Shown: one piece after another, positions 1 to 64,000 of the stretch
How the letters are laid out: each line of letters begins with the position of its first letter
Numbering within the stretch: position 1 is the first letter of the stretch
Source of the DNA: Prevotella sp.
GTDB lineage: Bacteria; Bacteroidota; Bacteroidia; Bacteroidales; Dysgonomonadaceae
Assembly: GCA_031285625.1 (NCBI GenBank)
Contig: JAITVV010000043.1
Span: 32,001 to 96,000, forward strand
Direction of reading: 5' to 3'
DNA length: 64,000 nt
Translations under genes and position numbers: made by a program
Notes under the pieces: model-generated
Seen by the model: the letters and a program-made list of their open reading frames with translations, nothing else
The model's database searches: none
Told to the model about the DNA's origin: nothing

Positions 1-2150
1 TTAAATGGTTTTGTATTTAGTTTTCCATTGTCAATAGAGAAAGGTAGGTTCAGATCTTTAGTAGAAAATGATTTTAAAGCATCTGTCTTCAATGCTGAAG
101 ATAGTGCGGTCAGAGCCTCAACACCTTCAATTTTAAGATCATTTGTTTGTATAGCGCCACTACCTGTCAAAGCAGCCAGGGTTTGCATGATACTTTCTCC
201 CAATGAAGTATTGAATTTCAAATTCATAGAATATGTGCCTGCTAGCTTCTCAAATATAGGGGCAAATTTCTGTACAGATTCAACAGACTTGAATGTCTCC
301 GCAAAAGAAACTTTTGACAAAGCCAGGTCAAAGTCCACTTTAGGATTCTGTGGGTCAGAGGTATTGTATGTACCACTCACTTTACACGAGCCACCTAATG
401 CATTAGCACCTACATTATTCAAAGTAAGGATTCCATTCTTAACAGTCATATTCCCGGCCATATTTGTGATGTTCATCTTACCGTACACTATCTGGCTTAG
501 AGCTGCGCTCAGCGTAAAATCTATATTCTTAGGTATTATTATATCCTCGGATGTTGTGGTCTCTGTTTCTTCCGTTCCGGCAGTCTCACTACTTATAAAA
601 TCATTTGCATTCAGATAAGTTGATTTAATATTCAATTGTCCCTTCAGCGTCTGATCTTTCAATGCATAAGCAATAAAGTTCTCTAAACGCCCTGTTGCCG
701 AGATATCGTTTTTGCCGATCTTTACATCCAGAGCCGGTAAGTTCACATAACGTGGAGTAAATTCCAAAGAAGCATTATTAATCAATACTTCGGGCATATC
801 TGTAGCCTTATATACCATACTACTCAACTTAAGGTTACCCGAAGCGGATACATTCTCGTATTGTTCTTTTTCTATCGCAGACATTCTGGTTGCGATATTT
901 ATATCGGCACTAATTTTACCATTCAACTCTGTACCCTTCTCCAGTGGATAAACTTCCTTGATCATACCCAGATCGATAGTACCGTTTGCATGTGCTTTCA
1001 GGTTAGGATCACTCATCGGAGTAGTGATATTCAGATTTCCACTAAACGGATTTCCAGCCAGATTAAACCCGAATTTGTTAATGTCAACTATCATATTATC
1101 AAGGGAACCACCTTTGCTGGCTATAGCCATATTAACATTGATATTATTAACCGATTTAGGCAAAGAGGGATATTGAAACATTGCATCGTTTACAATTATT
1201 TTCACATCAAATGCAGGATAATTATCTCCTTGCATCAGCCCTTTAATATATGCATCCAAAGAAGCCGTCCCGGATGTTTTTACATCTTTAAAATCAGAAG
1301 TATACATTGCAGGAACGAGTGACAATATATCTTTAAATTCGGTATTCGGAGCATTTAATTTCAAATCGAAATCCATGTCTTCATAATCTTTCCCGACCAT
1401 TGCAAAAGTTCCGTCTATGGACGCCTTCAAATCATTCAACTGTAATTTGCTTTCCTTAAAAGTAAATTTCATGTTATCCAGATTTGCACTGATTGACGCA
1501 TCTGCAATACCCTGAATTTTATTCAGATATGGAATTCCATCCATAATGAAGGTAACTTCGCCAATAGTGGAACTTGTATTCAATGTAGTTTCACTTGCTG
1601 AAAAATCTCCGGATATTTCACCATTCCATTTACTCAGCATCATCTTCATCTTCGTCGAATCATTCTGATAAATAACATTACAGTCATTTAATGATATCTT
1701 TTTCAGACTCATCTTAAATGGTGAAGATGCTTCAGTATCTGTTGTAGTTGTCGAATCGGCTTTCATTATATCCCAGTTAGTACGGCCGTCGGCCAAGACC
1801 TTAGCCAAAACGGATGCCTTATCCAGGTTTATTTTAGAAATGTTGTATTCACTACCAAACAAGCTCATCAGATCAATTGTTACACTAGCTGATTTAGCCT
1901 GTAACAATGTGTCTTTCTCAAAATCTCCAATCCCGACAACTGTTGTATTATCTAAAGAAAGTGTTGCATTAGGGAAGTTTGAGAATAAATTCAGCCCGAA
2001 ATCCTGAATATTTACCGTTGCATTTAATTGTTCATTTGCTGCATTCACTACAGCCGTTTTAATTTTGTCCTTAAAAATAAAAGGAACGGCAATCATTGCT
2101 ACTATCACAATAACAATAATAACACCAATAATGGTAAGTAGTTTTTTCAT
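1..2150 (-). CDS. AsmA family outer-membrane assembly/lipid-bridge protein (partial, runs off left edge)
   Basis: Not in ORF track because it has no stop in the window; manual translation from ATG 2150: MKKLLTIIGVIIVIVIVAMIAVPFIFKDKIK...FGLNLFSNFPNATLSL...LADGRTNWDIMK, i.e. N-terminal TM anchor plus typical AsmA N-terminus. Confidence 0.85.
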   Translation of the reverse strand, partial: MKKLLTIIGVIIVIVIVAMIAVPFIFKDKIKTAVVNAANEQLNATVNIQDFGLNLFSNFPNATLSLDNTTVVGIGDFEKDTLLQAKSASVTIDLMSLFGSEYNISKINLDKASVLAKVLADGRTNWDIMKADSTTTTDTEASSPFKMSLKKISLNDCNVIYQNDSTKMKMMLSKWNGEISGDFSASETTLNTSSTIGEVTFIMDGIPYLNKIQGIADASISANLDNMKFTFKESKLQLNDLKASIDGTFAMVGKDYEDMDFDLKLNAPNTEFKDILSLVPAMYTSDFKDVKTSGTASLDAYIKGLMQGDNYPAFDVKIIVNDAMFQYPSLPKSVNNINVNMAIASKGGSLDNMIVDINKFGFNLAGNPFSGNLNITTPMSDPNLKAHANGTIDLGMIKEVYPLEKGTELNGKISADINIATRMSAIEKEQYENVSASGNLKLSSMVYKATDMPEVLINNASLEFTPRYVNLPALDVKIGKNDISATGRLENFIAYALKDQTLKGQLNIKSTYLNANDFISSETAGTEETETTTSEDIIIPKNIDFTLSAALSQIVYGKMNITNMAGNMTVKNGILTLNNVGANALGGSCKVSGTYNTSDPQNPKVDFDLALSKVSFAETFKSVESVQKFAPIFEKLAGTYSMNLKFNTSLGESIMQTLAALTGSGAIQTNDLKIEGVEALTALSSALKTDALKSFSTKDLNLPFSIDNGKLNTKPF

Positions 2151-2262
2151 AATTTTGTTTGTTTATGTAATTTGTCATTTGTCCTTACATTGTAAACGAA
2201 TTGTTCACAACTTTCTTATGTATGTGTTAAGAATAAGATGGAAAATATTATAAAAAGTTTAA

Positions 2263-3156
2263 TCACGATCTTATAAACCGGGCATATACACTTAGTGGCA
2301 GGTGCTTCCCCGACCTGTCCGGTACGATCAATTCGCCATACTGGCAATTATTGACATCCGGAAAATAATCTTTTATAAGATTTTCAGCAATTACAGCAGA
2401 GAAGCCCATCGAATATAAATTTAAAATAAGGAATGAGTGGGCTTTTTCCAGAAGTTCACCACAAAGGGACATCAACTCTGCTATATTCTCTTCCAAAATC
2501 CATTTTTCACCATCAGGACCTCGTCCATATGCAGGCGGATCAAGAATAATTCCGTTATACTTTTTACCTCTCTTCACCTCACGGCGGCAAAATTTCAATG
2601 CATCCTCTACAATCCAGCGTATATTATCTAAGCCGGATGTTTCCATGTTTTCACGTGACCATGTAATCACCTGCTTCACAGAATCGACATGAGTTACATC
2701 CGCACCTCCGCTTTTAGCTGCAATAGAAGCGCCACCTGTATATGCAAAGAGATTTAATACTTTCGGCTCCGGTGTATTCAGGTTTTGTATTGTATCATAT
2801 ATAAAATCCCAGTTTTCAGACTGCTCCGGGAAAATACCGACGTGTTTGAAAGAAGTTAATCCCAGACGAAATTTAAGCTTCATTGCCTTGTAGTGGTAAT
2901 CAATAAACCACTGGTCGGGCATTCCTTTCTTCTGTATCCATACCCCTTTGTCGTTTCCGTCTTGTGATACCTTTCCTTTCTCTTTCTTGAAAGCAGCATC
3001 CGCCCTCTCCCATTCTGCCTCGGACAATGACTTGCGCCATACAGCCTGAGGCTCCGGACGACGGATAACGTATTTACCAAAACGTTCCAGTTTTTCGTAA
3101 TCACCCGAATCTATCAGTTCATAATCCTTCCAATGTTGCGGCTTGAGTAGTTGCAT
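2263..3156 (-). CDS. Class I SAM-dependent RNA methyltransferase (RlmI/RlmK-like)
   Basis: Motifs VLNLFAYTGGAS, THVD, IILDPPAYGRG; ATG 3156 preferred; TAAATTTG promoter motif at 3181-3188 (-). Confidence 0.85.
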   Translation of the reverse strand: MQLLKPQHWKDYELIDSGDYEKLERFGKYVIRRPEPQAVWRKSLSEAEWERADAAFKKEKGKVSQDGNDKGVWIQKKGMPDQWFIDYHYKAMKLKFRLGLTSFKHVGIFPEQSENWDFIYDTIQNLNTPEPKVLNLFAYTGGASIAAKSGGADVTHVDSVKQVITWSRENMETSGLDNIRWIVEDALKFCRREVKRGKKYNGIILDPPAYGRGPDGEKWILEENIAELMSLCGELLEKAHSFLILNLYSMGFSAVIAENLIKDYFPDVNNCQYGELIVPDRSGKHLPLSVYARFIRS

Positions 3157-3209
3157 TTGATCTTGTATTTTATTCGACTGCAAATTTAAGATGATTATAC
3201 TGAATAATC

Positions 3210-3261
3210 AAAAAGGTGACAAAAGTGACACTTTCCAGTACATTATTAAATGTTACTTTTT
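3210..3261. repeat. 9-mer (AAARGTGAC) tandem/inverted repeat element, copy A
   Basis: AAAAGGTGACAAAAGTGACA-N20-TGTTACTTTTT; related copies at 4884, 19974, 38928. Confidence 0.8.
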
Positions 3262-4754
3262 CATTTCTTTTTAAGAAAAGCGCTAAGCAATTGTTTAGCA
3301 ATAGGTGCTAAAACCGTTGTAGCCATTCTGCTCCAAAAACGTTTATTCTCAGTTGCATTTTTCTGATCTATCTTTGCCTGCGCTTTTTGCGCCCTTTCAG
3401 CTTCTTTTTGAGCTTTAGCCTGCTCCTTAGCTTGTGCTGCCTGCTCTTTTTCGCTCAAAACACCTTGTAAACGCTCCGTGAGAATTTCGTATGCCGATTC
3501 CCTGTCGATAGCCTGAGCATAATGCCTGTACAGAATTGAACTTTCTGTCATCTTTGTTCGCTCCGATGCATCAAGCGGTCCTATCTGCCCTTCAGGAGGC
3601 AAAATATACGCTCTTTCAACCATATTCGGACGTCCTTTTTCATCTAAGAAAGAAACCAACGCTTCACCTGTTCCAAGATCAGAAATAGCCTGCTCAGTAT
3701 CAAACTTAGGATTAGCCCGGAAAGTTTGTGCTGCAACTTTCACAGCTTTCTGATCCTTTGGTGTATAAGCACGTAATGCATGTTGTACACGATTACCCAA
3801 CTGCCCTAATACAGAATCAGGAATATCAGCCGGAGTCTGAGATATAAAATAAATTCCAATCCCCTTTGAACGGATAAGGCGAACAACCTGCTCAATCTTT
3901 TCCAATAAAGCTTTTGGAGCATCTGTAAATAATAGATGAGCCTCATCAAAGAAGAATACCAGCTTAGGTTTATCCGGATCTCCCACTTCAGGCATTACTT
4001 CAAATAGTTTGGTCATCAGCCACATCAAGAATGTAGTGTATACCCTCGGGGAATTCATTAACTTATCTGATGCCAGTATATTTATTACCCCTTTCTCGCC
4101 TACAGTCTGTATAAGGTCATCTATATTCAAGTTAGGTTCTCCAAAGAAATTATCTGCACCATCATGTTCCAAAGCGATCAAGCCACGCTGAATAGCTCCG
4201 ATACTAGCTGTAGAAATATTTCCATAACTTGTAGTAAACCGACTGGCATTATTCCCCACATATTCGAGTAGTTTTTGTAAATCTTTAAGGTCAATAATCT
4301 CTAGTAATTCATCTTTCGCTATTTTGAATATAATAGTTAATACAGCCGACTGGGTATCATTCAACGACAAAAGGCGGCTTAACAGAAGTGGCCCCATATC
4401 GGCTACTGTAGCCCTGATAGGTGCCCCTTGCTCTCCAAATACATCCCAGAACTGAACGGGAAAAGCCTGAAATTTAAACCCTTTATCACTTAACTTATAC
4501 GATTCAACACGCTGTGTCACACTTTCTTTATTGCCTCCTATTGCGGCCACACCTGACAAATCACCTTTAACATCAGAAGCAAATACAGGCACTCCCATCT
4601 CGCTAAAGGTCTCAGCCAGCGTTTGCAATGTCACAGTTTTACCTGTTCCGGTTGCCCCTGTTATAAGTCCATGGCGATTAGCCATTTTAGGGACTAAACA
4701 GACTTCCTCTTCTGCCGAGATAGCTACAAAAGCCCTTTTTTCATTATCAAACAT
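3261..4754 (-). CDS. DUF853/YjgR-like HerA-FtsK superfamily ATPase
   Basis: [15 protein letters not shown] Walker [10 protein letters not shown] Walker [21 protein letters not shown]. Confidence 0.9.
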
Positions 4755-4883
4755 TGGATTGTATTTTTAAGTTTGTTTTTATATAAATTATAACAGTAAA
4801 TAAGCAAAAAGGTTACAACTTTATCTTTATTCACCCAACAAAATAAGATTCTAATTTTAAGCAACATACAATTAATAAAAGAT

Positions 4884-4935
4884 AAAAAGGTGACAAAGGT
4901 GACACTTATAATATACTTTTATACTGTTACCTTTT
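4884..4935. repeat. 9-mer repeat element, copy B
   Basis: AAAAAGGTGACAAAGGTGACA-N20-TGTTACCTTTT. Confidence 0.8.
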
Positions 4936-5079
4936 ATTGATATCTTATATCTTTATATAAGACAATTATAATAAATATTCGCGATAGAACATCTACGAAA
5001 TCAGCAACAAAAATAATGATTTATTGTAATTGTATTGAATAGAATCTGATAAAGCTTAACTTTGACAAAAAATAATCTG

Positions 5080-6387
5080 TTGATTACAAAAAATAATATA
5101 TGGGCGTGGGCTATAGACAACCCTGTGAAAACAATAATTATCGCAGGGGTAATTATCCGTTTAGTTCTGGCAATGGTGTATCAACATATAACTTTATATC
5201 CTGATTCCGAAGATTATTTTGTATTAGCTAAGAGGTTATTGGCTTCTGATCTGTCGGGTTATGAAGGCCAGCGTTCACCGGGATACCCTGTCTTACTCGC
5301 TATAAGCAATCTTTCACCAACCATTATTATTCTATTGCAGGGATACTTTGGTATCCTCACTCTTATTCTTTTCTATAAAACTTGTCTGACTTTAGATATA
5401 AGTAAAAAAATATCACTGATCGTTACATTGATACTAGCATTTTATCTCCCGACTATATTTTTCGAATTTTCGTTGTTATCTGAAACCTTAACGCTACTGT
5501 TTACCATATTGGTTTTCTATCTTTTCATCAACATATGGAAAAATAAATCGACCCATTATTTGCTACTCGGATTATCCTGCGGATACCTTGTATTAATTAA
5601 GCCTTTCTATATTTTTTTACCCACTATATTATTCATCCTTTTTTTCTTAAAAAACCTCTCGAACAGAAAACACTTACTTAGAGCAATATATATATTAATA
5701 ATTCCGGCTATTGTGTTTCTAGGCTGGTCTTATGTAAACAAAACAAATACAGGATATTTCACATCGACCACCTTCTATGGATTTAACCTTGCTCAGAACT
5801 GTGTTAGCTTTGCCGAGAAGACTACTCCCGAATATACCGAAATAGGAGAAATATATGCTAAATACCGGGATAACAGGATATCGGATAAAGAGATCGCAAT
5901 GACAATATGGCAAGCCTATCCCGAACTGGAAGAAAAAACAGGATTATCATTTCCTGACCTATCAAAAAAATTATATGATTATAGTATTACCACTATTAAA
6001 GAAAATCCAAGAGAATATATAAAGCAGGTATTTATCTCATGGCGCGATTTCTGGAAGACTTCTTTATATTGGGAATATGATAGCGTTGCTCTACCCTACG
6101 CAAATGATATCATACTCTATATTTGTTATGCTGAAAGGATTTTGCTTCAATTTGTGAAAATAATGTTTGTGCTGCTTATCCCATATAATATTATACGAAG
6201 TATCAGGAAGTGCAAATTAACAACTGCAACAATTATCTCACTGATTGTACTCATAGCTTCTGTTTTACAGGCACTTGCCACCTATGGCACAAATTCCAGG
6301 TTCAGCTTTCCTTTTGAAGTAGTGATTGTATTATCCGTTTTACTAAATATTATCGAATACAGAAAAAAATTGGCCATACATAATTGA
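5080..6387 (+). CDS. Polytopic membrane glycosyltransferase (GT-C/ArnT-PMT-like)
   Basis: PDSEDY loop after TM1, RSPGYP, LLSETL, many TM helices; TTG 5062 lies inside a TAACTTTG promoter motif so TTG 5080 is preferred. Confidence 0.65.
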   Translation: MITKNNIWAWAIDNPVKTIIIAGVIIRLVLAMVYQHITLYPDSEDYFVLAKRLLASDLSGYEGQRSPGYPVLLAISNLSPTIIILLQGYFGILTLILFYKTCLTLDISKKISLIVTLILAFYLPTIFFEFSLLSETLTLLFTILVFYLFINIWKNKSTHYLLLGLSCGYLVLIKPFYIFLPTILFILFFLKNLSNRKHLLRAIYILIIPAIVFLGWSYVNKTNTGYFTSTTFYGFNLAQNCVSFAEKTTPEYTEIGEIYAKYRDNRISDKEIAMTIWQAYPELEEKTGLSFPDLSKKLYDYSITTIKENPREYIKQVFISWRDFWKTSLYWEYDSVALPYANDIILYICYAERILLQFVKIMFVLLIPYNIIRSIRKCKLTTATIISLIVLIASVLQALATYGTNSRFSFPFEVVIVLSVLLNIIEYRKKLAIHN

Positions 6388-6864
6388 TTATTCAGCCTTT
6401 AAATCTTCCACAGGATTCAACCCTACCTTCTCCATATATTTGAGTTGCTCGGCCAACATTTCATTTGAAATATCTATTGACTTATTATAAATCTGCGCTG
6501 CTACGTGTATTATAGAATCTTTCTTTTCCAGACGATCCAGATTTTGGTAATTAATAAATAAATCGGAAGCCTCCCCGCCTATAAGTGTAAAGTATTCATT
6601 TGCCTTTCTGTGAAATTCCTTTGCGGCATCACTCACTTCAAGACTATTCATATTTCCCATAACACGGGCTGTATTTTCTTTCAGGTTTTGAGGGCTTTGA
6701 TCAATCATATTACCCTTCAGCATACTTTCATATACTTTTTCATATTGCCTATTTATATCAAAAAAGTTTGCAGCGACTCTTTCATTATATGCATACTCTG
6801 GATTACCCGAACAAGCAGTTAGAATAACAACACTTAGAATAATGAACAAAGATTTGATTCTCAT
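6388..6864 (-). CDS. Hypothetical lipoprotein
   Basis: MRIKSLFIILSVVILTAC lipobox; TATATTTG promoter motif at 6891-6898 (-). Confidence 0.7.
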   Translation of the reverse strand: MRIKSLFIILSVVILTACSGNPEYAYNERVAANFFDINRQYEKVYESMLKGNMIDQSPQNLKENTARVMGNMNSLEVSDAAKEFHRKANEYFTLIGGEASDLFINYQNLDRLEKKDSIIHVAAQIYNKSIDISNEMLAEQLKYMEKVGLNPVEDLKAE

Positions 6865-6927
6865 TTTGTGATTTATAATAACAATATGCGACAAATATAG
6901 GAAAAAGATAACTCAATCGACACTAAT

Positions 6928-7884
6928 ATGAAACATTTAGAATTTGCACTAGGTAAAGATAACCAGTTCTGGAAATACATCGTTGTCCTGATTACGACTC
7001 TTCTTGCATCTAATTTTATCGGTATCCTGCCATTTGTTATTACAGCATTTATTATAGGCACATCGAATGGACTGAGTATAATGGAAATCTCAGAAAATAT
7101 AATGAATGCCGAATATTTGGGAATGTCTTCCAATCTTAGCCTTTTCCTTATGCTAATAGCTTTTGTTATTGCATTTTTAACCCTTGTCATTTTAGTTAAG
7201 TTGCTGCATCGTCAATCGATATCCGAAATAATAAACGGAACAAAGAAAATACGCTGGAAGCGCATCTTCTGGGGAGCCAGTATATGGATCACAATATCAG
7301 CTATTTCGCTGGCAATTAGCTATATTTCAGATCCGGACAATTTTGTTCTGCAATTCGATATTGCTTCATTTATACCCTTATTTTTCATTGCTGTGATATT
7401 GATTCCCATCCAGACTTCATACGAAGAATTTTCTTTCAGGGGATATCTTGCACAGGGGATTGGCCGTATAACTAAAAACCGCTGGATAGTAATTATTATA
7501 CCATCAGTATTATTTGCACTTATGCATTTGACAAATCCGGAAGTGAAAGAATACGGAGTTCTGGTAATGATGCCTAATTATCTTATTGTTGGATTATTAT
7601 TCGGCTTGGTCAGTGTTTTGGATGATGGTATAGAATTGGCTTTAGGAATGCATGCAGCTAACAATGTATTTCTCGGACTTACAGCAACACATGCTTCATC
7701 AGCCATACAAACTCCTGCCATATTCAGTCTCAAAGAAGCCGATCCTATCTACGGTATAATAGAAATAACGATTTTCAGTCTTATTGTTATTGCTTTTTTC
7801 TACAAAAAATACAACTGGAACTTCTCTGTATTGAATAAAAAAATAGAATTAGATAAAACCGAACAGGATACAATATCTATGTAA
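6928..7884 (+). CDS. CPBP (CAAX/Abi) family intramembrane metalloprotease
   Basis: EEFSFRGY, FALMH, HAANN motifs; multiple TM segments. Confidence 0.9.
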   Translation: MKHLEFALGKDNQFWKYIVVLITTLLASNFIGILPFVITAFIIGTSNGLSIMEISENIMNAEYLGMSSNLSLFLMLIAFVIAFLTLVILVKLLHRQSISEIINGTKKIRWKRIFWGASIWITISAISLAISYISDPDNFVLQFDIASFIPLFFIAVILIPIQTSYEEFSFRGYLAQGIGRITKNRWIVIIIPSVLFALMHLTNPEVKEYGVLVMMPNYLIVGLLFGLVSVLDDGIELALGMHAANNVFLGLTATHASSAIQTPAIFSLKEADPIYGIIEITIFSLIVIAFFYKKYNWNFSVLNKKIELDKTEQDTISM

Positions 7885-7973
7885 TGTAAACCTCTAATGA
7901 TCGAAATTACAGGATAAATACAAATAAATGCAGTTAAATTAACTACTTTTGCATGTATAAAAAATAATTGATT

Positions 7974-9911
7974 GTGATTTCAGTAGAAGGACTGACAGTA
8001 GAATTTGGAGGTTTCACCCTCTTTGATGATATTTCATTTGTTGTAAACAAAAAGGAAAGGATTGCCCTTGTAGGAAAAAACGGAGCAGGGAAATCGACCA
8101 TGCTTAAAATATTTGCAGGACTACAACCTCCTACCCGTGGAAATGTTGCAGCCCCCAAAGATACAACTATAGGCTATCTGCCACAGCATATGACTCTTAA
8201 AGAGGGAAATACAGTTTTTGAAGAAGCATCATTGGCTTTTGCTCATATTCAGAAGCTGGAAGCAGAACTTGATTATGTGAATAAACAACTGGCAGAAAGA
8301 ACTGACTATGAATCTGAAGCCTACCATGACCTGATAGAAAAATCAAGTTATCTGAACGAACAATTCATGATGTCTGGAGGGAATAACTTTCAGGCAGAAA
8401 TAGAAAAAACATTAACCGGATTGGGTTTCAAGCGTACCGATTTTACTCGTCCGACAAGTGAATTCAGTGGTGGATGGCGAATGCGTATTGAGCTGGCAAA
8501 GCTTTTACTACAACGTCCGGATGTACTGCTTCTTGATGAACCGACCAACCATCTGGATATAGAATCTATACAGTGGCTCGAAACATTCCTTGCTACCAGA
8601 GCCAACGCTGTAGTATTGGTCTCTCACGACCGGGCATTTCTTGATGCGGTTACACAACATACTATAGAAATCTCGCTTGGGCGTATCTACGATTATAAAG
8701 TACCATATACTAAATATGTGGAACTACGAAAGGAGCACCGCGAACAACAAATGCGTGCTTTCGAGAACCAGCAGAAGCAAATACAGAAAACAGAAGAATT
8801 TATTGAACGCTTTCGTTACAAAGCGACCAAAGCAGTGCAGGTACAATCCCGTATAAAGCAGCTTGATAAACTGGAACGGCTGGAAGTAGACGATGAAGAT
8901 AATGCTATGCTTAATCTTAAATTTCCACCAGCACCCCGTTCAGGATCCTATCCTGTAATTGCAGAAAATGTAGAAAAAAGCTATGGAGATCATCTGATAT
9001 TTAAAAATGTAACCCTTACAATTCACAGGGGTGACAAAGTAGCTTTTGTAGGGAAGAACGGAGAAGGTAAATCAACTCTGGTGAAATGTATAATGAATGA
9101 AATAGACTTCAAAGGAAAGTTGGAGTTAGGGCATAATGTCAAAATAGGATACTTTGCACAAAATCAGGCTCAGCTATTAGATGAAAATCTTACTGTTTTT
9201 GACACAATAGATTATGTAGCTGTAGGCGACATTCGTACTAAGATAAGGGATATTCTCGGAGCATTTATGTTCGGCGGTGAAGCTTCTGACAAAAAAGTAA
9301 AAGTACTTTCCGGAGGAGAACGCAGCCGCCTGGCAATGATACGTTTATTGCTTGAACCTGTAAACCTGCTTATTCTCGATGAGCCCACAAATCATCTGGA
9401 TATGAGATCTAAAGATGTGCTAAAAAAAGCCATAAAAGAATTCGATGGAACTGTAATTGTGGTATCGCACGACCGTGATTTTCTCAATGGATTAGTAGAC
9501 AAAGTATATGAATTTGGGAATCAACAGGTAATAGAACACCTCGGCGGTATCTATGAGTTTCTGGAAAGAAAAAAGATGGATAGTCTGAAAGAACTGGAAG
9601 TCCCGGTAAATACTGCGAGTAAAGATATAGATAAGACGCCGGAAGAACCATTAAATAAACTCACCTACGAAGAGCGTAAAGAACTTAGTAGACAAATCAA
9701 ACGAGTAGAGAAACAAATTTCTGAAATTGAGCAGGCCATAGAAAATAAAGAATCTGAAATAGCCGATATTGAAGTAAAATTAGCCACTCCGGAAGGGTCA
9801 GCAGATACGTCTCTATTTGAAAAGCATGGGATAATGACCAAAGAGTTACAAGAGGACATGAATCGTTGGGAAGAGTTGACATTAGAACTGGAAAATCTAT
9901 CGAACTCCTAA
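7974..9911 (+). CDS. ABC-F family ATPase (ribosome-associated)
   Basis: Two NBDs (GKNGAGKST / GKNGEGKST, FSGGW / LSGGE, LLDEPTNHLD / ILDEPTNHLD), no TM domain, C-terminal coiled coil; TACTTTTG promoter motif 7944-7951. Confidence 0.92.
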   Translation: MISVEGLTVEFGGFTLFDDISFVVNKKERIALVGKNGAGKSTMLKIFAGLQPPTRGNVAAPKDTTIGYLPQHMTLKEGNTVFEEASLAFAHIQKLEAELDYVNKQLAERTDYESEAYHDLIEKSSYLNEQFMMSGGNNFQAEIEKTLTGLGFKRTDFTRPTSEFSGGWRMRIELAKLLLQRPDVLLLDEPTNHLDIESIQWLETFLATRANAVVLVSHDRAFLDAVTQHTIEISLGRIYDYKVPYTKYVELRKEHREQQMRAFENQQKQIQKTEEFIERFRYKATKAVQVQSRIKQLDKLERLEVDDEDNAMLNLKFPPAPRSGSYPVIAENVEKSYGDHLIFKNVTLTIHRGDKVAFVGKNGEGKSTLVKCIMNEIDFKGKLELGHNVKIGYFAQNQAQLLDENLTVFDTIDYVAVGDIRTKIRDILGAFMFGGEASDKKVKVLSGGERSRLAMIRLLLEPVNLLILDEPTNHLDMRSKDVLKKAIKEFDGTVIVVSHDRDFLNGLVDKVYEFGNQQVIEHLGGIYEFLERKKMDSLKELEVPVNTASKDIDKTPEEPLNKLTYEERKELSRQIKRVEKQISEIEQAIENKESEIADIEVKLATPEGSADTSLFEKHGIMTKELQEDMNRWEELTLELENLSNS

Positions 9912-9927
9912 ATAAGACATATACCTT

Positions 9928-10596
9928 ATGAGAACTATATTATTAATATTTTTGTTATTTATCTCAATGTGTTTGACCGCTCAGGAAATAGATGAAAATA
10001 TACTTGAGAATAAGACCTATATAGAAAGAATGGCTTATTTCAAAACCAATCCTCTAAAAAAAGGACAGATTGTCTTTTTAGGCAACAGTCTGACTCAAGG
10101 AGGTAAATGGGACAAATTCTTTCCAACACAAAGTCCGGCAAACAGAGGAATTGCCGGAGACAATACATTGGGGATGTTGTACCGCCTACCTGAGATTATC
10201 ATTGCACAGCCACGCAAATTATTCCTCTTGGCTGGTATAAACGATATATCGCTGAACAGGTCGAACGAAAAGATAATGACAGGGATCAGATCTATTGTTT
10301 ATCAGATAAAAGCCGGTTCACCTTCTACCAGAATATATGTGCAAAGCTTATTCCCTATCAATAATGAGCCAAACAGATATAAACGAATGTTGGATAAAGA
10401 AAAGCAGATTGAAGAGTTAAATAAACAACTTCAAAAATTCTGTGCACAGGAAGGAATCATATTCATAAATATCTATCCAGCCTTTCTGGGAGGAAGCCTG
10501 AAAATGGATGCTAAATACACTACAGACGGTCTGCATCTGAATGATTCAGGATATAGTGTATGGGTAGATCAGATAAGGCAGTATGTTGAAGAATAA
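9928..10596 (+). CDS. GDSL/SGNH hydrolase
   Basis: FLGNSLT, NRGIAGD, GIND, DGLH motifs; signal peptide. Confidence 0.88.
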   Translation: MRTILLIFLLFISMCLTAQEIDENILENKTYIERMAYFKTNPLKKGQIVFLGNSLTQGGKWDKFFPTQSPANRGIAGDNTLGMLYRLPEIIIAQPRKLFLLAGINDISLNRSNEKIMTGIRSIVYQIKAGSPSTRIYVQSLFPINNEPNRYKRMLDKEKQIEELNKQLQKFCAQEGIIFINIYPAFLGGSLKMDAKYTTDGLHLNDSGYSVWVDQIRQYVEE

Positions 10597-10615
10597 CTTA
10601 ATATTTATATAATGT

Positions 10616-12676
10616 ATGAACAAGATCTTTTTTTATTTACCGATTGCCGCTCTGGCTATTACGCATATGAGTTGCAAACAGAAGGCAACCGCACAGGATT
10701 CGAAAGCTGATATGGAAAATGCTACAGCAAAATTTGATATTGCCAATATGGATACAACAGCCATAGCTGGCAACGATTTCTATCAGTACGCAACAGGAGG
10801 ATGGGCTAAAGCTAATCCGATCAAAGATGAGTATGCACGCTATGGTTCTTTCGACCAGTTGGCAGAAAGGAATCAGGAACAGGTAAAAGGACTTATTGAG
10901 GAACTGGGAAAAACAGAACACAAACAAGGTTCTATTGCACAAAAAATTGGTGACCTTTTTGCTCTGGGTATGGATAGTACCAAACTTAATACAGATGGGG
11001 TAAAACCGTTACAGGCACAATTGGATAAAATAAAAAATGCTTCAACAATTACCGATATCGTAAAACTGACCGGGGAACTCAGGAGGTATGCAAGATCGCC
11101 TTTCTTCGGACTATATGTAGGTGCTGATGATAAAAACAGTTCTATGAATATAGTTCAACTTTATCAGGGAGGCCTTGGTCTTGGCGAGCGTGATTATTAC
11201 ATTGCTAAAGATTCTACATCTGTAGCTCTTCGTAACGGTTACCTTAATCTTATAAAAACTCAATTTGTAAATGCCGGTTATACAGAAGCCGATGCACAGA
11301 AATCTGCTGATGCTATCTTGAAAATAGAAACAGCTCTGGCTACTGATCACTTCAAAAAAGAAGATACCAGAAAGCCCGAGTTGAATTATCATAAGATGAA
11401 GGTTAAAGACCTGAACAAATCGGTAGCAGGCTTCGAATGGGATGTATTCTTCGATGCAGCCGGAGCTAAAGGCTTTACAGACATAAATGTAGCACAGGTA
11501 AAACCAGTTGCCACAGCCATAAATCTCATACATTCTCTTCCTATCGATGAAAGCAAAGCATATCTTTCATGGTGCCTGATCAATTCTGCAGCATCTTATC
11601 TGAGCGACAGCTTTGTGAATGCCAACTTTAATTTTTATGGTAAGCAGCTAAGTGGACGTAAAGTATTGCAACCTCGTTGGAAACGTACCGTAAGCACTGT
11701 TGACGGAGCATTAAGCGAAGCAGTAGGACAAATGTATGTTGAAAAATATTTTCCTGCTGAAGCCAAAGAAAGAATGTTGGATCTGGTAAAGAATCTACAG
11801 GTAACATTAGGGGAACGCATCAATAATCTTTCATGGATGAGTGATGTTACAAAAGCTAAAGCTCAGGAAAAATTGAATTCATTTACTGTAAAAATAGGTT
11901 ATCCGGACAAATGGAAAGACTATACCAGCCTGGAAGTAAAAAAAGATTCTTATTGGGAAAATATCGTTCGTGCAAATGAATTCGACTATAATGAAATGAT
12001 CAATAAGATCAATAAACCTGTAGATAAGAGTGAATGGCATATGCCTCCACAAATGGTAAATGCATATTACAACCCTACAACGAATGAGATATGCTTCCCT
12101 GCAGGTATTTTACAGCCACCATTCTTCTATCTTAATGAAGACGATGCTGTGAATTATGGAGCCATAGGTGTTGTTATCGGTCATGAAATGTCTCACGGAT
12201 TTGACGATCAAGGTTCTCAATACGATAAAGAAGGAAACCTGTCTAACTGGTGGACTAAAGACGACTCTAAGAAATTCAACGAAAGAGCACAAGTGTTGGT
12301 TCAACATTTTAATAAGATTGAAGTTCTTCCGGGAGTATTCGGAAATGGAGAATTTACTTTAGGTGAAAATATCGGTGACTTTGGTGGTTTGCAGATCTCA
12401 TATAATGCATTTGAGAAAACCGAAGAAGCTAAGAAAGGTGAGAAGATAGACGGCTACACTCCTGAACAACGATTCTTCCTTTCTTATGCCGGAGTATGGG
12501 CAGGCAACATACGTGATGCAGAAATACTTCGCCGTACGAAGACTGATCCTCACTCATTAGGCAAATGGCGTGTAAATGGTGCATTACCTCATATCGACGG
12601 ATGGTACAAAGCCTTTAACATTACAGAAGACAATTCTCTTTATATACCAAAAGAAAAAAGAGCTGATATCTGGTAA
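10616..12676 (+). CDS. pepO: M13 family metallopeptidase (PepO/neprilysin-like), lipoprotein
   Basis: VNAYY, HEMSH, GENIGD, DPHS motifs; lipobox. Confidence 0.92.
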   Translation: MNKIFFYLPIAALAITHMSCKQKATAQDSKADMENATAKFDIANMDTTAIAGNDFYQYATGGWAKANPIKDEYARYGSFDQLAERNQEQVKGLIEELGKTEHKQGSIAQKIGDLFALGMDSTKLNTDGVKPLQAQLDKIKNASTITDIVKLTGELRRYARSPFFGLYVGADDKNSSMNIVQLYQGGLGLGERDYYIAKDSTSVALRNGYLNLIKTQFVNAGYTEADAQKSADAILKIETALATDHFKKEDTRKPELNYHKMKVKDLNKSVAGFEWDVFFDAAGAKGFTDINVAQVKPVATAINLIHSLPIDESKAYLSWCLINSAASYLSDSFVNANFNFYGKQLSGRKVLQPRWKRTVSTVDGALSEAVGQMYVEKYFPAEAKERMLDLVKNLQVTLGERINNLSWMSDVTKAKAQEKLNSFTVKIGYPDKWKDYTSLEVKKDSYWENIVRANEFDYNEMINKINKPVDKSEWHMPPQMVNAYYNPTTNEICFPAGILQPPFFYLNEDDAVNYGAIGVVIGHEMSHGFDDQGSQYDKEGNLSNWWTKDDSKKFNERAQVLVQHFNKIEVLPGVFGNGEFTLGENIGDFGGLQISYNAFEKTEEAKKGEKIDGYTPEQRFFLSYAGVWAGNIRDAEILRRTKTDPHSLGKWRVNGALPHIDGWYKAFNITEDNSLYIPKEKRADIW

Positions 12677-12695
12677 TAGAAAATCATAGATAATA

Positions 12696-12730
12696 ATAAG
12701 AGGCCCATTTTATTGGGCCTCTTATTTTTT
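12696..12730 (+). terminator. Rho-independent terminator
   Basis: ATAAGAGGCCCA-loop-TGGGCCTCTTAT followed by T tract, after pepO. Confidence 0.85.
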
Positions 12731-12900
12731 ATAATACCATATCATTTATTTACACCCACTTATATTATCTCTAACCCCTTAGCGACAAAAGAAATGGAGT
12801 TTTACATATTGTATTTATAGCCCATTCATCAATGTAAGGCACTGTTACTGTGTTGATTTATTGATTATATTTGGCTATCCTGAATCAATTATAAATACTT

Positions 12901-14145
12901 ATGAAAGCTTCTAACATTTTATTATCCGCCTCAATCCTATTATCCATCTTTCTATCCTGTACCAATAGAACTGAGAAAACATACTATCTCGATGGAGAAG
13001 GAATATCCAAAGAGGCGTTAAGCAACTATCTGGACAGATCGATCACCATGGTATACTTCCTGATGCCGGACAAACCTGAAGGAAGAAGAACCTATCCATA
13101 TCACGAAGATGATATACGAATGGTGAAAGACCTTAAAGCTAAGTTTATCGGACGATCTATTTACCGTTGGGGAGGAGAATCTTTACTCAATACCCAAGCC
13201 TTCTGGAAAAAAGCCAAGACGCTGATAAACGAAATGCATTCATTCGATTCCGATATGATCTTCCAGGCATGTATATTCGAAGTTATTACACAGGATGTAG
13301 ATAGTGTGAAAATTCCAGATTGGGTATTCCATGATTTCAACCTTCCTATAGAAAACCGTCATTTTTCTTATATGGATATGCTCAATGATGAAGGAAAACT
13401 GGTCGACCACTGGCGCAAAGGCAGCAGTGTACCCGATGTAAGTAAGCTGGAAACCCAACTTTGGTTTTATTATCTGGCAGGCTCCTATATCAGCCTGGGA
13501 TGTGAGGCCATACATATAGGGCAGGTCGGACTAATCGGAATGAATGACCCGGAACTTGAGTCATGGGACAAAACACTGAAAAAGATCCGCAAATATGCAC
13601 AAAAAAATGCAAGACGAAACTGGGTACTTATCGATGCTCATGTACCTACGGGAGGCATGGTAAAGGATGGTATCAGTTTACTTGACTTTAACTCATTTCC
13701 TTTGAGGATAAAAGAGATACCTGAAAAACCATATGAAGGCATATTAGAAGTTGGATATCAGGATGCCATATACACTAAAAGCAAAGGTTGCATATCACCC
13801 AGCGGATGGGAATGTGAGCACCTCCCCTATCTGGTTGAGTTTGATAACTATGGAAGAGGAAAAGATGCAAACATAGCAGATCATGAGAGTCACTACGTAT
13901 GGGGATGGGACGAAATATCATGGCTATCGCTACAACCCGAGGAATACCGCAATGAATGGATAAAATATGCTTATAACTGGCTGAAAGATACCGACTCTGC
14001 CGGACACCTTGAAATGCCAGGATTCAGAATGATTACCTGCCCCAACGAAACAGAGAACAGCTATAGAGCAAATACTAAAAGCGAAGATTGTCCTTTCGGA
14101 TATTCCCAGGAGGAAACTATAAAAAAATTATGGACTAGTGATTAA
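12901..14145 (+). CDS. Hypothetical lipoprotein, possibly glycoside-hydrolase-like
   Basis: Lipobox FLSC; Trp/Tyr/acid-rich motifs (CEAIHIGQ, VEFDNYG, WGWDEISW); TATATTTG promoter motif 12866-12873. Confidence 0.6.
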   Translation: MKASNILLSASILLSIFLSCTNRTEKTYYLDGEGISKEALSNYLDRSITMVYFLMPDKPEGRRTYPYHEDDIRMVKDLKAKFIGRSIYRWGGESLLNTQAFWKKAKTLINEMHSFDSDMIFQACIFEVITQDVDSVKIPDWVFHDFNLPIENRHFSYMDMLNDEGKLVDHWRKGSSVPDVSKLETQLWFYYLAGSYISLGCEAIHIGQVGLIGMNDPELESWDKTLKKIRKYAQKNARRNWVLIDAHVPTGGMVKDGISLLDFNSFPLRIKEIPEKPYEGILEVGYQDAIYTKSKGCISPSGWECEHLPYLVEFDNYGRGKDANIADHESHYVWGWDEISWLSLQPEEYRNEWIKYAYNWLKDTDSAGHLEMPGFRMITCPNETENSYRANTKSEDCPFGYSQEETIKKLWTSD

Positions 14146-14219
14146 ATCCTTTTCTCCCTATTGCTAATAAATAACTTCTTTACAATAAGATAATTTTCAA
14201 AAAAAAAGATAAAGACCAA

Positions 14220-14957
14220 TTATACTTCTTTCTGTATTAATTTATCAAATTCTTCCCGACTTCCAACAAAGGCGTTAAGATCAACAACAGTACTAATACC
14301 ATCAATCCGTCCTCTGTTAGTATATTGCCAGAATAACCAATTACGACCATCAGGCAATTTGGGCTTTGATAATATATCCCGTATCCATATGGGATTATCC
14401 GGAAACTGACCGATAAGATAATTCTTATAGAACTCGTTTGTAGTATATATAAGTACCTTTCGTTGATAGTGGTTTTCTGTAATTTCCATATATTTAGCTA
14501 TCTCGGCAATAATATCTTCTTTTCTGTTTGCTTCTTGACAATTACCACCATACTCCAGATCTATAATCGGGGGTAGATCTATACTATCTTTAGGAACATA
14601 ATGAATATAATTACGTGCCTGAACATCACCATCTTTGCAGAACGTAAAAAAGTGATATGCTCCCACTGGGATATTATTGCGTATAGCTTCCCGCCAATTA
14701 TCCTGAAAAAGTGAATCTTTGTGATTACCTCCCTCTGTAGCCTTAATAAAAGCAAACTGTACAGCATTCCGATCCAGCCTGTCCCAGTCTATTTTCTGCT
14801 GATGATGAGATACATCTATACCCTGCACCGGATACTCTTCATAAGAAGGATAGTTCATACGAATATAACCTTTATTATATGCATAATACAGGTAGCCACC
14901 AACCCCGATGACCAGTGCAGCTGCAATAAAAGAAAATAAAACTAACCTCTTTTTCAT
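14220..14957 (-). CDS. GH25 lysozyme/muramidase with N-terminal TM anchor
   Basis: GIDVSHHQ, FIKATEG, GAYHFF, IDLE, WQY, VDLN motifs. Confidence 0.9.
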   Translation of the reverse strand: MKKRLVLFSFIAAALVIGVGGYLYYAYNKGYIRMNYPSYEEYPVQGIDVSHHQQKIDWDRLDRNAVQFAFIKATEGGNHKDSLFQDNWREAIRNNIPVGAYHFFTFCKDGDVQARNYIHYVPKDSIDLPPIIDLEYGGNCQEANRKEDIIAEIAKYMEITENHYQRKVLIYTTNEFYKNYLIGQFPDNPIWIRDILSKPKLPDGRNWLFWQYTNRGRIDGISTVVDLNAFVGSREEFDKLIQKEV

Positions 14958-15077
14958 ACGGAGATTAAAGTTAATAGATAATATCATTTTAATTGAGATA
15001 ATAGTCACAATTTTCTTTCAGAATGTGGAAATTATCTTTATTTTTGATAAAAATTATTAATCAAAAAAGGAATAGCT

Positions 15078-15490
15078 ATGTCAGAATTTAATCAAGAGAA
15101 TCAGAATTATCAATCTCAAGGTTATCAGTCTACCCCTTATCAGGCAAATAATCTGGACGATTTTTCAAAACCGCTCAAGCGGCTAATAATCTAGCTTTAT
15201 CAATTGTAGCAACTGTACTGAGTCTTATCACATGTTGCGGATGGGTAAGTTGTCTTGGTGTCATATTAGGTATTATTGCAATTGTGTTCTCTACACAAGT
15301 AGATTCAAAATATGCACTAGGCGATTATGCTGGTGCTGAAAATGCTGCAAAATATGCTAAAATATTATCATTAGTAGCTATCGGAACAATTGTTCTTTCT
15401 ATAGTTCTTATCATTGTTTCTGTAATAGTTGGAGGAGGAATAGATGCCTTCATGAACAGTTATAAAGAAGCGTTGGAGCAATACAGTTAA
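15078..15490 (+). pseudogene. CD225/dispanin family membrane protein with a 1-nt frameshift
   Basis: ATG 15078 MSEFNQENQ... stops at TAG 15192-15194; the -1 frame continues ANNLALSIVATVLSLITCCGWVSCLGVILGIIAIVFSTQVDSKYALGDYAGAENAAK, a CD225 pattern; followed by DUF2752. Confidence 0.75.
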
Positions 15491-15512
15491 TCAACTCTAT
15501 TCACATTATATA

Positions 15513-15547
15513 GAAAGGTAATTTTGCGGAATTACCTTTCATTTTTT
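15513..15547 (+). terminator. Hairpin/terminator between CD225 and DUF2752 genes
   Basis: GAAAGGTAATT-loop-AATTACCTTTC then ATTTTTT. Confidence 0.55.
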
Positions 15548-15955
15548 ATGAAAAAATATATCCTCATTATATTAGCAATCCTGCTTCCCATTGTTATCTT
15601 TTTAGTATATTATTTCATTTATAATATATCCGAAAACAATGGTTTATGCTCATTCAAAGAAATTACAGGACTCGAGTGTCCGGGATGTGGCGGACAGCGT
15701 AGCATATACTACTTATTACATGGAGATATATTGCAGGCATTACATTATAATGCCTTCTTTATACTAGCTGCACCATTCCTCCTGTATTTCTACTATCTTG
15801 GAGTAAGAGTATATATACTGAAGCAAGAGAGATATTTAAAAAGCTTCGTATTTTCATCATATTTTGCATATTCCCTGCTAATTTCTGTGGTTGTATTCTT
15901 TATCCTAAGGAATATACCTATATCTCCTTTCACTTATCTGGCTCCCCCTCAATAA
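15548..15955 (+). CDS. DUF2752 domain membrane protein
   Basis: CSFKEITGLECPGCGGQRS...LLHGD...ALHYN, C-terminal ILRNI. Confidence 0.85.
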   Translation: MKKYILIILAILLPIVIFLVYYFIYNISENNGLCSFKEITGLECPGCGGQRSIYYLLHGDILQALHYNAFFILAAPFLLYFYYLGVRVYILKQERYLKSFVFSSYFAYSLLISVVVFFILRNIPISPFTYLAPPQ

Positions 15956-15989
15956 GAGGCAAAAGTCGAAATAGCCTATTAAATTATTA

Positions 15990-16058
15990 CTTTGTCATGT
16001 AATGAAGAATCCCGACCCTCCGGACACGAGATGTTTCACTCCGTTCAACATGACAAAG
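15990..16058. repeat. TGTCAT...ATGACA palindromic REP-like element, copy 1
   Basis: Terminal IR CTTTGTCATGT/ACATGACAAAG; shares AAGAATC and GACACGAGATG...TCAACATGACAAA with 21249-21320. Confidence 0.75.
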
Positions 16059-16087
16059 AGATAGTAAAAATTACTTTTGGGACAACC

Positions 16088-17209
16088 TCATAGTACTTTT
16101 TTAAATCTCTCCAAAAATATTTTGGATTCCTCAATAGTCAGGCATAATGGTGGTAACAAACGGAAAACGTGTGTCCCTGTGGCTCCTGTAAATACTTTCT
16201 CTTCAAAAAGCAATTTAGATCTCTTCTCTTTAATCGGCTCGTCAAATTCCATTCCGATCATCAGGCCTCGTCCTCTGACCTCTTTTATCTGAGGGAATTT
16301 CTTCAATTCATTCATAAGAAACTCACCTACATTATACGCATTCTCTACCAGTTTTTCCTCTTTCATTATATCCAGTACTGCAATAGCAGCTGCACATGCC
16401 AAATGATTACCTCCAAAAGTAGTACCTAATTGTCCATAAACAGCCTTAAACATTGGATTTATCAATACTCCTGCCATAGGAAAACCATTTCCTATACCTT
16501 TTGCCACAGTTATCAGATCAGCCTTAATATCAGCATATTGGTGGGCAAAGAATTTACCGCTACGACCATATCCCGATTGTATTTCATCAAGAATCAGTAT
16601 TGTACCGGTTTGGGTACAAATTTCACGAAGTTCCTTCAGGAAGCTATCATAAGGGATCTGTATTCCGGCAACCCCCTGAATACCTTCGATTATTACAGAG
16701 CAGTATTCTTTAGTTTCCAGTTCCTTCTTTACAAACTCTATATCATTGAACGGAGCAAATACATAATTAGGATTATGATTTACAGGAGCAGAATAGCTGG
16801 GGATATCTGTCGCCGCTACTGTTGCCGATGTACGACCATGAAAAGCCTTATTAAATGCTAAAACTTTCTTGCGTCCATTATGGAAAGAGGCAAGCTTTAT
16901 TGCGTTCTCGTTTGCTTCAGCACCCGAGTTAATAAGGAAAAGGAAGTAATCAGGATAGCCACATTGCTCTCCGAGCTTCTGAGCCACCTCGATCTGTAAT
17001 TTATTAATCACAGAATTTGAATAAAATCCAAGCTTATTTAGCTGGTCTGTCAGTTTTTCTACATAATAAGGGTGCGTATGCCCAACAGATATTACAGCAT
17101 GTCCCCCATAAAGGTCAAGATATTCGTTACCTTTTTCATCATATACATAGCATCCCTTCCCTTTTACGACATTTATATCGAATAATGGAAATACGTCAAA
17201 TAATTTCAT
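16088..17209 (-). CDS. argD: Acetylornithine aminotransferase (class III)
   Basis: DLYGGHAV, NSGAEANE, FHGRT, LDEIQSG, AKGIGNG, GTTFGGN; arg cluster context. Confidence 0.92.
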   Translation of the reverse strand: MKLFDVFPLFDINVVKGKGCYVYDEKGNEYLDLYGGHAVISVGHTHPYYVEKLTDQLNKLGFYSNSVINKLQIEVAQKLGEQCGYPDYFLFLINSGAEANENAIKLASFHNGRKKVLAFNKAFHGRTSATVAATDIPSYSAPVNHNPNYVFAPFNDIEFVKKELETKEYCSVIIEGIQGVAGIQIPYDSFLKELREICTQTGTILILDEIQSGYGRSGKFFAHQYADIKADLITVAKGIGNGFPMAGVLINPMFKAVYGQLGTTFGGNHLACAAAIAVLDIMKEEKLVENAYNVGEFLMNELKKFPQIKEVRGRGLMIGMEFDEPIKEKRSKLLFEEKVFTGATGTHVFRLLPPLCLTIEESKIFLERFKKVL

Positions 17210-17221
17210 TTCAAGTTTATA

Positions 17222-18550
17222 TTAGTTATTAATTTCTTTTATTACTTCTATCAATCTTTCTTGTTCCAATATATATGTTCCAAGCCTGTCTTCCGAAATT
17301 CCATCTTTTAACTTATAAGTATATTCGGGAAATCCATTCTGTTTTATAATCTCTAGATACTTAAACTGAATATTAGATATACTCACAAGCTGCGACGTAA
17401 TCTCAATAATATGGGTTGATACGGCAAAACAAGAGTTACGAACTTCCGAAAAAGCCGATATAACAGCCAAAGACCCGTCATAAGCATCTTTGACATTAGT
17501 ACCTCTGAATAGCTCATCAAATATGACTAACAAATTATTAACCTTAAGTCTTTCTGCTATATATTTTATTCTTAATACTTCTGAGTAAAAGTGACTATAT
17601 CCTGAATTTAAGCTATCAGATAGATTTATAGTAGTATACAATCCTGAAAACAGACTAAAGCACATACTTTTTGCCGGAACAGGGAAACCGGCATGAGCAA
17701 GGAAAACAGCTATACCTAAAGACTTTAGAAACGTTGATTTCCCAGCCATATTTGGTCCTGAAACGAAAAGAAGATTCTTATCGGGATTAAAATCAATATT
17801 ATTCTTTACAGGGTCCTTCAGGAACGGATGGAACAAGCCCTCAATCCTTATCATATTTTTCTCCGGCGAAACCTCAGGAAATGACAAACTATATTTTTCT
17901 GCAGCTTTAGACAACGACATAAAGACATCATATTCATACATCAAGTCTAGAAGAAAGTTTATCTGAGCTTTATGCGTATAACGAAATAAATAATCGTATT
18001 GTGCAGTTTTATATGCACTTATTTTCTCTAAACTTTTTATTTCCGATATTGCAGCATATTCATCCTGAGAAAACAATTTAGATATTTTTTCATTGTTTTT
18101 TTCAATTAAATCCGGACATCCTTTTTCCTGCAAATCTAAAGACAGCTTGTATAAAGAATTTATTAAATCAAGCGTATAATCTACCCCCCTTTCGATAATA
18201 TAATAATCATTATTAGGACTCAGTTTGTTCAAAAATCCTTTTTCAATAGCAGCAAACCTTGAAGGGGGCTGTGTAGGGTAATTACCCAAAGTCAGGTAAT
18301 GCTCTATAAAATCAAGAGAATTTTTATCTATATCTACTGTTATTTTTGAATTCTTAAAAAAGGCTATTGCATCTACTCTTTGACGGATATCATCGAAATT
18401 ATCCAATGGTGAGTTTAAAAAGTCATACAGTTTATTTTTTCCACCAAGACTACGCGTAAAATTAAACAGATCAAAAATAGACTTACTATTCTTAACCGTT
18501 TTAAAAATTTCTATGTCTTTCAATGTCTGACTATCAAACTCAAAACTCAT
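17222..18550 (-). CDS. Truncated MutS-related ATPase (domain V, no mismatch-binding domain), paralogue 2
   Basis: GLFHPF, SGPNMAGKST, SHFYSEV, FDELFRGTN, STH, YKLKDG; 442 aa. Confidence 0.88.
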   Translation of the reverse strand: MSFEFDSQTLKDIEIFKTVKNSKSIFDLFNFTRSLGGKNKLYDFLNSPLDNFDDIRQRVDAIAFFKNSKITVDIDKNSLDFIEHYLTLGNYPTQPPSRFAAIEKGFLNKLSPNNDYYIIERGVDYTLDLINSLYKLSLDLQEKGCPDLIEKNNEKISKLFSQDEYAAISEIKSLEKISAYKTAQYDYLFRYTHKAQINFLLDLMYEYDVFMSLSKAAEKYSLSFPEVSPEKNMIRIEGLFHPFLKDPVKNNIDFNPDKNLLFVSGPNMAGKSTFLKSLGIAVFLAHAGFPVPAKSMCFSLFSGLYTTINLSDSLNSGYSHFYSEVLRIKYIAERLKVNNLLVIFDELFRGTNVKDAYDGSLAVISAFSEVRNSCFAVSTHIIEITSQLVSISNIQFKYLEIIKQNGFPEYTYKLKDGISEDRLGTYILEQERLIEVIKEINN

Positions 18551-18562
18551 TTACACTGACTT

Positions 18563-19912
18563 TTACAATGAGATATTATTTATCAATTCTATCAATCCTT
18601 CTTTCTTTATAATATACATGCCCAGCCGGATATCGGTAACTCCTTCTTTCAGCTTATATGTATATACCGGATGACCGTCTTCTTCTTTGATATCGAAATA
18701 GCAAAATTTTATATTTTCATTGGATTGCAACTCTCTGGCAACCTCTACAATATGCGAAGAAATAACAAAAAATGAAGTCTTAATCTTTGCAAAAGCAGAT
18801 ACAACAGATAGCGTACCATCATAAGCATCTTTCACATTAGTCCCCCGGAATAATTCATCAAAGAGAACCATCATATTATTATTTTGCTGCAATTTATTGG
18901 CAACATCTTTGATCCTCATCACCTCAGCATAAAAGTGGCTGTATCCCGAATTCAGATTATCAGAGATATTAATCGTAGTCGATAACCCGGACAGTATACT
19001 AAGTTTCAGCTTGCTGGCAGGAACAGGAAAACCGGCATGAGCCAGATAGACAGAAACTCCCAAAGCTTTCAGAAATGTAGATTTTCCCGCCATATTAGGA
19101 CCTGATACAAATAACAAATTAGATGAGGCTCCAAAACTCACATCATTTGCTACCGCATTCTCTACAAAAGGATGAAACAGACCTTCTATCTCAAGACAAT
19201 TTTCATTATCTGACACCATTTCAGGATATGAGAAATCATACATCTCGGCAGCTTTAGCTATCGACCTGAAAGCATCGTATTCATAGATAACATCCAGAAA
19301 GAACCTAAGATAATTTTTATCCGCATACCGAAATAAATAATCGTAGGTAGTAGTTTCTGTTGTTTTCACTTTCTTATGCTTTATAATATCAGCATAATCA
19401 GGTTCGGAAAGTATCCTGATCACCTCATTACTATTCCTTAAAAGTAATTTCGGTATATATTCATTTTTCGATCTGTCAATTAAAGTTTGAGAAAATAGAT
19501 GAAGTGTTTTTAATAGATCTATTGCTGCACCAACTCCGTTTTTAATCAAATAATAATCATTATTCGTGCTCAGTTTATCCAGCAAAAATTTCTCAAAGGC
19601 CATGTACCGGGAGGGAGATTTCGTCGGATAATTAGCATGTCTGAGATAATACTCTGTAAAGTCAAGAGAATTTTTATCCACACTCATACCTGCTGGACAA
19701 TGTTTCTGAAAAAAGGCAATAGCTTCTTTTCGCTCTGTAATCTCATCCAGATCAGTTGAAGGAGAAGCCAGAAAACTATGTATTTTCTTTTTTCCCCCAA
19801 AACATTTGGTATGATCGAACAAATCAAATACAGATGTTCCGTTACTGACTGTATTAAATATCTCGAGATCTTTCTTTGTTTGACTATCAACTTCAAATTT
19901 CATATTTTCCAT
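18563..19912 (-). CDS. Truncated MutS-related ATPase, paralogue 1
   Basis: Same motifs (SGPNMAGKST, SHFYAEV, FDELFRGTN, SSH); alignable with the neighbour; start 19912 or 19903. Confidence 0.88.
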   Translation of the reverse strand: MENMKFEVDSQTKKDLEIFNTVSNGTSVFDLFDHTKCFGGKKKIHSFLASPSTDLDEITERKEAIAFFQKHCPAGMSVDKNSLDFTEYYLRHANYPTKSPSRYMAFEKFLLDKLSTNNDYYLIKNGVGAAIDLLKTLHLFSQTLIDRSKNEYIPKLLLRNSNEVIRILSEPDYADIIKHKKVKTTETTTYDYLFRYADKNYLRFFLDVIYEYDAFRSIAKAAEMYDFSYPEMVSDNENCLEIEGLFHPFVENAVANDVSFGASSNLLFVSGPNMAGKSTFLKALGVSVYLAHAGFPVPASKLKLSILSGLSTTINISDNLNSGYSHFYAEVMRIKDVANKLQQNNNMMVLFDELFRGTNVKDAYDGTLSVVSAFAKIKTSFFVISSHIVEVARELQSNENIKFCYFDIKEEDGHPVYTYKLKEGVTDIRLGMYIIKKEGLIELINNISL

Positions 19913-19973
19913 ATTATAAGATTCCACCTATTCTTTTATAATATAGATGAAATATGAGATTATATTCCATAAG

Positions 19974-20032
19974 AAAAAGTGACAAAAGTGACAAAAGTAA
20001 CAGGTATTGTGTATTTTCTAATGTAACTTTTT
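19974..20032. repeat. 9-mer repeat element, copy C
   Basis: AAAAAGTGACAAAAGTGACAAAAGTAACA-N19-TGTAACTTTTT. Confidence 0.8.
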
Positions 20033-20078
20033 CATCTTATCCAAAACTCGATACCTCTTATTATAAGATAATATTAGC

Positions 20079-21209
20079 CTATAATTCTCTCATATAACCT
20101 ACAATTGTCTTCATCGCAGTACCCCAGTTTAACCGCGTCTCAAAATCGTTATATGCAGATAAGGCAAGTTCATTGTAGTATTCCTTATTATTAAATATCT
20201 TATAAATCTGTTCTGCATAATCCTTTGGCGCCACATCCGGACTAAGGATTATTCCGTTTGTATCGTTCACAATAGATGGAATTCCCCCTGTAGCGGCAGA
20301 TATACAGGGAACACCGTATGACATAGCTTCTGAAAATACAATCGGAGTACAATCTGCCCGCGATGGAATAAACAGGAAATGGCTTTGTAAGATCAAGTCC
20401 TCCACTTTTTTCATTCCTTCGGGAGTAGCCTTACTTATCCGTCCATGATTAATGATATATGGAGGAAGGTTTTCCACTACCAGATCGTCTATGCCAACTA
20501 TATGCAGTTCCACCGGCTGATGCAACTCTTCATTTAAAAATTTAACAGCCTCAATGGTTATATCACCACCTTTGCGAAACCACTCTACGCCAAGAAAAAG
20601 TATTTTACATACATTCGGGTCTCTCCTTTTTACTGCATCTTTTATTTCATCTAAAGATAATTGCCTGGTAGAAATATTTGCTCCGAAAGGTACAATCTTT
20701 ACTTTGGCAGGATCAGTGTTATAATCTTTAATAGCACTATCTGCAGCCCACTGTGAACTATAAATAGCCAGACTCGAAGTATCTAATGATAATTGCTCCA
20801 TCTGCGTCCCCTCTTTGATATATAGTTCACTAAGGTTTGTAAAATAGTTATAATAATTAATCATAGAGGCAAACGTGGCATCCGTATAGATTACTTTATG
20901 CTTACTGGTTTTCAGGTAAGACATCAGAGTAGAACTATGTGAAAACAGGATATCAGTTGCAGGATTTAATCGTGCCGATATTTGCTTAGCATAATTTTTC
21001 CCAAATTCAGGCGAACGATCAGCCCTGTATATCTTATTTCTTCCATATAACCTATTCTTTACTTTAAGAGAGAATGTCCAGTCCTCATGCAGATCTGTGA
21101 TATAATCTACGTGGGCATATTTTGCAAGGCTGGTCGCTTGAAAATGAACAGTACCTGACCAATGCTTTATATCAATCGATGGAAAATTAGTTACATAAGT
21201 TACATTCAT
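20079..21209 (-). CDS. Glycosyltransferase family 4
   Basis: ILFLGVEWFRKGGD, PSRADCTPIVFSEAMSYGVP...GGIPSIV GT-B signature. Confidence 0.88.
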   Translation of the reverse strand: MNVTYVTNFPSIDIKHWSGTVHFQATSLAKYAHVDYITDLHEDWTFSLKVKNRLYGRNKIYRADRSPEFGKNYAKQISARLNPATDILFSHSSTLMSYLKTSKHKVIYTDATFASMINYYNYFTNLSELYIKEGTQMEQLSLDTSSLAIYSSQWAADSAIKDYNTDPAKVKIVPFGANISTRQLSLDEIKDAVKRRDPNVCKILFLGVEWFRKGGDITIEAVKFLNEELHQPVELHIVGIDDLVVENLPPYIINHGRISKATPEGMKKVEDLILQSHFLFIPSRADCTPIVFSEAMSYGVPCISAATGGIPSIVNDTNGIILSPDVAPKDYAEQIYKIFNNKEYYNELALSAYNDFETRLNWGTAMKTIVGYMREL

Positions 21210-21248
21210 TGTCTATTCTTTTTTAAGTAAAGATAAGGTTTATTTTTA

Positions 21249-21320
21249 TGTCATTCTGAACGAAGTAAAGAATCTCATGGTTAATAAGACACGAGATGCT
21301 TCGTTCCTCAACATGACAAA
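21249..21320. repeat. TGTCAT...ATGACA palindromic REP-like element, copy 2
   Basis: TGTCATTCTGAACGAAGTAAAGAATCTC...GAGATGCTTCGTTCCTCAACATGACA, imperfect hairpin. Confidence 0.8.
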
Positions 21321-21340
21321 AAAACATACACAATACTACT

Positions 21341-22309
21341 CTAAAAAGCTGATGCCTTCAATTTTAACCCTACAGTCTCTTCCAGACCAAAGATCAGGTT
21401 CATATTATGAACAGCCTGACCGGAAGCACCTTTCACTAAGTTATCTATACATGAGAGAATGAGAAACTTATTACCATGCTTTTCGAGATGCAAAACACAC
21501 TTATTAGTATTTACTACCTGCTTCAGATCAATATTCTTATCTGAAACAATAACAAATGGACTATCTTTATAAAAGTCTTTATATATTCTTTCAGCATCTT
21601 CTATCGTCCCATCATAGTTAAGATACGTAGAAACAAAAATACCTCTGGTAAAATTTCCGCGTACAGGTATAAAATTAATTTCGGATGCGAAATTTGCCTG
21701 TAATTGGGTCAATGACTCACCTATCTCTTGCAGATGCTGATGTTCGAAAGCTTTATATACCGATATATTATTTTCACGCCAACTAAAATGAGATGTTGCG
21801 GAAGGCTTCACTCCTGCCCCTGTAGATCCGGTAATAGCATTTACATGAATTTCTGTATTCAGCAATCCTGCATTGGCCAATGGTAATAGGCCTAACTGTA
21901 TAGCTGTAGCAAAACAACCCGGATTAGCAATATAAGAAGTATTTTTTATTTTCTCTTTGTTTAGTTCAGGCAGTCCATATACAAATTTATTACCCTCTGC
22001 TTTGTGGCGATAATCTGTAGACAGGTCAATTATTTTCAAGTGACCAGGTATCTGGTTTGCTTCCAGAAACTTTTTAGTATCTCCATGAGCCGTACAAAAG
22101 AACAGAACATCAATCTTCTCGTAAGGTAACTGATCTGTAAAAGACATATCTGTCTCGCCCAAAAGTCCTCCATGAACGTCTGTTAACTTATTTCCCGCAT
22201 TACTGGTACTGTTTACAAATACCAGTTCCACTTGTGGATGGTTGAGTAAGATTCTTATCAGTTCTCCCGCCGTGTAGCCTGCGCCACCTATTATTCCTGC
22301 TTTTATCAT
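21341..22309 (-). CDS. argC: N-acetyl-gamma-glutamyl-phosphate reductase
   Basis: GGAGYTAGEL, DLSTDYR, IANPGCFATA, DNLVKGASGQA. Confidence 0.95.
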   Translation of the reverse strand: MIKAGIIGGAGYTAGELIRILLNHPQVELVFVNSTSNAGNKLTDVHGGLLGETDMSFTDQLPYEKIDVLFFCTAHGDTKKFLEANQIPGHLKIIDLSTDYRHKAEGNKFVYGLPELNKEKIKNTSYIANPGCFATAIQLGLLPLANAGLLNTEIHVNAITGSTGAGVKPSATSHFSWRENNISVYKAFEHQHLQEIGESLTQLQANFASEINFIPVRGNFTRGIFVSTYLNYDGTIEDAERIYKDFYKDSPFVIVSDKNIDLKQVVNTNKCVLHLEKHGNKFLILSCIDNLVKGASGQAVHNMNLIFGLEETVGLKLKASAF

Positions 22310-22325
22310 TACAATATATTTATTG

Positions 22326-22764
22326 AAACACAGAGTAAGAAGAGTAGAAAAGAGTTTATATTGAATATCTTTTTATTCCGTCTCTCAATGATTTCACATT
22401 AAAATTAATCAAATATCCGATTTTACATCTGGAAAGTTTTAGATATGTAAATAATTGCGCTATATGAAGCGGATGTAGTTCTGCTACTGCTTTCAATTCA
22501 AGAATAACCTTGTTCTCTACTAATAAATCTACCCTGTATCCAGCTTCGATTTCGATACCTTTGTATTCAATAGGCATTTCTTCTTGGCGTGTCACGCGTA
22601 AACCACTTTCTGCTATTTCATAGAAAAGACATTCTTCATATACTCTCTCAAGTAATCCCGGTCCAAGAGCAGAATGTACATCATATGCGCATCTTAATAT
22701 TTCTCCTGTTAATTTTTGCTCTTCAAACATAAAAACTCTTTTCTACTCTTTTTACTCTGTGTTT
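22326..22764. repeat. 32-bp inverted repeat enclosing the GxxExxY gene
   Basis: 22326-22357 AAACACAGAGTAAGAAGAGTAGAAAAGAGTTT vs reverse complement of 22733-22764: 31/32 identical. Confidence 0.9.
22356..22730 (-). CDS. GxxExxY protein (PD-(D/E)xK nuclease-like)
   Basis: VHSALGPGLLERVYEECL, YRVDLLVE, ILELKAV, QLFTYL, LINF. Confidence 0.92.
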   Translation of the reverse strand: MFEEQKLTGEILRCAYDVHSALGPGLLERVYEECLFYEIAESGLRVTRQEEMPIEYKGIEIEAGYRVDLLVENKVILELKAVAELHPLHIAQLFTYLKLSRCKIGYLINFNVKSLRDGIKRYSI

Positions 22765-22774
22765 AATACAATTA

Positions 22775-23974
22775 TTACTTTCCGTTTTTCTTCTGTACAC
22801 TATGATATATCTTATTAGTCATAGCATATATCTTGGTAAACCCTTTTGCATCATCCGATGTCCATGCTTTGTTCATTTCACCATATTCACCAAAATCGGC
22901 TTTCATCAGGTCAAATTCACTTTCTATGCCCACAAGTGTATAATGATATGGTTTCAGTTCAACAATAACCTTTCCTGTTACATTTCGTTGCGAACTGTCA
23001 AGCATAGCTTCGATATCACGCATTACAGGCTCAAGATACTGAGCTTCATGCAAAAACATGCCATACCAGTTACCCACCTGATCTTTCCAGTATTGCTGCC
23101 ATTTAGTAAGCGTATGTTTTTCCAGCATCTTATGCGCGTTAATAATTACAAGCGGAGCAGCTGCTTCAAAACCTACACGACCTTTTATTCCTATAATAGT
23201 ATCACCTATATGCATATCACGACCTATAGCATAAGCCGATGCTATTTCTTCTATTTTTTGTATAGCTTTTACTTTATCTGTATATTTTTCGCCATTTACC
23301 GCTGAGATTTCTCCTTCCTTAAAATCAATAGTCAACGTTTCTGAGCCTTGTTTCTTCAGTTGGGAAGGGTATGCATCCTCGGGTAAGGTCTGATCCGACT
23401 TCAATGTTTCTTTTCCGCCGATACTTGTTCCCCAAAGACCTTTATTAATAGAATACTCCATCTTTGTGAAATCGGCTTCATAGCCATGTTCTTTCAGGTA
23501 ATTGATTTCGTATTCACGGGTAAGTAGCATATCACGTGTAGGGGTGATAATCTCAATACCGGGAGCAAGCACATCGAAAGTAAGGTCGAAACGCACCTGA
23601 TCGTTGCCAGCACCTGTACTGCCATGAGCTACCGCATCAGCACCAATTTCCTTTGCATAATTAATAATAGCGATTGCCTGAAAAATACGTTCGGAGCTTA
23701 CAGATATAGGGTATGTACCATTACGCAATACATTACCAAAGATCATGTATTTTATACTCTTCTCATAATATTCTTGCGTAATATCAAGACTAACATGCTT
23801 TACTGCACCTAATTTATAAGCCTTTTCTTCAACAACTTTCAGTTCTTCGGGCGAAAAGCCTCCGGTGTTAGCTATTGCCGTGTAAACCTCATAACCAAGA
23901 TCAGCTGATAAATATTTGGCACAAAAAGATGTATCTAATCCTCCACTGAATGCTAAAACGACTTTCTTTTTCAT
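22775..23974 (-). CDS. argG: Argininosuccinate synthase
   Basis: VVLAFSGGLDTS, AHGSTGAGNDQVRF, GIKGRVGFEA. Confidence 0.95.
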   Translation of the reverse strand: MKKKVVLAFSGGLDTSFCAKYLSADLGYEVYTAIANTGGFSPEELKVVEEKAYKLGAVKHVSLDITQEYYEKSIKYMIFGNVLRNGTYPISVSSERIFQAIAIINYAKEIGADAVAHGSTGAGNDQVRFDLTFDVLAPGIEIITPTRDMLLTREYEINYLKEHGYEADFTKMEYSINKGLWGTSIGGKETLKSDQTLPEDAYPSQLKKQGSETLTIDFKEGEISAVNGEKYTDKVKAIQKIEEIASAYAIGRDMHIGDTIIGIKGRVGFEAAAPLVIINAHKMLEKHTLTKWQQYWKDQVGNWYGMFLHEAQYLEPVMRDIEAMLDSSQRNVTGKVIVELKPYHYTLVGIESEFDLMKADFGEYGEMNKAWTSDDAKGFTKIYAMTNKIYHSVQKKNGK

Positions 23975-24069
23975 TTCTTCAATTGCTTTTGGGTCTCAGA
24001 CCCTTTTATTTTCTATATTGATATTCTAAAGTAACTGTTAGGAATTTTATAATAACTTATATTCTGCAT

Positions 24070-24702
24070 TTAAAGCTTACCTTTTTCAATCTTCTTTATT
24101 ATTGCTTTTACTTCTTTCTTATCCTTTTGTTTTTCAGGATCGAAAAGCATGGCCGTGCATATACAGTATTTTCTCTCGGTACGGGTAAGCACATCATAAT
24201 TCACACACCCCTGACAACCTCGCCAAAATGCCTCATCATCAGTCAACTGTGCAAATGACACCGGTACATAACCAAGTTCTGTATTTATTTTCATTACAGC
24301 AGCTCCCGATGTTAACCCAAATACTTTTGCTTCAGGAAACATGGCTCTGGCCAGAGAAAAAGCATGTTGCTTGATCTTTTTAGCCAAACCGTGTTGTCTA
24401 AATTTCTCAACTACAATAAGTCCTGAGTTTGCAACATATTGCTTGTTACCCCAGGATTCGATATAGCAAAAACCGGCAAATTCATCTCCCATAAGAGCGA
24501 TAATAGCTTTTCCTTCCTTAATCTTGAGTTCAAGATATTCGGGCGAACGTTTTGCAATACCTGTACCGCGAACTTTTGCCGCAGCTTCTATTGTATCCAA
24601 TATGGTCTGCACATAGCTAAGATGCTGCTCTCCTGCTATCTGTATAGTGAGTTGTTGTTGCTCCATGGGTTTTTCTACCACTAGTTCTTCTACGTTGTTC
24701 AT
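24070..24702 (-). CDS. GNAT-type N-acylglutamate synthase candidate (Bacteroidetes ArgA-like)
   Basis: RGTGIAKRSPEY, FCYIESW, ANSGLIV, FWRGCQGC; lies between argR and argG. Confidence 0.75.
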   Translation of the reverse strand: MNNVEELVVEKPMEQQQLTIQIAGEQHLSYVQTILDTIEAAAKVRGTGIAKRSPEYLELKIKEGKAIIALMGDEFAGFCYIESWGNKQYVANSGLIVVEKFRQHGLAKKIKQHAFSLARAMFPEAKVFGLTSGAAVMKINTELGYVPVSFAQLTDDEAFWRGCQGCVNYDVLTRTERKYCICTAMLFDPEKQKDKKEVKAIIKKIEKGKL

Positions 24703-24712
24703 TGTTATTGTT

Positions 24713-25168
24713 CTATTGAATATTGGGTATAAATGCAGATAATGAGTCAATAACTTCCTCTCTGCTTATATTTTCTCTTGGTATCAGCAAGATGGTATCA
24801 TCACCTGCTACTGTACCTAATATATATCCGGATGCCTTATTATCTATTTCACCTGCTATTGCCATTGCATAACCGGGACGAGTCTTCATTACGGCTAATT
24901 GGCCTGAAAACTCAATACTGACAAAACCGAAAGAAGATAAAGGATTTTCATCCTGAATAGTAGCTATATTTTCGGAGAACTGATAGATGTAACTTCCCTG
25001 TGATGTCGGCACTTTTACTATTTTCAGTTCCTTTATGTCACGCGACAGTGTAGCCTGAGTAAGCTCAAAGCCTCTTTCTATCAACATCTTAAGAAGCATA
25101 TCCTGACTATTTATTTCACTCGTCTGAAGCACTTCCTTTATTATTTTATGTCTGAATTTTTTAGTCAT
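24713..25168 (-). CDS. argR: Arginine repressor
   Basis: TQATLSRDIKEL HTH, KTRPGYA, GTVAGDDT; ATG 25168. Confidence 0.95.
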   Translation of the reverse strand: MTKKFRHKIIKEVLQTSEINSQDMLLKMLIERGFELTQATLSRDIKELKIVKVPTSQGSYIYQFSENIATIQDENPLSSFGFVSIEFSGQLAVMKTRPGYAMAIAGEIDNKASGYILGTVAGDDTILLIPRENISREEVIDSLSAFIPNIQ

Positions 25169-25169
25169 A

Positions 25170-25208
25170 CACGTATAAATATGCAAAAACAATGCAAAAA
25201 TATACATT
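25170..25208 (-). promoter_or_regulatory. Tandem ARG boxes overlapping the argR operon promoter
   Basis: Cores TGTATATTTTTGCA (25206-25193) and TGCATATTTATACG (25185-25172), equivalent to 18-bp boxes 3 bp apart; TATTTTTG -7 motif at 25195-25202. Confidence 0.7.
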
Positions 25209-25246
25209 ATATTGCATATTTAAAAGTTTAGATATATAAAAATTAC

Positions 25247-25290
25247 AAAATAAAGGAGGAGACAACTCCCTTTATTGTCTCCTCCTTTAT
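25247..25290 (-). terminator. Rho-independent terminator after GH3
   Basis: Perfect 16-bp IR ATAAAGGAGGAGACAA/TTGTCTCCTCCTTTAT. Confidence 0.8.
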
Positions 25291-25311
25291 GTACAGTTGA
25301 TTATTTGATAT

Positions 25312-27648
25312 CTATAAAGATAATTTTTCCTGTAATTTTATATTATCAGAAGAACTTCCCACCATAATTGTAAAGTCACCATTTGGCTCTACAATTTCAT
25401 TCATCTTTTTGTCTATAATAGAAAAGACAGTTTTATCCAGAATAAATCCAATCGTTTTTGTCTCTCCTTTTTTCAGGGTTACCCGCTCAAAAGATTTTAA
25501 TTGCATAATAGGTTGCACCGTGGAAGCCCTATTATTTCTGATATAAAGCTGAACCACCTCATCACCTTCAAAATCTCCTGTATTCTGAATCGTTACCGAA
25601 ACTTCAATTTTGTCATCTCCACGCCCCATAACTAAATCTTTATATTCAAAAGTTGTATAACTAAGTCCATAGCCAAAACTATATAATGGCTTACTTGACA
25701 TTTCCACATAGTCATGACTTGCCGGATTTCGTCTATTATAGTATACAGGTAACTGACCTACCGATTTAGCAACAGATATCGGCAAGCGACCTGCAGGATT
25801 ATATTCTCCAAATACTATATCGGCAATAGCATTACCACCTTCTTGTCCGGGGTACCACGCAGACAACAACGCATCGGCGTTTTCCGAGGCCCAGTTCATA
25901 TTTAGTGGACGACCTTGTATATATACAACTATAATTGGCGTTCCTGTAGCTTTCACAGCTTTTAATAACTCGAGTTGTTTACCCATAAGATCCAAAGAAG
26001 CCCGGTCAAAACCTTCTCCACTTTCCATATCACTAACACTATTTTCATCGGCCACAGCTGCACCGGTTTCAATATACTTTGTTTTAAAGTCGCGGGCACT
26101 TGAACCACCAACAACAATTATCGCAACATCAGCCTGTTTGGCTACCGTTACAGCTCTATCTATCTCAAGGTTCGTCGTGTCCCTGATCGCACAACCTTTT
26201 ACATATTCAACCTGTGACGAATTCAGCTTTGACCGTATACCATCCAACACCGTTTTAATGTTACTTTCATCTTGCGGTGCAGTATAATCGCCTAATTGGT
26301 TATAAATATTATCAGCATTAGGCCCAATCACTGCTATTTTTTTTATTTTACTTTTATCAAGAGGTAAAGTATTCTTTTTATTTTCGAGCAGTACAACCGA
26401 TTCTCTGGCTACTTGTCTTGCCAAAGTAATATTTTCAGCTGTCCTTACCTGAAGTTTAGCTCTACTTTCATCCACATATGGATTTTCAAATAATCCCATA
26501 TCAAACTTAAGTTTCAAAATCTTATAAACGGCAGAATCGATTAGTTCCTCTTTTACCAAACCTTTTTTCACAGCATCAGATAAATTAAAGAATGCATTCC
26601 CCCCAAGATCACAATCCAGTCCGGAAGAAAGTGCCAATATAGCAGCATCATGTATAGTAGAGACAACATGATGGCTACCTTTTAATCCCTCAACACTCCC
26701 CAGATCGGAAACAGTAAAACCTTTGAAACCCCATTCTTTACAAAGAACATCTTTCAACAGATAATCATTCGATGTACATGGTATTCCATCTACAGAATTA
26801 TAAGCAGTCATAACAGAAAGTGCCCCGGCTTGCACAGCCTTTTTGAAAGGTGGTAAGTAATTTTCTTTCAGATCACGCAACCCAACACTATTGCTATTTC
26901 CATTGTGTCCACCCTCGGGCACACCATAGGCAACGAAATGTTTCAATGTTGAAATCAGGCTATAAGGTTTCGACAAATCTCCATTACCAAAACCCGAAAC
27001 AAAAGCCTCTCCCATTCGTGATATTAGTATTGGATCTTCGCCATATGTTTCTTCCACTCTCGACCATCTTGGTTCCCTGGCAAGATCAAGCACCGGACCA
27101 TATCCGATATGAGAGCCCTGCAAACGCGCCTCTTGAGATATGGTAGAAGCCATCCGCCGGATAAGTTCGGGATTCCATGTTGCGGCTTGCCCTATTGCGG
27201 TAGGGAAAACGGTTGTGCCTATTGCCATATGTCCATGCGGGCATTCTTCGGCAATAAACACTGGGATACCCAAACGGGTATTTTCAATTATATACCGTTG
27301 TAAGGCATTTCCTGCTTTTGCGGCCAATTGGGGATTCAGTCCGTTTTCCAGTGTCTTTTTAGTCCATGGATCAGCCCTGAATGTAGCCCATAACATACCT
27401 ATATGCCTTTGTTGAACATATTCTTCGAATTTCTTCGAGTGCGTAACTTTATCCCCGCTTTTTTCATACATTTCCCATCCCAGAGGGCATAGCAACTGAC
27501 CAACCTTTTCCTCTAATGTCATATAGCTTATGAGATCGAGTGTTCTCTCACTGCTACTCAGATTCCGGTTTTTATATCTATACTCTTGTTGGGCATTAAC
27601 TGCCTGAAATAACAATAATGCAAGAATGCTTAGTGTAATATGTTTCAT
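25312..27648 (-). CDS. GH3 beta-glucosidase/xylosidase with Fn3-like C-terminus
   Basis: EECPHG, PRWSRVEETYGEDP, LKHF, SVMTAYN, TVSDLG, EVVQLY; signal peptide. Confidence 0.92.
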   Translation of the reverse strand: MKHITLSILALLLFQAVNAQQEYRYKNRNLSSSERTLDLISYMTLEEKVGQLLCPLGWEMYEKSGDKVTHSKKFEEYVQQRHIGMLWATFRADPWTKKTLENGLNPQLAAKAGNALQRYIIENTRLGIPVFIAEECPHGHMAIGTTVFPTAIGQAATWNPELIRRMASTISQEARLQGSHIGYGPVLDLAREPRWSRVEETYGEDPILISRMGEAFVSGFGNGDLSKPYSLISTLKHFVAYGVPEGGHNGNSNSVGLRDLKENYLPPFKKAVQAGALSVMTAYNSVDGIPCTSNDYLLKDVLCKEWGFKGFTVSDLGSVEGLKGSHHVVSTIHDAAILALSSGLDCDLGGNAFFNLSDAVKKGLVKEELIDSAVYKILKLKFDMGLFENPYVDESRAKLQVRTAENITLARQVARESVVLLENKKNTLPLDKSKIKKIAVIGPNADNIYNQLGDYTAPQDESNIKTVLDGIRSKLNSSQVEYVKGCAIRDTTNLEIDRAVTVAKQADVAIIVVGGSSARDFKTKYIETGAAVADENSVSDMESGEGFDRASLDLMGKQLELLKAVKATGTPIIVVYIQGRPLNMNWASENADALLSAWYPGQEGGNAIADIVFGEYNPAGRLPISVAKSVGQLPVYYNRRNPASHDYVEMSSKPLYSFGYGLSYTTFEYKDLVMGRGDDKIEVSVTIQNTGDFEGDEVVQLYIRNNRASTVQPIMQLKSFERVTLKKGETKTIGFILDKTVFSIIDKKMNEIVEPNGDFTIMVGSSSDNIKLQEKLSL

Positions 27649-27650
27649 TT

Positions 27651-28382
27651 TTATAGTATATATTTAATTTCTTTGAAGGCGAAGCGCTTTATTTTATTTT
27701 CTTTTGTTCTTAAAACAAGTAATCCTGAAGGTTCTATATCATCTATTTGGGCAAGAAACTGTGATTTACCATCATTATACAAATGATATCCTTCTTTTCT
27801 GAAAAGAGATTCCTTGTATCTATTTACAATGAATTGGACATTACCATCTTTTATTAGTTGGTAATAGTTACGAATATTATAAATGACTTCTCTGAGAATA
27901 TTTTCAATATTATATTCTTCCCTCGTGATTTGTTTTAATGAAACCGGATTTGGAGCATTACTCCAAAATTTCTCCTGATTGATATTAATACCTATTCCTG
28001 CTACCGACTGGCCAATCCTATCTTCTATTATAGTATTTTCCAACAAGATTCCACAAATCTTTTTCTCCTGCCAATAGATATCATTAGGCCATTTTATTGA
28101 GATATTTTCTGCATAATTTTTCAGACAATCAGCAACAGCAAGTGAAACAATCTGTGAAAGAATGAATTGTTTCTCAGCACTAATAGTATCTGGATAGAAT
28201 ACTATACTGAAAAGAAGATTTTTTTGGTTTTCAGATTCCCATCCATTTCCCCGTTGTCCTTTTCCTGCCAATTGGAAATCGGACCAAACTACAGTACCTT
28301 CTTCAACATTTTGTTTTATCAGAAGTTCCTTCAGATAATTATTCGTTGAATCAGTTTCTTTTATATGGATTATTGCTGACAC
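27651..28382 (-). CDS. birA: Biotin--[acetyl-CoA-carboxylase] ligase
   Basis: DSTN, QLAGKGQRGNGW, IKWPNDI, KICGIL, GIGININ. Confidence 0.93.
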   Translation of the reverse strand: MSAIIHIKETDSTNNYLKELLIKQNVEEGTVVWSDFQLAGKGQRGNGWESENQKNLLFSIVFYPDTISAEKQFILSQIVSLAVADCLKNYAENISIKWPNDIYWQEKKICGILLENTIIEDRIGQSVAGIGININQEKFWSNAPNPVSLKQITREEYNIENILREVIYNIRNYYQLIKDGNVQFIVNRYKESLFRKEGYHLYNDGKSQFLAQIDDIEPSGLLVLRTKENKIKRFAFKEIKYIL

Positions 28383-28385
28383 CTG

Positions 28386-28757
28386 TTAGCTGTTTGGCAG
28401 ATTTTTATATTCAGTTTGTTTTACCTTTGGCAACTTCTTTATAACCTCATCTACCGAGTGCTGAATGAGTTCTTTAATAAGATTATCAGGGACATCGCTC
28501 TCCAACACAATGGTATTCCAATATTTCTTATTGGAATGATATCCAGGCAACACACCAGTGTACAGTTCGCGCAATTCGATTGCTTTTTCGGGATCACATT
28601 TCATATTTAGCCAGAACTCTCCATCTTTGGATTCCAGTCCCATATATGCAAACATTTTATCCATCACTTTATAAACCAATGTATCATCTCCGAATGGAAA
28701 TGACTCTGTTGCTCCTTTTATGGAGATGCAAGCTTCACGTGCTTCTTCTATATTCAT
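28386..28757 (-). CDS. MmcQ/YjbR family DNA-binding protein
   Basis: FPFG...VYKVMDKMFA, NMKCDPE, PGYHSNKKYWNT. Confidence 0.9.
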   Translation of the reverse strand: MNIEEAREACISIKGATESFPFGDDTLVYKVMDKMFAYMGLESKDGEFWLNMKCDPEKAIELRELYTGVLPGYHSNKKYWNTIVLESDVPDNLIKELIQHSVDEVIKKLPKVKQTEYKNLPNS

Positions 28758-28774
28758 AATATTCCGGGTTATTT

Positions 28775-29140
28775 CTAATTTACAGGCGCTAAAAATGCAT
28801 CATCAATATGATCTATCTCAAAGCCTTTTCCATTCCAGATTGCTGCAACAACATCAAAACGGGCAGGCAACTCAATATCATACTCTTTTAAATAAAAATC
28901 TGCAGTCTCTACTATTCGTCTGATTTTTCCTTTTGATACCGCTTCTTCCGGATTTCCCCAATAATTGGAACTTCTTGTTTTTACTTCTGCAAAAACAATA
29001 AATTCTTCATTGCGGGCAATAATATCTATTTCGTATTTCTCATTAGTCCAGTTCCTCTGAATAATCTCATAACCATTCTGCTGAAAATAATTTACAGCTG
29101 CATCTTCTCCTTTTCTACCTAAATCATTATGTTCAGCCAT
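28775..29140 (-). CDS. yraN: YraN (UPF0102) family protein
   Basis: GRKGEDAA, EIDII, FAEVKTR, RFDVV. Confidence 0.9.
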   Translation of the reverse strand: MAEHNDLGRKGEDAAVNYFQQNGYEIIQRNWTNEKYEIDIIARNEEFIVFAEVKTRSSNYWGNPEEAVSKGKIRRIVETADFYLKEYDIELPARFDVVAAIWNGKGFEIDHIDDAFLAPVN

Positions 29141-29151
29141 AAATACAGGAC

Positions 29152-29862
29152 TTAAGGATTTAAGACTTTTCTTACTTTATCATAAACAGGAACCAGATTA
29201 ACTGTATCTTCTGTCAGGCAATATTCTACTGAGTCTTGCAGATTATTTGCTTCCAAACGCTTGATATGTTCGGTACGATTAATATAACTACGGATATTAG
29301 GTAAGGCCTCCGCCCACACAGACAGAGCTACCTGTACAGCATCTGAGGCAACAGAGTAACCTCTTTCAATCAGTCTTGCAGCCAGCGCCCCTCCAAAAAG
29401 TGTATCCTCAATATTGAAACGATTATTCCATCCGGCGCAAAGTATCATTACATCTTTTTGTTTCTTAATACAAAAATCAGTTAATGCACTTATGTTAGAG
29501 AAAGCACCGATGGTAAGAATGTCTGCCCCGCTTGCAGCATCAATAGCCTGAGTACCGTTCGTGGTTGTGAATACAACTTCTTTACCTTCTATCTTTTCTT
29601 TTGTATAATCAAATGGAGAATTTCCAAAATCAGCGAAATCACACCGTTTCACATTCCGTTCTGCACCCACCAGATACCCTTTAGCTTTGTAAGCCTCAGC
29701 CTCCTCAATTGAAGCTACAGGAATAATACATTCAGCTCCATTATTCAAGGCAGCACACATAGTGGTAGTGGCTCTGAAAACATCTACGACCACAACTATA
29801 TAGTCATTACTGTCAGCATAATAAGGATATAAAGCGGGAGAAAAACAAATATCTACTTTCAT
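29152..29862 (-). CDS. comB: 2-phosphosulfolactate phosphatase family protein
   Basis: VVDVFRATTT, GAER, GNSP, TTTNGT, EDTL. Confidence 0.88.
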   Translation of the reverse strand: MKVDICFSPALYPYYADSNDYIVVVVDVFRATTTMCAALNNGAECIIPVASIEEAEAYKAKGYLVGAERNVKRCDFADFGNSPFDYTKEKIEGKEVVFTTTNGTQAIDAASGADILTIGAFSNISALTDFCIKKQKDVMILCAGWNNRFNIEDTLFGGALAARLIERGYSVASDAVQVALSVWAEALPNIRSYINRTEHIKRLEANNLQDSVEYCLTEDTVNLVPVYDKVRKVLNP

Positions 29863-29864
29863 AT

Positions 29865-30659
29865 TTATAGTGCAGCTTTTATTCTCACCAGTTTTTCCAT
29901 CAGGCCTTCAAGCTGATCGAGCGGAAGCATATTAGCCCCATCAGATAATGCATTGGCTGGATCAAAGTGTGTCTCAATGAATAATCCATCTACACCTGTA
30001 GCTATGCCAGCCTTACACATTGTTTCTATCAGCTTGGGCTGTCCACCGGTAACACCTGATGCCTGATTTGGCTTTTGCAAACAATGAGTAGCATCCAAGA
30101 CTACCGGAAAACCAAATTCTTTCATTTCAGGTATTCCCCGAAAGTCAACCACAAGATCGGAATACCCGAATGATGTACCTCTGTCTGTTATAATAACATT
30201 ATTATTTCCTGAATCTACTACTTTCTGCGCGGCAAATTGCATTCCATTCGGCGCAAGAAACTGTCCTTTTTTGATATTTACGATCTTTCCAGTTTTAGCA
30301 GCAGCAATTAACAGATCCGTCTGACGACATAAAAATGCAGGAATTTGTAATACATCGACATATTCGGCTGCCATAAGGGCATCATGAGTTTCGTGTATGT
30401 CCGTCACTGTAGGGATACCAAATGTTTCGCCTACTTTACGAAGTATTTTCAATGCTTTTTCATCACCTATCCCTGTAAAGGAATCGACTCGTGAGCGATT
30501 TGCTTTCTTGTATGAACCCTTAAAAACATAAGGAATATTTAATCTATCGGTGATAGTCTTAACTTTTTCGGCAATACGAAGTGCCATCTCTTCCCCCTCT
30601 ATAACACAAGGTCCCGCAAGCAAGAAGAAATTATCATTTTTCAAGTCTGTTATATTCAT
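29865..30659 (-). CDS. kdsA: KDO 8-phosphate synthase
   Basis: AGPCVIE, KANRS, QIPAFLCRQTD, NIKKGQF, DATH, SDG; TATCTTTG promoter motif 30689-30696. Confidence 0.95.
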   Translation of the reverse strand: MNITDLKNDNFFLLAGPCVIEGEEMALRIAEKVKTITDRLNIPYVFKGSYKKANRSRVDSFTGIGDEKALKILRKVGETFGIPTVTDIHETHDALMAAEYVDVLQIPAFLCRQTDLLIAAAKTGKIVNIKKGQFLAPNGMQFAAQKVVDSGNNNVIITDRGTSFGYSDLVVDFRGIPEMKEFGFPVVLDATHCLQKPNQASGVTGGQPKLIETMCKAGIATGVDGLFIETHFDPANALSDGANMLPLDQLEGLMEKLVRIKAAL

Positions 30660-30733
30660 TTCAATTATATATTTTACTTACTATTCTTCAAAGATACAAA
30701 TATTGAGCCATAGTGAGATGAACAGAATAATAT

Positions 30734-30778
30734 TTACAATAAAAAAACCGACTAAATTAGCCGGCTTTTTTATTGTAA
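30734..30778 (-). terminator. Rho-independent terminator
   Basis: TTACAATAAAAAAACCGACT-loop-AGCCGGCTTTTTTATTGTAA. Confidence 0.75.
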
Positions 30779-30786
30779 GGTTTCTC

Positions 30787-33318
30787 TTAATTAATCGTAA
30801 TATCTTTAAATACAGCATTACATAATTTGTTTCCGTTATGAGACGTGACAGCCATACCGGCATATACCTTATCGGACATAAATATTATTTGAGAAGAACC
30901 GATTTGTGTCCATTGGGAATTATCTGTTGAGTAATAGGCAGTAAATAAACTACCCGACTTCTTAATTCGTACCCACACATTATTATTCTGAACCGAAGCC
31001 ACTGTAGCTGAAGTGCCCCATCCGTCTATACTTCTTCTCTGAAATGTAACCTTCGATGATGGAGTAATTGCTACCATTACATTTTTAGAATTTACATTTA
31101 GACCCGAACGAATCATAAGACCTGCTTTTGCCCAATCATTTGTATTATCCAAGCCTACGACCTTAGCTGTAATTGTCATATTTCCGGACAACTGCTGATA
31201 GGTAAAATTAAACTGATCGCTCGAACCTTCAATATCTGTTCCGGAACCAGCTATTTGATACTGCTTTAGTTCCGTATTAAACGAAGAAGTTCCAGCTATA
31301 TTAACACTTCCTACATCCAGTTTTTTCCAAGGAGCAAGCGTTGACTTGAATTTCTTAACAGTAACATCACTAAATACAGCTTTTGTTGCCTGATTTACAT
31401 CATGGGATGTAACAGCCATTCCTATATAAAATTTATCAGATATATCTACCGTCTGATCAAGACCTATTTGTATCCAGTTTTTATTATCGGTAGAGTAAAA
31501 AGCACTAAAACTATCATTCTCCTTACGAACCTTGAGCCAAACCGGAGCTTTTATATTATTTGCCAATTTAGCTGATGTGCCTCCACCATTAGTTGTTCTA
31601 TACTGAAATGAAACTCCATTTGATGGTGTCATAGCAACCATAGCATTACTTGAGTTATTTACTAAAGAAGAACGGATCATAAGTCCTGCCTTAGTCCATG
31701 CATTAATTGCGTCCACACTATTTATTTTTGCAGAGAACTCTACATCGCCTTCCAGCTCCTGATATACATAACGGAATTCATCTTTTGTGCCCTCAATATC
31801 GGCACCTGCAGCTTCGATACTGAACTGAGATGTTGTTGCATCATAACTGGATTTACTATCAACAAGGAGTTTACCTATATCGCTTCTCATCCATGGCTCC
31901 GGCCAGATATTAGCAGGATTTTCAGATGCTTTAACGCGTATCACAACAGAAGCATGAGGTCTCAAAGCAATATTAAACGATTTCATATCACCTAATTCTT
32001 CATGCGTCCACAAATCTCTCACCGAACCATATCCTGTTATACCTAAAGATGAGAAATCGATACTTCTATTTTGTGTTTCATTTTCACGATTAAATAATCC
32101 GATAACCCAATCTCCGTTACTCATCTGACCTTTCCATATTTGGCTATCTTTAGATTTAGGATCATTAGATAATGGCTTACCTACAAACCCGTCTTCATTA
32201 AGAGCCAGCATTTCGCGATTCTGATATAACCAAAGATTTTTTCCTATAGTAGATTTGCGGTCAGTGATAGAAACCGGGCCACCAGCCATTAAGTGCATTG
32301 AAATGACACTTCGCTTCTCGTCAATATCATTATCATTGCTATCGTATGTGTTAATACGAATAAAATCACCATCTAGTATTACTTTTCCTCGCCCTGATAT
32401 TTTGGAAAAATATGCAAAACCATCCATAGGGTTCCGATATTGTGACCATCCACTATGCTTTATACCCCGGTCCATTTCACTGAATCTATACCAGCCTCCA
32501 ACACCACAGTCTTCATTTATACGGATCATGTCACCATATTTAGCTTCCAATTCGCCATCATTTGTCAGATTTGGCATAACCAAACTCAAGAATATGCCGT
32601 GTTTATCACATTCCTCACGCATCCAGCGAAGAGCTGTTTCATAATGTGCACGCGGGCGATTTGTAATACCTACAATCTCGCCTTTATCAATTCCTGTCTC
32701 ATACCAGCTAAGAAAATCGACCCGAAGATACTTTGTCCCCATCTGCGCAAAATGATCAATATATCCTTTTACATACTCCTCAGCACCGGGACGATCTACC
32801 TGTGCCCATGTAAAGTTCCTAGAATTTTCCTCTAAGTTAACAATATTGGACAGAGGAATATTGGTTCCCTTAATTACCACGCCGGAATCAGCAGCGGCCA
32901 TATTAACCCATAATGGATTAAAGTACATACCAAGTTCCATATCCTTATCTTTCAGGTAATTGCTCCACCATTCATAATCGTGCTCCCAATCCCTGGAATA
33001 TCCTGTCCTATAACCATACTCATTGTATTGATCCAAATCGCCCCAGCCATCAATAGCGACCATTTTGTATCCATAATCCCGTAGATTCTCAGCAACCCAA
33101 TCAATGTTTTCCTTCCATTCATCCTCAGGGATATGACTATCCCTGACAAAACATGCCTCATATACACTCCAGTATAGAGGTGCTTTGCGATTAGCTCGCG
33201 TTACACTCTTCAAAGTGGCTAATTCTCCTTTTTCAACATTCTCTTGTAATAAGATATCCTCCGAACAGGACATGAATAGACATAATAATACCAATAGTAG
33301 ACTTTTTAATTTTGTCAT
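30787..33318 (-). CDS. GH27-like glycoside hydrolase lipoprotein with two tandem ConA/DUF1349-like domains
   Basis: Lipobox FMSC; PLYWSVYE, AIDGWG, LRVDFLSWYE, MIRINED, LDGD, GLFNRE...RDLW; two C-terminal repeats each with KAGLMIRS and GMAVTSH. Confidence 0.7.
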   Translation of the reverse strand: MTKLKSLLLVLLCLFMSCSEDILLQENVEKGELATLKSVTRANRKAPLYWSVYEACFVRDSHIPEDEWKENIDWVAENLRDYGYKMVAIDGWGDLDQYNEYGYRTGYSRDWEHDYEWWSNYLKDKDMELGMYFNPLWVNMAAADSGVVIKGTNIPLSNIVNLEENSRNFTWAQVDRPGAEEYVKGYIDHFAQMGTKYLRVDFLSWYETGIDKGEIVGITNRPRAHYETALRWMREECDKHGIFLSLVMPNLTNDGELEAKYGDMIRINEDCGVGGWYRFSEMDRGIKHSGWSQYRNPMDGFAYFSKISGRGKVILDGDFIRINTYDSNDNDIDEKRSVISMHLMAGGPVSITDRKSTIGKNLWLYQNREMLALNEDGFVGKPLSNDPKSKDSQIWKGQMSNGDWVIGLFNRENETQNRSIDFSSLGITGYGSVRDLWTHEELGDMKSFNIALRPHASVVIRVKASENPANIWPEPWMRSDIGKLLVDSKSSYDATTSQFSIEAAGADIEGTKDEFRYVYQELEGDVEFSAKINSVDAINAWTKAGLMIRSSLVNNSSNAMVAMTPSNGVSFQYRTTNGGGTSAKLANNIKAPVWLKVRKENDSFSAFYSTDNKNWIQIGLDQTVDISDKFYIGMAVTSHDVNQATKAVFSDVTVKKFKSTLAPWKKLDVGSVNIAGTSSFNTELKQYQIAGSGTDIEGSSDQFNFTYQQLSGNMTITAKVVGLDNTNDWAKAGLMIRSGLNVNSKNVMVAITPSSKVTFQRRSIDGWGTSATVASVQNNNVWVRIKKSGSLFTAYYSTDNSQWTQIGSSQIIFMSDKVYAGMAVTSHNGNKLCNAVFKDITIN

Positions 33319-33508
33319 GTTGTCTTTAATTTTGTTTGTGAAGTAATGACAAAGAAAAGAAAATTAACTTAATTAACCAAAATAATGTGAAAAAGTTATC
33401 AGTTTGTAAGCTCAACCCAACTACTGAAAATAAAAATCAGGGATAAAAATATATCTGTTTCGAATCAAATTCTTATATTTATTGTTATATAAGAAAAACA
33501 GAAAAACT

Positions 33509-34840
33509 ATGGCAAGAACCAAAAAGAAGAACTTTGTATTAGATACAAACGTAATACTACACGATTTCAGATGTTTAGATAATTTTGAAGAGAATGATAT
33601 ATATATTCCCATTGTGGTGCTGGAAGAACTGGATAAGTTCAAAAAAGGGAATGATCAGATAAATTACAATGCACGCGAATTCCTCAGACAACTGGATGCA
33701 ATAACAGATGACAATCTTTTCACCAAAGGTACAGCCCTGGGCAGTGGTATGGGTAATCTATTTATAGAAACCAGTATAAAGTCTCAAGACAGAATCACAG
33801 AAATATTCCCTGAACGCATACCCGACCATCGCATATTATCCGCTGTACTCGATATCTCAGAGCGGAACAGTAAGTCAAAGACTATATTGGTAACAAAAGA
33901 TATCAACCTGCGGATGAAAGCTCGTGCAATAGGGCTTTTAGCTGAAGATTATATCAACGATAAAGTTGCCGATGTCTTTATGTTTGAGAGACAGCATGCA
34001 ACATTCAGAGATATTGACTCAGCATTGATAGATAATCTGTATGCCAATGTAGAGGGCGTTGATCTGGATGAATTTAACCTTGACTCTCCTGTTAGTGCTA
34101 ATGAATGCTTTGTAATGAAGAATGGAAAAAAGAGTGTCTTAGCCAGATATAATCCTTTTACACGAAAAATAAAAAAAATAGATAAGCAGGTTTGTTATGG
34201 TATACAACCCCGGAATGCGGAACAGACATTTGCTATCGAAATATTAATGAACCCGGAGATAAAGCTTGTAGCACTCACAGGTAAGGCCGGTACAGGAAAA
34301 ACGTTATTAGCTTTGGCTTCCGCATTAAAGCAAAGTGAGAATTTCGAACAAATTTTATTGGCTCGTCCCATTGTCTCACTAAGTAATAAAGAGCTGGGCT
34401 TCTTACCTGGCGATGAAAAGCAAAAAATAGCTCCCTATATGCAACCCCTGTTCGACAACCTTTCTGTAATAAAAAATCATATTCCTTATGGGGGAACCGA
34501 ATATAAGAATATCGAAGAAATGCAGACCAGTAAAAAACTGGAAATAGAAGCTCTTGCATATATACGTGGACGAAGTTTATCAGAGATGATCTGTATAATC
34601 GACGAAGCGCAGAACCTGACTCCCCATGAAATAAAAACAATTATTACACGCGCCGGGGAAGGGACCAAGATGATCTTTACAGGTGACTTGCAACAGATAG
34701 ATTCACCCTATCTGGATGCTCAATCGAACGGATTAGCTTATATGATAGACAAGATGACCGGGCAGGACTTATTTGCTCATGTAAATTTAGTGAAAGGGGA
34801 ACGAAGCAAATTATCGGAAATAGCAAGTACATTATTATAA
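33509..34840 (+). CDS. PIN-PhoH (PhoH2) family protein
   Basis: FVLDTNVILHD PIN domain; GKAGTGKT, LGFLPG, IRGRSL, IDEAQN, GDLQQID. Confidence 0.92.
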   Translation: MARTKKKNFVLDTNVILHDFRCLDNFEENDIYIPIVVLEELDKFKKGNDQINYNAREFLRQLDAITDDNLFTKGTALGSGMGNLFIETSIKSQDRITEIFPERIPDHRILSAVLDISERNSKSKTILVTKDINLRMKARAIGLLAEDYINDKVADVFMFERQHATFRDIDSALIDNLYANVEGVDLDEFNLDSPVSANECFVMKNGKKSVLARYNPFTRKIKKIDKQVCYGIQPRNAEQTFAIEILMNPEIKLVALTGKAGTGKTLLALASALKQSENFEQILLARPIVSLSNKELGFLPGDEKQKIAPYMQPLFDNLSVIKNHIPYGGTEYKNIEEMQTSKKLEIEALAYIRGRSLSEMICIIDEAQNLTPHEIKTIITRAGEGTKMIFTGDLQQIDSPYLDAQSNGLAYMIDKMTGQDLFAHVNLVKGERSKLSEIASTLL

Positions 34841-34929
34841 TATAAGAGGTTCGAAGTTCAATTTATTTTATTTATTAATTAAGTTTGAGGAGAATAATTT
34901 ATTAATTTTATTTTTCAAAGAAACTAATA

Positions 34930-36036
34930 ATGAATAAACGATATTTGAAGTACTATACTTTCGTTGCGGTTATATGTATGTTTTTGCAATCTGTTTTTGC
35001 GCAAAATACATCTGAAGATAATACCAAATGGAGAAAAGGAATTATTACCGACGAATTTATATATGAATCCTCCAGCTTCCCCTCTGTTCATGCTGCTACT
35101 ATTGTAGAGACTCCGTCAGGACTTATTTCTGCATTTTTTGGAGGGAAATATGAAGGGCATCCCGAGGTCAGTATTTACGTTTCACGTCACACACCTAGAG
35201 GATGGACGTCTCCCGTGATAGTTGCAGATGGAATTGTAAATGATACCCTACGAAAAGCTTGTTATAATCCGGTATTATTTCAATATCCCGATGGCGAACT
35301 TATTTTATTTTATAAAATTGGAAAGAATGTTCAGGACTGGACAGGTCATCTGATTCGCTCTTTCGATGATGGACAGACATGGACAAAACCGGAAGCCTTG
35401 CCTATGGGATTTCTTGGGCCCATAAAAAATAAGCCGGAGCTGATTGGTAATAAGTTGATATGCGCATCCAGTACCGAAAATGATGGTTGGCAGGTACATA
35501 TGGAATTTACCGAAGACAGGGGTAAGACATGGAGAAAAACATCTCCAATAAACAGTAAACCATGGAACATAATCCAACCGAGCATACTAAAGTGGAATGA
35601 TGCCACATTACAGATTGTCTGCCGCTCACAAAATGAACATATTATATCTGCATTCTCAAAAGATGAAGGGAAAACATGGAGCGACCCCGTAGCACTCTAC
35701 TTACCCAACAACAACTCGGGAACAGATGCTGTAACACTCAGGGATGGCCGTCAATTAATAGTTTATAACCATGTAGCAGCTACCGAAAGCGCCTATAAAG
35801 ATAAAGCCCGCACTCCACTCAATGTATCTCTATCCAATGATGGCATCACTTGGAAAGCAAGCCTTGTGCTTGAAGACTCTCCTATAAAAGAATATTCATA
35901 CCCCTCTGTAATACAGGGTAAAGACGGCATGATACATATAGTATATACATGGCGCAGAGAAAGAGTGAAATACATAAAAATCGACCCGTCTTTACTAATT
36001 ACTGAAGAAATAAAGGATGGGCAGTGGCCGGATTAA
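34930..36036 (+). CDS. BNR-repeat sialidase-family (GH33-like) protein
   Basis: Asp-box repeats SFDDGQTW, TEDRGKTW, SKDEGKTW, SNDGITW; YSYP; signal peptide. Confidence 0.82.
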   Translation: MNKRYLKYYTFVAVICMFLQSVFAQNTSEDNTKWRKGIITDEFIYESSSFPSVHAATIVETPSGLISAFFGGKYEGHPEVSIYVSRHTPRGWTSPVIVADGIVNDTLRKACYNPVLFQYPDGELILFYKIGKNVQDWTGHLIRSFDDGQTWTKPEALPMGFLGPIKNKPELIGNKLICASSTENDGWQVHMEFTEDRGKTWRKTSPINSKPWNIIQPSILKWNDATLQIVCRSQNEHIISAFSKDEGKTWSDPVALYLPNNNSGTDAVTLRDGRQLIVYNHVAATESAYKDKARTPLNVSLSNDGITWKASLVLEDSPIKEYSYPSVIQGKDGMIHIVYTWRRERVKYIKIDPSLLITEEIKDGQWPD

Positions 36037-36072
36037 TAAACCAATTTAATAAACACTCAAAAAAGATCAATT

Positions 36073-36531
36073 ATGAAGCAAATAGAAAAAATATCAGAAA
36101 ATAACAACTACACTGCAGCAAACATAGGAAATCTGAGTAAATTGATGGATTATTCTATGATCCACCCTAAAAATAAAAAGGAAGTCTTTGGTAAAGTCTT
36201 TCTGAAAGATGCAACCGGAGCCACAGGTACAGAAATATCATTTCAGGAACTTCCTCCGCAAACCGATTTATCCTATTTCCATATTCACAATGAAAATGAA
36301 GAAACTTATATCGTGCTAAAAGGGTCTGGAGATTTTCAGGTAGATGAAGACTGCTTTCCTATAACCGAAGGTAGTGTAATACGGGTTGCCCCACAGGGTA
36401 AACGCTCTTTACGAAATTCTTCGGATCAACCGATGGTTTATATGGTGATACAATCTAAGAAGGATTCATTAAATCAATATTCATCCGAAGATGGAGAAAG
36501 AGTCGAATACAAAGCTAAATGGGATAAGTAA
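36073..36531 (+). CDS. Cupin domain protein
   Basis: FHIHNENEETYIVLKGSG...EGSVIRVAP. Confidence 0.85.
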   Translation: MKQIEKISENNNYTAANIGNLSKLMDYSMIHPKNKKEVFGKVFLKDATGATGTEISFQELPPQTDLSYFHIHNENEETYIVLKGSGDFQVDEDCFPITEGSVIRVAPQGKRSLRNSSDQPMVYMVIQSKKDSLNQYSSEDGERVEYKAKWDK

Positions 36532-36609
36532 AAAATACATACAGAAACCTATCCAGAATAGAATAAATAATACATTTACATTTTTTCTAAATAAAAAAAT
36601 GATAAAATG

Positions 36610-36639
36610 TTTGCAATATTCAAAAAAGTATTACTTTTG
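36610..36639 (+). promoter_or_regulatory. Bacteroidetes sigma-A promoter (-33 TTTG / -7 TAnnTTTG) of the phe operon
   Basis: TTTG 36610-36613 and TACTTTTG 36632-36639. Confidence 0.7.
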
Positions 36640-36668
36640 TATCCATATTCAAAACGAAGAATATTAGA

Positions 36669-36725
36669 ATGAAGAACTTTTCTTATACATACTTTTTCTT
36701 TTTTTACTTTTACTTTAAAAGGTAA
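36669..36725 (+). CDS. Phe/Tyr-rich attenuator leader peptide MKNFSYTYFFFFYFYFKR
   Basis: 18 codons with 7 Phe and 4 Tyr, between promoter and terminator upstream of pheA. Confidence 0.85.
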   Translation: MKNFSYTYFFFFYFYFKR

Positions 36726-36778
36726 GACAGGATTTTGTATGAGAAAATTGGAATAAAATAAACAATATAAATATATAG

Positions 36779-36809
36779 AATCCTGTCAGGTATGACAGGA
36801 TTTTTTTTT
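36779..36809 (+). terminator. Attenuator terminator of the phe operon
   Basis: AATCCTGTCA-GGTA-TGACAGGATT + T tract; alternative pairing partner GACAGGATT at 36726-36734. Confidence 0.88.
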
Positions 36810-36834
36810 GATAATAAGTGAAAATAAGTTTAAT

Positions 36835-37677
36835 ATGAAAAGAGTTGCTATACAAGGGGGATTAGGCGCGTATCATGGGATAGCCGCAGAAAATTATTTC
36901 GGAGAAGAAGTAGAGATTGTTCCGTGCATTACTTTTCGCGACATTTTTACTACTATCAAAAAAGAACCGAATACCATCGGTATCATGGCTATAGAGAACA
37001 CAATAGCAGGCAGCCTTTTGGGTAACTATGAGCTGCTCAAAGAGAACAAATTACCGATTGCAGGAGAATACAAACAACGTATCTCACACTGTCTGGCCGC
37101 ACTACCGGGAAAAACTATCCACGATATCAAAGAAGTAGAGTCGCATCCGATTGCACTAATGCAGTGCACTCAGTTTTTAGATACACTTCCCGAAGTGAAA
37201 ATCATTGAGCATGAAGACACGGCTCTTGCTGCAAAAGATGTGGCTGAAAAGAATCTTTCGAACACAGCCGCCATATGTAGTACAAGAGCTGCCGAGATAT
37301 ACGGACTGAATATACTAGCGAGGGGAATTGAGACAAATAAGCACAATTTTACTCGCTTTCTTATTTTTGGTAATCCATGGGTAGTAGATGAGTTGCAAAA
37401 AGATGAAGTTTTAAATAAATCTTCTATCGTATTCACAACACCACATAGCGAGGGTAGTCTCTCTAAGGTGTTATCTGTATTTTCTTTCTATGGCATCAAC
37501 CTCACTAAGATACAATCACTCCCGATAATCGGTCGTGAATGGGAATATCAGTTTTATGTAGACCTTACATTTTCTGATCTGACCCGCTACAAGCAATCGC
37601 TACAGGCCATTCGTCCACTTACCAATGACCTGAAACTACTGGGAGAATATCCTGATGGCAAACAAAGCGAACTCTAA
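36835..37677 (+). CDS. pheA: Prephenate dehydratase with ACT domain
   Basis: VAIQGGLGAYH, AIENTIAG, SHPIALMQC, NFTRF, NLTKIQSLP. Confidence 0.93.
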   Translation: MKRVAIQGGLGAYHGIAAENYFGEEVEIVPCITFRDIFTTIKKEPNTIGIMAIENTIAGSLLGNYELLKENKLPIAGEYKQRISHCLAALPGKTIHDIKEVESHPIALMQCTQFLDTLPEVKIIEHEDTALAAKDVAEKNLSNTAAICSTRAAEIYGLNILARGIETNKHNFTRFLIFGNPWVVDELQKDEVLNKSSIVFTTPHSEGSLSKVLSVFSFYGINLTKIQSLPIIGREWEYQFYVDLTFSDLTRYKQSLQAIRPLTNDLKLLGEYPDGKQSEL

Positions 37678-37735
37678 AACAGTTATCAGTTAACAATAAA
37701 TAAATAAATGATTAATTTTCAAATCTTGAAATTTT

Positions 37736-38896
37736 ATGAATATAGTACCCGCTGACCGCCTGAATATAGTAAGCGAATATTACTTCTCAAAAAAACTCAG
37801 GGAAGTTGCTGAAATGAATGCAGCAGGAAAGAATGTTATTAGTCTTGGAGTTGGAAGTCCCGACCTCCCACCCTCTGAAGAAACGACCAAAGCTTTTTGT
37901 GAATCTGTTGTAAAAAGTAACGTACACGGATATCAGCCGCATGTAGGTATACCCGAACTACGCAAAGCCTTTGCCGATTGGTATAAAAGGACATATAATG
38001 TTGTATTAGATCCTGCAAAAGAGATACAACCATTGATCGGTTCAAAAGAAGGGATTCTACATATTTCCCTTGCTTTTCTAAATCCGGGCGATAGCGTATT
38101 AGTGCCCAATCCGGGTTATCCGACTTATAGTTCTGTCAGCAAACTTGTAGGAGCCAATATACAGACTTACGACCTAGATGAAAATAATAACTGGCAACCC
38201 GATTTCGATGCATTGGAAAAGATGGATCTGTCTAATGTGAAGCTTATGTGGATTAACTATCCGAATATGCCAACAGGAGCGAATGCTACAATAGAATTAT
38301 TTGAAAAAATAGTTGCATTCGGTAAAAAACATAATATTGTGATAGCTCATGACAACCCGTACAGTCTTATTCTGAATGAGAATCCACTTAGCATTCTCCA
38401 GGTGGAAGGAGCCAAAGATATCTGTATCGAATTAAATTCGATGAGCAAATCACACAATATGCCGGGATGGCGTATCGGGATGGTAGCATCGAATGCACAA
38501 TTTATACAATGGATACTAAAAGTGCTCAGCAATATAGAAAGTGGAATACTAAAACCAATGCAGCTAGCTGCTGTAGCCGCACTAAACAACTCGCAAGAAT
38601 GGCATAAAGAAAACAACATCAGATTATATGCCAACCGCCGCCGGTTTGCAGAAGAAATAATGAGTGAATTAGGCTGTACTTTCGACAAAAATCAATCCGG
38701 AATGTTCCTTTGGGGTAGGATACCCGATAAATATAAAGGTAGCGAAGAGCTGGCTGATAAAATATTATATGATGCAAAAGTATTCCTTACTCCGGGTTTC
38801 ATTTTTGGAGGCAAAGGGGAAAGGTATATACGTATTTCCTTATGTTGCAGTGAAGAGATGTTGAGAGATGCATTGGAAAGAATTAAGAAAATGTAA
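37736..38896 (+). CDS. Class I/II PLP-dependent aminotransferase
   Basis: LGVGSPD, GSKEG, NYPNMPTG, HDNPY, SMSKSHNMPGWRIG. Confidence 0.9.
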   Translation: MNIVPADRLNIVSEYYFSKKLREVAEMNAAGKNVISLGVGSPDLPPSEETTKAFCESVVKSNVHGYQPHVGIPELRKAFADWYKRTYNVVLDPAKEIQPLIGSKEGILHISLAFLNPGDSVLVPNPGYPTYSSVSKLVGANIQTYDLDENNNWQPDFDALEKMDLSNVKLMWINYPNMPTGANATIELFEKIVAFGKKHNIVIAHDNPYSLILNENPLSILQVEGAKDICIELNSMSKSHNMPGWRIGMVASNAQFIQWILKVLSNIESGILKPMQLAAVAALNNSQEWHKENNIRLYANRRRFAEEIMSELGCTFDKNQSGMFLWGRIPDKYKGSEELADKILYDAKVFLTPGFIFGGKGERYIRISLCCSEEMLRDALERIKKM

Positions 38897-38927
38897 ATTA
38901 TCTATTATAGGGTAATAAGTTATAAGT

Positions 38928-38988
38928 AAAAAGGTAACAGATAAAAACAGAGGAAAAGTTGTCACTTTTGTCACCTTTGTCACTTTTT
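38928..38988. repeat. 9-mer repeat element, copy D (opposite strand)
   Basis: AAAAAGGTAACA-N20-TGTCACTTTTGTCACCTTTGTCACTTTTT. Confidence 0.8.
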
Positions 38989-39000
38989 AGTAAAATATAG

Positions 39001-39564
39001 ATGAAGTTTAAGCCAAGACATATTAAACTAAAGAACAACAAAACCGTTGAAATAAGGGAAGCTGTTATTGATGATGCACAAGGGCTTATAGATGCCGCTA
39101 AAAAGTATTTGAGAGACAGTGACTACCTGCTATCTTATGAGGAAGAATTCACCAATAGCCTTGAAGAGGAAGTCTCTTGGATAGGATCAATGGCTAATGA
39201 CAATAGCCTGTTGTTAGTCGCTGTCTATGAAGGTGAGATTTTATCCACATTCAGCCTGCACAGCAGACAACTGAAAAAGATAAAACATACTGCAGAAATA
39301 GCTATCGCTATATTAAAAGAATGGCAAGGTCTAGGTTTAGGATTTGCATTGTTCAATTCAGCTATTACATGGTGCAAGGAAAATACTTCACTCGAAATCT
39401 TATATCTTGACGTTTTTGCCGAAAATACAAATGCATATCATCTTTATAAGAAAATAGGATTTACAGAAGATGGCAGAAGAAAAAATTATTACAAGACCAA
39501 ATCAGATAAATATATAGACAATATAATGATGTCACTAAATATAAATCAAATAAACATTAAATAA
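39001..39564 (+). CDS. GNAT family N-acetyltransferase
   Basis: HTAEIAI, WQGLGLG, LDVFAENTNAYHLYKKIGF. Confidence 0.88.
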   Translation: MKFKPRHIKLKNNKTVEIREAVIDDAQGLIDAAKKYLRDSDYLLSYEEEFTNSLEEEVSWIGSMANDNSLLLVAVYEGEILSTFSLHSRQLKKIKHTAEIAIAILKEWQGLGLGFALFNSAITWCKENTSLEILYLDVFAENTNAYHLYKKIGFTEDGRRKNYYKTKSDKYIDNIMMSLNINQINIK

Positions 39565-39566
39565 AT

Positions 39567-40628
39567 ATGAAACTAGAATCTATTTTACTTCCCGGGGTTG
39601 ACCCGAAACGTCCCTTAGTGATAGCCGGCCCTTGTAGCGCCGAAACAGAAGAACAAGTGATGAACACTGCCAGACAACTGGCTGCCGATGGCATTAAAAT
39701 CCTTCGTGCCGGAATATGGAAACCCCGGACAAAGCCAGGTGGTTTCGAAGGTGTTGGTAGCGAGGGACTTGCATGGCTCAAAAAAGTGAAACAAGAAACA
39801 GGTATGTATGTATCTACCGAGGTTGCCACTCAGAAGCATGTTTACGAAGCACTTAAATATGGTATCGATATGCTCTGGATAGGCGCACGCACCACAGCAA
39901 ACCCTTTTGCCGTACAGGAAATCGCAGAAGCTTTGCAAGGTGTTGACATCCCTGTATTGGTTAAGAACCCTGTCAATCCCGATCTTGAACTTTGGATCGG
40001 AGCGCTTGAACGACTTAGCAATGTGGGACTTACTAAAATAGGTGCTATACACCGCGGATTCAGTTCATATGATAAAAAGATATACAGGAACCTGCCCCAG
40101 TGGCATATACCAATCGAATTGCAGCGCCGTTTCCCGGACCTGCCGATTATCTGTGACCCAAGCCATATCGGGGGAAAACGTGACCTCATACAACCTTTGT
40201 CTCAACAAGCAATGGACCTGAACTATGATGGACTGATTATAGAAACACATTGCGACCCTGAGAACGCCTGGAGTGACGCGGCACAGCAGGTAACACCTGT
40301 CAGACTGAAAGAAATACTGGCTTCATTAATTATCAGAGACGGAAAGCAATCCACTGAAGACCTTTCTGACCTTCGCCGACAGATTGACGAACTTGACGAT
40401 CAATTACTCGAACTCTTAGCCAAACGTATGCGTATTTCCTGTGAAATAGGTACTTTCAAGAAAGAACACAATATGACTGTAGTTCAGACTGACCGTTATG
40501 ACGAGATACTCAACAAACGTATAGCACAGGCTGAAGGGATGAAAATGAATCCGGATTTCATGCGTATTATACTTGAAGCAATCCACGAAGAATCTGTAAG
40601 ACAACAGGTAATTATATTGAACAAATAG
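39567..40628 (+). CDS. Bifunctional DAHP synthase / chorismate mutase
   Basis: IAGPCSAE, WKPRT, WIGART, HRGF, DPSH, WSD; C-terminal LRRQIDELD CM domain. Confidence 0.92.
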   Translation: MKLESILLPGVDPKRPLVIAGPCSAETEEQVMNTARQLAADGIKILRAGIWKPRTKPGGFEGVGSEGLAWLKKVKQETGMYVSTEVATQKHVYEALKYGIDMLWIGARTTANPFAVQEIAEALQGVDIPVLVKNPVNPDLELWIGALERLSNVGLTKIGAIHRGFSSYDKKIYRNLPQWHIPIELQRRFPDLPIICDPSHIGGKRDLIQPLSQQAMDLNYDGLIIETHCDPENAWSDAAQQVTPVRLKEILASLIIRDGKQSTEDLSDLRRQIDELDDQLLELLAKRMRISCEIGTFKKEHNMTVVQTDRYDEILNKRIAQAEGMKMNPDFMRIILEAIHEESVRQQVIILNK

Positions 40629-40645
40629 TAATATATAATATCATT

Positions 40646-40686
40646 AAGGACTAAAGGATATTCAATTCTTTTAGTCCTTTTTTATT
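40646..40686 (+). terminator. Rho-independent terminator of the phe operon
   Basis: AAGGACTAAAGGA-loop-TCTTTTAGTCCTT + T tract. Confidence 0.8.
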
Positions 40687-40729
40687 CACTATATAATACT
40701 CGTTCTATAAAATTAGTTAACTTTGCAAA

Positions 40730-41179
40730 ATGAGACTGAAACAGATAATCACTTTAACACTATTGATCTTTGCTAATATATTTCTATTAGCACACTCTGT
40801 TTTACCTCATTCGCACCATGACGGGGTTGTCTGTTTTTCACTCGAAGAATTAACACACCAACATCATTGTTCTGACCATCATGATGATGTAGGATGCTGT
40901 TGCGAACATGGTAAAAATGGCCATCATCATTCTAACACCGAAGATTGTGATTTAAAGGATATCGTACTCCGACAACAGGACAATACACATGAAGATATAT
41001 TGCCTTGTCCCAACTGCCTTTTATTAGCGTATACACTGTATTCGCTAAACGAATTCTATATAGAAGCTCCACAATTTGGAGAGCGCCTCCGACAAAAACC
41101 TTATTTAGAAAACTATATCCCTCCCTTCGTAGGCTCTGTAAAAAGTCTGCGTGCTCCTCCTGTATCTTATTTCAGTTAA
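40730..41179 (+). CDS. Secreted His/Cys-rich leader protein with C-terminal RAPP arrest-like motif (DUF6769/DUF2946-like)
   Basis: Signal peptide, 14 His, 8 Cys including CCC and CPNC, ends SLRAPPVSYFS; directly upstream of RND operon. Confidence 0.8.
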   Translation: MRLKQIITLTLLIFANIFLLAHSVLPHSHHDGVVCFSLEELTHQHHCSDHHDDVGCCCEHGKNGHHHSNTEDCDLKDIVLRQQDNTHEDILPCPNCLLLAYTLYSLNEFYIEAPQFGERLRQKPYLENYIPPFVGSVKSLRAPPVSYFS

Positions 41180-41289
41180 ATATAAGCCATCACTTTTAGT
41201 TGATAGCCGTTAGTCGTGAAAACGAAAGAAGCTAATAATTAACGGTCAATAGCTAAAAGCTAACTTGTAACTATTTAAGGAATAAGATA
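41163..41289 (+). promoter_or_regulatory. Long mRNA stem-loop pairing the leader ORF 3' end with the start region of the efflux adaptor gene
   Basis: 41163-41173 pairs with 41279-41289; nested stems 41176-80/41274-78, 41181-86/41264-69, 41193-201/41251-59, 41206-12/41240-46; TCGT-GAAA-ACGA tetraloop hairpin 41214-41225. Confidence 0.7.
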
Positions 41290-42570
41290 ATGAAACAATA
41301 TATAATTTATATCGCTTGTCTGTTGGCGATACTATGGGGATGCAACTCTAAACAAAAAACAGACGATCATACTGGGCATAATCACACTGAAGAATCTAAT
41401 GCCGGACACGACCACTCAAAAGATGGGCATACTCATGCCGATGGCGAAGAATGTAGTCATAATCATGAACATGAAGCAGAGCATAACCATGCACCCGGTG
41501 AAACATGTGACCATGACCATTCGACTGAGAATGTATCAGCAGAACATGGCGATGAAATAATGTTCAACCCCGAGCAGGCTAAATCAGCAGGTTTGGAAAC
41601 GGTAACAGTTCAACCCTCTACATTTTATCAGGTAATAAAAACCAGCGGTCAGATATTATCTGCTCAGGGTGATGAGGTAACTATTTCGGCTACATCGAGT
41701 GGCATTGTATCTTTCAACAAGCCATCATTAAATGAAGGCTTAGCGGTAAAAGGCGGTGAATCTCTTTTAAGCATTTCTTCCCGGAATATTGTAGATGGTG
41801 ACCCTGCTGTTAGGGCTAAATCAACTTATGATATTGCCCAACGTGAATTTCAGCGTGCCGAATCATTAATAGGCGATAAGCTTATTGCTGAAAAGGAATA
41901 CAACGAGATTAAGCTGAATTATGAAAATGCTAAGGTCGCTTATCAGGCGATAGCACAACGTTCAACAGCCAGAGGTGTGGGTATATCAACGCCGATTACC
42001 GGATTCATTAAAACAAAGCTGGTAAATGAAGGGCAATATGTAGAAGTAGGCCAAGCTCTTATGACGGTTACCCAAAACCGGAAGTTACAGCTTCGGGCAG
42101 ATGTTTCAGAACGTTATTATAAAGATTTGGGGAATATCACTTCTGCAAATTTCAAAACTCCTTATGATAAAACAGTTTATACCCTTGCCAACCTCAATGG
42201 CAGACTTGTTTCTTATGGTAAATCGTCCAGTAACCAGGAATATTACATTCCGGTCAATTTTGAATTTGACAATATAGGGCAGGTTATATCGGGTTCGTAT
42301 GTCGAAATCTATCTGTTGGGGCAGTCACGTAATAATGTAATATCTATTCCGGTATCGTCTCTTGTGGAAGAACAGGGGCTTTATTTTGTCTATCTGCAGG
42401 TTCACGAAGATGCTTATAAAAAGCAGGAGGTAACTCCTGGCACGAGTGACGGCAGTAACATAGAGATTCTTTCCGGTCTGAAAAAGGGAGATAAGGTTGT
42501 AAGTAAAGGCACTTACCACGTTAAGCTTGCTTCGGCTTCGGCATCTATTCCCCATGCTCATGAACATTAA
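41290..42570 (+). CDS. Heavy-metal RND efflux periplasmic adaptor (CzcB/CusB-like) with His-rich N-terminus
   Basis: Lipobox LWGC, His-rich tract, STPITGFI...EGQYV, EILSGLKKGDKVV, C-terminal HAHEH. Confidence 0.9.
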   Translation: MKQYIIYIACLLAILWGCNSKQKTDDHTGHNHTEESNAGHDHSKDGHTHADGEECSHNHEHEAEHNHAPGETCDHDHSTENVSAEHGDEIMFNPEQAKSAGLETVTVQPSTFYQVIKTSGQILSAQGDEVTISATSSGIVSFNKPSLNEGLAVKGGESLLSISSRNIVDGDPAVRAKSTYDIAQREFQRAESLIGDKLIAEKEYNEIKLNYENAKVAYQAIAQRSTARGVGISTPITGFIKTKLVNEGQYVEVGQALMTVTQNRKLQLRADVSERYYKDLGNITSANFKTPYDKTVYTLANLNGRLVSYGKSSSNQEYYIPVNFEFDNIGQVISGSYVEIYLLGQSRNNVISIPVSSLVEEQGLYFVYLQVHEDAYKKQEVTPGTSDGSNIEILSGLKKGDKVVSKGTYHVKLASASASIPHAHEH

Positions 42571-42709
42571 GTTAATGTGCCAATATGCCAATTCGAAAAT
42601 TTGCCAATTGGAGCGAAGGCACAAAATTATAATTCACACTCGTTTACTTGTTTACCCGTCAACTTATATCAGACTTGTAACTTGTAACTCGTCAACTTGT
42701 AACTAACTT

Positions 42710-45700
42710 ATGCTAAATAAAATAATACAATTTTCGCTAAACAATCGTCTGGTTGTTCTTATCGGGGCTGTGCTTCTTCTTATTGGAGGACTGTATACAG
42801 CCAGAAATATGGAGATAGATGTATTCCCCGACCTGAATGCGCCTACCGTTGTTATCATGACAGAGGCAAACGGCATGGCGCCGGAAGAAGTAGAACGCCT
42901 TGTATCTTTCCCTATCGAAACGGCTGTAAATGGTGCGACTGATGTGCGCCGTGTGCGTTCGTCTTCTACTACAGGTTTTTCTGTTGTATGGGTTGAATTC
43001 GATTGGGGAACAGATATTTATAAGGCTCGCCAGATAGTAACTGAGAAACTGGCTACACTAGGTGATGCCCTTCCCGGAAATATAGGGCAACCTACCTTAG
43101 GACCACAATCTTCTATCTTGGGAGAGATAATGATTATCGGTCTGACCTCTGATTCTACTTCACTGTTAGACTTGCGTACAATTGCAGACTGGACTATTCG
43201 CCCACGATTACTTTCTACTGGTGGAGTGGCACAAGTTACAGTTATTGGTGGTGATATCAAGGAGTATCAGATATTACTTGACCCGGGGAGAATGAAACAT
43301 TATGGGGTCTCTCTTGATGAGGTATTACAGGTAACCCGCAATATGAATCAGAATGCTTCAGGCGGTATCTTATATGAATATGGAAATGAATATATTGTAA
43401 GAGGTGTCTTGCAAAGTACGGATGTAAATGAAATAGGCAAGGCTGTTATCAAGAAGGCCGGAGAAAGCCCTATCTTAGTGAGTGATGTCGCTGATATTAA
43501 GATAGGAGCTAAAACGCCGGTATTGGGCGTTGCTTCGGAAAGGACTAAGCCTGCCGTTTTACTTACTGTAACCAAGCAACCGAATACCAATACAATTGAA
43601 CTGACCGATAAGTTGGATACATCTATTGCCGATTTACAGAAAAGCCTTCCCTCTGATGTGAAGGTTACTACTGATATTTTCCGTCAGGAACGCTTTATCA
43701 ACAACTCCATTAATAATGTACAGAAGTCGTTGTACGAGGGGGCTATTTTTGTAGTTATTATCCTGTTCCTCTTCCTGATGAATGGGCGTACTACATTTAT
43801 ATCCTTGATGGCTCTGCCTCTATCTTTGCTGACTTCTATCCTTGCGCTCAAACTGATGGGACTAACCATCAATACAATGAGTCTGGGAGGAATGGCGATT
43901 GCAATAGGTTCACTGGTAGATGATGCCATTATCGATGTAGAGAATGTATTTAAACATTTAAGGGAAAACAGGCAAAAGCCTAAAGAAGAACAAAAAAGTG
44001 TACTTACTGTCGTATTTGAAGCTTCTAAAGAAGTGCGGATGCCAATACTGAACTCAACTCTGATTATCGTTACCAGCTTCATCCCTTTATTTTTCCTGAG
44101 TGGAATGGAGGGGCGTATGCTTGTTCCGCTGGGTATTGCTTTCATTGTGGCATTGTTTGCCTCTACAGTGGTGGCATTGACCGTAACTCCTGTCCTTTGT
44201 AGTTATCTCTTAGGTAAGAATAAGAAAGACAAGGAAGAAAAAGAGCCAGTCTTTGTTGTAAAACTAAAAACCGTATATGAGAAAAGCTTGCATTGGGCAT
44301 TGGAAAAGCAAAAGATTGTTCTGGGAATAACAGGGTTGCTTTTACTTTCAGCTATTATAATCTTCTTCACTTTTGGGCGTAACTTCCTGCCTCCTTTCAA
44401 TGAGGGCTCTTTTACGATTACGATAAATACATTGCCGGGAATATCTCTTGAGGAATCAGATAAAGTGGGGTCTATGGCCGAAAAAGCAATACTTAGCGTA
44501 CCTGAAATACAGACTGTAGGACGGAAAACCGGACGGGCCGAACTCGATGAACACTCTTTTGGAGTAAATACCTCGGAAATAGAGGCTCCGTTTATGTTAA
44601 AAGACCGTTCTCAGGAGGATATGCTAACCGAACTTAGGGAAAAACTGAATGCTATACCCGGTATAAGCGTTGAAATAGGTCAGCCTATATCGCACCGTAT
44701 AGACCATATGCTTTCAGGTACTAAGGCCAATATTGCCATTAAGTTATTCGGGCCGGATTTGAACAAACTGTATTCTTTAGGAAATGATATCAAATCGAAG
44801 ATAGAAAGTGTGGAAGGCGTTGCCGACCTGAATGTGGAACAACAAGTGGAACGCCCACAGTTAAAGATTGTTCCCAAACGGGAATTACTGGCTAAATATG
44901 GAATTACCTTACCTGAGTTTTCAGAATTTGTAACGACCATGCTTTCCGGAGAAGTTGTTTCTCAGGTGTATGATGCCGGGAAAAGCTTCGATCTGACATT
45001 GAAAGTGGACGATAATTATAAAGACCAAGCCGAAAAAATCAGGAATCTGATGATAGATGCTAATGGCCTGAAGATTCCTTTTGCCTATGTGGCGGATATC
45101 ACCTCTTCTACAGGCCCGAATACAGTGAACAGGGAAAATGCCCAACGTAAAATTGTAGTATCGGCAAATGTTGCCGGAAGGGATTTGCGCAGCGTAGTAA
45201 ATGATATTCAGAAAAGTGTAGATGAGAATATTCAATTACCGGAAGGATATCATATTGAATATGGAGGCCAGTTTGAGAGTGAACAAGCTGCATCACGTAC
45301 AATTATGATAGCTTCTGTCTTCGCTATTCTGATTATATTCCTGTTATTATTCAATCAGTTCAGGAATATAACACAGTCAGCCGTTATCCTTCTGAATCTG
45401 CCTCTGGCACTGATTGGTGGGGTATATGCTATACTATTTACCTCCGGTGAAATCAGTATTCCTGCCGTTATCGGGTTTATTGCCCTGTTTGGTATTGCCA
45501 CACGCAACGGTATCCTGTTGATGGCTCACTATAATGACTTGGGACATAGGGGGTATTCTGTGAATAAGAGTATTTTGCAAGGGTCTTTAGACCGGTTGAA
45601 TCCGATATTGATGACTGCCTTGTCTTCAGGCTTGGCGCTGATTCCATTGGCTGTTCAGGGAGGTCTTCCCGGAAATGAGATTCAAAGCCCGATGGCGAAG

Positions 45701-45814
45701 GTTATTCTGGGTGGATTACTCACTTCTACATTACTAAATATGTATATTGTACCCATTATATACAGAATGTTGAAGAAAAGGGAACCTGCTGTAAAAGAAG
45801 AGATTGTTAAATAA
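42710..45814 (+). CDS. czcA: CusA/CzcA family heavy-metal RND permease
   Basis: IDVFPDL, APEEVERLV, GGMAIAIGSLVDDAIIDVEN, RLNPILMTA. Confidence 0.92.
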   Translation: MLNKIIQFSLNNRLVVLIGAVLLLIGGLYTARNMEIDVFPDLNAPTVVIMTEANGMAPEEVERLVSFPIETAVNGATDVRRVRSSSTTGFSVVWVEFDWGTDIYKARQIVTEKLATLGDALPGNIGQPTLGPQSSILGEIMIIGLTSDSTSLLDLRTIADWTIRPRLLSTGGVAQVTVIGGDIKEYQILLDPGRMKHYGVSLDEVLQVTRNMNQNASGGILYEYGNEYIVRGVLQSTDVNEIGKAVIKKAGESPILVSDVADIKIGAKTPVLGVASERTKPAVLLTVTKQPNTNTIELTDKLDTSIADLQKSLPSDVKVTTDIFRQERFINNSINNVQKSLYEGAIFVVIILFLFLMNGRTTFISLMALPLSLLTSILALKLMGLTINTMSLGGMAIAIGSLVDDAIIDVENVFKHLRENRQKPKEEQKSVLTVVFEASKEVRMPILNSTLIIVTSFIPLFFLSGMEGRMLVPLGIAFIVALFASTVVALTVTPVLCSYLLGKNKKDKEEKEPVFVVKLKTVYEKSLHWALEKQKIVLGITGLLLLSAIIIFFTFGRNFLPPFNEGSFTITINTLPGISLEESDKVGSMAEKAILSVPEIQTVGRKTGRAELDEHSFGVNTSEIEAPFMLKDRSQEDMLTELREKLNAIPGISVEIGQPISHRIDHMLSGTKANIAIKLFGPDLNKLYSLGNDIKSKIESVEGVADLNVEQQVERPQLKIVPKRELLAKYGITLPEFSEFVTTMLSGEVVSQVYDAGKSFDLTLKVDDNYKDQAEKIRNLMIDANGLKIPFAYVADITSSTGPNTVNRENAQRKIVVSANVAGRDLRSVVNDIQKSVDENIQLPEGYHIEYGGQFESEQAASRTIMIASVFAILIIFLLLFNQFRNITQSAVILLNLPLALIGGVYAILFTSGEISIPAVIGFIALFGIATRNGILLMAHYNDLGHRGYSVNKSILQGSLDRLNPILMTALSSGLALIPLAVQGGLPGNEIQSPMAKVILGGLLTSTLLNMYIVPIIYRMLKKREPAVKEEIVK

Positions 45815-45828
45815 ATAAGCTATAGTTT

Positions 45829-47004
45829 ATGAAACGAATAATATATATTCTCTTATTTCTACTTGCGATAAATGTACAGGCGCAAGACTCATTTAATAAT
45901 GTGATTAGAGAAATTGAGGCTAATAATACAACCCTGAAAGCCTACAGGGAAAAAGCCAATGCCGATAAGATAGGCAACAAAACAGGTATTAATATGGCCA
46001 ATCCCGAAGTAGAATTCGGTTACCTATGGGGAAGCCCCTCTGCTATAGGTCATAAGATAGACCTGAATGTAACCCAGTCATTTGATTTCCCTACAGCCTA
46101 TCGTTATAAGAATCAGTTAGCTGATGGAAAGAATGTACAGGTAGATATGATTTATAATCAGCAATGTATGGAAATTCTGCAGGAAGCCAGACTGTTGTAC
46201 GTTCAATTGGTGTATCAGGCAAGCATGCATAAAGAGTTATCTCAGAGGCTGATGCAGGCAAGAGAATTATCAGATGCTTATCAGAAGAGTTTCGACCAGG
46301 GAAATATAGATATCCTGGAGCGGAACAAAACTAAGCTGAACCTGCTGAGTGCAGAGAAAGCTTTACAGATAAACGAAGTAGATATGAACCTGTCAAAATC
46401 TGAACTGCAACGCCTGAACGGAGGTCTGGAATTGACCTCTATAGCAGACAGTTATCCCGCTTTTGTGTTCCCTCTAAACTTTATTGAGTGGTTTGAAAGG
46501 ATAAAAGATAATAATCCCGCGCTTCAGGTAACTGAACAGGAGATTGCACTCAGTAGGAAGCAGGAACAACTGACACGTGCCCTCAACCTTCCCAAAATAA
46601 CTGCCGGATATACCAGTGAAAGGACTTCCGGCGAGACTTTTCAGGGAGTTTCGGTAGGGGTATCTATTCCTCTGTGGGAAGGGAAGAACACCGTGAAGCA
46701 TCAGAAAGCACAAACTGTTGCTTTGCAGATGCAACATGATGACTCGAAGCTGCAGTTTAGGAATTCTCTTAAAAATCAGTATGATAAAGCGAAGAAACTA
46801 TCCTTGTTATTGAGAGAGTATCAGGAAGCCTTAAGTGTTACAAGCAATCAGGAATTATTGAAAAAAGCATTGGATAAGGGTCAATTGTCTCTTATTAATT
46901 ATCTGTTGGAACTATCCGTATATTATGAAACAATGGATAAATATCTGGAAACAGAAAGAGACTACCAGTTGGCTGTAGCAGAATTACAGCGATGGGAAAG
47001 ATAG
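45829..47004 (+). CDS. TolC/CzcC family outer-membrane factor
   Basis: Signal peptide, NPEVEFGY, LPKITAGY, GVSIPLW; last gene of RND operon. Confidence 0.85.
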   Translation: MKRIIYILLFLLAINVQAQDSFNNVIREIEANNTTLKAYREKANADKIGNKTGINMANPEVEFGYLWGSPSAIGHKIDLNVTQSFDFPTAYRYKNQLADGKNVQVDMIYNQQCMEILQEARLLYVQLVYQASMHKELSQRLMQARELSDAYQKSFDQGNIDILERNKTKLNLLSAEKALQINEVDMNLSKSELQRLNGGLELTSIADSYPAFVFPLNFIEWFERIKDNNPALQVTEQEIALSRKQEQLTRALNLPKITAGYTSERTSGETFQGVSVGVSIPLWEGKNTVKHQKAQTVALQMQHDDSKLQFRNSLKNQYDKAKKLSLLLREYQEALSVTSNQELLKKALDKGQLSLINYLLELSVYYETMDKYLETERDYQLAVAELQRWER

Positions 47005-47012
47005 TGAATGTA

Positions 47013-47040
47013 GAAAGGATGTCTGACAAGACATCCTTTC
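47013..47040. terminator. Terminator hairpin between convergent genes
   Basis: GAAAGGATGTCT-GACA-AGACATCCTTTC. Confidence 0.75.
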
Positions 47041-47047
47041 GCTTTTA

Positions 47048-47851
47048 TTAATTCAGTTCTTTATAAAAATCACTGTTCTTCATTTTTTCAGCTAACTTTT
47101 GAGGAGATGTGGAACCCATAACAAAAGGAAAAAATATGGCTTCATGCCCTCTGAATATTATAACATAAGTACCGTCTTTCCCCTTCTTGATAGTTTTTAG
47201 TGCCTTATCAATATCAGTTTTCAACTTTTTCTTATCAGCTTTGTCTTTTTCTAAATATTCCGAAAGCCTGTCTCCGTGGCTGTAATTCTGACTCTCTACA
47301 ATTAGGGCTATCAAATATGCATATGACTGATCTTTCTTACCTGCCTTATAATATGTATTTGCTATATCAAATATGCAACGTTCTATATCTTTAGTCAATG
47401 TCGTTCCACTGGAAGCTACAATTAGCCTGTAGTCAAAAACCGATTTCTTGTAATATTCAACTGCCTGATCATATTCGCCTGCAGATAAATAATAATCTGC
47501 TAATGCATGAGCTGCTATGTGTTTTATGTTCCACACATCATCATGTCTTCTTAAATTTGAAAATTTTTTCTCCAGAAAATCTTCAGTAATATCCAATGTT
47601 AGAAAAAACTTGAAATCGTCCACATAATTACCAATATTATATCTGGTTATTTTCTCATCCAGATTTTCAATATGCTTTTTTAATTCATTATTTGATATAT
47701 AAGGCTCATACGCGACCAATTTTTTTAAGGCTGGACGTAGTTCGTCTGTACGGGCATCGTGGTACAGTGGGTATTTTTCACGATCAGCCTCTGTTTGTGC
47801 ATACAATAACTGTATTGAAAGTAAAGCAATAATAAAACATAAATTTCTCAT
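47048..47851 (-). CDS. Exported TPR-like hypothetical protein
   Basis: Signal peptide; LADYYLSAGEYDQAVEYYKKS and IANTYYKAGKKDQS TPR-like helices. Confidence 0.65.
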   Translation of the reverse strand: MRNLCFIIALLSIQLLYAQTEADREKYPLYHDARTDELRPALKKLVAYEPYISNNELKKHIENLDEKITRYNIGNYVDDFKFFLTLDITEDFLEKKFSNLRRHDDVWNIKHIAAHALADYYLSAGEYDQAVEYYKKSVFDYRLIVASSGTTLTKDIERCIFDIANTYYKAGKKDQSYAYLIALIVESQNYSHGDRLSEYLEKDKADKKKLKTDIDKALKTIKKGKDGTYVIIFRGHEAIFFPFVMGSTSPQKLAEKMKNSDFYKELN

Positions 47852-47877
47852 AATAAAGTTTTGTGTTTGAGTTATTT

Positions 47878-48705
47878 TTAATTTAAGATAGAGGCTCCAA
47901 GAATAGCTACATCTTCTACTTTAGATGTGTAAATTTTTAGTTTCTTTACTGTTTCAGGATAAGGAAAATCATCCAAGCTCTCCATCATTGCAGAACCAAA
48001 GTACTCGTAAGCATTAGCTATACTGCCACCTATGATTATTACTCTTGGATCATAGGCAAATAAAATTACTTTCATCAGATCTCCCACATGATGGCCAAAT
48101 TGGTTCCAAAGAATAACAGCTTCAACATCCTCGTTTTCCTGGGCTTTTTCAAAGGCTTCTTTTCCTGTTAAGCCATGTACCCGGGTAAAATACGAACTGC
48201 TACAATATGATTCATAATCATATTCAAGATATGGGATACAGCCAATCTCCCCTGCTCCGGTATTTCCGCCATTATAGAGTTTTCCATCAATAATAATTCC
48301 AGAACCGACTCCTGTTCCCAATGCTACTGCAACAAGATCTTTTTGTCCTGCTCCTTCTCCAAAATGGTATTCTCCCAGAGCAAAACAGTTGCAATCATTG
48401 TTTACAAAAACAGGAATATTAAATTCTTTCTCCAAAATATCTTTCAGATGAACTTCTTTCCATGATGGTATATTCATTACATTATAAACAATTCCTTTTT
48501 CGGCATCAACAACTGAAGGTACTCCGACACCAATACTTTTTACTTCAGGAGTCATTATCTGATGCAGCATTTCCTTCAACTGATTGGTAACAACTTCTGC
48601 TGATTGATCTGCTTTACAGCGTTCGGCTATTTTTTTTATAATGGTGCCATTATTCACCACACCCATTCTTACATTAGTACCACCCAAGTCGATTCCAATT
48701 CTCAT
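47878..48705 (-). CDS. ROK family sugar kinase (glucokinase-like)
   Basis: IGIDLGGTN, NNDCNCFALGE, LGTGVGSG, GAGEIG. Confidence 0.9.
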   Translation of the reverse strand: MRIGIDLGGTNVRMGVVNNGTIIKKIAERCKADQSAEVVTNQLKEMLHQIMTPEVKSIGVGVPSVVDAEKGIVYNVMNIPSWKEVHLKDILEKEFNIPVFVNNDCNCFALGEYHFGEGAGQKDLVAVALGTGVGSGIIIDGKLYNGGNTGAGEIGCIPYLEYDYESYCSSSYFTRVHGLTGKEAFEKAQENEDVEAVILWNQFGHHVGDLMKVILFAYDPRVIIIGGSIANAYEYFGSAMMESLDDFPYPETVKKLKIYTSKVEDVAILGASILN

Positions 48706-48870
48706 AATTATCAGATTTAATTTTATTATTGATTACAAATATAATCCGTGTAAATCTAATCGCAAAACGATTTTTAGTATTATCTTACACAATCTCAGAA
48801 AACAAAATTCGCAAAAATATGTTATTTTTGAGAAGTTTAATCGATATGACTATCATAAGTAGCAAGCTAA

Positions 48871-51699
48871 ATGAATAATTTAACCAGGTATACCTTCTTT
48901 CTATTATTTATCTCCTTACCTATTATATCAGTTTTTTCCAATAAGCCTCATGTTATCAATCTCCAAAAAGCAAGATATAAAGCTGATAATAAAAACTGGT
49001 CGATAGACCAGGATGAACGAGGGGTTATGTATTTTGGAAATGACATCGGATTGCTAGAATTTGATGGTATAGAGTGGAAATTAAACCGTATACCAAACTC
49101 TCTAACTGCCAGATCTGTGGCTGTGCAATCACATAATACGATCTTTACAGGTAGCTACGAAGAATTTGGCAGATGGGATCGGGATATTTCCGGAAAATTA
49201 ATTTATACATCATTAAGCGATCAATTAGATAAAGCCCTTTTCAAAAATGATGATTTCTGGAAAATATGGATTGCCGAAGATTGTGTTTATTTTCAGTCTT
49301 TTTCGTCAATATACATATATGATTTCGAAACAGTAAAACCTTTGCGTGCCGAAAAAGAGTTCCTCTTCTTATCTAAGGTCAGAGATGAGTTTTTGGTACA
49401 GCAAATGCTAGGACCTATTTATAGATTAAAAGGCTCAACTTTAACAAAAATCGAAGGAAGTGAAATTTTTCGTAATACTGACGTTCGTGTAATATTACCC
49501 TATTCCACAGATAAATATTTGATAGGCACATCAACAAATGGAATCTATATCTATGATGGAATATCATTCAACGAATGGAATCCTCAATTATCAGCTACAT
49601 TAAATTCGGCTGAGTTAAACTGTGGAATCAGAGCCAGTGACGGAACATATTTTTTGGGGACAATATTAAATGGCATTTATCAAGTTGACCAAAATGGTCA
49701 TATTAAAGATAACATATCTACTGAAAGCACTTTACAAAACAATACAATACTTTCACTTTACGAGGATGATCTTGGAAATATATGGGCAGCTTTGGACAAA
49801 GGAATTTCTTACATTCAATATATAGAAAATATAAGCTGCTATACAGATCAAAGAGGGAATACCGGAGCAGTGTACGGAGCTGCTCTTTGGAAAGATAAAT
49901 TATTCATAGGAACCAATCAAGGTGTTTTTAGCATAACTAAAGAAGACCTCAATAAACCTTATGCCCTATCAAGAATGAAACTGGTAAATGGTACACAAGG
50001 GCAGGTTTGGGCTCTCAAAGTTATTGGAGAAAAGTTATATTGTTGCCATAATAAAGGGTTGAAAGAGATACAGGCTAATGGGGCATCTGTAGATGTGTAC
50101 AACATAGGCACAGGTGTATATAATATATCCGAAGCTATTTACAAAGACAGGAGCCTGCTATTCTTGTCAACTTATCAATCCCTAAAGATCATAGATAGAG
50201 AAACAAAGAAAGTATTTGATCCGCGTCAGATATCCGAACCAATAATAAATGCTGACGTAGATCATCTGGGAAATATATGGTTAGAACATTTCAACAGAGG
50301 GATATATCGTTGTAAACTTGAAGATAACCTGTCAGGCTTTCAGACATTTTCATACTATGGGGGTAGTAATAAAGATAATCTGCCATATAAACTGAAGATG
50401 TTTAAAGTAGGCGGACGCATTGTGCTGTTGGGAAATAATAAATTCTTTACGTATGATGATATAGCCAATAAAATAATACCTAATACGCTATTAGACGAAT
50501 GTTTTAGGAATATTAAAAATCTAAAACAAGTAATCCATATTCAAAACAATATATTTTGGGCGCTTACCGATGCTTCGGTTTATAAATTTTCTTATGACGG
50601 ATACGAAGCAAACATTCTTGAGAGTTATAATTTAGGGATGAATCTATCATTAGTAAACACCTACGAGAACATATCAATATTAAATGATTCGACCAGCCTT
50701 ATTTGCCTTGATAATGGCTTCTTACTTTATCAGAAAGAGAAAAGCACTTCTAATAACTATCAGCACAAACTGCCGCTCCCCTACCTTGCATCATTGGAAA
50801 CGATGAGTACAAGTGGAGACGTCGAATATAAAGGTATATCTCAGGCTGCTCAGATACCATACGATTCCAATACTATATCATTTAGTTTTTCTGCAGAAAA
50901 CGCATTTGCTTCAAATTTCTCTTTTCAATATATGCTACAAAATGTAGATAATAACTGGTCGGCACCCGCAAAGATAAATGAAGTAACATATGCTCGTTTA
51001 CCTGAAGGTAAATATGTATTTATGATCCGCTCCGTTGATAATTTAGGAAATTACTCAGAAATCGTATCATATGAATTTGAGATATTGTCGCCATGGTATC
51101 AAACTATTGGGGCTTATATAGTATATATACTTATTTTTATAGCCATCATGTATGGAGTATGGTTACTAATACTTAGACGTTACCGTAATCTCCACCTACA
51201 AAAGATCAGACATCGTGAAACAAAACGTTTGAGAGCATTGACGGGTGAGCTTCAACAAGAAGTGGAACAGAAAAGTGCAGAACTACTCACTCAAACATCA
51301 TTCATTATACAAAAGAATGAATTGATCTTAAAAGTAAAAGATATTATTGATGAATTTTACTCCCGGAATAAGAGCAGTGCCCTAATACCACTATATCAAA
51401 AGATAAACGCACTTCTCAACAACAACCTTAATACTGAAGATGACTGGAAAACATTTTTATTAAAATTTGAAGAAAAACATACAGGGTTCTTTAAAAAAAT
51501 GAAAGCATTATATCCTCAGTTAACCAACAATGACCTCCGGCTATGTGCTTGCTTAAAATTAAATTTAGAAACGAAAGAGATAGCTTCGCTCATGAATTTA
51601 TCAATAAGAGCTGTTGAAAACAGTCGATATAGATTAAGAAAAAAGTTAAATTTACTACCTTCCCAAAATCTGAATGAGTTTTTTCTTGATATCGATTAA
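48871..51699 (+). CDS. Membrane-spanning one-component regulator: beta-propeller/Y_Y_Y sensor, TM, LuxR-type HTH
   Basis: NWSIDQD...GLLEFDG propeller, YMLQNVDNNWS...YARLPEGKYVFMIRS, PWY-TM, LTNNDLRLC...KEIA...VENSRYRLRKKL. Confidence 0.85.
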   Translation: MNNLTRYTFFLLFISLPIISVFSNKPHVINLQKARYKADNKNWSIDQDERGVMYFGNDIGLLEFDGIEWKLNRIPNSLTARSVAVQSHNTIFTGSYEEFGRWDRDISGKLIYTSLSDQLDKALFKNDDFWKIWIAEDCVYFQSFSSIYIYDFETVKPLRAEKEFLFLSKVRDEFLVQQMLGPIYRLKGSTLTKIEGSEIFRNTDVRVILPYSTDKYLIGTSTNGIYIYDGISFNEWNPQLSATLNSAELNCGIRASDGTYFLGTILNGIYQVDQNGHIKDNISTESTLQNNTILSLYEDDLGNIWAALDKGISYIQYIENISCYTDQRGNTGAVYGAALWKDKLFIGTNQGVFSITKEDLNKPYALSRMKLVNGTQGQVWALKVIGEKLYCCHNKGLKEIQANGASVDVYNIGTGVYNISEAIYKDRSLLFLSTYQSLKIIDRETKKVFDPRQISEPIINADVDHLGNIWLEHFNRGIYRCKLEDNLSGFQTFSYYGGSNKDNLPYKLKMFKVGGRIVLLGNNKFFTYDDIANKIIPNTLLDECFRNIKNLKQVIHIQNNIFWALTDASVYKFSYDGYEANILESYNLGMNLSLVNTYENISILNDSTSLICLDNGFLLYQKEKSTSNNYQHKLPLPYLASLETMSTSGDVEYKGISQAAQIPYDSNTISFSFSAENAFASNFSFQYMLQNVDNNWSAPAKINEVTYARLPEGKYVFMIRSVDNLGNYSEIVSYEFEILSPWYQTIGAYIVYILIFIAIMYGVWLLILRRYRNLHLQKIRHRETKRLRALTGELQQEVEQKSAELLTQTSFIIQKNELILKVKDIIDEFYSRNKSSALIPLYQKINALLNNNLNTEDDWKTFLLKFEEKHTGFFKKMKALYPQLTNNDLRLCACLKLNLETKEIASLMNLSIRAVENSRYRLRKKLNLLPSQNLNEFFLDID

Positions 51700-51999
51700 C
51701 AAATATAAAACTTTATAAAACTGCATATTACATTAATTTAAGTGGTAAAAGTGAGGTGCGAGTATTGTTAAAAAACGGATGTAAGTGTTTACGATGTATT
51801 AACTTTTAAAAACACTTTATCTGCAATATCTACATTTGACAAAAATCTAATATCATACGCACAGAAAACGCCACGATTGTCAAAACCATCAGTTTATTGA
51901 AAAATACTTAAAATCCCTTTTTATAACAATCAGCCTTTTTCCTGTCGTTCATAGTAGATTTTTACTCGCAAAATGTGTGTTTAAATAAAAAGTAAGACT

Positions 52000-54900
52000 A
52001 TGAAAATTAAACCTAGAAATTCAAAGAATTCAATTTCTCTTTTCCGAAAGTATCTTGTGTTCTTCGCATGCTTCCTAGTATTGGGGACTGCAAGTGCTTA
52101 TGGACAGAGCAAGACAATTACCGGAACAGTCACAGACCAAGCCAATGAGCCTTTAATAGGCGTTAGTGTACGCATTCAGGGTACAACTACAGGTACCATT
52201 ACGGATATAGATGGTAGCTATTCCATCTCTGCTAATCCAAAAGATGTTTTGGAATTTTCATTTATTGGTATGAAAGCCCAGTTAATTACTGTAGGTTCAC
52301 AAAACTCAATAAATATTGTACTGGAAGATGATGCTACAATGTTGACAGAAACTGTGGTTATCGGTTATGGTACAGCTAAGAAACGTGACTTAACCGGATC
52401 TATAGCCAGTATCAAAGCCGACGATATAGCCAATCGCCCATCTGCCAATCCATTAGCTTCATTACAAGGAAAAGTAGCTGGTGTACAGGTAGTAAATACA
52501 GGTATTGCCGGTCAGGATCCTGAAATCCGTATTCGCGGTACGAACTCTATTAATGGATACAAACCATTATATGTTGTTGATGGACTATTTAATGATAATA
52601 TTAATTTCCTGAACTCTGCTGATATTGAATCAATGGAGATTTTAAAAGACCCGTCTTCTCTCGCAATCTTTGGTGTACGTGGAGCAAATGGTGTTATTAT
52701 CGTAACAACTAAGAAAGCAAAAGAAGGCCAGACTTTAGTTAATATCAACACATCATTCGGATTCAAATCCGTTGTTGATAAAATTAAGATGGCCAACGCA
52801 TCTCAATTTAAAGAACTTTATTCAGAACAATTGGAAAATCAGGGAGCAGCAGCTTTCGATTATACCAACTGGAATGCAGATACCAACTGGCAGGATGAGA
52901 TATTCCAAAGCGGTTTCATCACAAATAATAATATCAGTATTACATCTTCTACCGAAAAGAACAAATTCTACATGGGTGTAGGTTATACATCTGAGGAAGG
53001 TAATATCAAACATGAGGAATATAGTAAGATTACGATCAACTTGAGTAGCGATTATAGTATCACAAAAGACCTGAAAGTAGGTTTCCAGTTTAATGGAGCC
53101 CGTGCTACTCCTATCAATACTGAACAAGGACTGTATACTAATGGGTTGAAAAACGCACTATATGCTGCTCCTATTGCAACTCCATATAATGCACAGGAAG
53201 GATTATATAATACACTCCCTAGCTTCCAAAAAAATGAAGTATCAAATCCAATGAGTTTTGTTGAATTACAAAAAAACACAAATAAAGTGATTGATTACAG
53301 AGCTTCTGGTAATATCTATGGGGATTTAACTTTCTTCAAGAATTTCAACTTCCGTGTAATGTACTCACTGGATTACAGATCATATGACAGCAGATTATAC
53401 ACTCCTAAAAGAACTCTGTATGACGTAGACACACAACAATCTGTAGTAATGGGAGATGGTAAAACAGCAGTAGAACAACAAAAACAAAATGAAACGAAGG
53501 TTCAGGCTGACTACTTATTGACTTATACAAACAGCTTTAACAACCACAATATTACAGCAACTGCAGGTTTTACTACATATTACAACAGCTTATCCAGCGT
53601 TACAGCAAAACGTGGCGAAGGAAATGGTCTTCCTATAGCAAATGATCCGGACAAATGGTTTGTGAGCATCGGAGACCCGGATGCATCTACAACAGGTAGT
53701 ACTCAATGGGAACGTTCTACAGTATCATTCCTATTCAGAGCATTATACAACTATAAAAACAAATACCTTTTTAATGGTTCATTCCGTCGCGATGGATCAT
53801 CAGCATTCTTCTATACAGGAAATGAATGGCAAAATTTCTATTCTGTTGGAGCAGGTTGGGTAATGACAGAAGAAGACTTCATGAAAAATGTCACTTTCCT
53901 TGATTATTTGAAACTGAAAGGATCATGGGGAACTTTAGGTAATCAGAATATGAGTAGAGTATATCCTGCAGAACCAATTCTTACAAATACAACCTCTGCT
54001 GTATTTGGAGACAATATTATCCCGGGATATTCAAAACAATATCTTCCTAATGCAAACCTAAGATGGGAAAAAGTAGAAGCATGGGAGGCCGGTCTCGAAA
54101 CTTATTTCTTAAGAAACAGATTAAACTTTGAAGGAGTTTATTACAAGAAAAATACGAAAGACCTATTGGCAGAAGTACCAGGTATAACCGGAACTACTCC
54201 TGGATTGGGTAATCTTGGTGAAATAGAAAACAAAGGAGTTGAACTTTCCTTATCATGGAATGACAAAATCGGATCTGATTGGAGATACGGAGTAAGTGCA
54301 AACTTAACTACAATCAAAAATAAAGTAATATCACTGGTTCAGGATGGATATACAATTACAGATGGTACATCCGGTCTTCCAATGATGTCTTATACTCAGG
54401 CTGGTTACCCTATCGGATATTTCTACGGATACAAAGTTGATGGTATTTACCAATCAGATAACGATATTGCTAATTCTCCTGTAAACAAACTAACTACAGT
54501 ACAACCTGGAGATCTTAAATTTAAAGATGTAAATGGTGACGGAGAAATCACAACTGCAGATAGAACACAAATTGGTAATCCGACTCCGGATTTCACATAT
54601 GGAGTTTCGGTGAATGTTGGATACAAGAATTTCGATCTGTCTGTTGATATGATGGGTGTTCAAGGAAACGAAATATATCGTACATGGAATATTTATGAAT
54701 GGTCTCAGTTCAACTATCTTGAAAGCAGAATGGACAGATGGCATGGTGAAGGTACTTCGAATACCGAACCGATATTAAACAGAAAAAGAGCAATCAATGG
54801 AAAAGATTATCCATCAGAATATTTTGTAGAAGATGGTAGCTTCTTCCGTATCAGAAACATACAATTAGGATATACTTTTGGTGCAGACATGTTGAAAAAA

Positions 54901-55071
54901 CTAAGAATGAAATCCCTAAGAGTATATGTAAATGCTCAGAATCCTAAAACATGGAAAAACAATACAGGTTATACACCGGAAATCGGAGGATCTGCCACAG
55001 CATTTGGCATCGATTCTAATCCATATCCTATGCCTGCAGTTTATACATTTGGTTTAAATCTTACATTTTAA
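52000..55071 (+). CDS. susC: SusC/RagA TonB-dependent transporter
   Basis: TITDIDGSY, VVIGYG, DLTGS, PLYVVDG, LKDPSSLAIFGVRGANGVIIVTTK, C-terminal F; TACATTTG promoter motif 51831-51838. Confidence 0.95.
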   Translation: MKIKPRNSKNSISLFRKYLVFFACFLVLGTASAYGQSKTITGTVTDQANEPLIGVSVRIQGTTTGTITDIDGSYSISANPKDVLEFSFIGMKAQLITVGSQNSINIVLEDDATMLTETVVIGYGTAKKRDLTGSIASIKADDIANRPSANPLASLQGKVAGVQVVNTGIAGQDPEIRIRGTNSINGYKPLYVVDGLFNDNINFLNSADIESMEILKDPSSLAIFGVRGANGVIIVTTKKAKEGQTLVNINTSFGFKSVVDKIKMANASQFKELYSEQLENQGAAAFDYTNWNADTNWQDEIFQSGFITNNNISITSSTEKNKFYMGVGYTSEEGNIKHEEYSKITINLSSDYSITKDLKVGFQFNGARATPINTEQGLYTNGLKNALYAAPIATPYNAQEGLYNTLPSFQKNEVSNPMSFVELQKNTNKVIDYRASGNIYGDLTFFKNFNFRVMYSLDYRSYDSRLYTPKRTLYDVDTQQSVVMGDGKTAVEQQKQNETKVQADYLLTYTNSFNNHNITATAGFTTYYNSLSSVTAKRGEGNGLPIANDPDKWFVSIGDPDASTTGSTQWERSTVSFLFRALYNYKNKYLFNGSFRRDGSSAFFYTGNEWQNFYSVGAGWVMTEEDFMKNVTFLDYLKLKGSWGTLGNQNMSRVYPAEPILTNTTSAVFGDNIIPGYSKQYLPNANLRWEKVEAWEAGLETYFLRNRLNFEGVYYKKNTKDLLAEVPGITGTTPGLGNLGEIENKGVELSLSWNDKIGSDWRYGVSANLTTIKNKVISLVQDGYTITDGTSGLPMMSYTQAGYPIGYFYGYKVDGIYQSDNDIANSPVNKLTTVQPGDLKFKDVNGDGEITTADRTQIGNPTPDFTYGVSVNVGYKNFDLSVDMMGVQGNEIYRTWNIYEWSQFNYLESRMDRWHGEGTSNTEPILNRKRAINGKDYPSEYFVEDGSFFRIRNIQLGYTFGADMLKKLRMKSLRVYVNAQNPKTWKNNTGYTPEIGGSATAFGIDSNPYPMPAVYTFGLNLTF

Positions 55072-55084
55072 AGAATAAATTATT

Positions 55085-56605
55085 ATGAAACGAATTTTTA
55101 ATAAATATATATATGCTGCAATAATTGCTATTTTAGCAATATCAGTTGTCGGATGTAGCGATTTCTTGGACAAGAGTCCTCAGGGAAGTTTTACTGAGGA
55201 TGATGATACCAGCGGAGGTCTGGAAGCAAAAGTATTTGGTGTCTATTCAAAGATGAGAAGTTATAACATAACAGCCGGAATACCTGCTTTTGCAGTACAT
55301 ATGTTCCGTTCCGAAGACTCGGAGAAAGGAAGTACAGAAAATGACGGACCCGATAATGCTGCTTTCTGGGACAACTTCGAATATACTCCTTCAAATGGTA
55401 TATTAGGCACATACTGGAACCACAATTATTCAATTATACATGATTGTAATAATGTTATCGATACACTTCAAAAGATAAATAATAAAGACTTTGCTAGCCT
55501 GGAAGCAGAAGCTAAATTCTTTAGAGCATATTGCTATTTTAACTTAGTAAGAGCATGGGGCGATGTTCCTAAAATTGATTTCCCTATCAAAGATGCTTCT
55601 GAAGCAAATATACCAAAGAATACTGCTGCTGAGATCTATACACTGATTGATACTGACCTTACTTTTGCAGAAGCTAATCTGCCTCAATCTTGGGAAACAA
55701 AGTACGTAGGTCGTTTAACCTGGGGTGCTGCCAGATCTTTACATGCAAGAACATATATGATGCGTAACGACTGGGGGAATATGCTTGCTGCTTCTAAAGA
55801 AGTTATCAATTCAGGCATATATAATCTGAATACAGCAGTAGATCAGGTATTTACAGATGCAGGAGAAAACTGTGGAGAATCAATCTTTGAGCTACAATGT
55901 ACATCTACTGCAGCTAAACCGGGAAGCACAGATATCGGTAGTCAATTCTGTCAGGTACAAGGCGTCAGAGGTGCAGGTCAATGGAACCTCGGCTGGGGAT
56001 GGCACATGGCTACAAAAGAAGTAGCTAAAGCTTTTGAAGATGGTGACCCTCGAAAAGATGCAAGTCTGCTTTATTTTAGAAAACCGGGAGAAGAAATTAC
56101 ACCTGAAAACACAAATAAACCTTACGGAGAATCTCCTGTATCTGAAGCAATGGGTGCATACTTTAATAAGAAAGCATATACTAACCCCGCTATGAGAGCA
56201 AAATATTCAAGAGAAGGTTTCTGGGTAAATATTCGTATTATCCGCTATCCGGATGTTATTCTGATGGGTGCTGAAGCAGCTAACGAATTGGGAAATACTA
56301 CAGATGCATTAAAATATCTGGAAATGGTAAGAGCTCATGCAAGAGGAGCAAGCACCAGCATATTACCGGAAGTAACTACAACAGACCAAGTAGAATTGAG
56401 AAAAGCAATTCAACGTGAAAGAAGAGCGGAATTAGCTCTTGAACCGGATCGTTTCTATGATCTTGTACGTTGGGGTACAGCTAAAGAAGTATTACATGCT
56501 GTCGGTAAAACGAATTACCAGGATAAACATGCTCTTCTACCGGTTCCTCAGTCTGAAATAGATAAATCAAACGGTGTTTTGAAACAAAACCCGAATTATC
56601 AATAA
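55085..56605 (+). CDS. susD: SusD/RagB lipoprotein
   Basis: Lipobox VGCSDFLD, EAKFFRAYCYFNLVRAWGDVP, IRYPDVIL, ERRAELALE, RFYDLVRWG, QNPNY. Confidence 0.95.
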   Translation: MKRIFNKYIYAAIIAILAISVVGCSDFLDKSPQGSFTEDDDTSGGLEAKVFGVYSKMRSYNITAGIPAFAVHMFRSEDSEKGSTENDGPDNAAFWDNFEYTPSNGILGTYWNHNYSIIHDCNNVIDTLQKINNKDFASLEAEAKFFRAYCYFNLVRAWGDVPKIDFPIKDASEANIPKNTAAEIYTLIDTDLTFAEANLPQSWETKYVGRLTWGAARSLHARTYMMRNDWGNMLAASKEVINSGIYNLNTAVDQVFTDAGENCGESIFELQCTSTAAKPGSTDIGSQFCQVQGVRGAGQWNLGWGWHMATKEVAKAFEDGDPRKDASLLYFRKPGEEITPENTNKPYGESPVSEAMGAYFNKKAYTNPAMRAKYSREGFWVNIRIIRYPDVILMGAEAANELGNTTDALKYLEMVRAHARGASTSILPEVTTTDQVELRKAIQRERRAELALEPDRFYDLVRWGTAKEVLHAVGKTNYQDKHALLPVPQSEIDKSNGVLKQNPNYQ

Positions 56606-56632
56606 GATTGTTTTTTGTTATCACATTATTAG

Positions 56633-56662
56633 TAGTAAGGGCTAGTTGTATAGCCCTTACTA
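56633..56662 (+). terminator. Intra-PUL hairpin after susD
   Basis: TAGTAAGGGCTA-loop-TAGCCCTTACTA; weak T tract. Confidence 0.55.
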
Positions 56663-56710
56663 ATTTAAGGTAAAAGATTAGTTTAGGTATCACAGAAATA
56701 AAAGGTAAAA

Positions 56711-59008
56711 ATGAAAGTAAGGCAATTATTAATGGTCTTTCTGGCTTCTTTTGCGATTATTGGCAATGTATATGGTCAGAGTAAAGACCCGAAAATGGAC
56801 AAATTCATCAATGATTTGATGAATAAGATGACACTGGAAGAGAAAATCGGACAGCTTAATCTGCCTAGTTCAGGAGACATAACAACAGGACAGGCTAAAA
56901 GCAGCAATATTGCTGAGAAAATAAAGAAAGGACAAGTCGGAGGACTATTCAATATAAAAGGAGTAGAAAAGATTAAAGAAGTTCAACGTGTTGCTGTAGA
57001 AGAAAGTCGTCTAAAGATTCCATTGATCTTCGGTATGGATGTTATCCATGGATATGAAACAGTATTTCCTATTCCATTAGGATTGGCTGCAACATGGGAT
57101 ATGGCTGCAGTTGAGCAATCTGCACGTATTGCAGCAGTAGAAGCCAGTGCTGATGGTATCTGCTGGACATTTAGTCCGATGGTAGATATCTCCAGAGATC
57201 CTCGCTGGGGACGTTTCTCTGAAGGGAACGGAGAAGACCCTTTTCTTGGAGGAAAGATAGCTAAGGCAATGGTTCGTGGATATCAGGGTGTAGGTGATAA
57301 AATGTATGCTTCAAACTCTAACATTATGGCTTGTGTAAAACATTATGCCCTATATGGAGCAGGAGAAGCCGGACGCGACTATAATACTGTGGATATGAGC
57401 CGCATCCGTATGTTTAACGAATATATGTATCCATATCAGGCTGCAGTGGAAGCAGGAATTGGTAGCGTAATGGCTTCTTTTAATGAAGTAGACGGAGTAC
57501 CTGCAACTGCTAACAAATGGCTGATGACTGATGTTCTACGTAAACAATGGGGCTTCAATGGATTTGTTGTTACCGATTACACTGGTATCAGCGAAATGAT
57601 TGATCATGGTATAGGTGATCTACAAACAGTATCTGCCCGTGCATTAAAAGCAGGAATAGATATGGATATGGTAAGTGAAGGCCTTTCAACAGTCGGAAAA
57701 TCTTTACAAGAAGGAAAAGTAACACAGGCTGAAATAGATCAGGCATGTCGCCGTATTCTGGAAGCAAAATATAAACTGGGATTATTTACCGATCCATATA
57801 AATATTGCGATATCAATCGTGCAAAAACAGAAATCTTTACAAAAGAGCATCGCGATGTAGCTCGTAAGATAGCTTCTGAAAGTTTTGTATTATTAAAAAA
57901 TGCCAATAATACCCTGCCTCTTAAAAAAGGAGGAACTATTGCTGTAGTTGGCCCGTTGGCTAATACGCGTTCCAATATGCCGGGTACATGGAGTGTTGCT
58001 GTAGATCTAACAAAACCTGCAACTGTAGTGGAAGGAATCCAGGCTGTAGCAGGAAATAATGCAAAGATTGTATACGCAAAAGGTAGTCACCTGATAAGCA
58101 ATGCCAAATATGAAGAAAATGCAACCATGTTTGGACGCACTTTACATAGAGATCAGGAAAAACGTAGCGATGAAGAAATGCTGAGAGAAGCATTAGAAGT
58201 TTCTAAAAATGCAGATGTAATAGTTGCTGCACTTGGCGAATCATCAGAGATGAGCGGTGAAGCCAGTAGCCGTACAGAAATCGGTATACCTGATGTACAA
58301 CAAGAATTACTAAGAGAACTCCTAAAAACAGGAAAGCCTGTTGTGTTAGTATTATTCACTGGTCGTCCATTAACCTTAACATGGGAAAATCAGAATGTTC
58401 CTGCTATATTGAATGTTTGGTTTGGAGGTACAGAAGCCGCTCATGCTATAGGAGATGTATTATTTGGAGATGTGAATCCTAGTGGAAAACTAGTTGCTAC
58501 ATTTCCGCAGAATGTCGGACAAATTCCTTTATTCTATAACCATAAAAATACAGGTCGTCCATTAGGAGAAGGTAAGTGGTTTGAGAAATTTCGCAGTAAC
58601 TATCTGGATGTAAGTAATGATCCTCTCTATCCTTTTGGATATGGGCTAAGTTATACTACATTCAATTATAGTGATGTAAAATTAAGTTCAACTACAATAA
58701 ACAGTACAGGAGAATTAACTGCTACAGTAACCGTAACCAATACTGGCAAATACGATGGATATGAAGTTGTTCAGCTCTATATACGCGATCTTGTAGGTAG
58801 TGTAACGCGCCCTGTAAAAGAGCTAAAAGGTTTTGAAAAAATATTTATTAAAGCAGGTGAATCAAAGAATATTAGTTTTAAGATTACACCGGAATTGTTG
58901 AGATTCTACAATTACGACCTTGATTATGTTTATGAGAAAGGTGATTTTGATGTAATGATTGGAGGGAATAGTCATGATGTTAAATCAGCTCGATTCACAT
59001 TAAACTAA
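56711..59008 (+). CDS. bglX: GH3 beta-glucosidase (BglX-type)
   Basis: GMDVIHG, RDPRWGR, CVKHY, SVMASFN, VVTDY, GIDMDM, MSGEASSR. Confidence 0.92.
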   Translation: MKVRQLLMVFLASFAIIGNVYGQSKDPKMDKFINDLMNKMTLEEKIGQLNLPSSGDITTGQAKSSNIAEKIKKGQVGGLFNIKGVEKIKEVQRVAVEESRLKIPLIFGMDVIHGYETVFPIPLGLAATWDMAAVEQSARIAAVEASADGICWTFSPMVDISRDPRWGRFSEGNGEDPFLGGKIAKAMVRGYQGVGDKMYASNSNIMACVKHYALYGAGEAGRDYNTVDMSRIRMFNEYMYPYQAAVEAGIGSVMASFNEVDGVPATANKWLMTDVLRKQWGFNGFVVTDYTGISEMIDHGIGDLQTVSARALKAGIDMDMVSEGLSTVGKSLQEGKVTQAEIDQACRRILEAKYKLGLFTDPYKYCDINRAKTEIFTKEHRDVARKIASESFVLLKNANNTLPLKKGGTIAVVGPLANTRSNMPGTWSVAVDLTKPATVVEGIQAVAGNNAKIVYAKGSHLISNAKYEENATMFGRTLHRDQEKRSDEEMLREALEVSKNADVIVAALGESSEMSGEASSRTEIGIPDVQQELLRELLKTGKPVVLVLFTGRPLTLTWENQNVPAILNVWFGGTEAAHAIGDVLFGDVNPSGKLVATFPQNVGQIPLFYNHKNTGRPLGEGKWFEKFRSNYLDVSNDPLYPFGYGLSYTTFNYSDVKLSSTTINSTGELTATVTVTNTGKYDGYEVVQLYIRDLVGSVTRPVKELKGFEKIFIKAGESKNISFKITPELLRFYNYDLDYVYEKGDFDVMIGGNSHDVKSARFTLN

Positions 59009-59025
59009 ATGCTTTAAAAAACTGG

Positions 59026-59058
59026 AAAAGAGACTATCGATAGTCATAGTCTCTTTTT
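59026..59058 (+). terminator. Hairpin/terminator after bglX
   Basis: AAAAGAGACTAT...ATAGTCTCTTTTT. Confidence 0.6.
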
Positions 59059-59074
59059 ACTAAAAAGAAAGGAT

Positions 59075-60436
59075 ATGGGAAAAATACAGGTCTCTCTTAT
59101 TTTTATAATATTGTTATTTTGCACAATTAGCTGTAACAATAAAGTCAGCAATTCTACTAAAGAACCAGCTAATGAAGAGTTGGTTATTACAGATGAAGCC
59201 CTACTTGATAGTGTACAACGCAGGACATTCAACTATTTTTGGGAAGGTGCTGAACCTGTGAGCGGAATGGCACGTGAACGGTATCATGTAGATGGAGACT
59301 ACGGACAACATGATAAGAACACAGTTACATCCGGAGGAAGCGGATTTGGCATTATGGCTATTATTGCCGGAATAGACAGGGGCTATGTGACGCGTGAACA
59401 AGGTCTGGAGAGACTGACTAAAATAGTTAGTTTCCTCGAAAAAGCAGATTCTTTTCACGGCGTTTTCCCGCACTGGTGGAATGGAGAAACCGGAAAAGTA
59501 GTAGGCTTTAGTGATAGAGACAACGGAGGTGACCTTGTGGAAACTTCATTCCTATTGCAAGGATTACTAGCAGTGCATCAATACTACATAAGTGGCTCAG
59601 CTGCAGAAAAAGCACTTGCATCCCGTATAGATAAAATATGGCGTAATGTAGACTGGAACTGGCACCGTAACGGACAAAACGTTCTATACTGGCACTGGAG
59701 CCCGAATCACTCATGGGAAATGAATTTCCCTATTCGCGGATACAATGAGTGTCTTATCACATATATTCTGGCTGCATGTTCCCCAACACATGGGGTTCCG
59801 GCGGAGGTCTATCACGAAGGTTGGGGCGAAAATGGAAAAATCATCGCACCACATGAGTTAGAAGGCTATAACTTAAATATGCGCTATCAAAGCAACACTG
59901 GTATCGGTCCCCTATTCTGGGCGCATTATTCATTTCTGGGGCTAAATCCAACCGGATTGAAAGATAAATATGCCAATTATTATCAGGAAATGAAAAACTA
60001 TACCCTGATAAATAGAGACTATTGCATACGCAATCCAAAAGGATTTAAAGGATACGGTGAAAATTGCTGGGGACTGACAGCAAGCTATTCAGTCAATGGA
60101 TATGCAGCTCACGAACCATCTGAACATGGTGACATGGGAGTAATTTCACCTACAGCCGCACTGTCATCTATTGTATATACACCTGAAGAATCAATCAAAG
60201 TAATGCGGAACTTATATCGTATGGGAGATAAAGTATGGGGGCAATATGGTTTCTACGATGCATTTAGTGAAACGGACAATTGGTACCCACAACGTTACCT
60301 AGCCATTGATCAAGGGCCAATAGCTGTCATGATAGAGAATTACCGTTCTCAATTACTTTGGAAACTCTTCATGAGCCATCCGGATGTTCAGAAAGGATTG
60401 AAAAAACTCGGTTTTACATCTCCCTCATTAAATTAA
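59075..60436 (+). CDS. GH144 (DUF3131/glucoamylase-like) endo-beta-1,2-glucanase, lipoprotein
   Basis: FNYFWEGA...GMARER, GGSGFG, GGDLVETS, LYWHWSP, GYNECLI, PLFWAHYS, WGLTAS, YGFYDAF, YLAIDQGP. Confidence 0.85.
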   Translation: MGKIQVSLIFIILLFCTISCNNKVSNSTKEPANEELVITDEALLDSVQRRTFNYFWEGAEPVSGMARERYHVDGDYGQHDKNTVTSGGSGFGIMAIIAGIDRGYVTREQGLERLTKIVSFLEKADSFHGVFPHWWNGETGKVVGFSDRDNGGDLVETSFLLQGLLAVHQYYISGSAAEKALASRIDKIWRNVDWNWHRNGQNVLYWHWSPNHSWEMNFPIRGYNECLITYILAACSPTHGVPAEVYHEGWGENGKIIAPHELEGYNLNMRYQSNTGIGPLFWAHYSFLGLNPTGLKDKYANYYQEMKNYTLINRDYCIRNPKGFKGYGENCWGLTASYSVNGYAAHEPSEHGDMGVISPTAALSSIVYTPEESIKVMRNLYRMGDKVWGQYGFYDAFSETDNWYPQRYLAIDQGPIAVMIENYRSQLLWKLFMSHPDVQKGLKKLGFTSPSLN

Positions 60437-60445
60437 ATACTTTCG

Positions 60446-60484
60446 TAGTCTAAAGGTTATGTCTATAACCTTTAGACTATTTTT
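60446..60484 (+). terminator. Rho-independent terminator
   Basis: TAGTCTAAAGGTTAT-GTCT-ATAACCTTTAGACTA + T tract. Confidence 0.85.
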
Positions 60485-60609
60485 CAATTATGCCATGATA
60501 TCCTCCAAGCAAGACACCTCATCATTCTACCACATATATAAAGCATCGAATCACCATAAACCGGAGTATTATAATTATCTTTAGAACTGCAATCTCAAAA
60601 GTAATAATT

Positions 60610-61374
60610 ATGAAAAAAAGTATTTTCACACTTATCTTCCTCATCTTCTCCTTATTTAGCTATGCTCAGTTCAAGAATGCGTCATTTATGATAAATGGGT
60701 ATACTTTACCATATCAAATCATGTATCCGGAGAACTATGATGAAACAAAAGCATATCCTTTAGTTGTATTCCTTCACGGGGCAGGAGAACGGGGCAATGA
60801 CAATCAAAAACAGCTAACACATGGAAAGCAATTCCTTATTGATAATTTCCACCTTGCACATCCATCTATAGTAATAGCACCACAATGCCCTACTGATAGC
60901 TATTGGGCAAACGTAATGCGTCATCAGATAGATAATAAAATGACTTTAACTTTTGGTGTTTCAGATAGCCCCACTCAACCGATGAATACCCTCATGGCAC
61001 TCATTCAATATTGGCTTTCTTCAGAAAAGATAGATACAGGAAAAGTATATGTAGGAGGACTATCAATGGGAGGTATGGGCACTTTAGAACTACTGTGGCG
61101 AATGCCCCGGACATTTACAGCAGCTTTTCCGATATGTGGAGGAGCTGACTTAAGCAAGCTTTCATTATATGCAAAGAATACTGCTGTATGGATTTTCCAT
61201 GGTAGTGATGATTCTGTTGTTCCTGCACAAAATTCGAGAGACATATATAAAAACCTGAAAGAATTGGGATGTGATACAGAATATACAGAATACGAAGGAG
61301 TTAATCACAACAGTTGGGACAATGCATTTCAAGAAAAAGATTTAGCTACGTGGCTATTCACACATACTAAATAG
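60610..61374 (+). CDS. Exported alpha/beta-hydrolase (carboxylesterase/phospholipase-like)
   Basis: FLHGAGERG, GLSMGG nucleophile elbow, FHGSDD, HNSW. Confidence 0.85.
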   Translation: MKKSIFTLIFLIFSLFSYAQFKNASFMINGYTLPYQIMYPENYDETKAYPLVVFLHGAGERGNDNQKQLTHGKQFLIDNFHLAHPSIVIAPQCPTDSYWANVMRHQIDNKMTLTFGVSDSPTQPMNTLMALIQYWLSSEKIDTGKVYVGGLSMGGMGTLELLWRMPRTFTAAFPICGGADLSKLSLYAKNTAVWIFHGSDDSVVPAQNSRDIYKNLKELGCDTEYTEYEGVNHNSWDNAFQEKDLATWLFTHTK

Positions 61375-61486
61375 AGATTGGATTGGTTATCACAGTTAAT
61401 AGGTAGATTAAGGTTAAATTAGCTCAAAGAAAAGACCGCACAATGACAATGTCAGAGTGTGGTCTCTTTATTTAAATCTTTATCGG

Positions 61487-62269
61487 TTATCCTTTTTCAG
61501 CAATATTACCTCTTACTTTAGTCAAAAATTTAAGCATCCCGGCACTATCTTTTTTCTCAATGATCTCTAAAAGATGTTTCAATTCAGCACGAATCCCTTC
61601 TACCTGAGCCGGAGTATATGGGTTGAAAAGAATTTCAGTCAAAAGAAAATCATCTTCAGACAGAAGCCCTTTTGCAATATTCATATGACGCTTAAATGTT
61701 GTACCGGGCGCATCCTGGTGTTTCATTACAGAAGCAAAGACAAGTGTAGATGCAAATGGTATGGACAGGGAATAAGCAATGGTTTCGTCATGCTCCTCAA
61801 ATGTGTATTCAAATACATTCAATTTGAGACTGCTGTATAAATCTTTAAAGAATATCTTCCCCCAATGATTTGACTCTGATATCACAATCGCACTCTGAGT
61901 ACTTAAGTCAGTCAAGTTAGCAAATGTAGGGCCAAACATCGGATGTGTAGAAGCAAAGGGCCGTCCGGTCTTCTGATAAAATTCTCTCAATCCGGTTTTT
62001 ACAGAGGCAATATCGGATAATATACATGCCTCATCCAGATAAGGGAGGACCATTTCAAAAGCCTGAATTGTATATTTCACAGTTGCAGCATTAATAACGA
62101 TTTCCGGATTAAATTCCTTTATCTCTTCCGGATTACTCATCCTCACCACATTATAGACAAACCGAAGACGTTTTGGATCTATATCGAAAACAGCAACTTC
62201 ATGATCGAAGCTCAATACATCTGTAAAAAAGGAACCCATCTTTCCGGCTCCAAGTATCAATATTTTCAT
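61487..62269 (-). CDS. tyrA: Prephenate dehydrogenase
   Basis: MKILILGAGKMG, DIASVK, THPMFGP, EHD; TATCTTTG promoter motif 62290-62297. Confidence 0.9.
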   Translation of the reverse strand: MKILILGAGKMGSFFTDVLSFDHEVAVFDIDPKRLRFVYNVVRMSNPEEIKEFNPEIVINAATVKYTIQAFEMVLPYLDEACILSDIASVKTGLREFYQKTGRPFASTHPMFGPTFANLTDLSTQSAIVISESNHWGKIFFKDLYSSLKLNVFEYTFEEHDETIAYSLSIPFASTLVFASVMKHQDAPGTTFKRHMNIAKGLLSEDDFLLTEILFNPYTPAQVEGIRAELKHLLEIIEKKDSAGMLKFLTKVRGNIAEKG

Positions 62270-62340
62270 CTCTGTATTTTTAATTCGTGCAAAGATACAA
62301 GATTGAAGGGAATCTTGGTCTATTTTTTCCTTATATAAAG

Positions 62341-62369
62341 AAAAAGCCGGCAAATAAATTTGCCGGCTC
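62341..62369 (-). terminator. Rho-independent terminator after EF-G paralogue
   Basis: AGCCGGCAAA-loop-TTTGCCGGCT with T tract on minus strand. Confidence 0.8.
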
Positions 62370-62389
62370 TATAAATATTCCAGATAATA

Positions 62390-64000
62390 TTAATCTTCGT
62401 CTTTCTGACTAGCTTCGTATTCTTTCAATAGCTTGTCCTGAACGTCGGAAGGGACAAGTTCATAACTTGCAAACTTCATCGTAAACGACGCACGACCTCC
62501 GGTTAACGAACTAAGTGAAATAGAATAGTTTGACATTTCTTTCAATGGTACTTTAGCATTTAATATCTCTATACCTTTATCACTTTCCATACCCATAATC
62601 ATGGCGCGACGATTTTGAAGATCACCCATTACATCACCCATCCTATCTGACGGAACGGATACAACTACATCATACACAGGCTCAAGAATCTTAGGACCTG
62701 CATTCTTAAATGCCTCGCTGAACGCATTACGTCCTGCCAGCATAAATGAGATTTCATTAGAATCTACCGGGTGCATCTTACCATCATAAACTACTACGCG
62801 TACATCACGGGCATATGAGCCGGTTAAAGGCCCTTGCTCGAGACGCGACATAATACCTTTGAGGATTGCAGGCAGGAAGCGGGCATCGATCGATCCACCG
62901 ACGATACTACTTACAAAAACCAGTTTACCTCCCCAATCTAAATCATAGACCTGAGTATCACGTGCCTGCACTTTAAACTCCTGTCCATTAAACTTATATG
63001 TTTCAGGCATTGGCATACCTTCAGTATAAGGCTCTACAACCAGATGTACTTCACCGAACTGTCCGGCACCACCCGATTGTTTCTTATGGCGATAATCGGC
63101 ACGTGCAGCTTTAGTGATCGTTTCACGATAAGGAATTTTCGGTTCTGAGAAGACAATCGAAATTTTATCGTTGTTTTCTATCCTCCATTTCAACGTTTTA
63201 AGATGGAACTCACCTTGTCCCGATACTATAAGTTGTTTCAATTCCTTCGAATTCTCAATAACCCATGTCGGATCTTCCTCACGCATACGCTGCAATACTT
63301 CATTCATTTTTTCAGTATCTTTCTCATTTTCAGCCTTAATTGCGCGACGGTATTTAGGATCAGGATATTTTATAAAATTGAACTTATTATCAACTCCCTT
63401 TGCATTCAATGTATTACCAGTACGAACATCTTTTAGTTTCACAGCTGCCCCGATATCTCCGGCAACAAGTTCTTCCACCTTTGTCCGTTGCTGCCCTGCC
63501 GGACAGAATATTTGTCCCATTCGTTCTTTAGAGCCCCTGTCTGCATTCAGTAAATCATCACCTTCATGTACTTTACCACTCATCACCTTGAAGTAAGAAA
63601 CTTCACCGACGTGCGGTTCCACTGTGGTTTTAAAGAAAAAGAGACTGGTTGGAGCATCCGATTCCGGTTTTATTTCCACCCCATTAGTATTTATTGGAGC
63701 TGGTAAATCGCGAACATAAGGAACTACATTACCAAGGAACTCCATTGTACGGCGTACACACATATCTTTTTCAGCAGACACACAGAATATTGGATACAGG
63801 TCTCTGTGAACCAATCCCCAACGGATACCCATACGCATCTCGTCTTCTGTAAGAGTTCCCTGATCAAAGAATTTCTCCATCAAAGATTCTTCATTTTCTG
63901 CAGCTGCCTCTACTAATTTCTGTTTTAGTTCTTTTGCTTTTTCCCTTTCTTCATCAGGGATATCAAGCACCTCAGGAGCTCCGCCTTCCGGCTTCCACCT
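62390..64000 (-). CDS. fusA: Elongation factor G paralogue (EF-G2-like), partial at right edge
   Basis: EEDPT, GQGEFHL, PYRETI, HKKQSGGAGQFG, DGKMHPVDS, LEPV, LTGGRA. Confidence 0.9.
   Translation of the reverse strand, partial: RWKPEGGAPEVLDIPDEEREKAKELKQKLVEAAAENEESLMEKFFDQGTLTEDEMRMGIRWGLVHRDLYPIFCVSAEKDMCVRRTMEFLGNVVPYVRDLPAPINTNGVEIKPESDAPTSLFFFKTTVEPHVGEVSYFKVMSGKVHEGDDLLNADRGSKERMGQIFCPAGQQRTKVEELVAGDIGAAVKLKDVRTGNTLNAKGVDNKFNFIKYPDPKYRRAIKAENEKDTEKMNEVLQRMREEDPTWVIENSKELKQLIVSGQGEFHLKTLKWRIENNDKISIVFSEPKIPYRETITKAARADYRHKKQSGGAGQFGEVHLVVEPYTEGMPMPETYKFNGQEFKVQARDTQVYDLDWGGKLVFVSSIVGGSIDARFLPAILKGIMSRLEQGPLTGSYARDVRVVVYDGKMHPVDSNEISFMLAGRNAFSEAFKNAGPKILEPVYDVVVSVPSDRMGDVMGDLQNRRAMIMGMESDKGIEILNAKVPLKEMSNYSISLSSLTGGRASFTMKFASYELVPSDVQDKLLKEYEASQKDED

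Follow-up and report, generated by a model that had tools for sequence, protein, structure and literature searches.

A GxxExxY nuclease gene enclosed by inverted phased-heptamer arrays in an arginine operon: a candidate REPIN/RAYT-like element built on a different enzyme fold

Introduction

Small open reading frames (ORFs) lying between inverted repeats are known from 23S rRNA intervening sequences (IVSs), some of which carry an ORF of the PF05635 four-helix-bundle family within their terminal inverted repeats. Correia/NEMIS elements of Neisseria are MITEs that are co-transcribed with host genes. Among the PD-(D/E)XK enzymes, the TnsA-type transposon endonucleases are structure-specific small nucleases; to our knowledge, no PD-(D/E)XK protein of 124-aa size is known to act alone as a transposase.

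BrickBuilt of Porphyromonas gingivalis (PMC4596501) is a modular element with a 23-nt unit and no spacers, devoid of a gene and confined to one species. The closest analogue of the locus studied here is the REPIN/RAYT partnership of Proteobacteria. In it, a gene that is usually present once per genome and is under purifying selection encodes an HUH/Y1 (IS200/IS605-like) transposase and is flanked by inverted copies of a repeat, a single short GTAG/CGTC-headed palindrome; many gene-less inverted doublets of about 100-130 nt are dispersed between genes, and repeat abundance is tied to the gene. Accounts of such systems include PMC3337134 and PMC3733652. GxxExxY proteins (PF13366) form a large family in bacteria, archaea and viruses, for which the survey of Steczkiewicz et al. 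2012 (PMC3424549) lists an unknown function and 'multiple transfers, mixed clades'.

Here we analyse a GxxExxY gene of a Prevotella sp. genome (G000) within a window of 64,000 nt (positions 32,001 to 96,000 of contig JAITVV010000043.1, assembly GCA_031285625.1). The gene is enclosed by inverted arms inside an arginine operon; its layout recalls that of the REPIN/RAYT systems, whereas its enzyme and its repeat unit are of other kinds.

Results

A single-gene cassette occupies the argG-argC junction

The minus strand of the window carries argR (24713-25207), an acetyltransferase ORF, argG, a 124-aa ORF and argC. The ORF calls thus agree with the original prediction that the cassette lies between argG and argC and in their orientation. 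The features, in the order of transcription, are as follows.

22775..23974, minus strand: argG, argininosuccinate synthase, upstream in the operon
22765..22774, minus strand: short spacer from the argG stop to the 5' arm, left boundary of the insertion
22729..22764, minus strand: gene-proximal (5') arm, a T-rich/AAAC lead followed by three phased units (in minus-strand reading CACAGAGT, AAAGAGT, AAAGAGT) and then TTTTT into the ATG
22356..22730, minus strand: GxxExxY gene, 124 aa, ATG start, predicted PD-(D/E)XK nuclease fold
22326..22361, minus strand: distal (3') arm, reverse complement of the 5' arm, overlapping the stop codon
22310..22325, minus strand: A-rich spacer from the 3' arm to the argC start, resembling the entire spacer of cassette-less genomes
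21341..22309, minus strand: argC, N-acetyl-gamma-glutamyl-phosphate reductase, downstream in the operon

A repeat finder placed the inverted arms at 22326-22361 and 22729-22764, each 36 nt long, 94% complementary and 367 nt apart, and a script matched them at 34/36 positions. The 32-nt inverted repeat with 31 identical positions that had first been noticed was recovered as the core of these longer arms. Pairing ends abruptly just outside both of them. The 32-nt core of the 5' arm stops 2 nt short of the ATG while the 36-nt version enters it, and the stop codon (22356-22358) lies within the distal 3' arm, in agreement with the fit between gene and arms that the original prediction had described. 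Each arm contains AGAGT three times, spaced by 9 and 10 nt, which likewise matches the period of 9-10 nt given for it, and a T-run sits 5' of each arm and an A-run 3'. When the two flanks of the gene were aligned with each other, the score was 64, compared with a mean of 15.7, a 95th percentile of 20 and a maximum of 29 for 500 random pseudo-genes drawn from the same genome. Chance pairing of the arms is excluded.

The cassette contains one ORF, whose sole Pfam family is PF13366; no DDE, HUH, serine or tyrosine recombinase family was found in it. No terminator-like site (a G+C-rich hairpin followed by a U-run) was detected on either strand of 22300-22800, and a terminator or attenuator reading of the arms was rejected on this ground. 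Searches of the region and of five gene-less loci against Rfam gave no match beyond chance, and no rRNA match was obtained in the region. As a separate observation, contigs of run X4 show a strain variant with 26 extra nt in the argC-side spacer, inserted at 22308-22318.

The encoded protein has an intact PD-(D/E)XK nuclease core

The 124-aa protein matched PF13366 (PDDEXK_3) with 146.9 bits over residues 6-121 (cut-off 22) and TIGR04256 with 152.8 bits (cut-off 35). In an alignment of 88 relatives, G25, L26, E28, Y31, D68, E78, K80, Y96, N109 and F110 are invariant, so both the motif that names the family and the D...ExK nuclease triad are intact. The AlphaFold2 model reached a mean pLDDT of 95.1, and its top structural matches were all PD-(D/E)XK nucleases (VIA Z 8.4 to 5.3; Foldseek E from 2e-3), among them Cas4 SSO0001 (Z 8.4, 96 residues aligned), BpuSI (Z 8.0) and Hjc (Z 6.7, 86 residues aligned), although the tool rates Z values of this size as common among unrelated models and the matches are generic. 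The modelled structure thus confirms the fold class and no more. Family profiles, motif residues and modelled fold agree on the GxxExxY, PD-(D/E)xK-like identity that had been read from the translation. A homodimer prediction scored 0.00, which is uninformative either way.

No relative in the PDB was detected by sequence at E values up to 1. The defence library gave no significant match (best PADLOC hit E 0.008 at 13 bits) and the PHROGs phage families gave none, leaving an anti-phage defence or phage gene reading unsupported by either collection. The gene is the only PF13366 member in this genome, which is 94% complete.

The arms belong to a family of phased heptamer arrays

Comparison across loci resolved the arms into arrays of the heptamer CRCNRAG, spaced by 9-10 nt and present in two to four copies per array. 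Around 79 loci from many phyla, the density of CRCNRAG is 23.7 per kb over the 120 nt on either side of the gene, compared with 2.2 per kb at a distance of 500-900 nt and 1.8 per kb within the gene. Successive units are 9 nt apart in 81 and 10 nt apart in 73 of 220 intervals. The units read sense upstream and antisense downstream at 38 of the 79 loci, with 4 loci reversed, 11 mixed, 22 one-sided and 4 without units. A T-run precedes the outermost unit, followed by A (84%) and C (64%). Where phased units stand on both sides, the two arms are equal in unit number at 20/33 loci and in length at 15/33, and the spacers between units are 57% identical, with many gaps. This pattern indicates that conservation lies in the unit and in its phasing and not in a perfect stem.

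Three phased units in a row are found at exactly four places in this genome, which make up the two gene arms and one gene-less convergent pair. The latter measures ~130 nt across (C14:58797-58931), has a glycosidase-like gene on one side and a transporter gene on the other, and is nested in an outer palindromic module. This gene-less element recurs as a family in G046, G016, G004 and G043. As the element is nearly single-copy here, current activity in this genome is not suggested. Counts of the strict arm pattern range from 0 to 36 per genome among the 35 genomes of the genus, with many of the copies being solo arms, and the reversed-pattern control is 0 everywhere. The solo arms and gene-less arm pairs that a mobile cassette had been predicted to leave are present both here and in the genus at large. 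The arms of G005 form modules within a larger mosaic, where they stand among other phased repeats (GTTACC, CAGCTA, GTCAGG and others) unlike CRCNRAG, and some agent other than the GxxExxY protein may shape these repeats.

GxxExxY genes and heptamer arrays occur together across phyla

Twenty-six PF13366 matches were found in the genus, of which 25 were analysed after exclusion of one 46-residue fragment. They fall into canonical genes (124-128 aa, 131 bits or more) and divergent paralogues (127-147 aa, under 100 bits). Flanking inverted arrays exceeded the 95th percentile of the controls at 16/18 canonical genes and the control maximum at 15/18; the corresponding figures for the divergent paralogues were 2/7 and 0/7. 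The type of unit varies by protein group, with CACAGAG/CACGGAG, CACTGAG and CGCAAAG/CACAAAG as the types seen.

The scan was then widened to one genome per species, giving 604 relatives, from which the 79 loci described above were retained; 77 of these could be scored. Flanking inverted arrays scored at least 30 at 45/77 loci and at least 26 at 55/77, compared with 0/290 and 2/290 of the shifted controls. Inverted arms around homologues, on which the original prediction depended, are thus found both in the genus and elsewhere, and chance flanking by two unrelated MITE ends was rejected on the same comparison (45/77 versus 0/290). The heptamer consensus and the outer T-run/A-C terminus accompany GxxExxY genes in Bacteroidota, Cyanobacteria, Planctomycetota, Chlamydiota and archaeal bins.

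Array abundance also follows the gene. All 16 genomes of the genus with a canonical gene carry arrays by either pattern, each with at least 3 and 13 of them with 10 or more, compared with 8/19 genomes lacking a canonical gene, in which counts never rise above 6 per pattern; the reversed-pattern control gave 0-2. The genomes are related to each other, and this contrast is given without a probability. Outside the genus, gene-to-array counts were 1:109 in G053, 1:28 in G055, 3:9 in G051 and 5:8 in G054, and 2:3 in G052, where the control also gave 3. In G051, the CACCGAG unit of its own gene arms builds 6/9 arrays, a unit that makes up 8/350 flank units overall. A strict code of one protein for one unit is unsupported, as CGCAAAG arms flank the canonical gene of G023 although this genome has 20 CACRGAGT arrays, G045 has arrays mostly of the CACTGAG type, and G053 combines one gene with three unit families.

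The junction is filled, decayed, replaced or empty among congeners

The argG-argC junction was compared in 22 congeners with both genes on one locus, the kilobase-insert genomes G006, G010 and G015 being left out. Four junctions hold the gene with its arms, with spacers of 465 nt in this genome, 454 nt in G004, 522 nt in G008 and 485 nt in G005. Another four keep relics of arm ends: in the 61-nt spacer of G024 the outer units of the two arms form a mini-hairpin, the 48-nt spacer of G022 retains both outermost arm ends, and G007 (32 nt) and G013 (34 nt) retain a single outer end each. In two, the spacer is a gene-less repeat mosaic that includes other CRCNRAG arrays (G017, 503 nt; G003, 461 nt). 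The remaining 12 show no trace, with spacers of 1 to 228 nt or unrelated inserts such as a whole extra gene in G016. Most congeners thus lack the gene at this position, so it is not fixed there, and the empty alleles anticipated by the original prediction exist. Together these states indicate that the cassette is an insertion at the argG-argC junction.

In a maximum-likelihood tree built from the DNA of the argG and argC ends that flank the junction (24 rows), the carriers do not form a clade. G004 is sister to the relic-bearing G024 (100/100) and G005 to G017 (100/99), G019 and G022 are the group in which this genome falls (91/81), and the placement of G008 is unresolved. Relative to this copy, the GxxExxY protein shows 86% identity in G004 and 85% in G008, matching the divergence of the flanks. 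The G005 protein is just 66% identical to this copy, with flanking gene ends at 89-91% and arms of another variant. Most simply, an old insertion persisted in three lineages, left stumps in several and was replaced by another cassette lineage in G005; the locus could then go back to a single ancient gain, followed by many losses and one replacement. Several independent insertions fit as well, and under either history the junction is a recurrent home for such elements.

The orthologous cassettes of G000, G004 and G008 are old, with saturated synonymous sites (pS 0.59-0.64). At a dN/dS of 0.04-0.07, sequence comparison places the gene under strong purifying selection. Although 59-64% of synonymous sites differ, the 5' arm is almost unchanged in the three species, matching at 35/36 positions in G004 and differing by one extra T in G008; the 3' arm keeps its outer two units in both, and its inner unit differs. 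These substitution patterns argue that purifying selection acts on the arm as well as on the gene.

No recent filled/empty pair was found among these genomes, and hence no target-site duplication or exact cut site could be defined. A search for two repeat loci of G005 in its close relatives G017 and G003 hit 60-112 repeat copies, scattered over each genome, and in 34 congeners the sequences flanking the gene-less element of this genome are not syntenic.

Orientation, predicted transcript fold and public RNA contigs

Both neighbours could be called at 64 of the 79 loci, orientation being judged from ORFs of 130 aa or more. At 46 loci both neighbours are co-directional with the gene, at 1 both are opposite and 17 are mixed. 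In the predicted fold of the minus-strand transcript of this cassette, the arms pair in the minimum-energy and the centroid structures (-114.2 kcal/mol, z -3.9). One RNA-library contig (run X5) spans argG and the cassette, and it may derive from DNA carry-over. Assembled contigs of public runs break exactly at the arms; an inverted repeat longer than the assembler word splits the graph, so these breaks are an artefact and not RNA ends. No joint skipping the cassette was present in the assembled contigs of 4 runs, which are blind to rare forms and so uninformative on excision; the two joints listed lie elsewhere.

Discussion

From the turnover at the junction, the link between gene and arrays at locus and genome level, the gene-less derivatives, the selection on gene and arm, the orientation bias and the conservation of unit and phasing, we favour, with somewhat better than even confidence, the view that this cassette is the resident, gene-carrying copy of a widespread repeat-and-nuclease element that resembles REPIN/RAYT, uses a different enzyme fold and is expressed by operon read-through. 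The gene would be promoterless and transcribed by read-through from the host operon; the cassette holds no terminator, so the operon would tolerate the insertion. The protein would recognise the heptamer arrays, either on DNA or on a snapped-back single strand, with several protomers probably bound to one face of the DNA, as the one-turn phasing suggests. Nicking or cutting at or near the outer ends of the arrays might then let the cassette, and the far more numerous gene-less pairs and solo arms, be copied, excised or exchanged. By the logic of REPIN/RAYT, one gene would serve the gene-less repeats in trans. At the arg junction, the cassette is old and, on this view, was passed down vertically in three species, with stumps in sister species and another lineage in its place in a fourth. 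The original prediction of a transposase-free mobile cassette acting on its own arms stands in part: comparison supports a cassette that is inserted, lacks a transposase and has a protein tied to its arms. Array binding, cleavage, the form of the substrate and movement are what we infer from comparative sequence data. Several points weigh against the view: a single old gain with later losses and one replacement could account for the locus, gene arms and genome arrays match imperfectly in unit type, eight genomes lacking a canonical gene still contain a few arrays, the element is nearly single-copy here, the G005 mosaics may be shaped by something else, and no PD-(D/E)XK protein of such a size is known to be a transposase by itself.

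A bolder extension, which we put forward tentatively and at somewhat less than an even chance, is that GxxExxY cassettes, which occur in many bacterial phyla and in some archaea, constitute a new class of mobile or self-propagating DNA in prokaryotes. A nuclease of 124 aa, their sole protein, would read phased CRCNRAG, cut at T-run/A-C termini and thereby spread gene-less hairpins into operon spacers and other intergenic DNA, and the arg copy would be an 'autonomous' member.

The cassette might instead work at the RNA level as an intervening sequence, with the arms pairing in the arg mRNA into a stem that RNase III or the encoded protein would cleave. The cut would free the cassette message and leave stem-capped argG and argC messages, and the arms would be selected as a signal for processing or translation control, much as in the stems of 23S rRNA IVSs or in co-transcribed Correia elements. 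The predicted pairing of the arms in the transcript (z -3.9), the lack of a terminator at the arms, the extension of the 5' arm into the start codon and the RNA-library contig over argG and the cassette, barring DNA carry-over, are in line with this proposal, and the co-directionality of neighbours (46 versus 1) suggests a transcriptional constraint. However, arms are often unequal (same unit number at 20/33 loci, same length at 15/33, spacers 57% identical), the inner units of the G004 and G008 arms are non-complementary, solo arms are common and no Rfam family matched. It also leaves unexplained why arrays are abundant only in gene-bearing genomes. We regard it as unlikely, though it is compatible with a nuclease element. 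Of the two ideas in the original prediction, the rRNA-IVS-like one is the weaker, since the arms of relatives often differ in unit number and length and a precise stem is not conserved.

Two further explanations assign the mobility elsewhere or dispense with it. The arrays could be host sites, serving nucleoid organisation, recombination or repair, or mRNA stability, with the GxxExxY protein as a host factor that maintains or uses them; the gene would then be an ordinary, vertically inherited one that is regulated by its flanking arrays and is immobile today. RAYTs have also been argued to be domesticated, and strong purifying selection, persistence in three species past synonymous saturation and the usual one to three genes per genome would suit such a role. 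The distribution is nevertheless patchy (canonical gene in 16/35 genomes of the genus), the cassette has repeatedly been lost to stumps and at the same junction was replaced by another lineage, and a host gene has no need to sit inside the repeat that it serves, as it does at 45/77 loci across phyla. The 'multiple transfers, mixed clades' noted in the family survey (Steczkiewicz et al. 2012, PMC3424549) speak against domestication as well, and we consider it distinctly improbable. Finally, an unlinked enzyme or process could mobilise or make the arm pairs, with GxxExxY as their commonest cargo, which might, for example, stabilise the element by way of addiction or defence. Arms in 8/19 genomes without a canonical gene, the setting of arms in mosaics of non-CRCNRAG phased repeats and the mismatches between the units of gene arms and of genome arrays speak for such a passenger. 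Against it, GxxExxY is the only gene found enclosed by strict-pattern arm pairs in the genus, a single protein family goes with the same heptamer and terminus from Bacteroidota to archaeal bins, high array counts occur solely with the gene, and the defence library gave no significant match (PADLOC best E 0.008). A passenger role is, in our judgement, very unlikely.

The repeat-plus-nuclease element that we favour belongs to a family that is widespread, apparently undescribed and selfish-DNA-like. In the main texts of the open-access literature searched, we found no published account of GxxExxY genes with such arms. For GxxExxY (PF13366), the comparison offers a concrete and testable substrate, namely the inverted phased-heptamer arrays that enclose the gene and are scattered without it in the same genomes. 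It also suggests a possible origin for a class of intergenic hairpin repeats with which operon spacers are filled in many phyla. Should the protein prove to mobilise the arrays, a second partnership of the REPIN/RAYT kind would have evolved independently on another enzyme fold, and the protein would be a very small sequence-directed nuclease, potentially useful as a tool. For annotation, such cassettes account for odd long hairpins inside operons and for breaks of de Bruijn contigs there. What this copy adds is a clear series of states at a single site, where the junction is seen filled, decayed, replaced and empty, together with signs of selection on the arm and a strong bias in orientation.

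Comparison with known systems

As a nuclease, the GxxExxY protein shares with archaeal Hjc and Cas4, which are structure-specific small PD-(D/E)XK enzymes, a minimal core with an intact D...ExK; it is similar to Hjc in size and to Cas4 SSO0001 in its core. In contrast to Hjc, Cas4 and the TnsA-type endonucleases, to which it has no sequence-level relation, it is not accompanied at its locus by a partner transposase, a Cas protein or a helicase.

The likeness to ORF-bearing 23S rRNA IVSs is one of shape only. Both place a small ORF within inverted repeats that can form a long transcript stem, both are patchy in distribution and both are part of a host RNA. An IVS, however, sits in an rRNA helix, whereas the cassette occupies an operon spacer in mRNA; the IVS ORF is PF05635, of which this whole genome (94% complete) has no gene, and the cassette arms, unlike those of IVSs, consist of repeated units and are frequently unequal.

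With classical IS and MITEs the cassette shares terminal inverted repeats, but a transposase of a known family is missing from it. Like Correia/NEMIS and BrickBuilt, it is intergenic, ends in inverted repeats and is tolerated inside transcription units, and its modular build with internal tandem units recalls BrickBuilt (PMC4596501). Those MITEs are gene-less derivatives of classical transposases or are orphaned from them, whereas the cassette encloses the gene of its apparently cognate small nuclease; and BrickBuilt is found in one species, whereas the heptamer consensus of the cassette is common to many phyla.

The resemblance to REPIN/RAYT is the closest. Shared traits are the usual single gene per genome, flanked by inverted repeat copies and under purifying selection; the dispersed gene-less inverted doublets of similar length in intergenic positions, of which this genome holds a single one; and the tie between repeat abundance and the gene. 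The enzyme, however, is a 124-aa PD-(D/E)XK nuclease in place of an HUH/Y1 transposase, and the arm is a phased heptamer array behind a T-run/A-C terminus in place of a single short palindrome. As the HUH/Y1 enzyme and the single palindromic REP are both missing, the cassette is not a member of the REPIN/RAYT group, and unlike that system of Proteobacteria, the GxxExxY system spans many phyla with signs of transfer.

Occupants of the argG–argC junction

The argG–argC junction is open to many kinds of insert. In the congener genome G016 (locus L011), the spacer is 1022 nt long and holds a whole additional gene of ~330 codons, co-directional with its neighbours, and inserts of 2–3 kb lie between argG and argC in G006, G010 and G015. 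The spacers of G001 (L014) and G011 (L021) contain hairpins of another type, whose stems are G/C-rich (CCCC...GGGG), and the argC start seems to be displaced in both genomes. Strain variants of the junction were also seen among contigs assembled from public sequencing runs and matched to the window. The variant in run X4 carries 26 additional bases between the 3' arm of the cassette and the argC start (window 22308–22318). In the RNA library X5, the argC contig runs on beyond 22307, upstream of argC, into unlike sequence, which may derive from a strain with another junction occupant.

Elsewhere in the window, the acetyltransferase ORF is listed at 24070–24750 with a TTG start and shares 38 nt with the end of argR (24713–25207); translation more likely begins at an internal ATG, a few codons further into the ORF.

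Related arrays without a gene or in reversed orientation

The same genome contains, on another contig (C14), an arm pair that encloses no gene:

C14:58797–58931 (= locus L044:1498–1632), outside the window, gene-less arm pair of the same family as the cassette arms

This pair spans ~130 nt with a loop of 70 nt and is flanked by a glycosidase-like gene on one side and a transporter gene on the other. The pair is itself enclosed by a further palindromic module (GAAGTCGTCTCGAC plus a T-run) lying outside it. Its arms resemble those of the G005 cassette more closely than those of the cassette in its own genome.

Among the GxxExxY loci whose flanks were scored for inverted arrays, the T-run/A-C terminus adjoins the gene on both sides at nine, the nearest arrays being reversed:

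L113, L116, L128, L142, L147, L155, L176, L177 and L181, reversed-array loci

At these loci, it looks as if the gene lies between two separate hairpin elements and not within one.

Repeat mosaics in congeners

In G005 (loci L088–L107), and also in G003 and G017, phased short-unit modules of many kinds make up the intergenic DNA as a mosaic, and each 1-kb query from these repeats returned 60–112 scattered matches. Only some of the modules fit the CRCNRAG heptamer of the cassette arms. Units found across the mosaic include:

GTTACC, CAGCTA, GTCAGG, TTAGCA, TGTTTACTG and others

Assembly breaks at the arms

Contigs from runs X3 and X4 end exactly at both cassette arms (window 22328–22762), yielding the following pieces:

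21341–22355, contig piece ending in the 3' arm
22328–22762, contig piece running from arm to arm
22735–23957, contig piece beginning in the 5' arm

These breaks illustrate the way in which inverted repeats of this kind split metagenome assemblies within operons.

What the first reader, a model, noticed from the sequence alone, without database searches (positions are those of the whole stretch)
40730..41292. Candidate RAPP ribosome-arrest leader gating translation of a heavy-metal RND efflux operon
Seen: the 149-aa ORF has a signal peptide, 14 His and 8 Cys (CCC, CPNC) and ends LRAPPVSYFS, with RAPP codons at 41150-41161. The bases just after, TATCTTATTTC (41163-41173), are complementary with one G-U to GGAATAAGATA (41279-41289), the 11 nt directly before the adaptor ATG at 41290. 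The region between folds into nested stems with a GAAA-tetraloop hairpin. Established: RAPP/RAGP-type motifs arrest ribosomes in SecM, ApdA and ApdP and in the copper-linked proteobacterial leaders CruR and CutF; in secM-secA and mifM-yidC2 a stalled ribosome melts a hairpin to expose the downstream initiation site. Inference: a ribosome stalled at the last Pro would cover about 41163-41175 and free the efflux start, with arrest modulated by Sec pulling and/or metal binding to the His/Cys domain. No metal-responsive transcription factor is adjacent. I know of no characterised example controlling a Bacteroidetes Czc/Cus pump, but cannot check the literature.
Basis: partly seen in the sequence, partly recalled or inferred. 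Interest (0 to 1): 0.92.

Follow-up and report, generated by a model that had tools for sequence, protein, structure and literature searches.

The report
Metal-sensing ribosome-arrest leader of efflux pump
A small exported His/Cys-rich protein that ends in the ribosome-stalling motif RAPP sits in front of a heavy-metal efflux pump, and its last codons base-pair with the pump operon's start site, so it most likely acts as a translational metal switch like CutF and CruR of proteobacteria, here in Bacteroidota.

Summary
ORF 40730-41179 (149 aa, 14 His, 8 Cys) ends LRAPPVSYFS, and 41163-41173 pairs with 41279-41289 in the MFE fold (z -2.65).

The ORF belongs to Pfam DUF6769. RAPP is its best-conserved feature:
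- invariant in 47 of 47 close homologues;
- RAPP or RGPP in 146 of the 150 best-scoring family representatives, usually 2 residues before the stop.

In 24 other Bacteroidia genomes, 22 downstream genes are RND efflux parts.

The helix between the post-RAPP segment and the next gene's start recurs with unrelated arm sequences. Cognate arms pair better than non-cognate arms in both sets:
- 25 genome loci: -7.45 vs -4.45 kcal/mol, p=2e-5;
- 57 metagenome loci: -8.55 vs -4.77 kcal/mol, p<=5e-5.

In this genome RAPP occurs in only two ORFs. Both are small and lie upstream of envelope transporters.

Best reading (0.75): a CutF/SecM-type arrest leader, where a ribosome stalled at RAPP opens the helix and lets the adaptor gene initiate. 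Arrest, the metal ligand and the direction of control are untested.

Öztürk et al. 2023 already catalogued CutF-like ORFs upstream of RND genes, many from Bacteroidota. I rate this a new, uncharacterised member of a known kind.

The parts
40646..40689 (+). Intrinsic-terminator-like hairpin plus T-run that ends the upstream DAHP synthase/chorismate mutase gene. It marks the leader ORF as the start of a new transcription unit.
   Evidence: 13-pair stem 40646-40679, then TTTTATT; for the upstream gene
40718..40725 (+). TAACTTTG, which matches the Bacteroidota -7 promoter element TAHHTTTG. It lies at -12..-5 from the A of ATG 40730, so a leaderless or nearly leaderless mRNA is predicted.
   Evidence: Sequence. 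The same box lies at -12 to -14 in 17 of 17 related loci. Element positions T-12 A-11 T-8 T-7 T-6 G-5 relative to the TSS are from PMC6847099 (passages). No TSS data.
40730..41179 (+). Leader ORF of 149 aa, Pfam DUF6769. It has an N-terminal hydrophobic export signal or anchor, a His/Cys-rich exported part, and a C-terminal LRAPP followed by 5 residues.
   Evidence: (28.8 bits, cut-off 27)
40730..40798 (+). Residues 1-23 (MRLKQIITLTLLIFANIFLLAHS): a positively charged N-terminus, a hydrophobic core and an A-H-S site. This is a signal peptide or signal anchor.
   Evidence: Read from the translation. The family consensus is LLAHAVxPHHHH. No signal-peptide predictor was available.
40805..41017 (+). 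Residues 26-96: the putative metal-binding part (PHSHH, CCC, HHH, DCDL, CPNC). Family-wide invariant or near-invariant residues are P26, H27, H29, H30 and C73.
41096..41161 (+). Residues 123-144 (KPYLENYIPPFVGSVKSLRAPP): the conserved segment that would lie in the exit tunnel at the arrest point. It ends in the RAPP codons 41150-41161.
   Evidence: K123, P124, Y125, Y129, P132, G135 and L140-P144 are conserved in the close set; L140, R141, P143 and P144 are conserved family-wide.
41163..41186 (+). 5' arm of the long-range helix. It covers the last codons, the stop codon TAA at 41177-41179 and 7 nt beyond. It starts 2 nt after the RAPP codons, so a ribosome stalled at RAPP would occlude roughly its first 8-10 nt.
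41193..41259 (+). Inner nested hairpins of the intergenic region, including the GAAA-loop hairpin (loop at 41218-41221). Their sequence varies between relatives.
41264..41289 (+). 3' arm of the helix: the A-rich translation initiation region directly upstream of the adaptor ATG. 41279-41289 pairs with 41163-41173.
41290..42570 (+). RND periplasmic adaptor of 426 aa. It is a lipoprotein with a His-rich N-terminal stretch and a C-terminal PHAHEH.
   Evidence: TIGR01730 134.8 bits, cut-off 94.9
42710..45814 (+). Heavy-metal-type RND pump of 1034 aa (CusA/CzcA family).
   Evidence: TIGR00914 821.5 bits, cut-off 701.45; CusA 501.6 bits, ZneA 497.4 bits
45829..47004 (+). Outer-membrane efflux protein (OEP/TolC-like), 391 aa.
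   Evidence: PF02321, E = 4.8e-32

Best explanation
The ORF at 40730-41179 is a regulatory leader (a 'monitoring substrate'). It is a DUF6769 protein, built like CutF/CruR and working like SecM.

Proposed sequence of events:
1. The ORF is the first gene of the efflux operon. It is probably translated from a leaderless mRNA.
2. Its hydrophobic N-terminus takes the nascent chain to the Sec translocon. The His/Cys-rich part (residues about 26-96) reaches the periplasm while the ribosome is still finishing the chain.
3. At Arg141-Ala-Pro-Pro144 the ribosome arrests, with Pro143 in the P site and the Pro144 codon in the A site.
4. In free mRNA the segment just after RAPP (41163-41186) pairs with the A-rich region directly upstream of the adaptor ATG (41264-41289). 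In a phylum that initiates without Shine-Dalgarno pairing, this hides the start site.
5. The arrested ribosome occludes the first 8-10 nt of the 5' arm. That frees the nucleotides next to ATG 41290, and a second ribosome can start on the adaptor-pump-OEP genes.
6. How long the arrest lasts is set from outside the cytoplasm. Pulling by export and folding releases it. By analogy with CutF, metal bound to the exported His/Cys segment weakens that pull. Metal excess would therefore prolong arrest and switch the pump on.

Shown here: the motif and its conservation, the synteny with efflux genes, the predicted helix and its covariation across lineages.

Inferred: the arrest itself, export of the chain, metal binding, which metal, and the sign of regulation.
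For: (1) Motif conservation
- L140, R141, A142, P143 and P144 are invariant in 47 of 47 sequences.
- 17 of 17 related genome loci have LRAPP followed by 3-6 residues and a stop.
- A profile search of 1.84 billion representatives gave 859 hits at E<=1e-3. Of the best 150, 131 have RAPP, 15 have RGPP and 4 have neither. In 98 of the 146, exactly 2 residues follow the motif.
- Across 115 diverse members (21-62% identity to the query) the only invariant columns are H27, C73, R141 and P143.
- The motif's codons vary synonymously (CGT/CGA/CGC/AGG/AGA; GCT/GCA/GCG/GCC; CCT/CCC/CCG/CCA). Selection is therefore on the peptide.

(2) Rarity in this genome
- RAPP occurs 0 times in 3,495 ORFs of 150 aa or more (1.40 M residues; 4.4 expected from composition).
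- Only 3 R[AG]PP motifs occur in all 7,535 ORFs of 60 aa or more. Two of them are C-terminal in small ORFs with a hydrophobic N-terminus: this one, and one upstream of a TonB-dependent receptor.

(3) Synteny
- In 24 other Bacteroidia loci the downstream gene is an HlyD adaptor in 16, ACR_tran in 4, OEP in 2, a TonB receptor in 1 and a methyltransferase in 1.
- In 77 evaluable metagenome loci, BLAST found 44 adaptors, 5 pumps and 4 small His-rich ORFs. Of 10 'other' genes tested with Pfam, 5 more are HlyD adaptors.

(4) Helix
- It is in the MFE fold of 17 of 18 Dysgonomonas-type loci.
- RNAalifold recovers 12 pairs, 3 of them with compensatory changes.
- 97.1% of cells are paired, against 43-64% when the partner is slid. 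The covariation score is 0.202 against 0.150 in shuffles (0 of 500 reach it).
- Cross-lineage test (24 nt after RAPP against -24..+6 of the next start), 25 genome loci: cognate -7.45 vs non-cognate -4.45 kcal/mol, permutation p=2e-5. With uncorrected starts the values are -7.09 vs -4.55, p=5e-5.
- The result holds without the two unpublished genomes and without the own locus.
- It was replicated on 57 non-redundant metagenome loci: -8.55 vs -4.77 kcal/mol, p<=5e-5. 23 of 57 cognate pairs lie below the 5th percentile of non-cognate pairs.
- In the strong cases the 5' arm starts 1-6 nt after RAPP, and the 3' arm ends within about 10 nt upstream of the ATG or runs into it.

(5) Predicted effect
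- The mean unpaired probability of -15..+6 rises from 0.29 in free mRNA to 0.55 when the mRNA is occluded up to 41171.

(6) Precedent
- RAPP arrests E. coli and B. subtilis ribosomes (PMC10951233, abstract start seen).
- RAPP/RGPP arrest is refractory to EF-P, and the motifs sit near the C-termini of small secretory proteins upstream of metal genes (PMC12992588, abstract and section 13).
- In Bacteroidota, initiation lacks SD pairing and is tuned by structure in the initiation region (PMC6847099, passages).
Against: - No experiment or expression data bear on arrest. The RNA-library contigs of relatives neither bridge the gap nor show transcript ends.
- The helix is strong in only 9 of 25 genome loci (rank 2 or better in both directions) and 23 of 57 metagenome loci. 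The other loci show nothing above background in this narrow window.
- Within the Dysgonomonas clade the 5' arm also encodes the conserved tail VSYFLG*. Its conservation is therefore confounded, and only 3 of 12 pairs show double changes.
- Any ribosome that reaches the stop codon would also open the helix: unpaired probability 0.60. Plain translational coupling predicts the same structure.
- The predicted gain in accessibility is modest (0.29 to 0.55), and alternative weak pairings appear in the occluded state.
- The RAPP depletion in this genome has low power. Same-composition tetrapeptides occur only 0-8 times each.
- No member matches DUF2946 (0 of 115).
- No structure model could be made.
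Confidence: 0.75

Rival explanations
1. CruR-type control. The RAPP arrest is real, but it acts on transcription. A stalled or released ribosome would decide whether Rho or an intrinsic terminator in the 110-nt spacer stops RNA polymerase before the adaptor gene. On this view the long-range helix is secondary.
For: - CruR, the characterised RAPP metal leader I read about, works through Rho-dependent termination (PMC9426467 abstract).
- Roughly half of the loci lack a strong helix between the post-RAPP segment and the start region.
- Some relatives carry terminator-like hairpins followed by T-runs inside the spacer, for example L029.
- One family member (L054) and the second RAPP ORF of this genome precede TonB-dependent receptors, as cruR does.
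Against: - In the window no terminator-like site lies on the + strand between 41180 and 41289.
- By eye, the spacer is A/U-rich and predicted to be structured, which would be poor Rho-loading RNA. I did not compute the spacer's base composition.
- The arm complementarity is specific to each locus's own start region. A pure termination model does not require that.
Confidence: 0.1
2. No regulated arrest. The ORF encodes a working periplasmic or membrane-anchored metal-binding accessory protein of the pump, CzcI/CusF-like. The helix only provides ordinary translational coupling, so that the adaptor is made when the accessory protein is made. RAPP is at most a brief, EF-P-resolved pause or a structural motif.
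For: - The His/Cys-rich exported part and the constant synteny with RND parts fit an accessory protein.
- A terminating ribosome alone is predicted to open the helix.
Against: - The body of the protein is poorly conserved (mean column identity 23%). The C-terminal LRAPP and the PHxHH motif just after the N-terminal hydrophobic segment are the best-conserved stretches. That is the pattern of an arrest peptide rather than of a folded binding protein.
- RAPP is otherwise absent from this genome's ORFs of 150 aa or more. The literature reports it as selected against because it arrests ribosomes even with EF-P (PMC12992588 abstract).
- The same leader also precedes unrelated genes (EamA transporter, methyltransferase, TonB receptor), with strong helices of -16.9, -13.1 and -11.7 kcal/mol.
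Confidence: 0.1
3. Secretion monitor. The arrest reports Sec/YidC capacity, as SecM, MifM and VemP do, rather than metal. The His/Cys content would be incidental.
For: The N-terminal export signal plus a C-terminal RAPP is the classical architecture of Sec-monitoring arrest peptides (PMC12992588 section 13).
Against: - The downstream genes are efflux components, never Sec or YidC genes, in the 24 and 77 loci examined.
- H27, H29, H30 and C73 are conserved family-wide.
Confidence: 0.05

Closest known systems
CutF of Rhodobacter capsulatus (cutFOG; DUF2946 family)
   Same: - Small exported leader encoded first in the operon.
- Cys/His metal motif in the exported part.
- C-terminal proline stalling motif.
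- Short spacer (about 100 nt) whose structure shields the next gene's start and is melted by the stalled ribosome.
- The target is a metal-detoxification function that should be induced by metal.
(PMC9973294 abstract and sections 10-12; preprint 10.1101/2025.02.05.636593 abstract and Discussion.)
   Different: - Pfam family DUF6769, not DUF2946 (0 of 115 members match DUF2946).
- The motif is RAPP/RGPP. That motif is reported as refractory to EF-P (PMC12992588 abstract), whereas EF-P helps relieve stalling at CutF's PPP repeat (preprint Discussion).
- The sensor motif is PHxHH plus scattered Cys, instead of CxxxC.
- The target is an RND efflux operon.
- The shielded element is an A-rich, SD-less initiation region closed by a long-range helix that includes the leader's own last codons.
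CruR (Bp2923) of Bordetella pertussis
   Same: C-terminal RAPP in a small exported, metal-sensing upstream ORF that heads a metal-homeostasis operon (PMC9426467 abstract). Arrest at RAPP with the third and fourth codons in the P and A sites was shown in vitro (PMC12992588 passage).
   Different: CruR senses Cu through CXXC. It controls a TonB-dependent importer through Rho-dependent termination, and copper relieves the arrest, switching the operon off. Here an efflux pump should be switched on, and the conserved feature is a helix over the start site.
SecM-secA (E. coli); ApdA/ApdP and other RAPP arrest peptides upstream of Sec/YidC genes
   Same: The arrest motif is of the RAPP/RAGP class near the C-terminus of an exported leader. 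The stalled ribosome exposes the downstream initiation site, and release is by pulling force (PMC12992588 sections read; PMC10951233 abstract start).
   Different: The downstream genes are not protein-localisation machinery. A conserved His/Cys sensor segment is present.
CzcI of Cupriavidus metallidurans (upstream of czcCBA)
   Same: A small ORF directly upstream of a heavy-metal RND operon, suggested to be a metal-sensing regulator (PMC9973294 Discussion passage).
   Different: CzcI lacks the C-terminal proline motif according to that paper. No arrest mechanism has been proposed for it.

Membership tests
Pfam DUF6769 (PF20558) | Score above the curated gathering threshold over the full-length model | tested here: met
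   28.8 bits against a cut-off of 27, covering profile positions 3-129 of 130. 110 of 115 diverse relatives also match.
RAPP-class ribosome arrest peptides (ApdA/ApdP/CruR type) | RAPP or RGPP close to the C-terminus, conserved among homologues at the peptide level | tested here: met
   47 of 47 close homologues; 146 of the 150 best-scoring family representatives; 77 of 78 complete metagenome ORFs; synonymous codon variation
RAPP-class ribosome arrest peptides (ApdA/ApdP/CruR type) | Small (<300 aa) protein with an N-terminal export or membrane signal | tested here: inconclusive
   149 aa. The N-terminus MRLK plus a hydrophobic stretch of about 17 residues plus AHS reads as a signal peptide or anchor (family consensus). 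No predictor was available to tell a cleaved signal from an anchor.
RAPP-class ribosome arrest peptides (ApdA/ApdP/CruR type) | Encoded directly upstream of, and on the same strand as, the gene it regulates | tested here: met
   110-nt gap to the adaptor gene. The same arrangement holds in 17 of 17, 24 of 24 and 71 of 77 loci (5 of the remaining 6 have 204 nt or less of sequence after the stop, and 1, L094, has 1,805 nt but no ORF of 60 aa or more starting within 300 nt).
RAPP-class ribosome arrest peptides (ApdA/ApdP/CruR type) | Demonstrated elongation arrest (peptidyl-tRNA accumulation or a toeprint at the motif) | not testable with these tools
   Needs in vitro translation, toeprinting or ribosome profiling.
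CutF-like metal-sensing leaders (DUF2946 and relatives) | Sequence membership in DUF2946 | tested here: not met
   hmmscan against Pfam returns only DUF6769 for P0001 at E<=0.1. 0 of 115 relatives match DUF2946 at E<=0.01.
CutF-like metal-sensing leaders (DUF2946 and relatives) | The operational filters of Öztürk et al. [quoted passage not shown] | tested here: met
   149 aa; PP at residues 143-144 of 149; hydrophobic N-terminus; 110-nt gap. Filters as given in PMC9973294 section 10. Whether DUF6769 proteins are in their list D cannot be checked because the supplements are closed.
CutF-like metal-sensing leaders (DUF2946 and relatives) | RNA structure that shields the downstream start and can be opened by the stalled ribosome | tested here: met
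   Predicted helix, conserved with covariation, and a predicted gain in accessibility. This is prediction only.
CutF-like metal-sensing leaders (DUF2946 and relatives) | Metal-dependent change in downstream expression that requires the leader in cis | not testable with these tools
   Needs reporter genetics.
SecM/MifM/VemP-type secretion monitors | The downstream gene encodes a Sec or YidC pathway component | tested here: not met
   Downstream genes are RND adaptor, pump or OEP.
Heavy-metal-efflux RND systems (CusCBA/CzcCBA) | Pump scores above the HME-RND subfamily cut-off; adaptor and OEP are encoded alongside | tested here: met
   TIGR00914 821.5 bits against 701.45. The adaptor matches TIGR01730 and the OEP matches PF02321. 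The pump is equally close to CusA and ZneA, so the metal is undetermined.

The most novel reading that the evidence does not exclude
DUF6769 as a whole (at least 859 clusters at 50% identity) is a Bacteroidota-wide, portable arrest-peptide sensor module. On this reading:
- it is translated from a leaderless mRNA;
- it reads periplasmic metal through a PHxHH/Cys segment on the nascent chain;
- it gates SD-independent initiation of whatever gene follows, by a helix built from its own last codons;
- the following gene is mostly an HME-RND pump, but also an EamA exporter, a TonB receptor and others;
- in these operons it stands in for the two-component or MerR-type regulators that proteobacteria use.
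Probability: 0.45. Interest if true: 0.65.

Novelty: new member of a known kind. Interest (0 to 1): 0.55.

Why it matters
- It would give a function to a whole Pfam domain of unknown function.
- It would provide the first arrest-peptide switch worked out in Bacteroidota. That phylum initiates translation without Shine-Dalgarno pairing, so structure over the start region is the natural control point.
- It would explain how many Bacteroidia metal-efflux operons that have no adjacent regulator are controlled. Those searched include relatives from gut and insect-gut metagenomes.
- It offers a compact, cis-acting, periplasm-sensing switch.
- The Pfam model also matches in Bacteroides thetaiotaomicron (control result), so the idea could be tested in a genetically tractable species.

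Tried and rejected
There is no fold or metal-site model.
- A metagenome scan with the diverse alignment A3 failed for lack of a conserved stretch. It was repeated with the narrower alignment A5. The replication set is therefore biased towards the HAV[IV]PHHH subgroup.
- RNA evidence: 3 runs were found and laid on the window. The two RNA-type runs hold contigs of relatives that are about 90% identical. They cover the leader and the adaptor start separately and do not bridge the spacer. Contigs cannot show level, ends or strand, so they give no evidence for or against co-transcription.
- NCBIfam has no model for the leader.
- The ESM Atlas returns only DUF6769 and unnamed Bacteroidota clusters.
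- RAPP depletion in this genome is 0 observed against 4.4 expected. The direction is right but the power is low, because same-composition tetrapeptides occur 0-8 times each.
- The sigma-70 promoter scan (6 sites against 4.8 expected) is uninformative for this phylum.
- A transcription-attenuation reading for the window was considered and set aside. No + strand terminator-like site lies in the spacer.
- Metal specificity could not be assigned. The pump scores alike against CusA and ZneA. The His-rich adaptor only hints at divalent cations.
Full report
**1. What is in the window**

ORF 40730-41179 (+) encodes 149 residues that end ...SLRAPPVSYFS*. It has 14 His and 8 Cys, including CCC and CPNC. 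The RAPP codons are CGT GCT CCT CCT at 41150-41161.

The N-terminus (MRLK, a hydrophobic stretch, then AHS) reads as a Sec signal or anchor. PHSHH follows it directly.

The ORF starts a transcription unit:
- A terminator-like hairpin with a T-run (40646-40689) closes the preceding aromatic-amino-acid gene.
- TAACTTTG at 40718-40725 matches the Bacteroidota -7 promoter element.

Downstream lie three efflux genes:
- a His-rich lipoprotein RND adaptor (41290-42570);
- a CusA/CzcA-family pump (42710-45814; TIGR00914 821.5 bits against a cut-off of 701.45);
- an OEP (45829-47004).

The pump scores alike against CusA (501.6 bits) and ZneA (497.4 bits), so the metal is open. No regulator of a known metal-responsive type is among the nine flanking genes scanned.

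**2. The RNA pairing**

The MFE fold of 41150-41310 is -32.7 kcal/mol with z = -2.65; 2 of 200 shuffles fold as well.
- 41163-41173 pairs with 41279-41289.
- The helix is extended by 41176-41186 pairing with 41264-41278.
- These arms close nested hairpins that include a GAAA-loop hairpin.

Partition-function folding puts the mean unpaired probability of -15..+6 around ATG 41290 at three values:
- 0.29 in free mRNA;
- 0.55 if a ribosome occludes the mRNA up to 41171;
- 0.60 for a terminating ribosome.

**3. Family and motif**

The ORF is a member of Pfam DUF6769 (28.8 bits against a cut-off of 27).

Close homologues:
- A word-indexed search found 46 homologues.
- In the 47-row alignment, L140, R141, A142, P143 and P144 are invariant.
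- 17 genome loci, mostly Dysgonomonas, all have LRAPP, then 3-6 residues, a stop, a gap of 81-103 nt and a His-rich adaptor.

Distant homologues:
- A profile search of 1.84 billion representatives gave 859 hits at E<=1e-3.
- Of the best 150, 131 carry RAPP and 15 carry RGPP near the C-terminus.
- The other 4 have RSPP, RVPP, RAPT or a truncated end.
- In 98 of the 146, exactly 2 residues follow the motif.
- In 115 diverse members (21-62% identity to the query) the invariant columns are H27, C73, R141 and P143. P26, H29, H30, L140 and P144 are at 90% or more. Mean column identity is only 23%.
- 110 of the 115 match DUF6769 and none matches DUF2946.

The motif codons vary synonymously between loci. 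The constraint is therefore on the peptide.

**4. Rarity of the motif in this genome**

- In the 4.84-Mb assembly, RAPP and RGPP occur 0 times in 3,495 ORFs of 150 aa or more. Composition predicts 4.4 and 4.6.
- Power is low, because same-composition tetrapeptides occur only 0-8 times each.
- Among all 7,535 ATG-ORFs of 60 aa or more there are only three R[AG]PP motifs.
- Two of them are C-terminal in small ORFs with a hydrophobic N-terminus. One is this ORF. The other is a 126-aa ORF on contig C52, 176 nt upstream of a TonB-dependent receptor, which is the CruR arrangement.

**5. Distribution and synteny**

- The Pfam model matched 7 of 301 genomes sampled across the phylum, 4 of them above the cut-off. 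It also matched in the Bacteroides thetaiotaomicron control.
- My own profile matched 40 of 401 genomes sampled from the class.
- Of 30 loci returned, 25 have an RxPP tail: 17 RAPP, 7 RGPP and 1 RPPP.
- Four loci end ...RGSPLSISLA/…RGSPSFIFSA and one ends ...HSPPLV.
- In the 24 loci other than the window's own, the downstream gene is an HlyD adaptor in 16, ACR_tran in 4, OEP in 2, a TonB receptor in 1 and a methyltransferase in 1.
- In six 'adaptor' loci a separate 79-89-aa His-rich lipoprotein ORF lies between the leader and the adaptor. It starts 84-91 nt after the leader's stop.
- These counts include two genomes flagged as unpublished (G382 = L047 and G454 = L053). Both were scored as adaptor loci.

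A metagenome scan returned 80 loci:
- 77 are evaluable. Of these, 73 have RAPP and 4 have RGPP. One locus has no motif and 2 run off the contig.
- In 63 of the 77, 2 residues follow the motif.
- By BLAST the downstream genes are 44 adaptors, 5 pumps, 4 small His-rich ORFs, 18 'other' and 6 with none in reach.
- Of 10 'other' genes scanned with Pfam, 5 are HlyD adaptors, 2 are EamA transporters, 1 is a glutaminyl cyclase and 2 have no family.

**6. Is the helix conserved?**

Within the Dysgonomonas-type set:
- The MFE fold contains the helix between the post-RAPP segment and the start region in 17 of 18 loci. L003 folds in another register.
- RNAalifold recovers 12 pairs, 3 of them with compensatory changes.
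- 97.1% of cells are paired, against 43-64% with slid partners.
- The covariation score is 0.202 against 0.150 in shuffles (0 of 500 reach it).
- This clade has a confound: the 5' arm also encodes the conserved tail.

The stronger test compares lineages. For each locus I took the 24 nt after RAPP and positions -24..+6 of the next start. I then compared duplex energies of cognate and non-cognate arm pairs.

| Set | Loci | Cognate (kcal/mol) | Non-cognate (kcal/mol) | Permutation p |
|---|---|---|---|---|
| Genome loci, first-ATG starts | 25 | -7.09 | -4.55 | 5e-5 |
| Genome loci, starts corrected | 25 | -7.45 | -4.45 | 2e-5 |
| Without the two unpublished genomes | 23 | -7.56 | -4.39 | 2e-5 |
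| Also without the window's own locus | 22 | -7.29 | -4.32 | 2e-5 |
| Metagenome loci (near-duplicates removed from 71) | 57 | -8.55 | -4.77 | <=5e-5 |

- The start correction used a lipobox rule and allowed for the small intervening ORFs. It was made without looking at the pairing.
- In one search, 9 of 25 loci rank 2 or better in both directions.
- In one search, 23 of 57 cognate pairs lie below the 5th percentile of non-cognate pairs.
- Shifting the 5' window into the coding region before RAPP removes the signal (-4.4 and -4.3 kcal/mol).
- The arms differ completely in sequence between lineages.
- In the strong cases the 5' arm begins 1-6 nt after RAPP, and the 3' arm ends within about 10 nt upstream of the ATG or runs into it.
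- About half of the loci show nothing above background in this narrow window.

**7. Mechanism**

The parts fit the CutF/SecM scheme:
- an export signal;
- an exported His/Cys segment, residues about 26-96. This segment would be outside the tunnel and translocon when residue 144 is at the peptidyl-transferase centre;
- a conserved tunnel segment, KPY...GLRAPP;
- arrest with Pro143 in the P site and Pro144 in the A site, as shown for CruR in vitro (PMC12992588 passage);
- a 5' arm that the arrested ribosome would partly occlude;
- an A-rich, SD-less initiation region as the 3' arm.

Bacteroidota lack SD pairing, and initiation there is tuned by structure in the initiation region (PMC6847099 passages).

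For an efflux pump, the CutF logic is the sensible sign: metal on the nascent exported chain weakens the pull that releases arrest, which switches the target on (preprint Discussion). That sign is inference. So are the arrest itself, the export and the ligand.

**8. Rivals**

- CruR-type control of termination: 0.10.
- An ordinary accessory protein with plain translational coupling: 0.10.
- A pure secretion monitor: 0.05.

The portability of the leader argues against a dedicated pump accessory. It sits in front of an EamA transporter, a methyltransferase and a TonB receptor, each with a strong cognate helix (-16.9, -13.1 and -11.7 kcal/mol).

**9. What is known**

- RAPP arrest peptides have been solved on E. 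coli and B. subtilis ribosomes (PMC10951233, abstract start only).
- Fujiwara et al. 2025 (PMC12992588; abstract, section 13 and passages read) report that RAPP and RGPP are depleted from proteomes, Bacteroidota included. The motifs are enriched near the C-termini of small secretory proteins upstream of metal genes. They state that Cu-related uORFs were not found in Bacteroidota. The words efflux, RND and DUF do not occur in their main text.
- Roy et al. 2022 (PMC9426467; abstract and section 10 read) characterised CruR.
- Öztürk et al. 2023 (PMC9973294; abstract, sections 10-12 and passages read) characterised CutF. They also listed 5,334 CutF-like proteins, 19% of them from Bacteroidota (40% after normalisation). 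OEP, ACR_tran and HlyD_D23 were among the named downstream neighbours, and OEP was the most frequent.
- The class has therefore been predicted in bulk.
- Searches for DUF6769 (1 paper, on Salmonella T6SS, not read), for Bacteroides with arrest peptide, efflux and uORF, and for DUF2946/CutF-like/CruR since 2023 found no characterised Bacteroidota case.

**10. Verdict**

- The finding is a new, uncharacterised member of a known kind.
- Two features seem unreported in what I could read: the near-invariant RAPP as the signature of a whole Pfam DUF, and a start-site helix built from the leader's own last codons in an SD-less phylum.
- The predicted leaderless start is a further lead: the -7 box lies at -12..-5 from the ATG in the window and at -12 to -14 in 17 of 17 relatives. 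Only about 3.7% of B. thetaiotaomicron 5' UTRs are shorter than 10 nt (PMC7366714 passage).

Noticed in passing
outside the window: G000 contig C52, minus strand, 142213-142593 (ORF) and 139751-142036 (receptor): This is the only other RAPP ORF in the genome. It is 126 aa, has a hydrophobic N-terminus and HSH motifs, and ends ...CYFNHRAPPFSVL*. It lies 176 nt upstream of a 761-aa TonB-dependent receptor, which is a CruR-like arrangement.
   Followed up: partly
window 40718-40725: The -7 promoter box TAACTTTG lies at -12..-5 from the leader ATG, which predicts a leaderless mRNA. The box is at -12 to -14 in 17 of 17 Dysgonomonas-type loci and at -12 to -19 in 11 of 25 diverse loci. Short leaders are rare in B. 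thetaiotaomicron: about 3.7% of 5' UTRs are under 10 nt (PMC7366714). No TSS data are available here.
   Followed up: partly
L036, L039, L040, L043, L047, L053 (spacer between leader and adaptor); compare window 41290-41530: In six genomes a separate 79-89-aa His-rich lipoprotein ORF follows the leader and precedes the adaptor. In the window a similar His-rich stretch is the N-terminus of the adaptor itself. This looks like a split or fused form of one module. L047 and L053 come from genomes flagged as unpublished.
   Followed up: partly
L034, L037, L041, L042, L051: These are family members whose C-terminus reads ...RGSP(L/S)... or ...HSPPLV instead of RAPP or RGPP. Whether these variants still arrest ribosomes is unknown.
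   Followed up: no
L073, L101, L102 (EamA); L035 (methyltransferase); L054 (TonB receptor); L105 (glutaminyl cyclase): The leader also precedes genes that are not RND parts. In L073, L101, L035 and L054 it has a strong cognate helix. In L105 the cognate duplex is at background (-5.0 kcal/mol) and RAPP lies 14 residues from the end, which is atypical.
   Followed up: partly
window 48871-51699: A 942-aa protein has a Y_Y_Y domain and a weak sigma-70 region-4-like C-terminus (E = 6.4e-4, below the cut-off). It resembles the sensor part of Bacteroidota hybrid regulators, and no link to the efflux operon was found.
   Followed up: no
window 41290-41460 and 42550-42567: The adaptor carries a long His/Asp/Glu-rich N-terminal stretch after its lipobox, and it ends in PHAHEH. 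This hints at divalent-cation handling, although the pump scores equally against CusA and ZneA.
   Followed up: no
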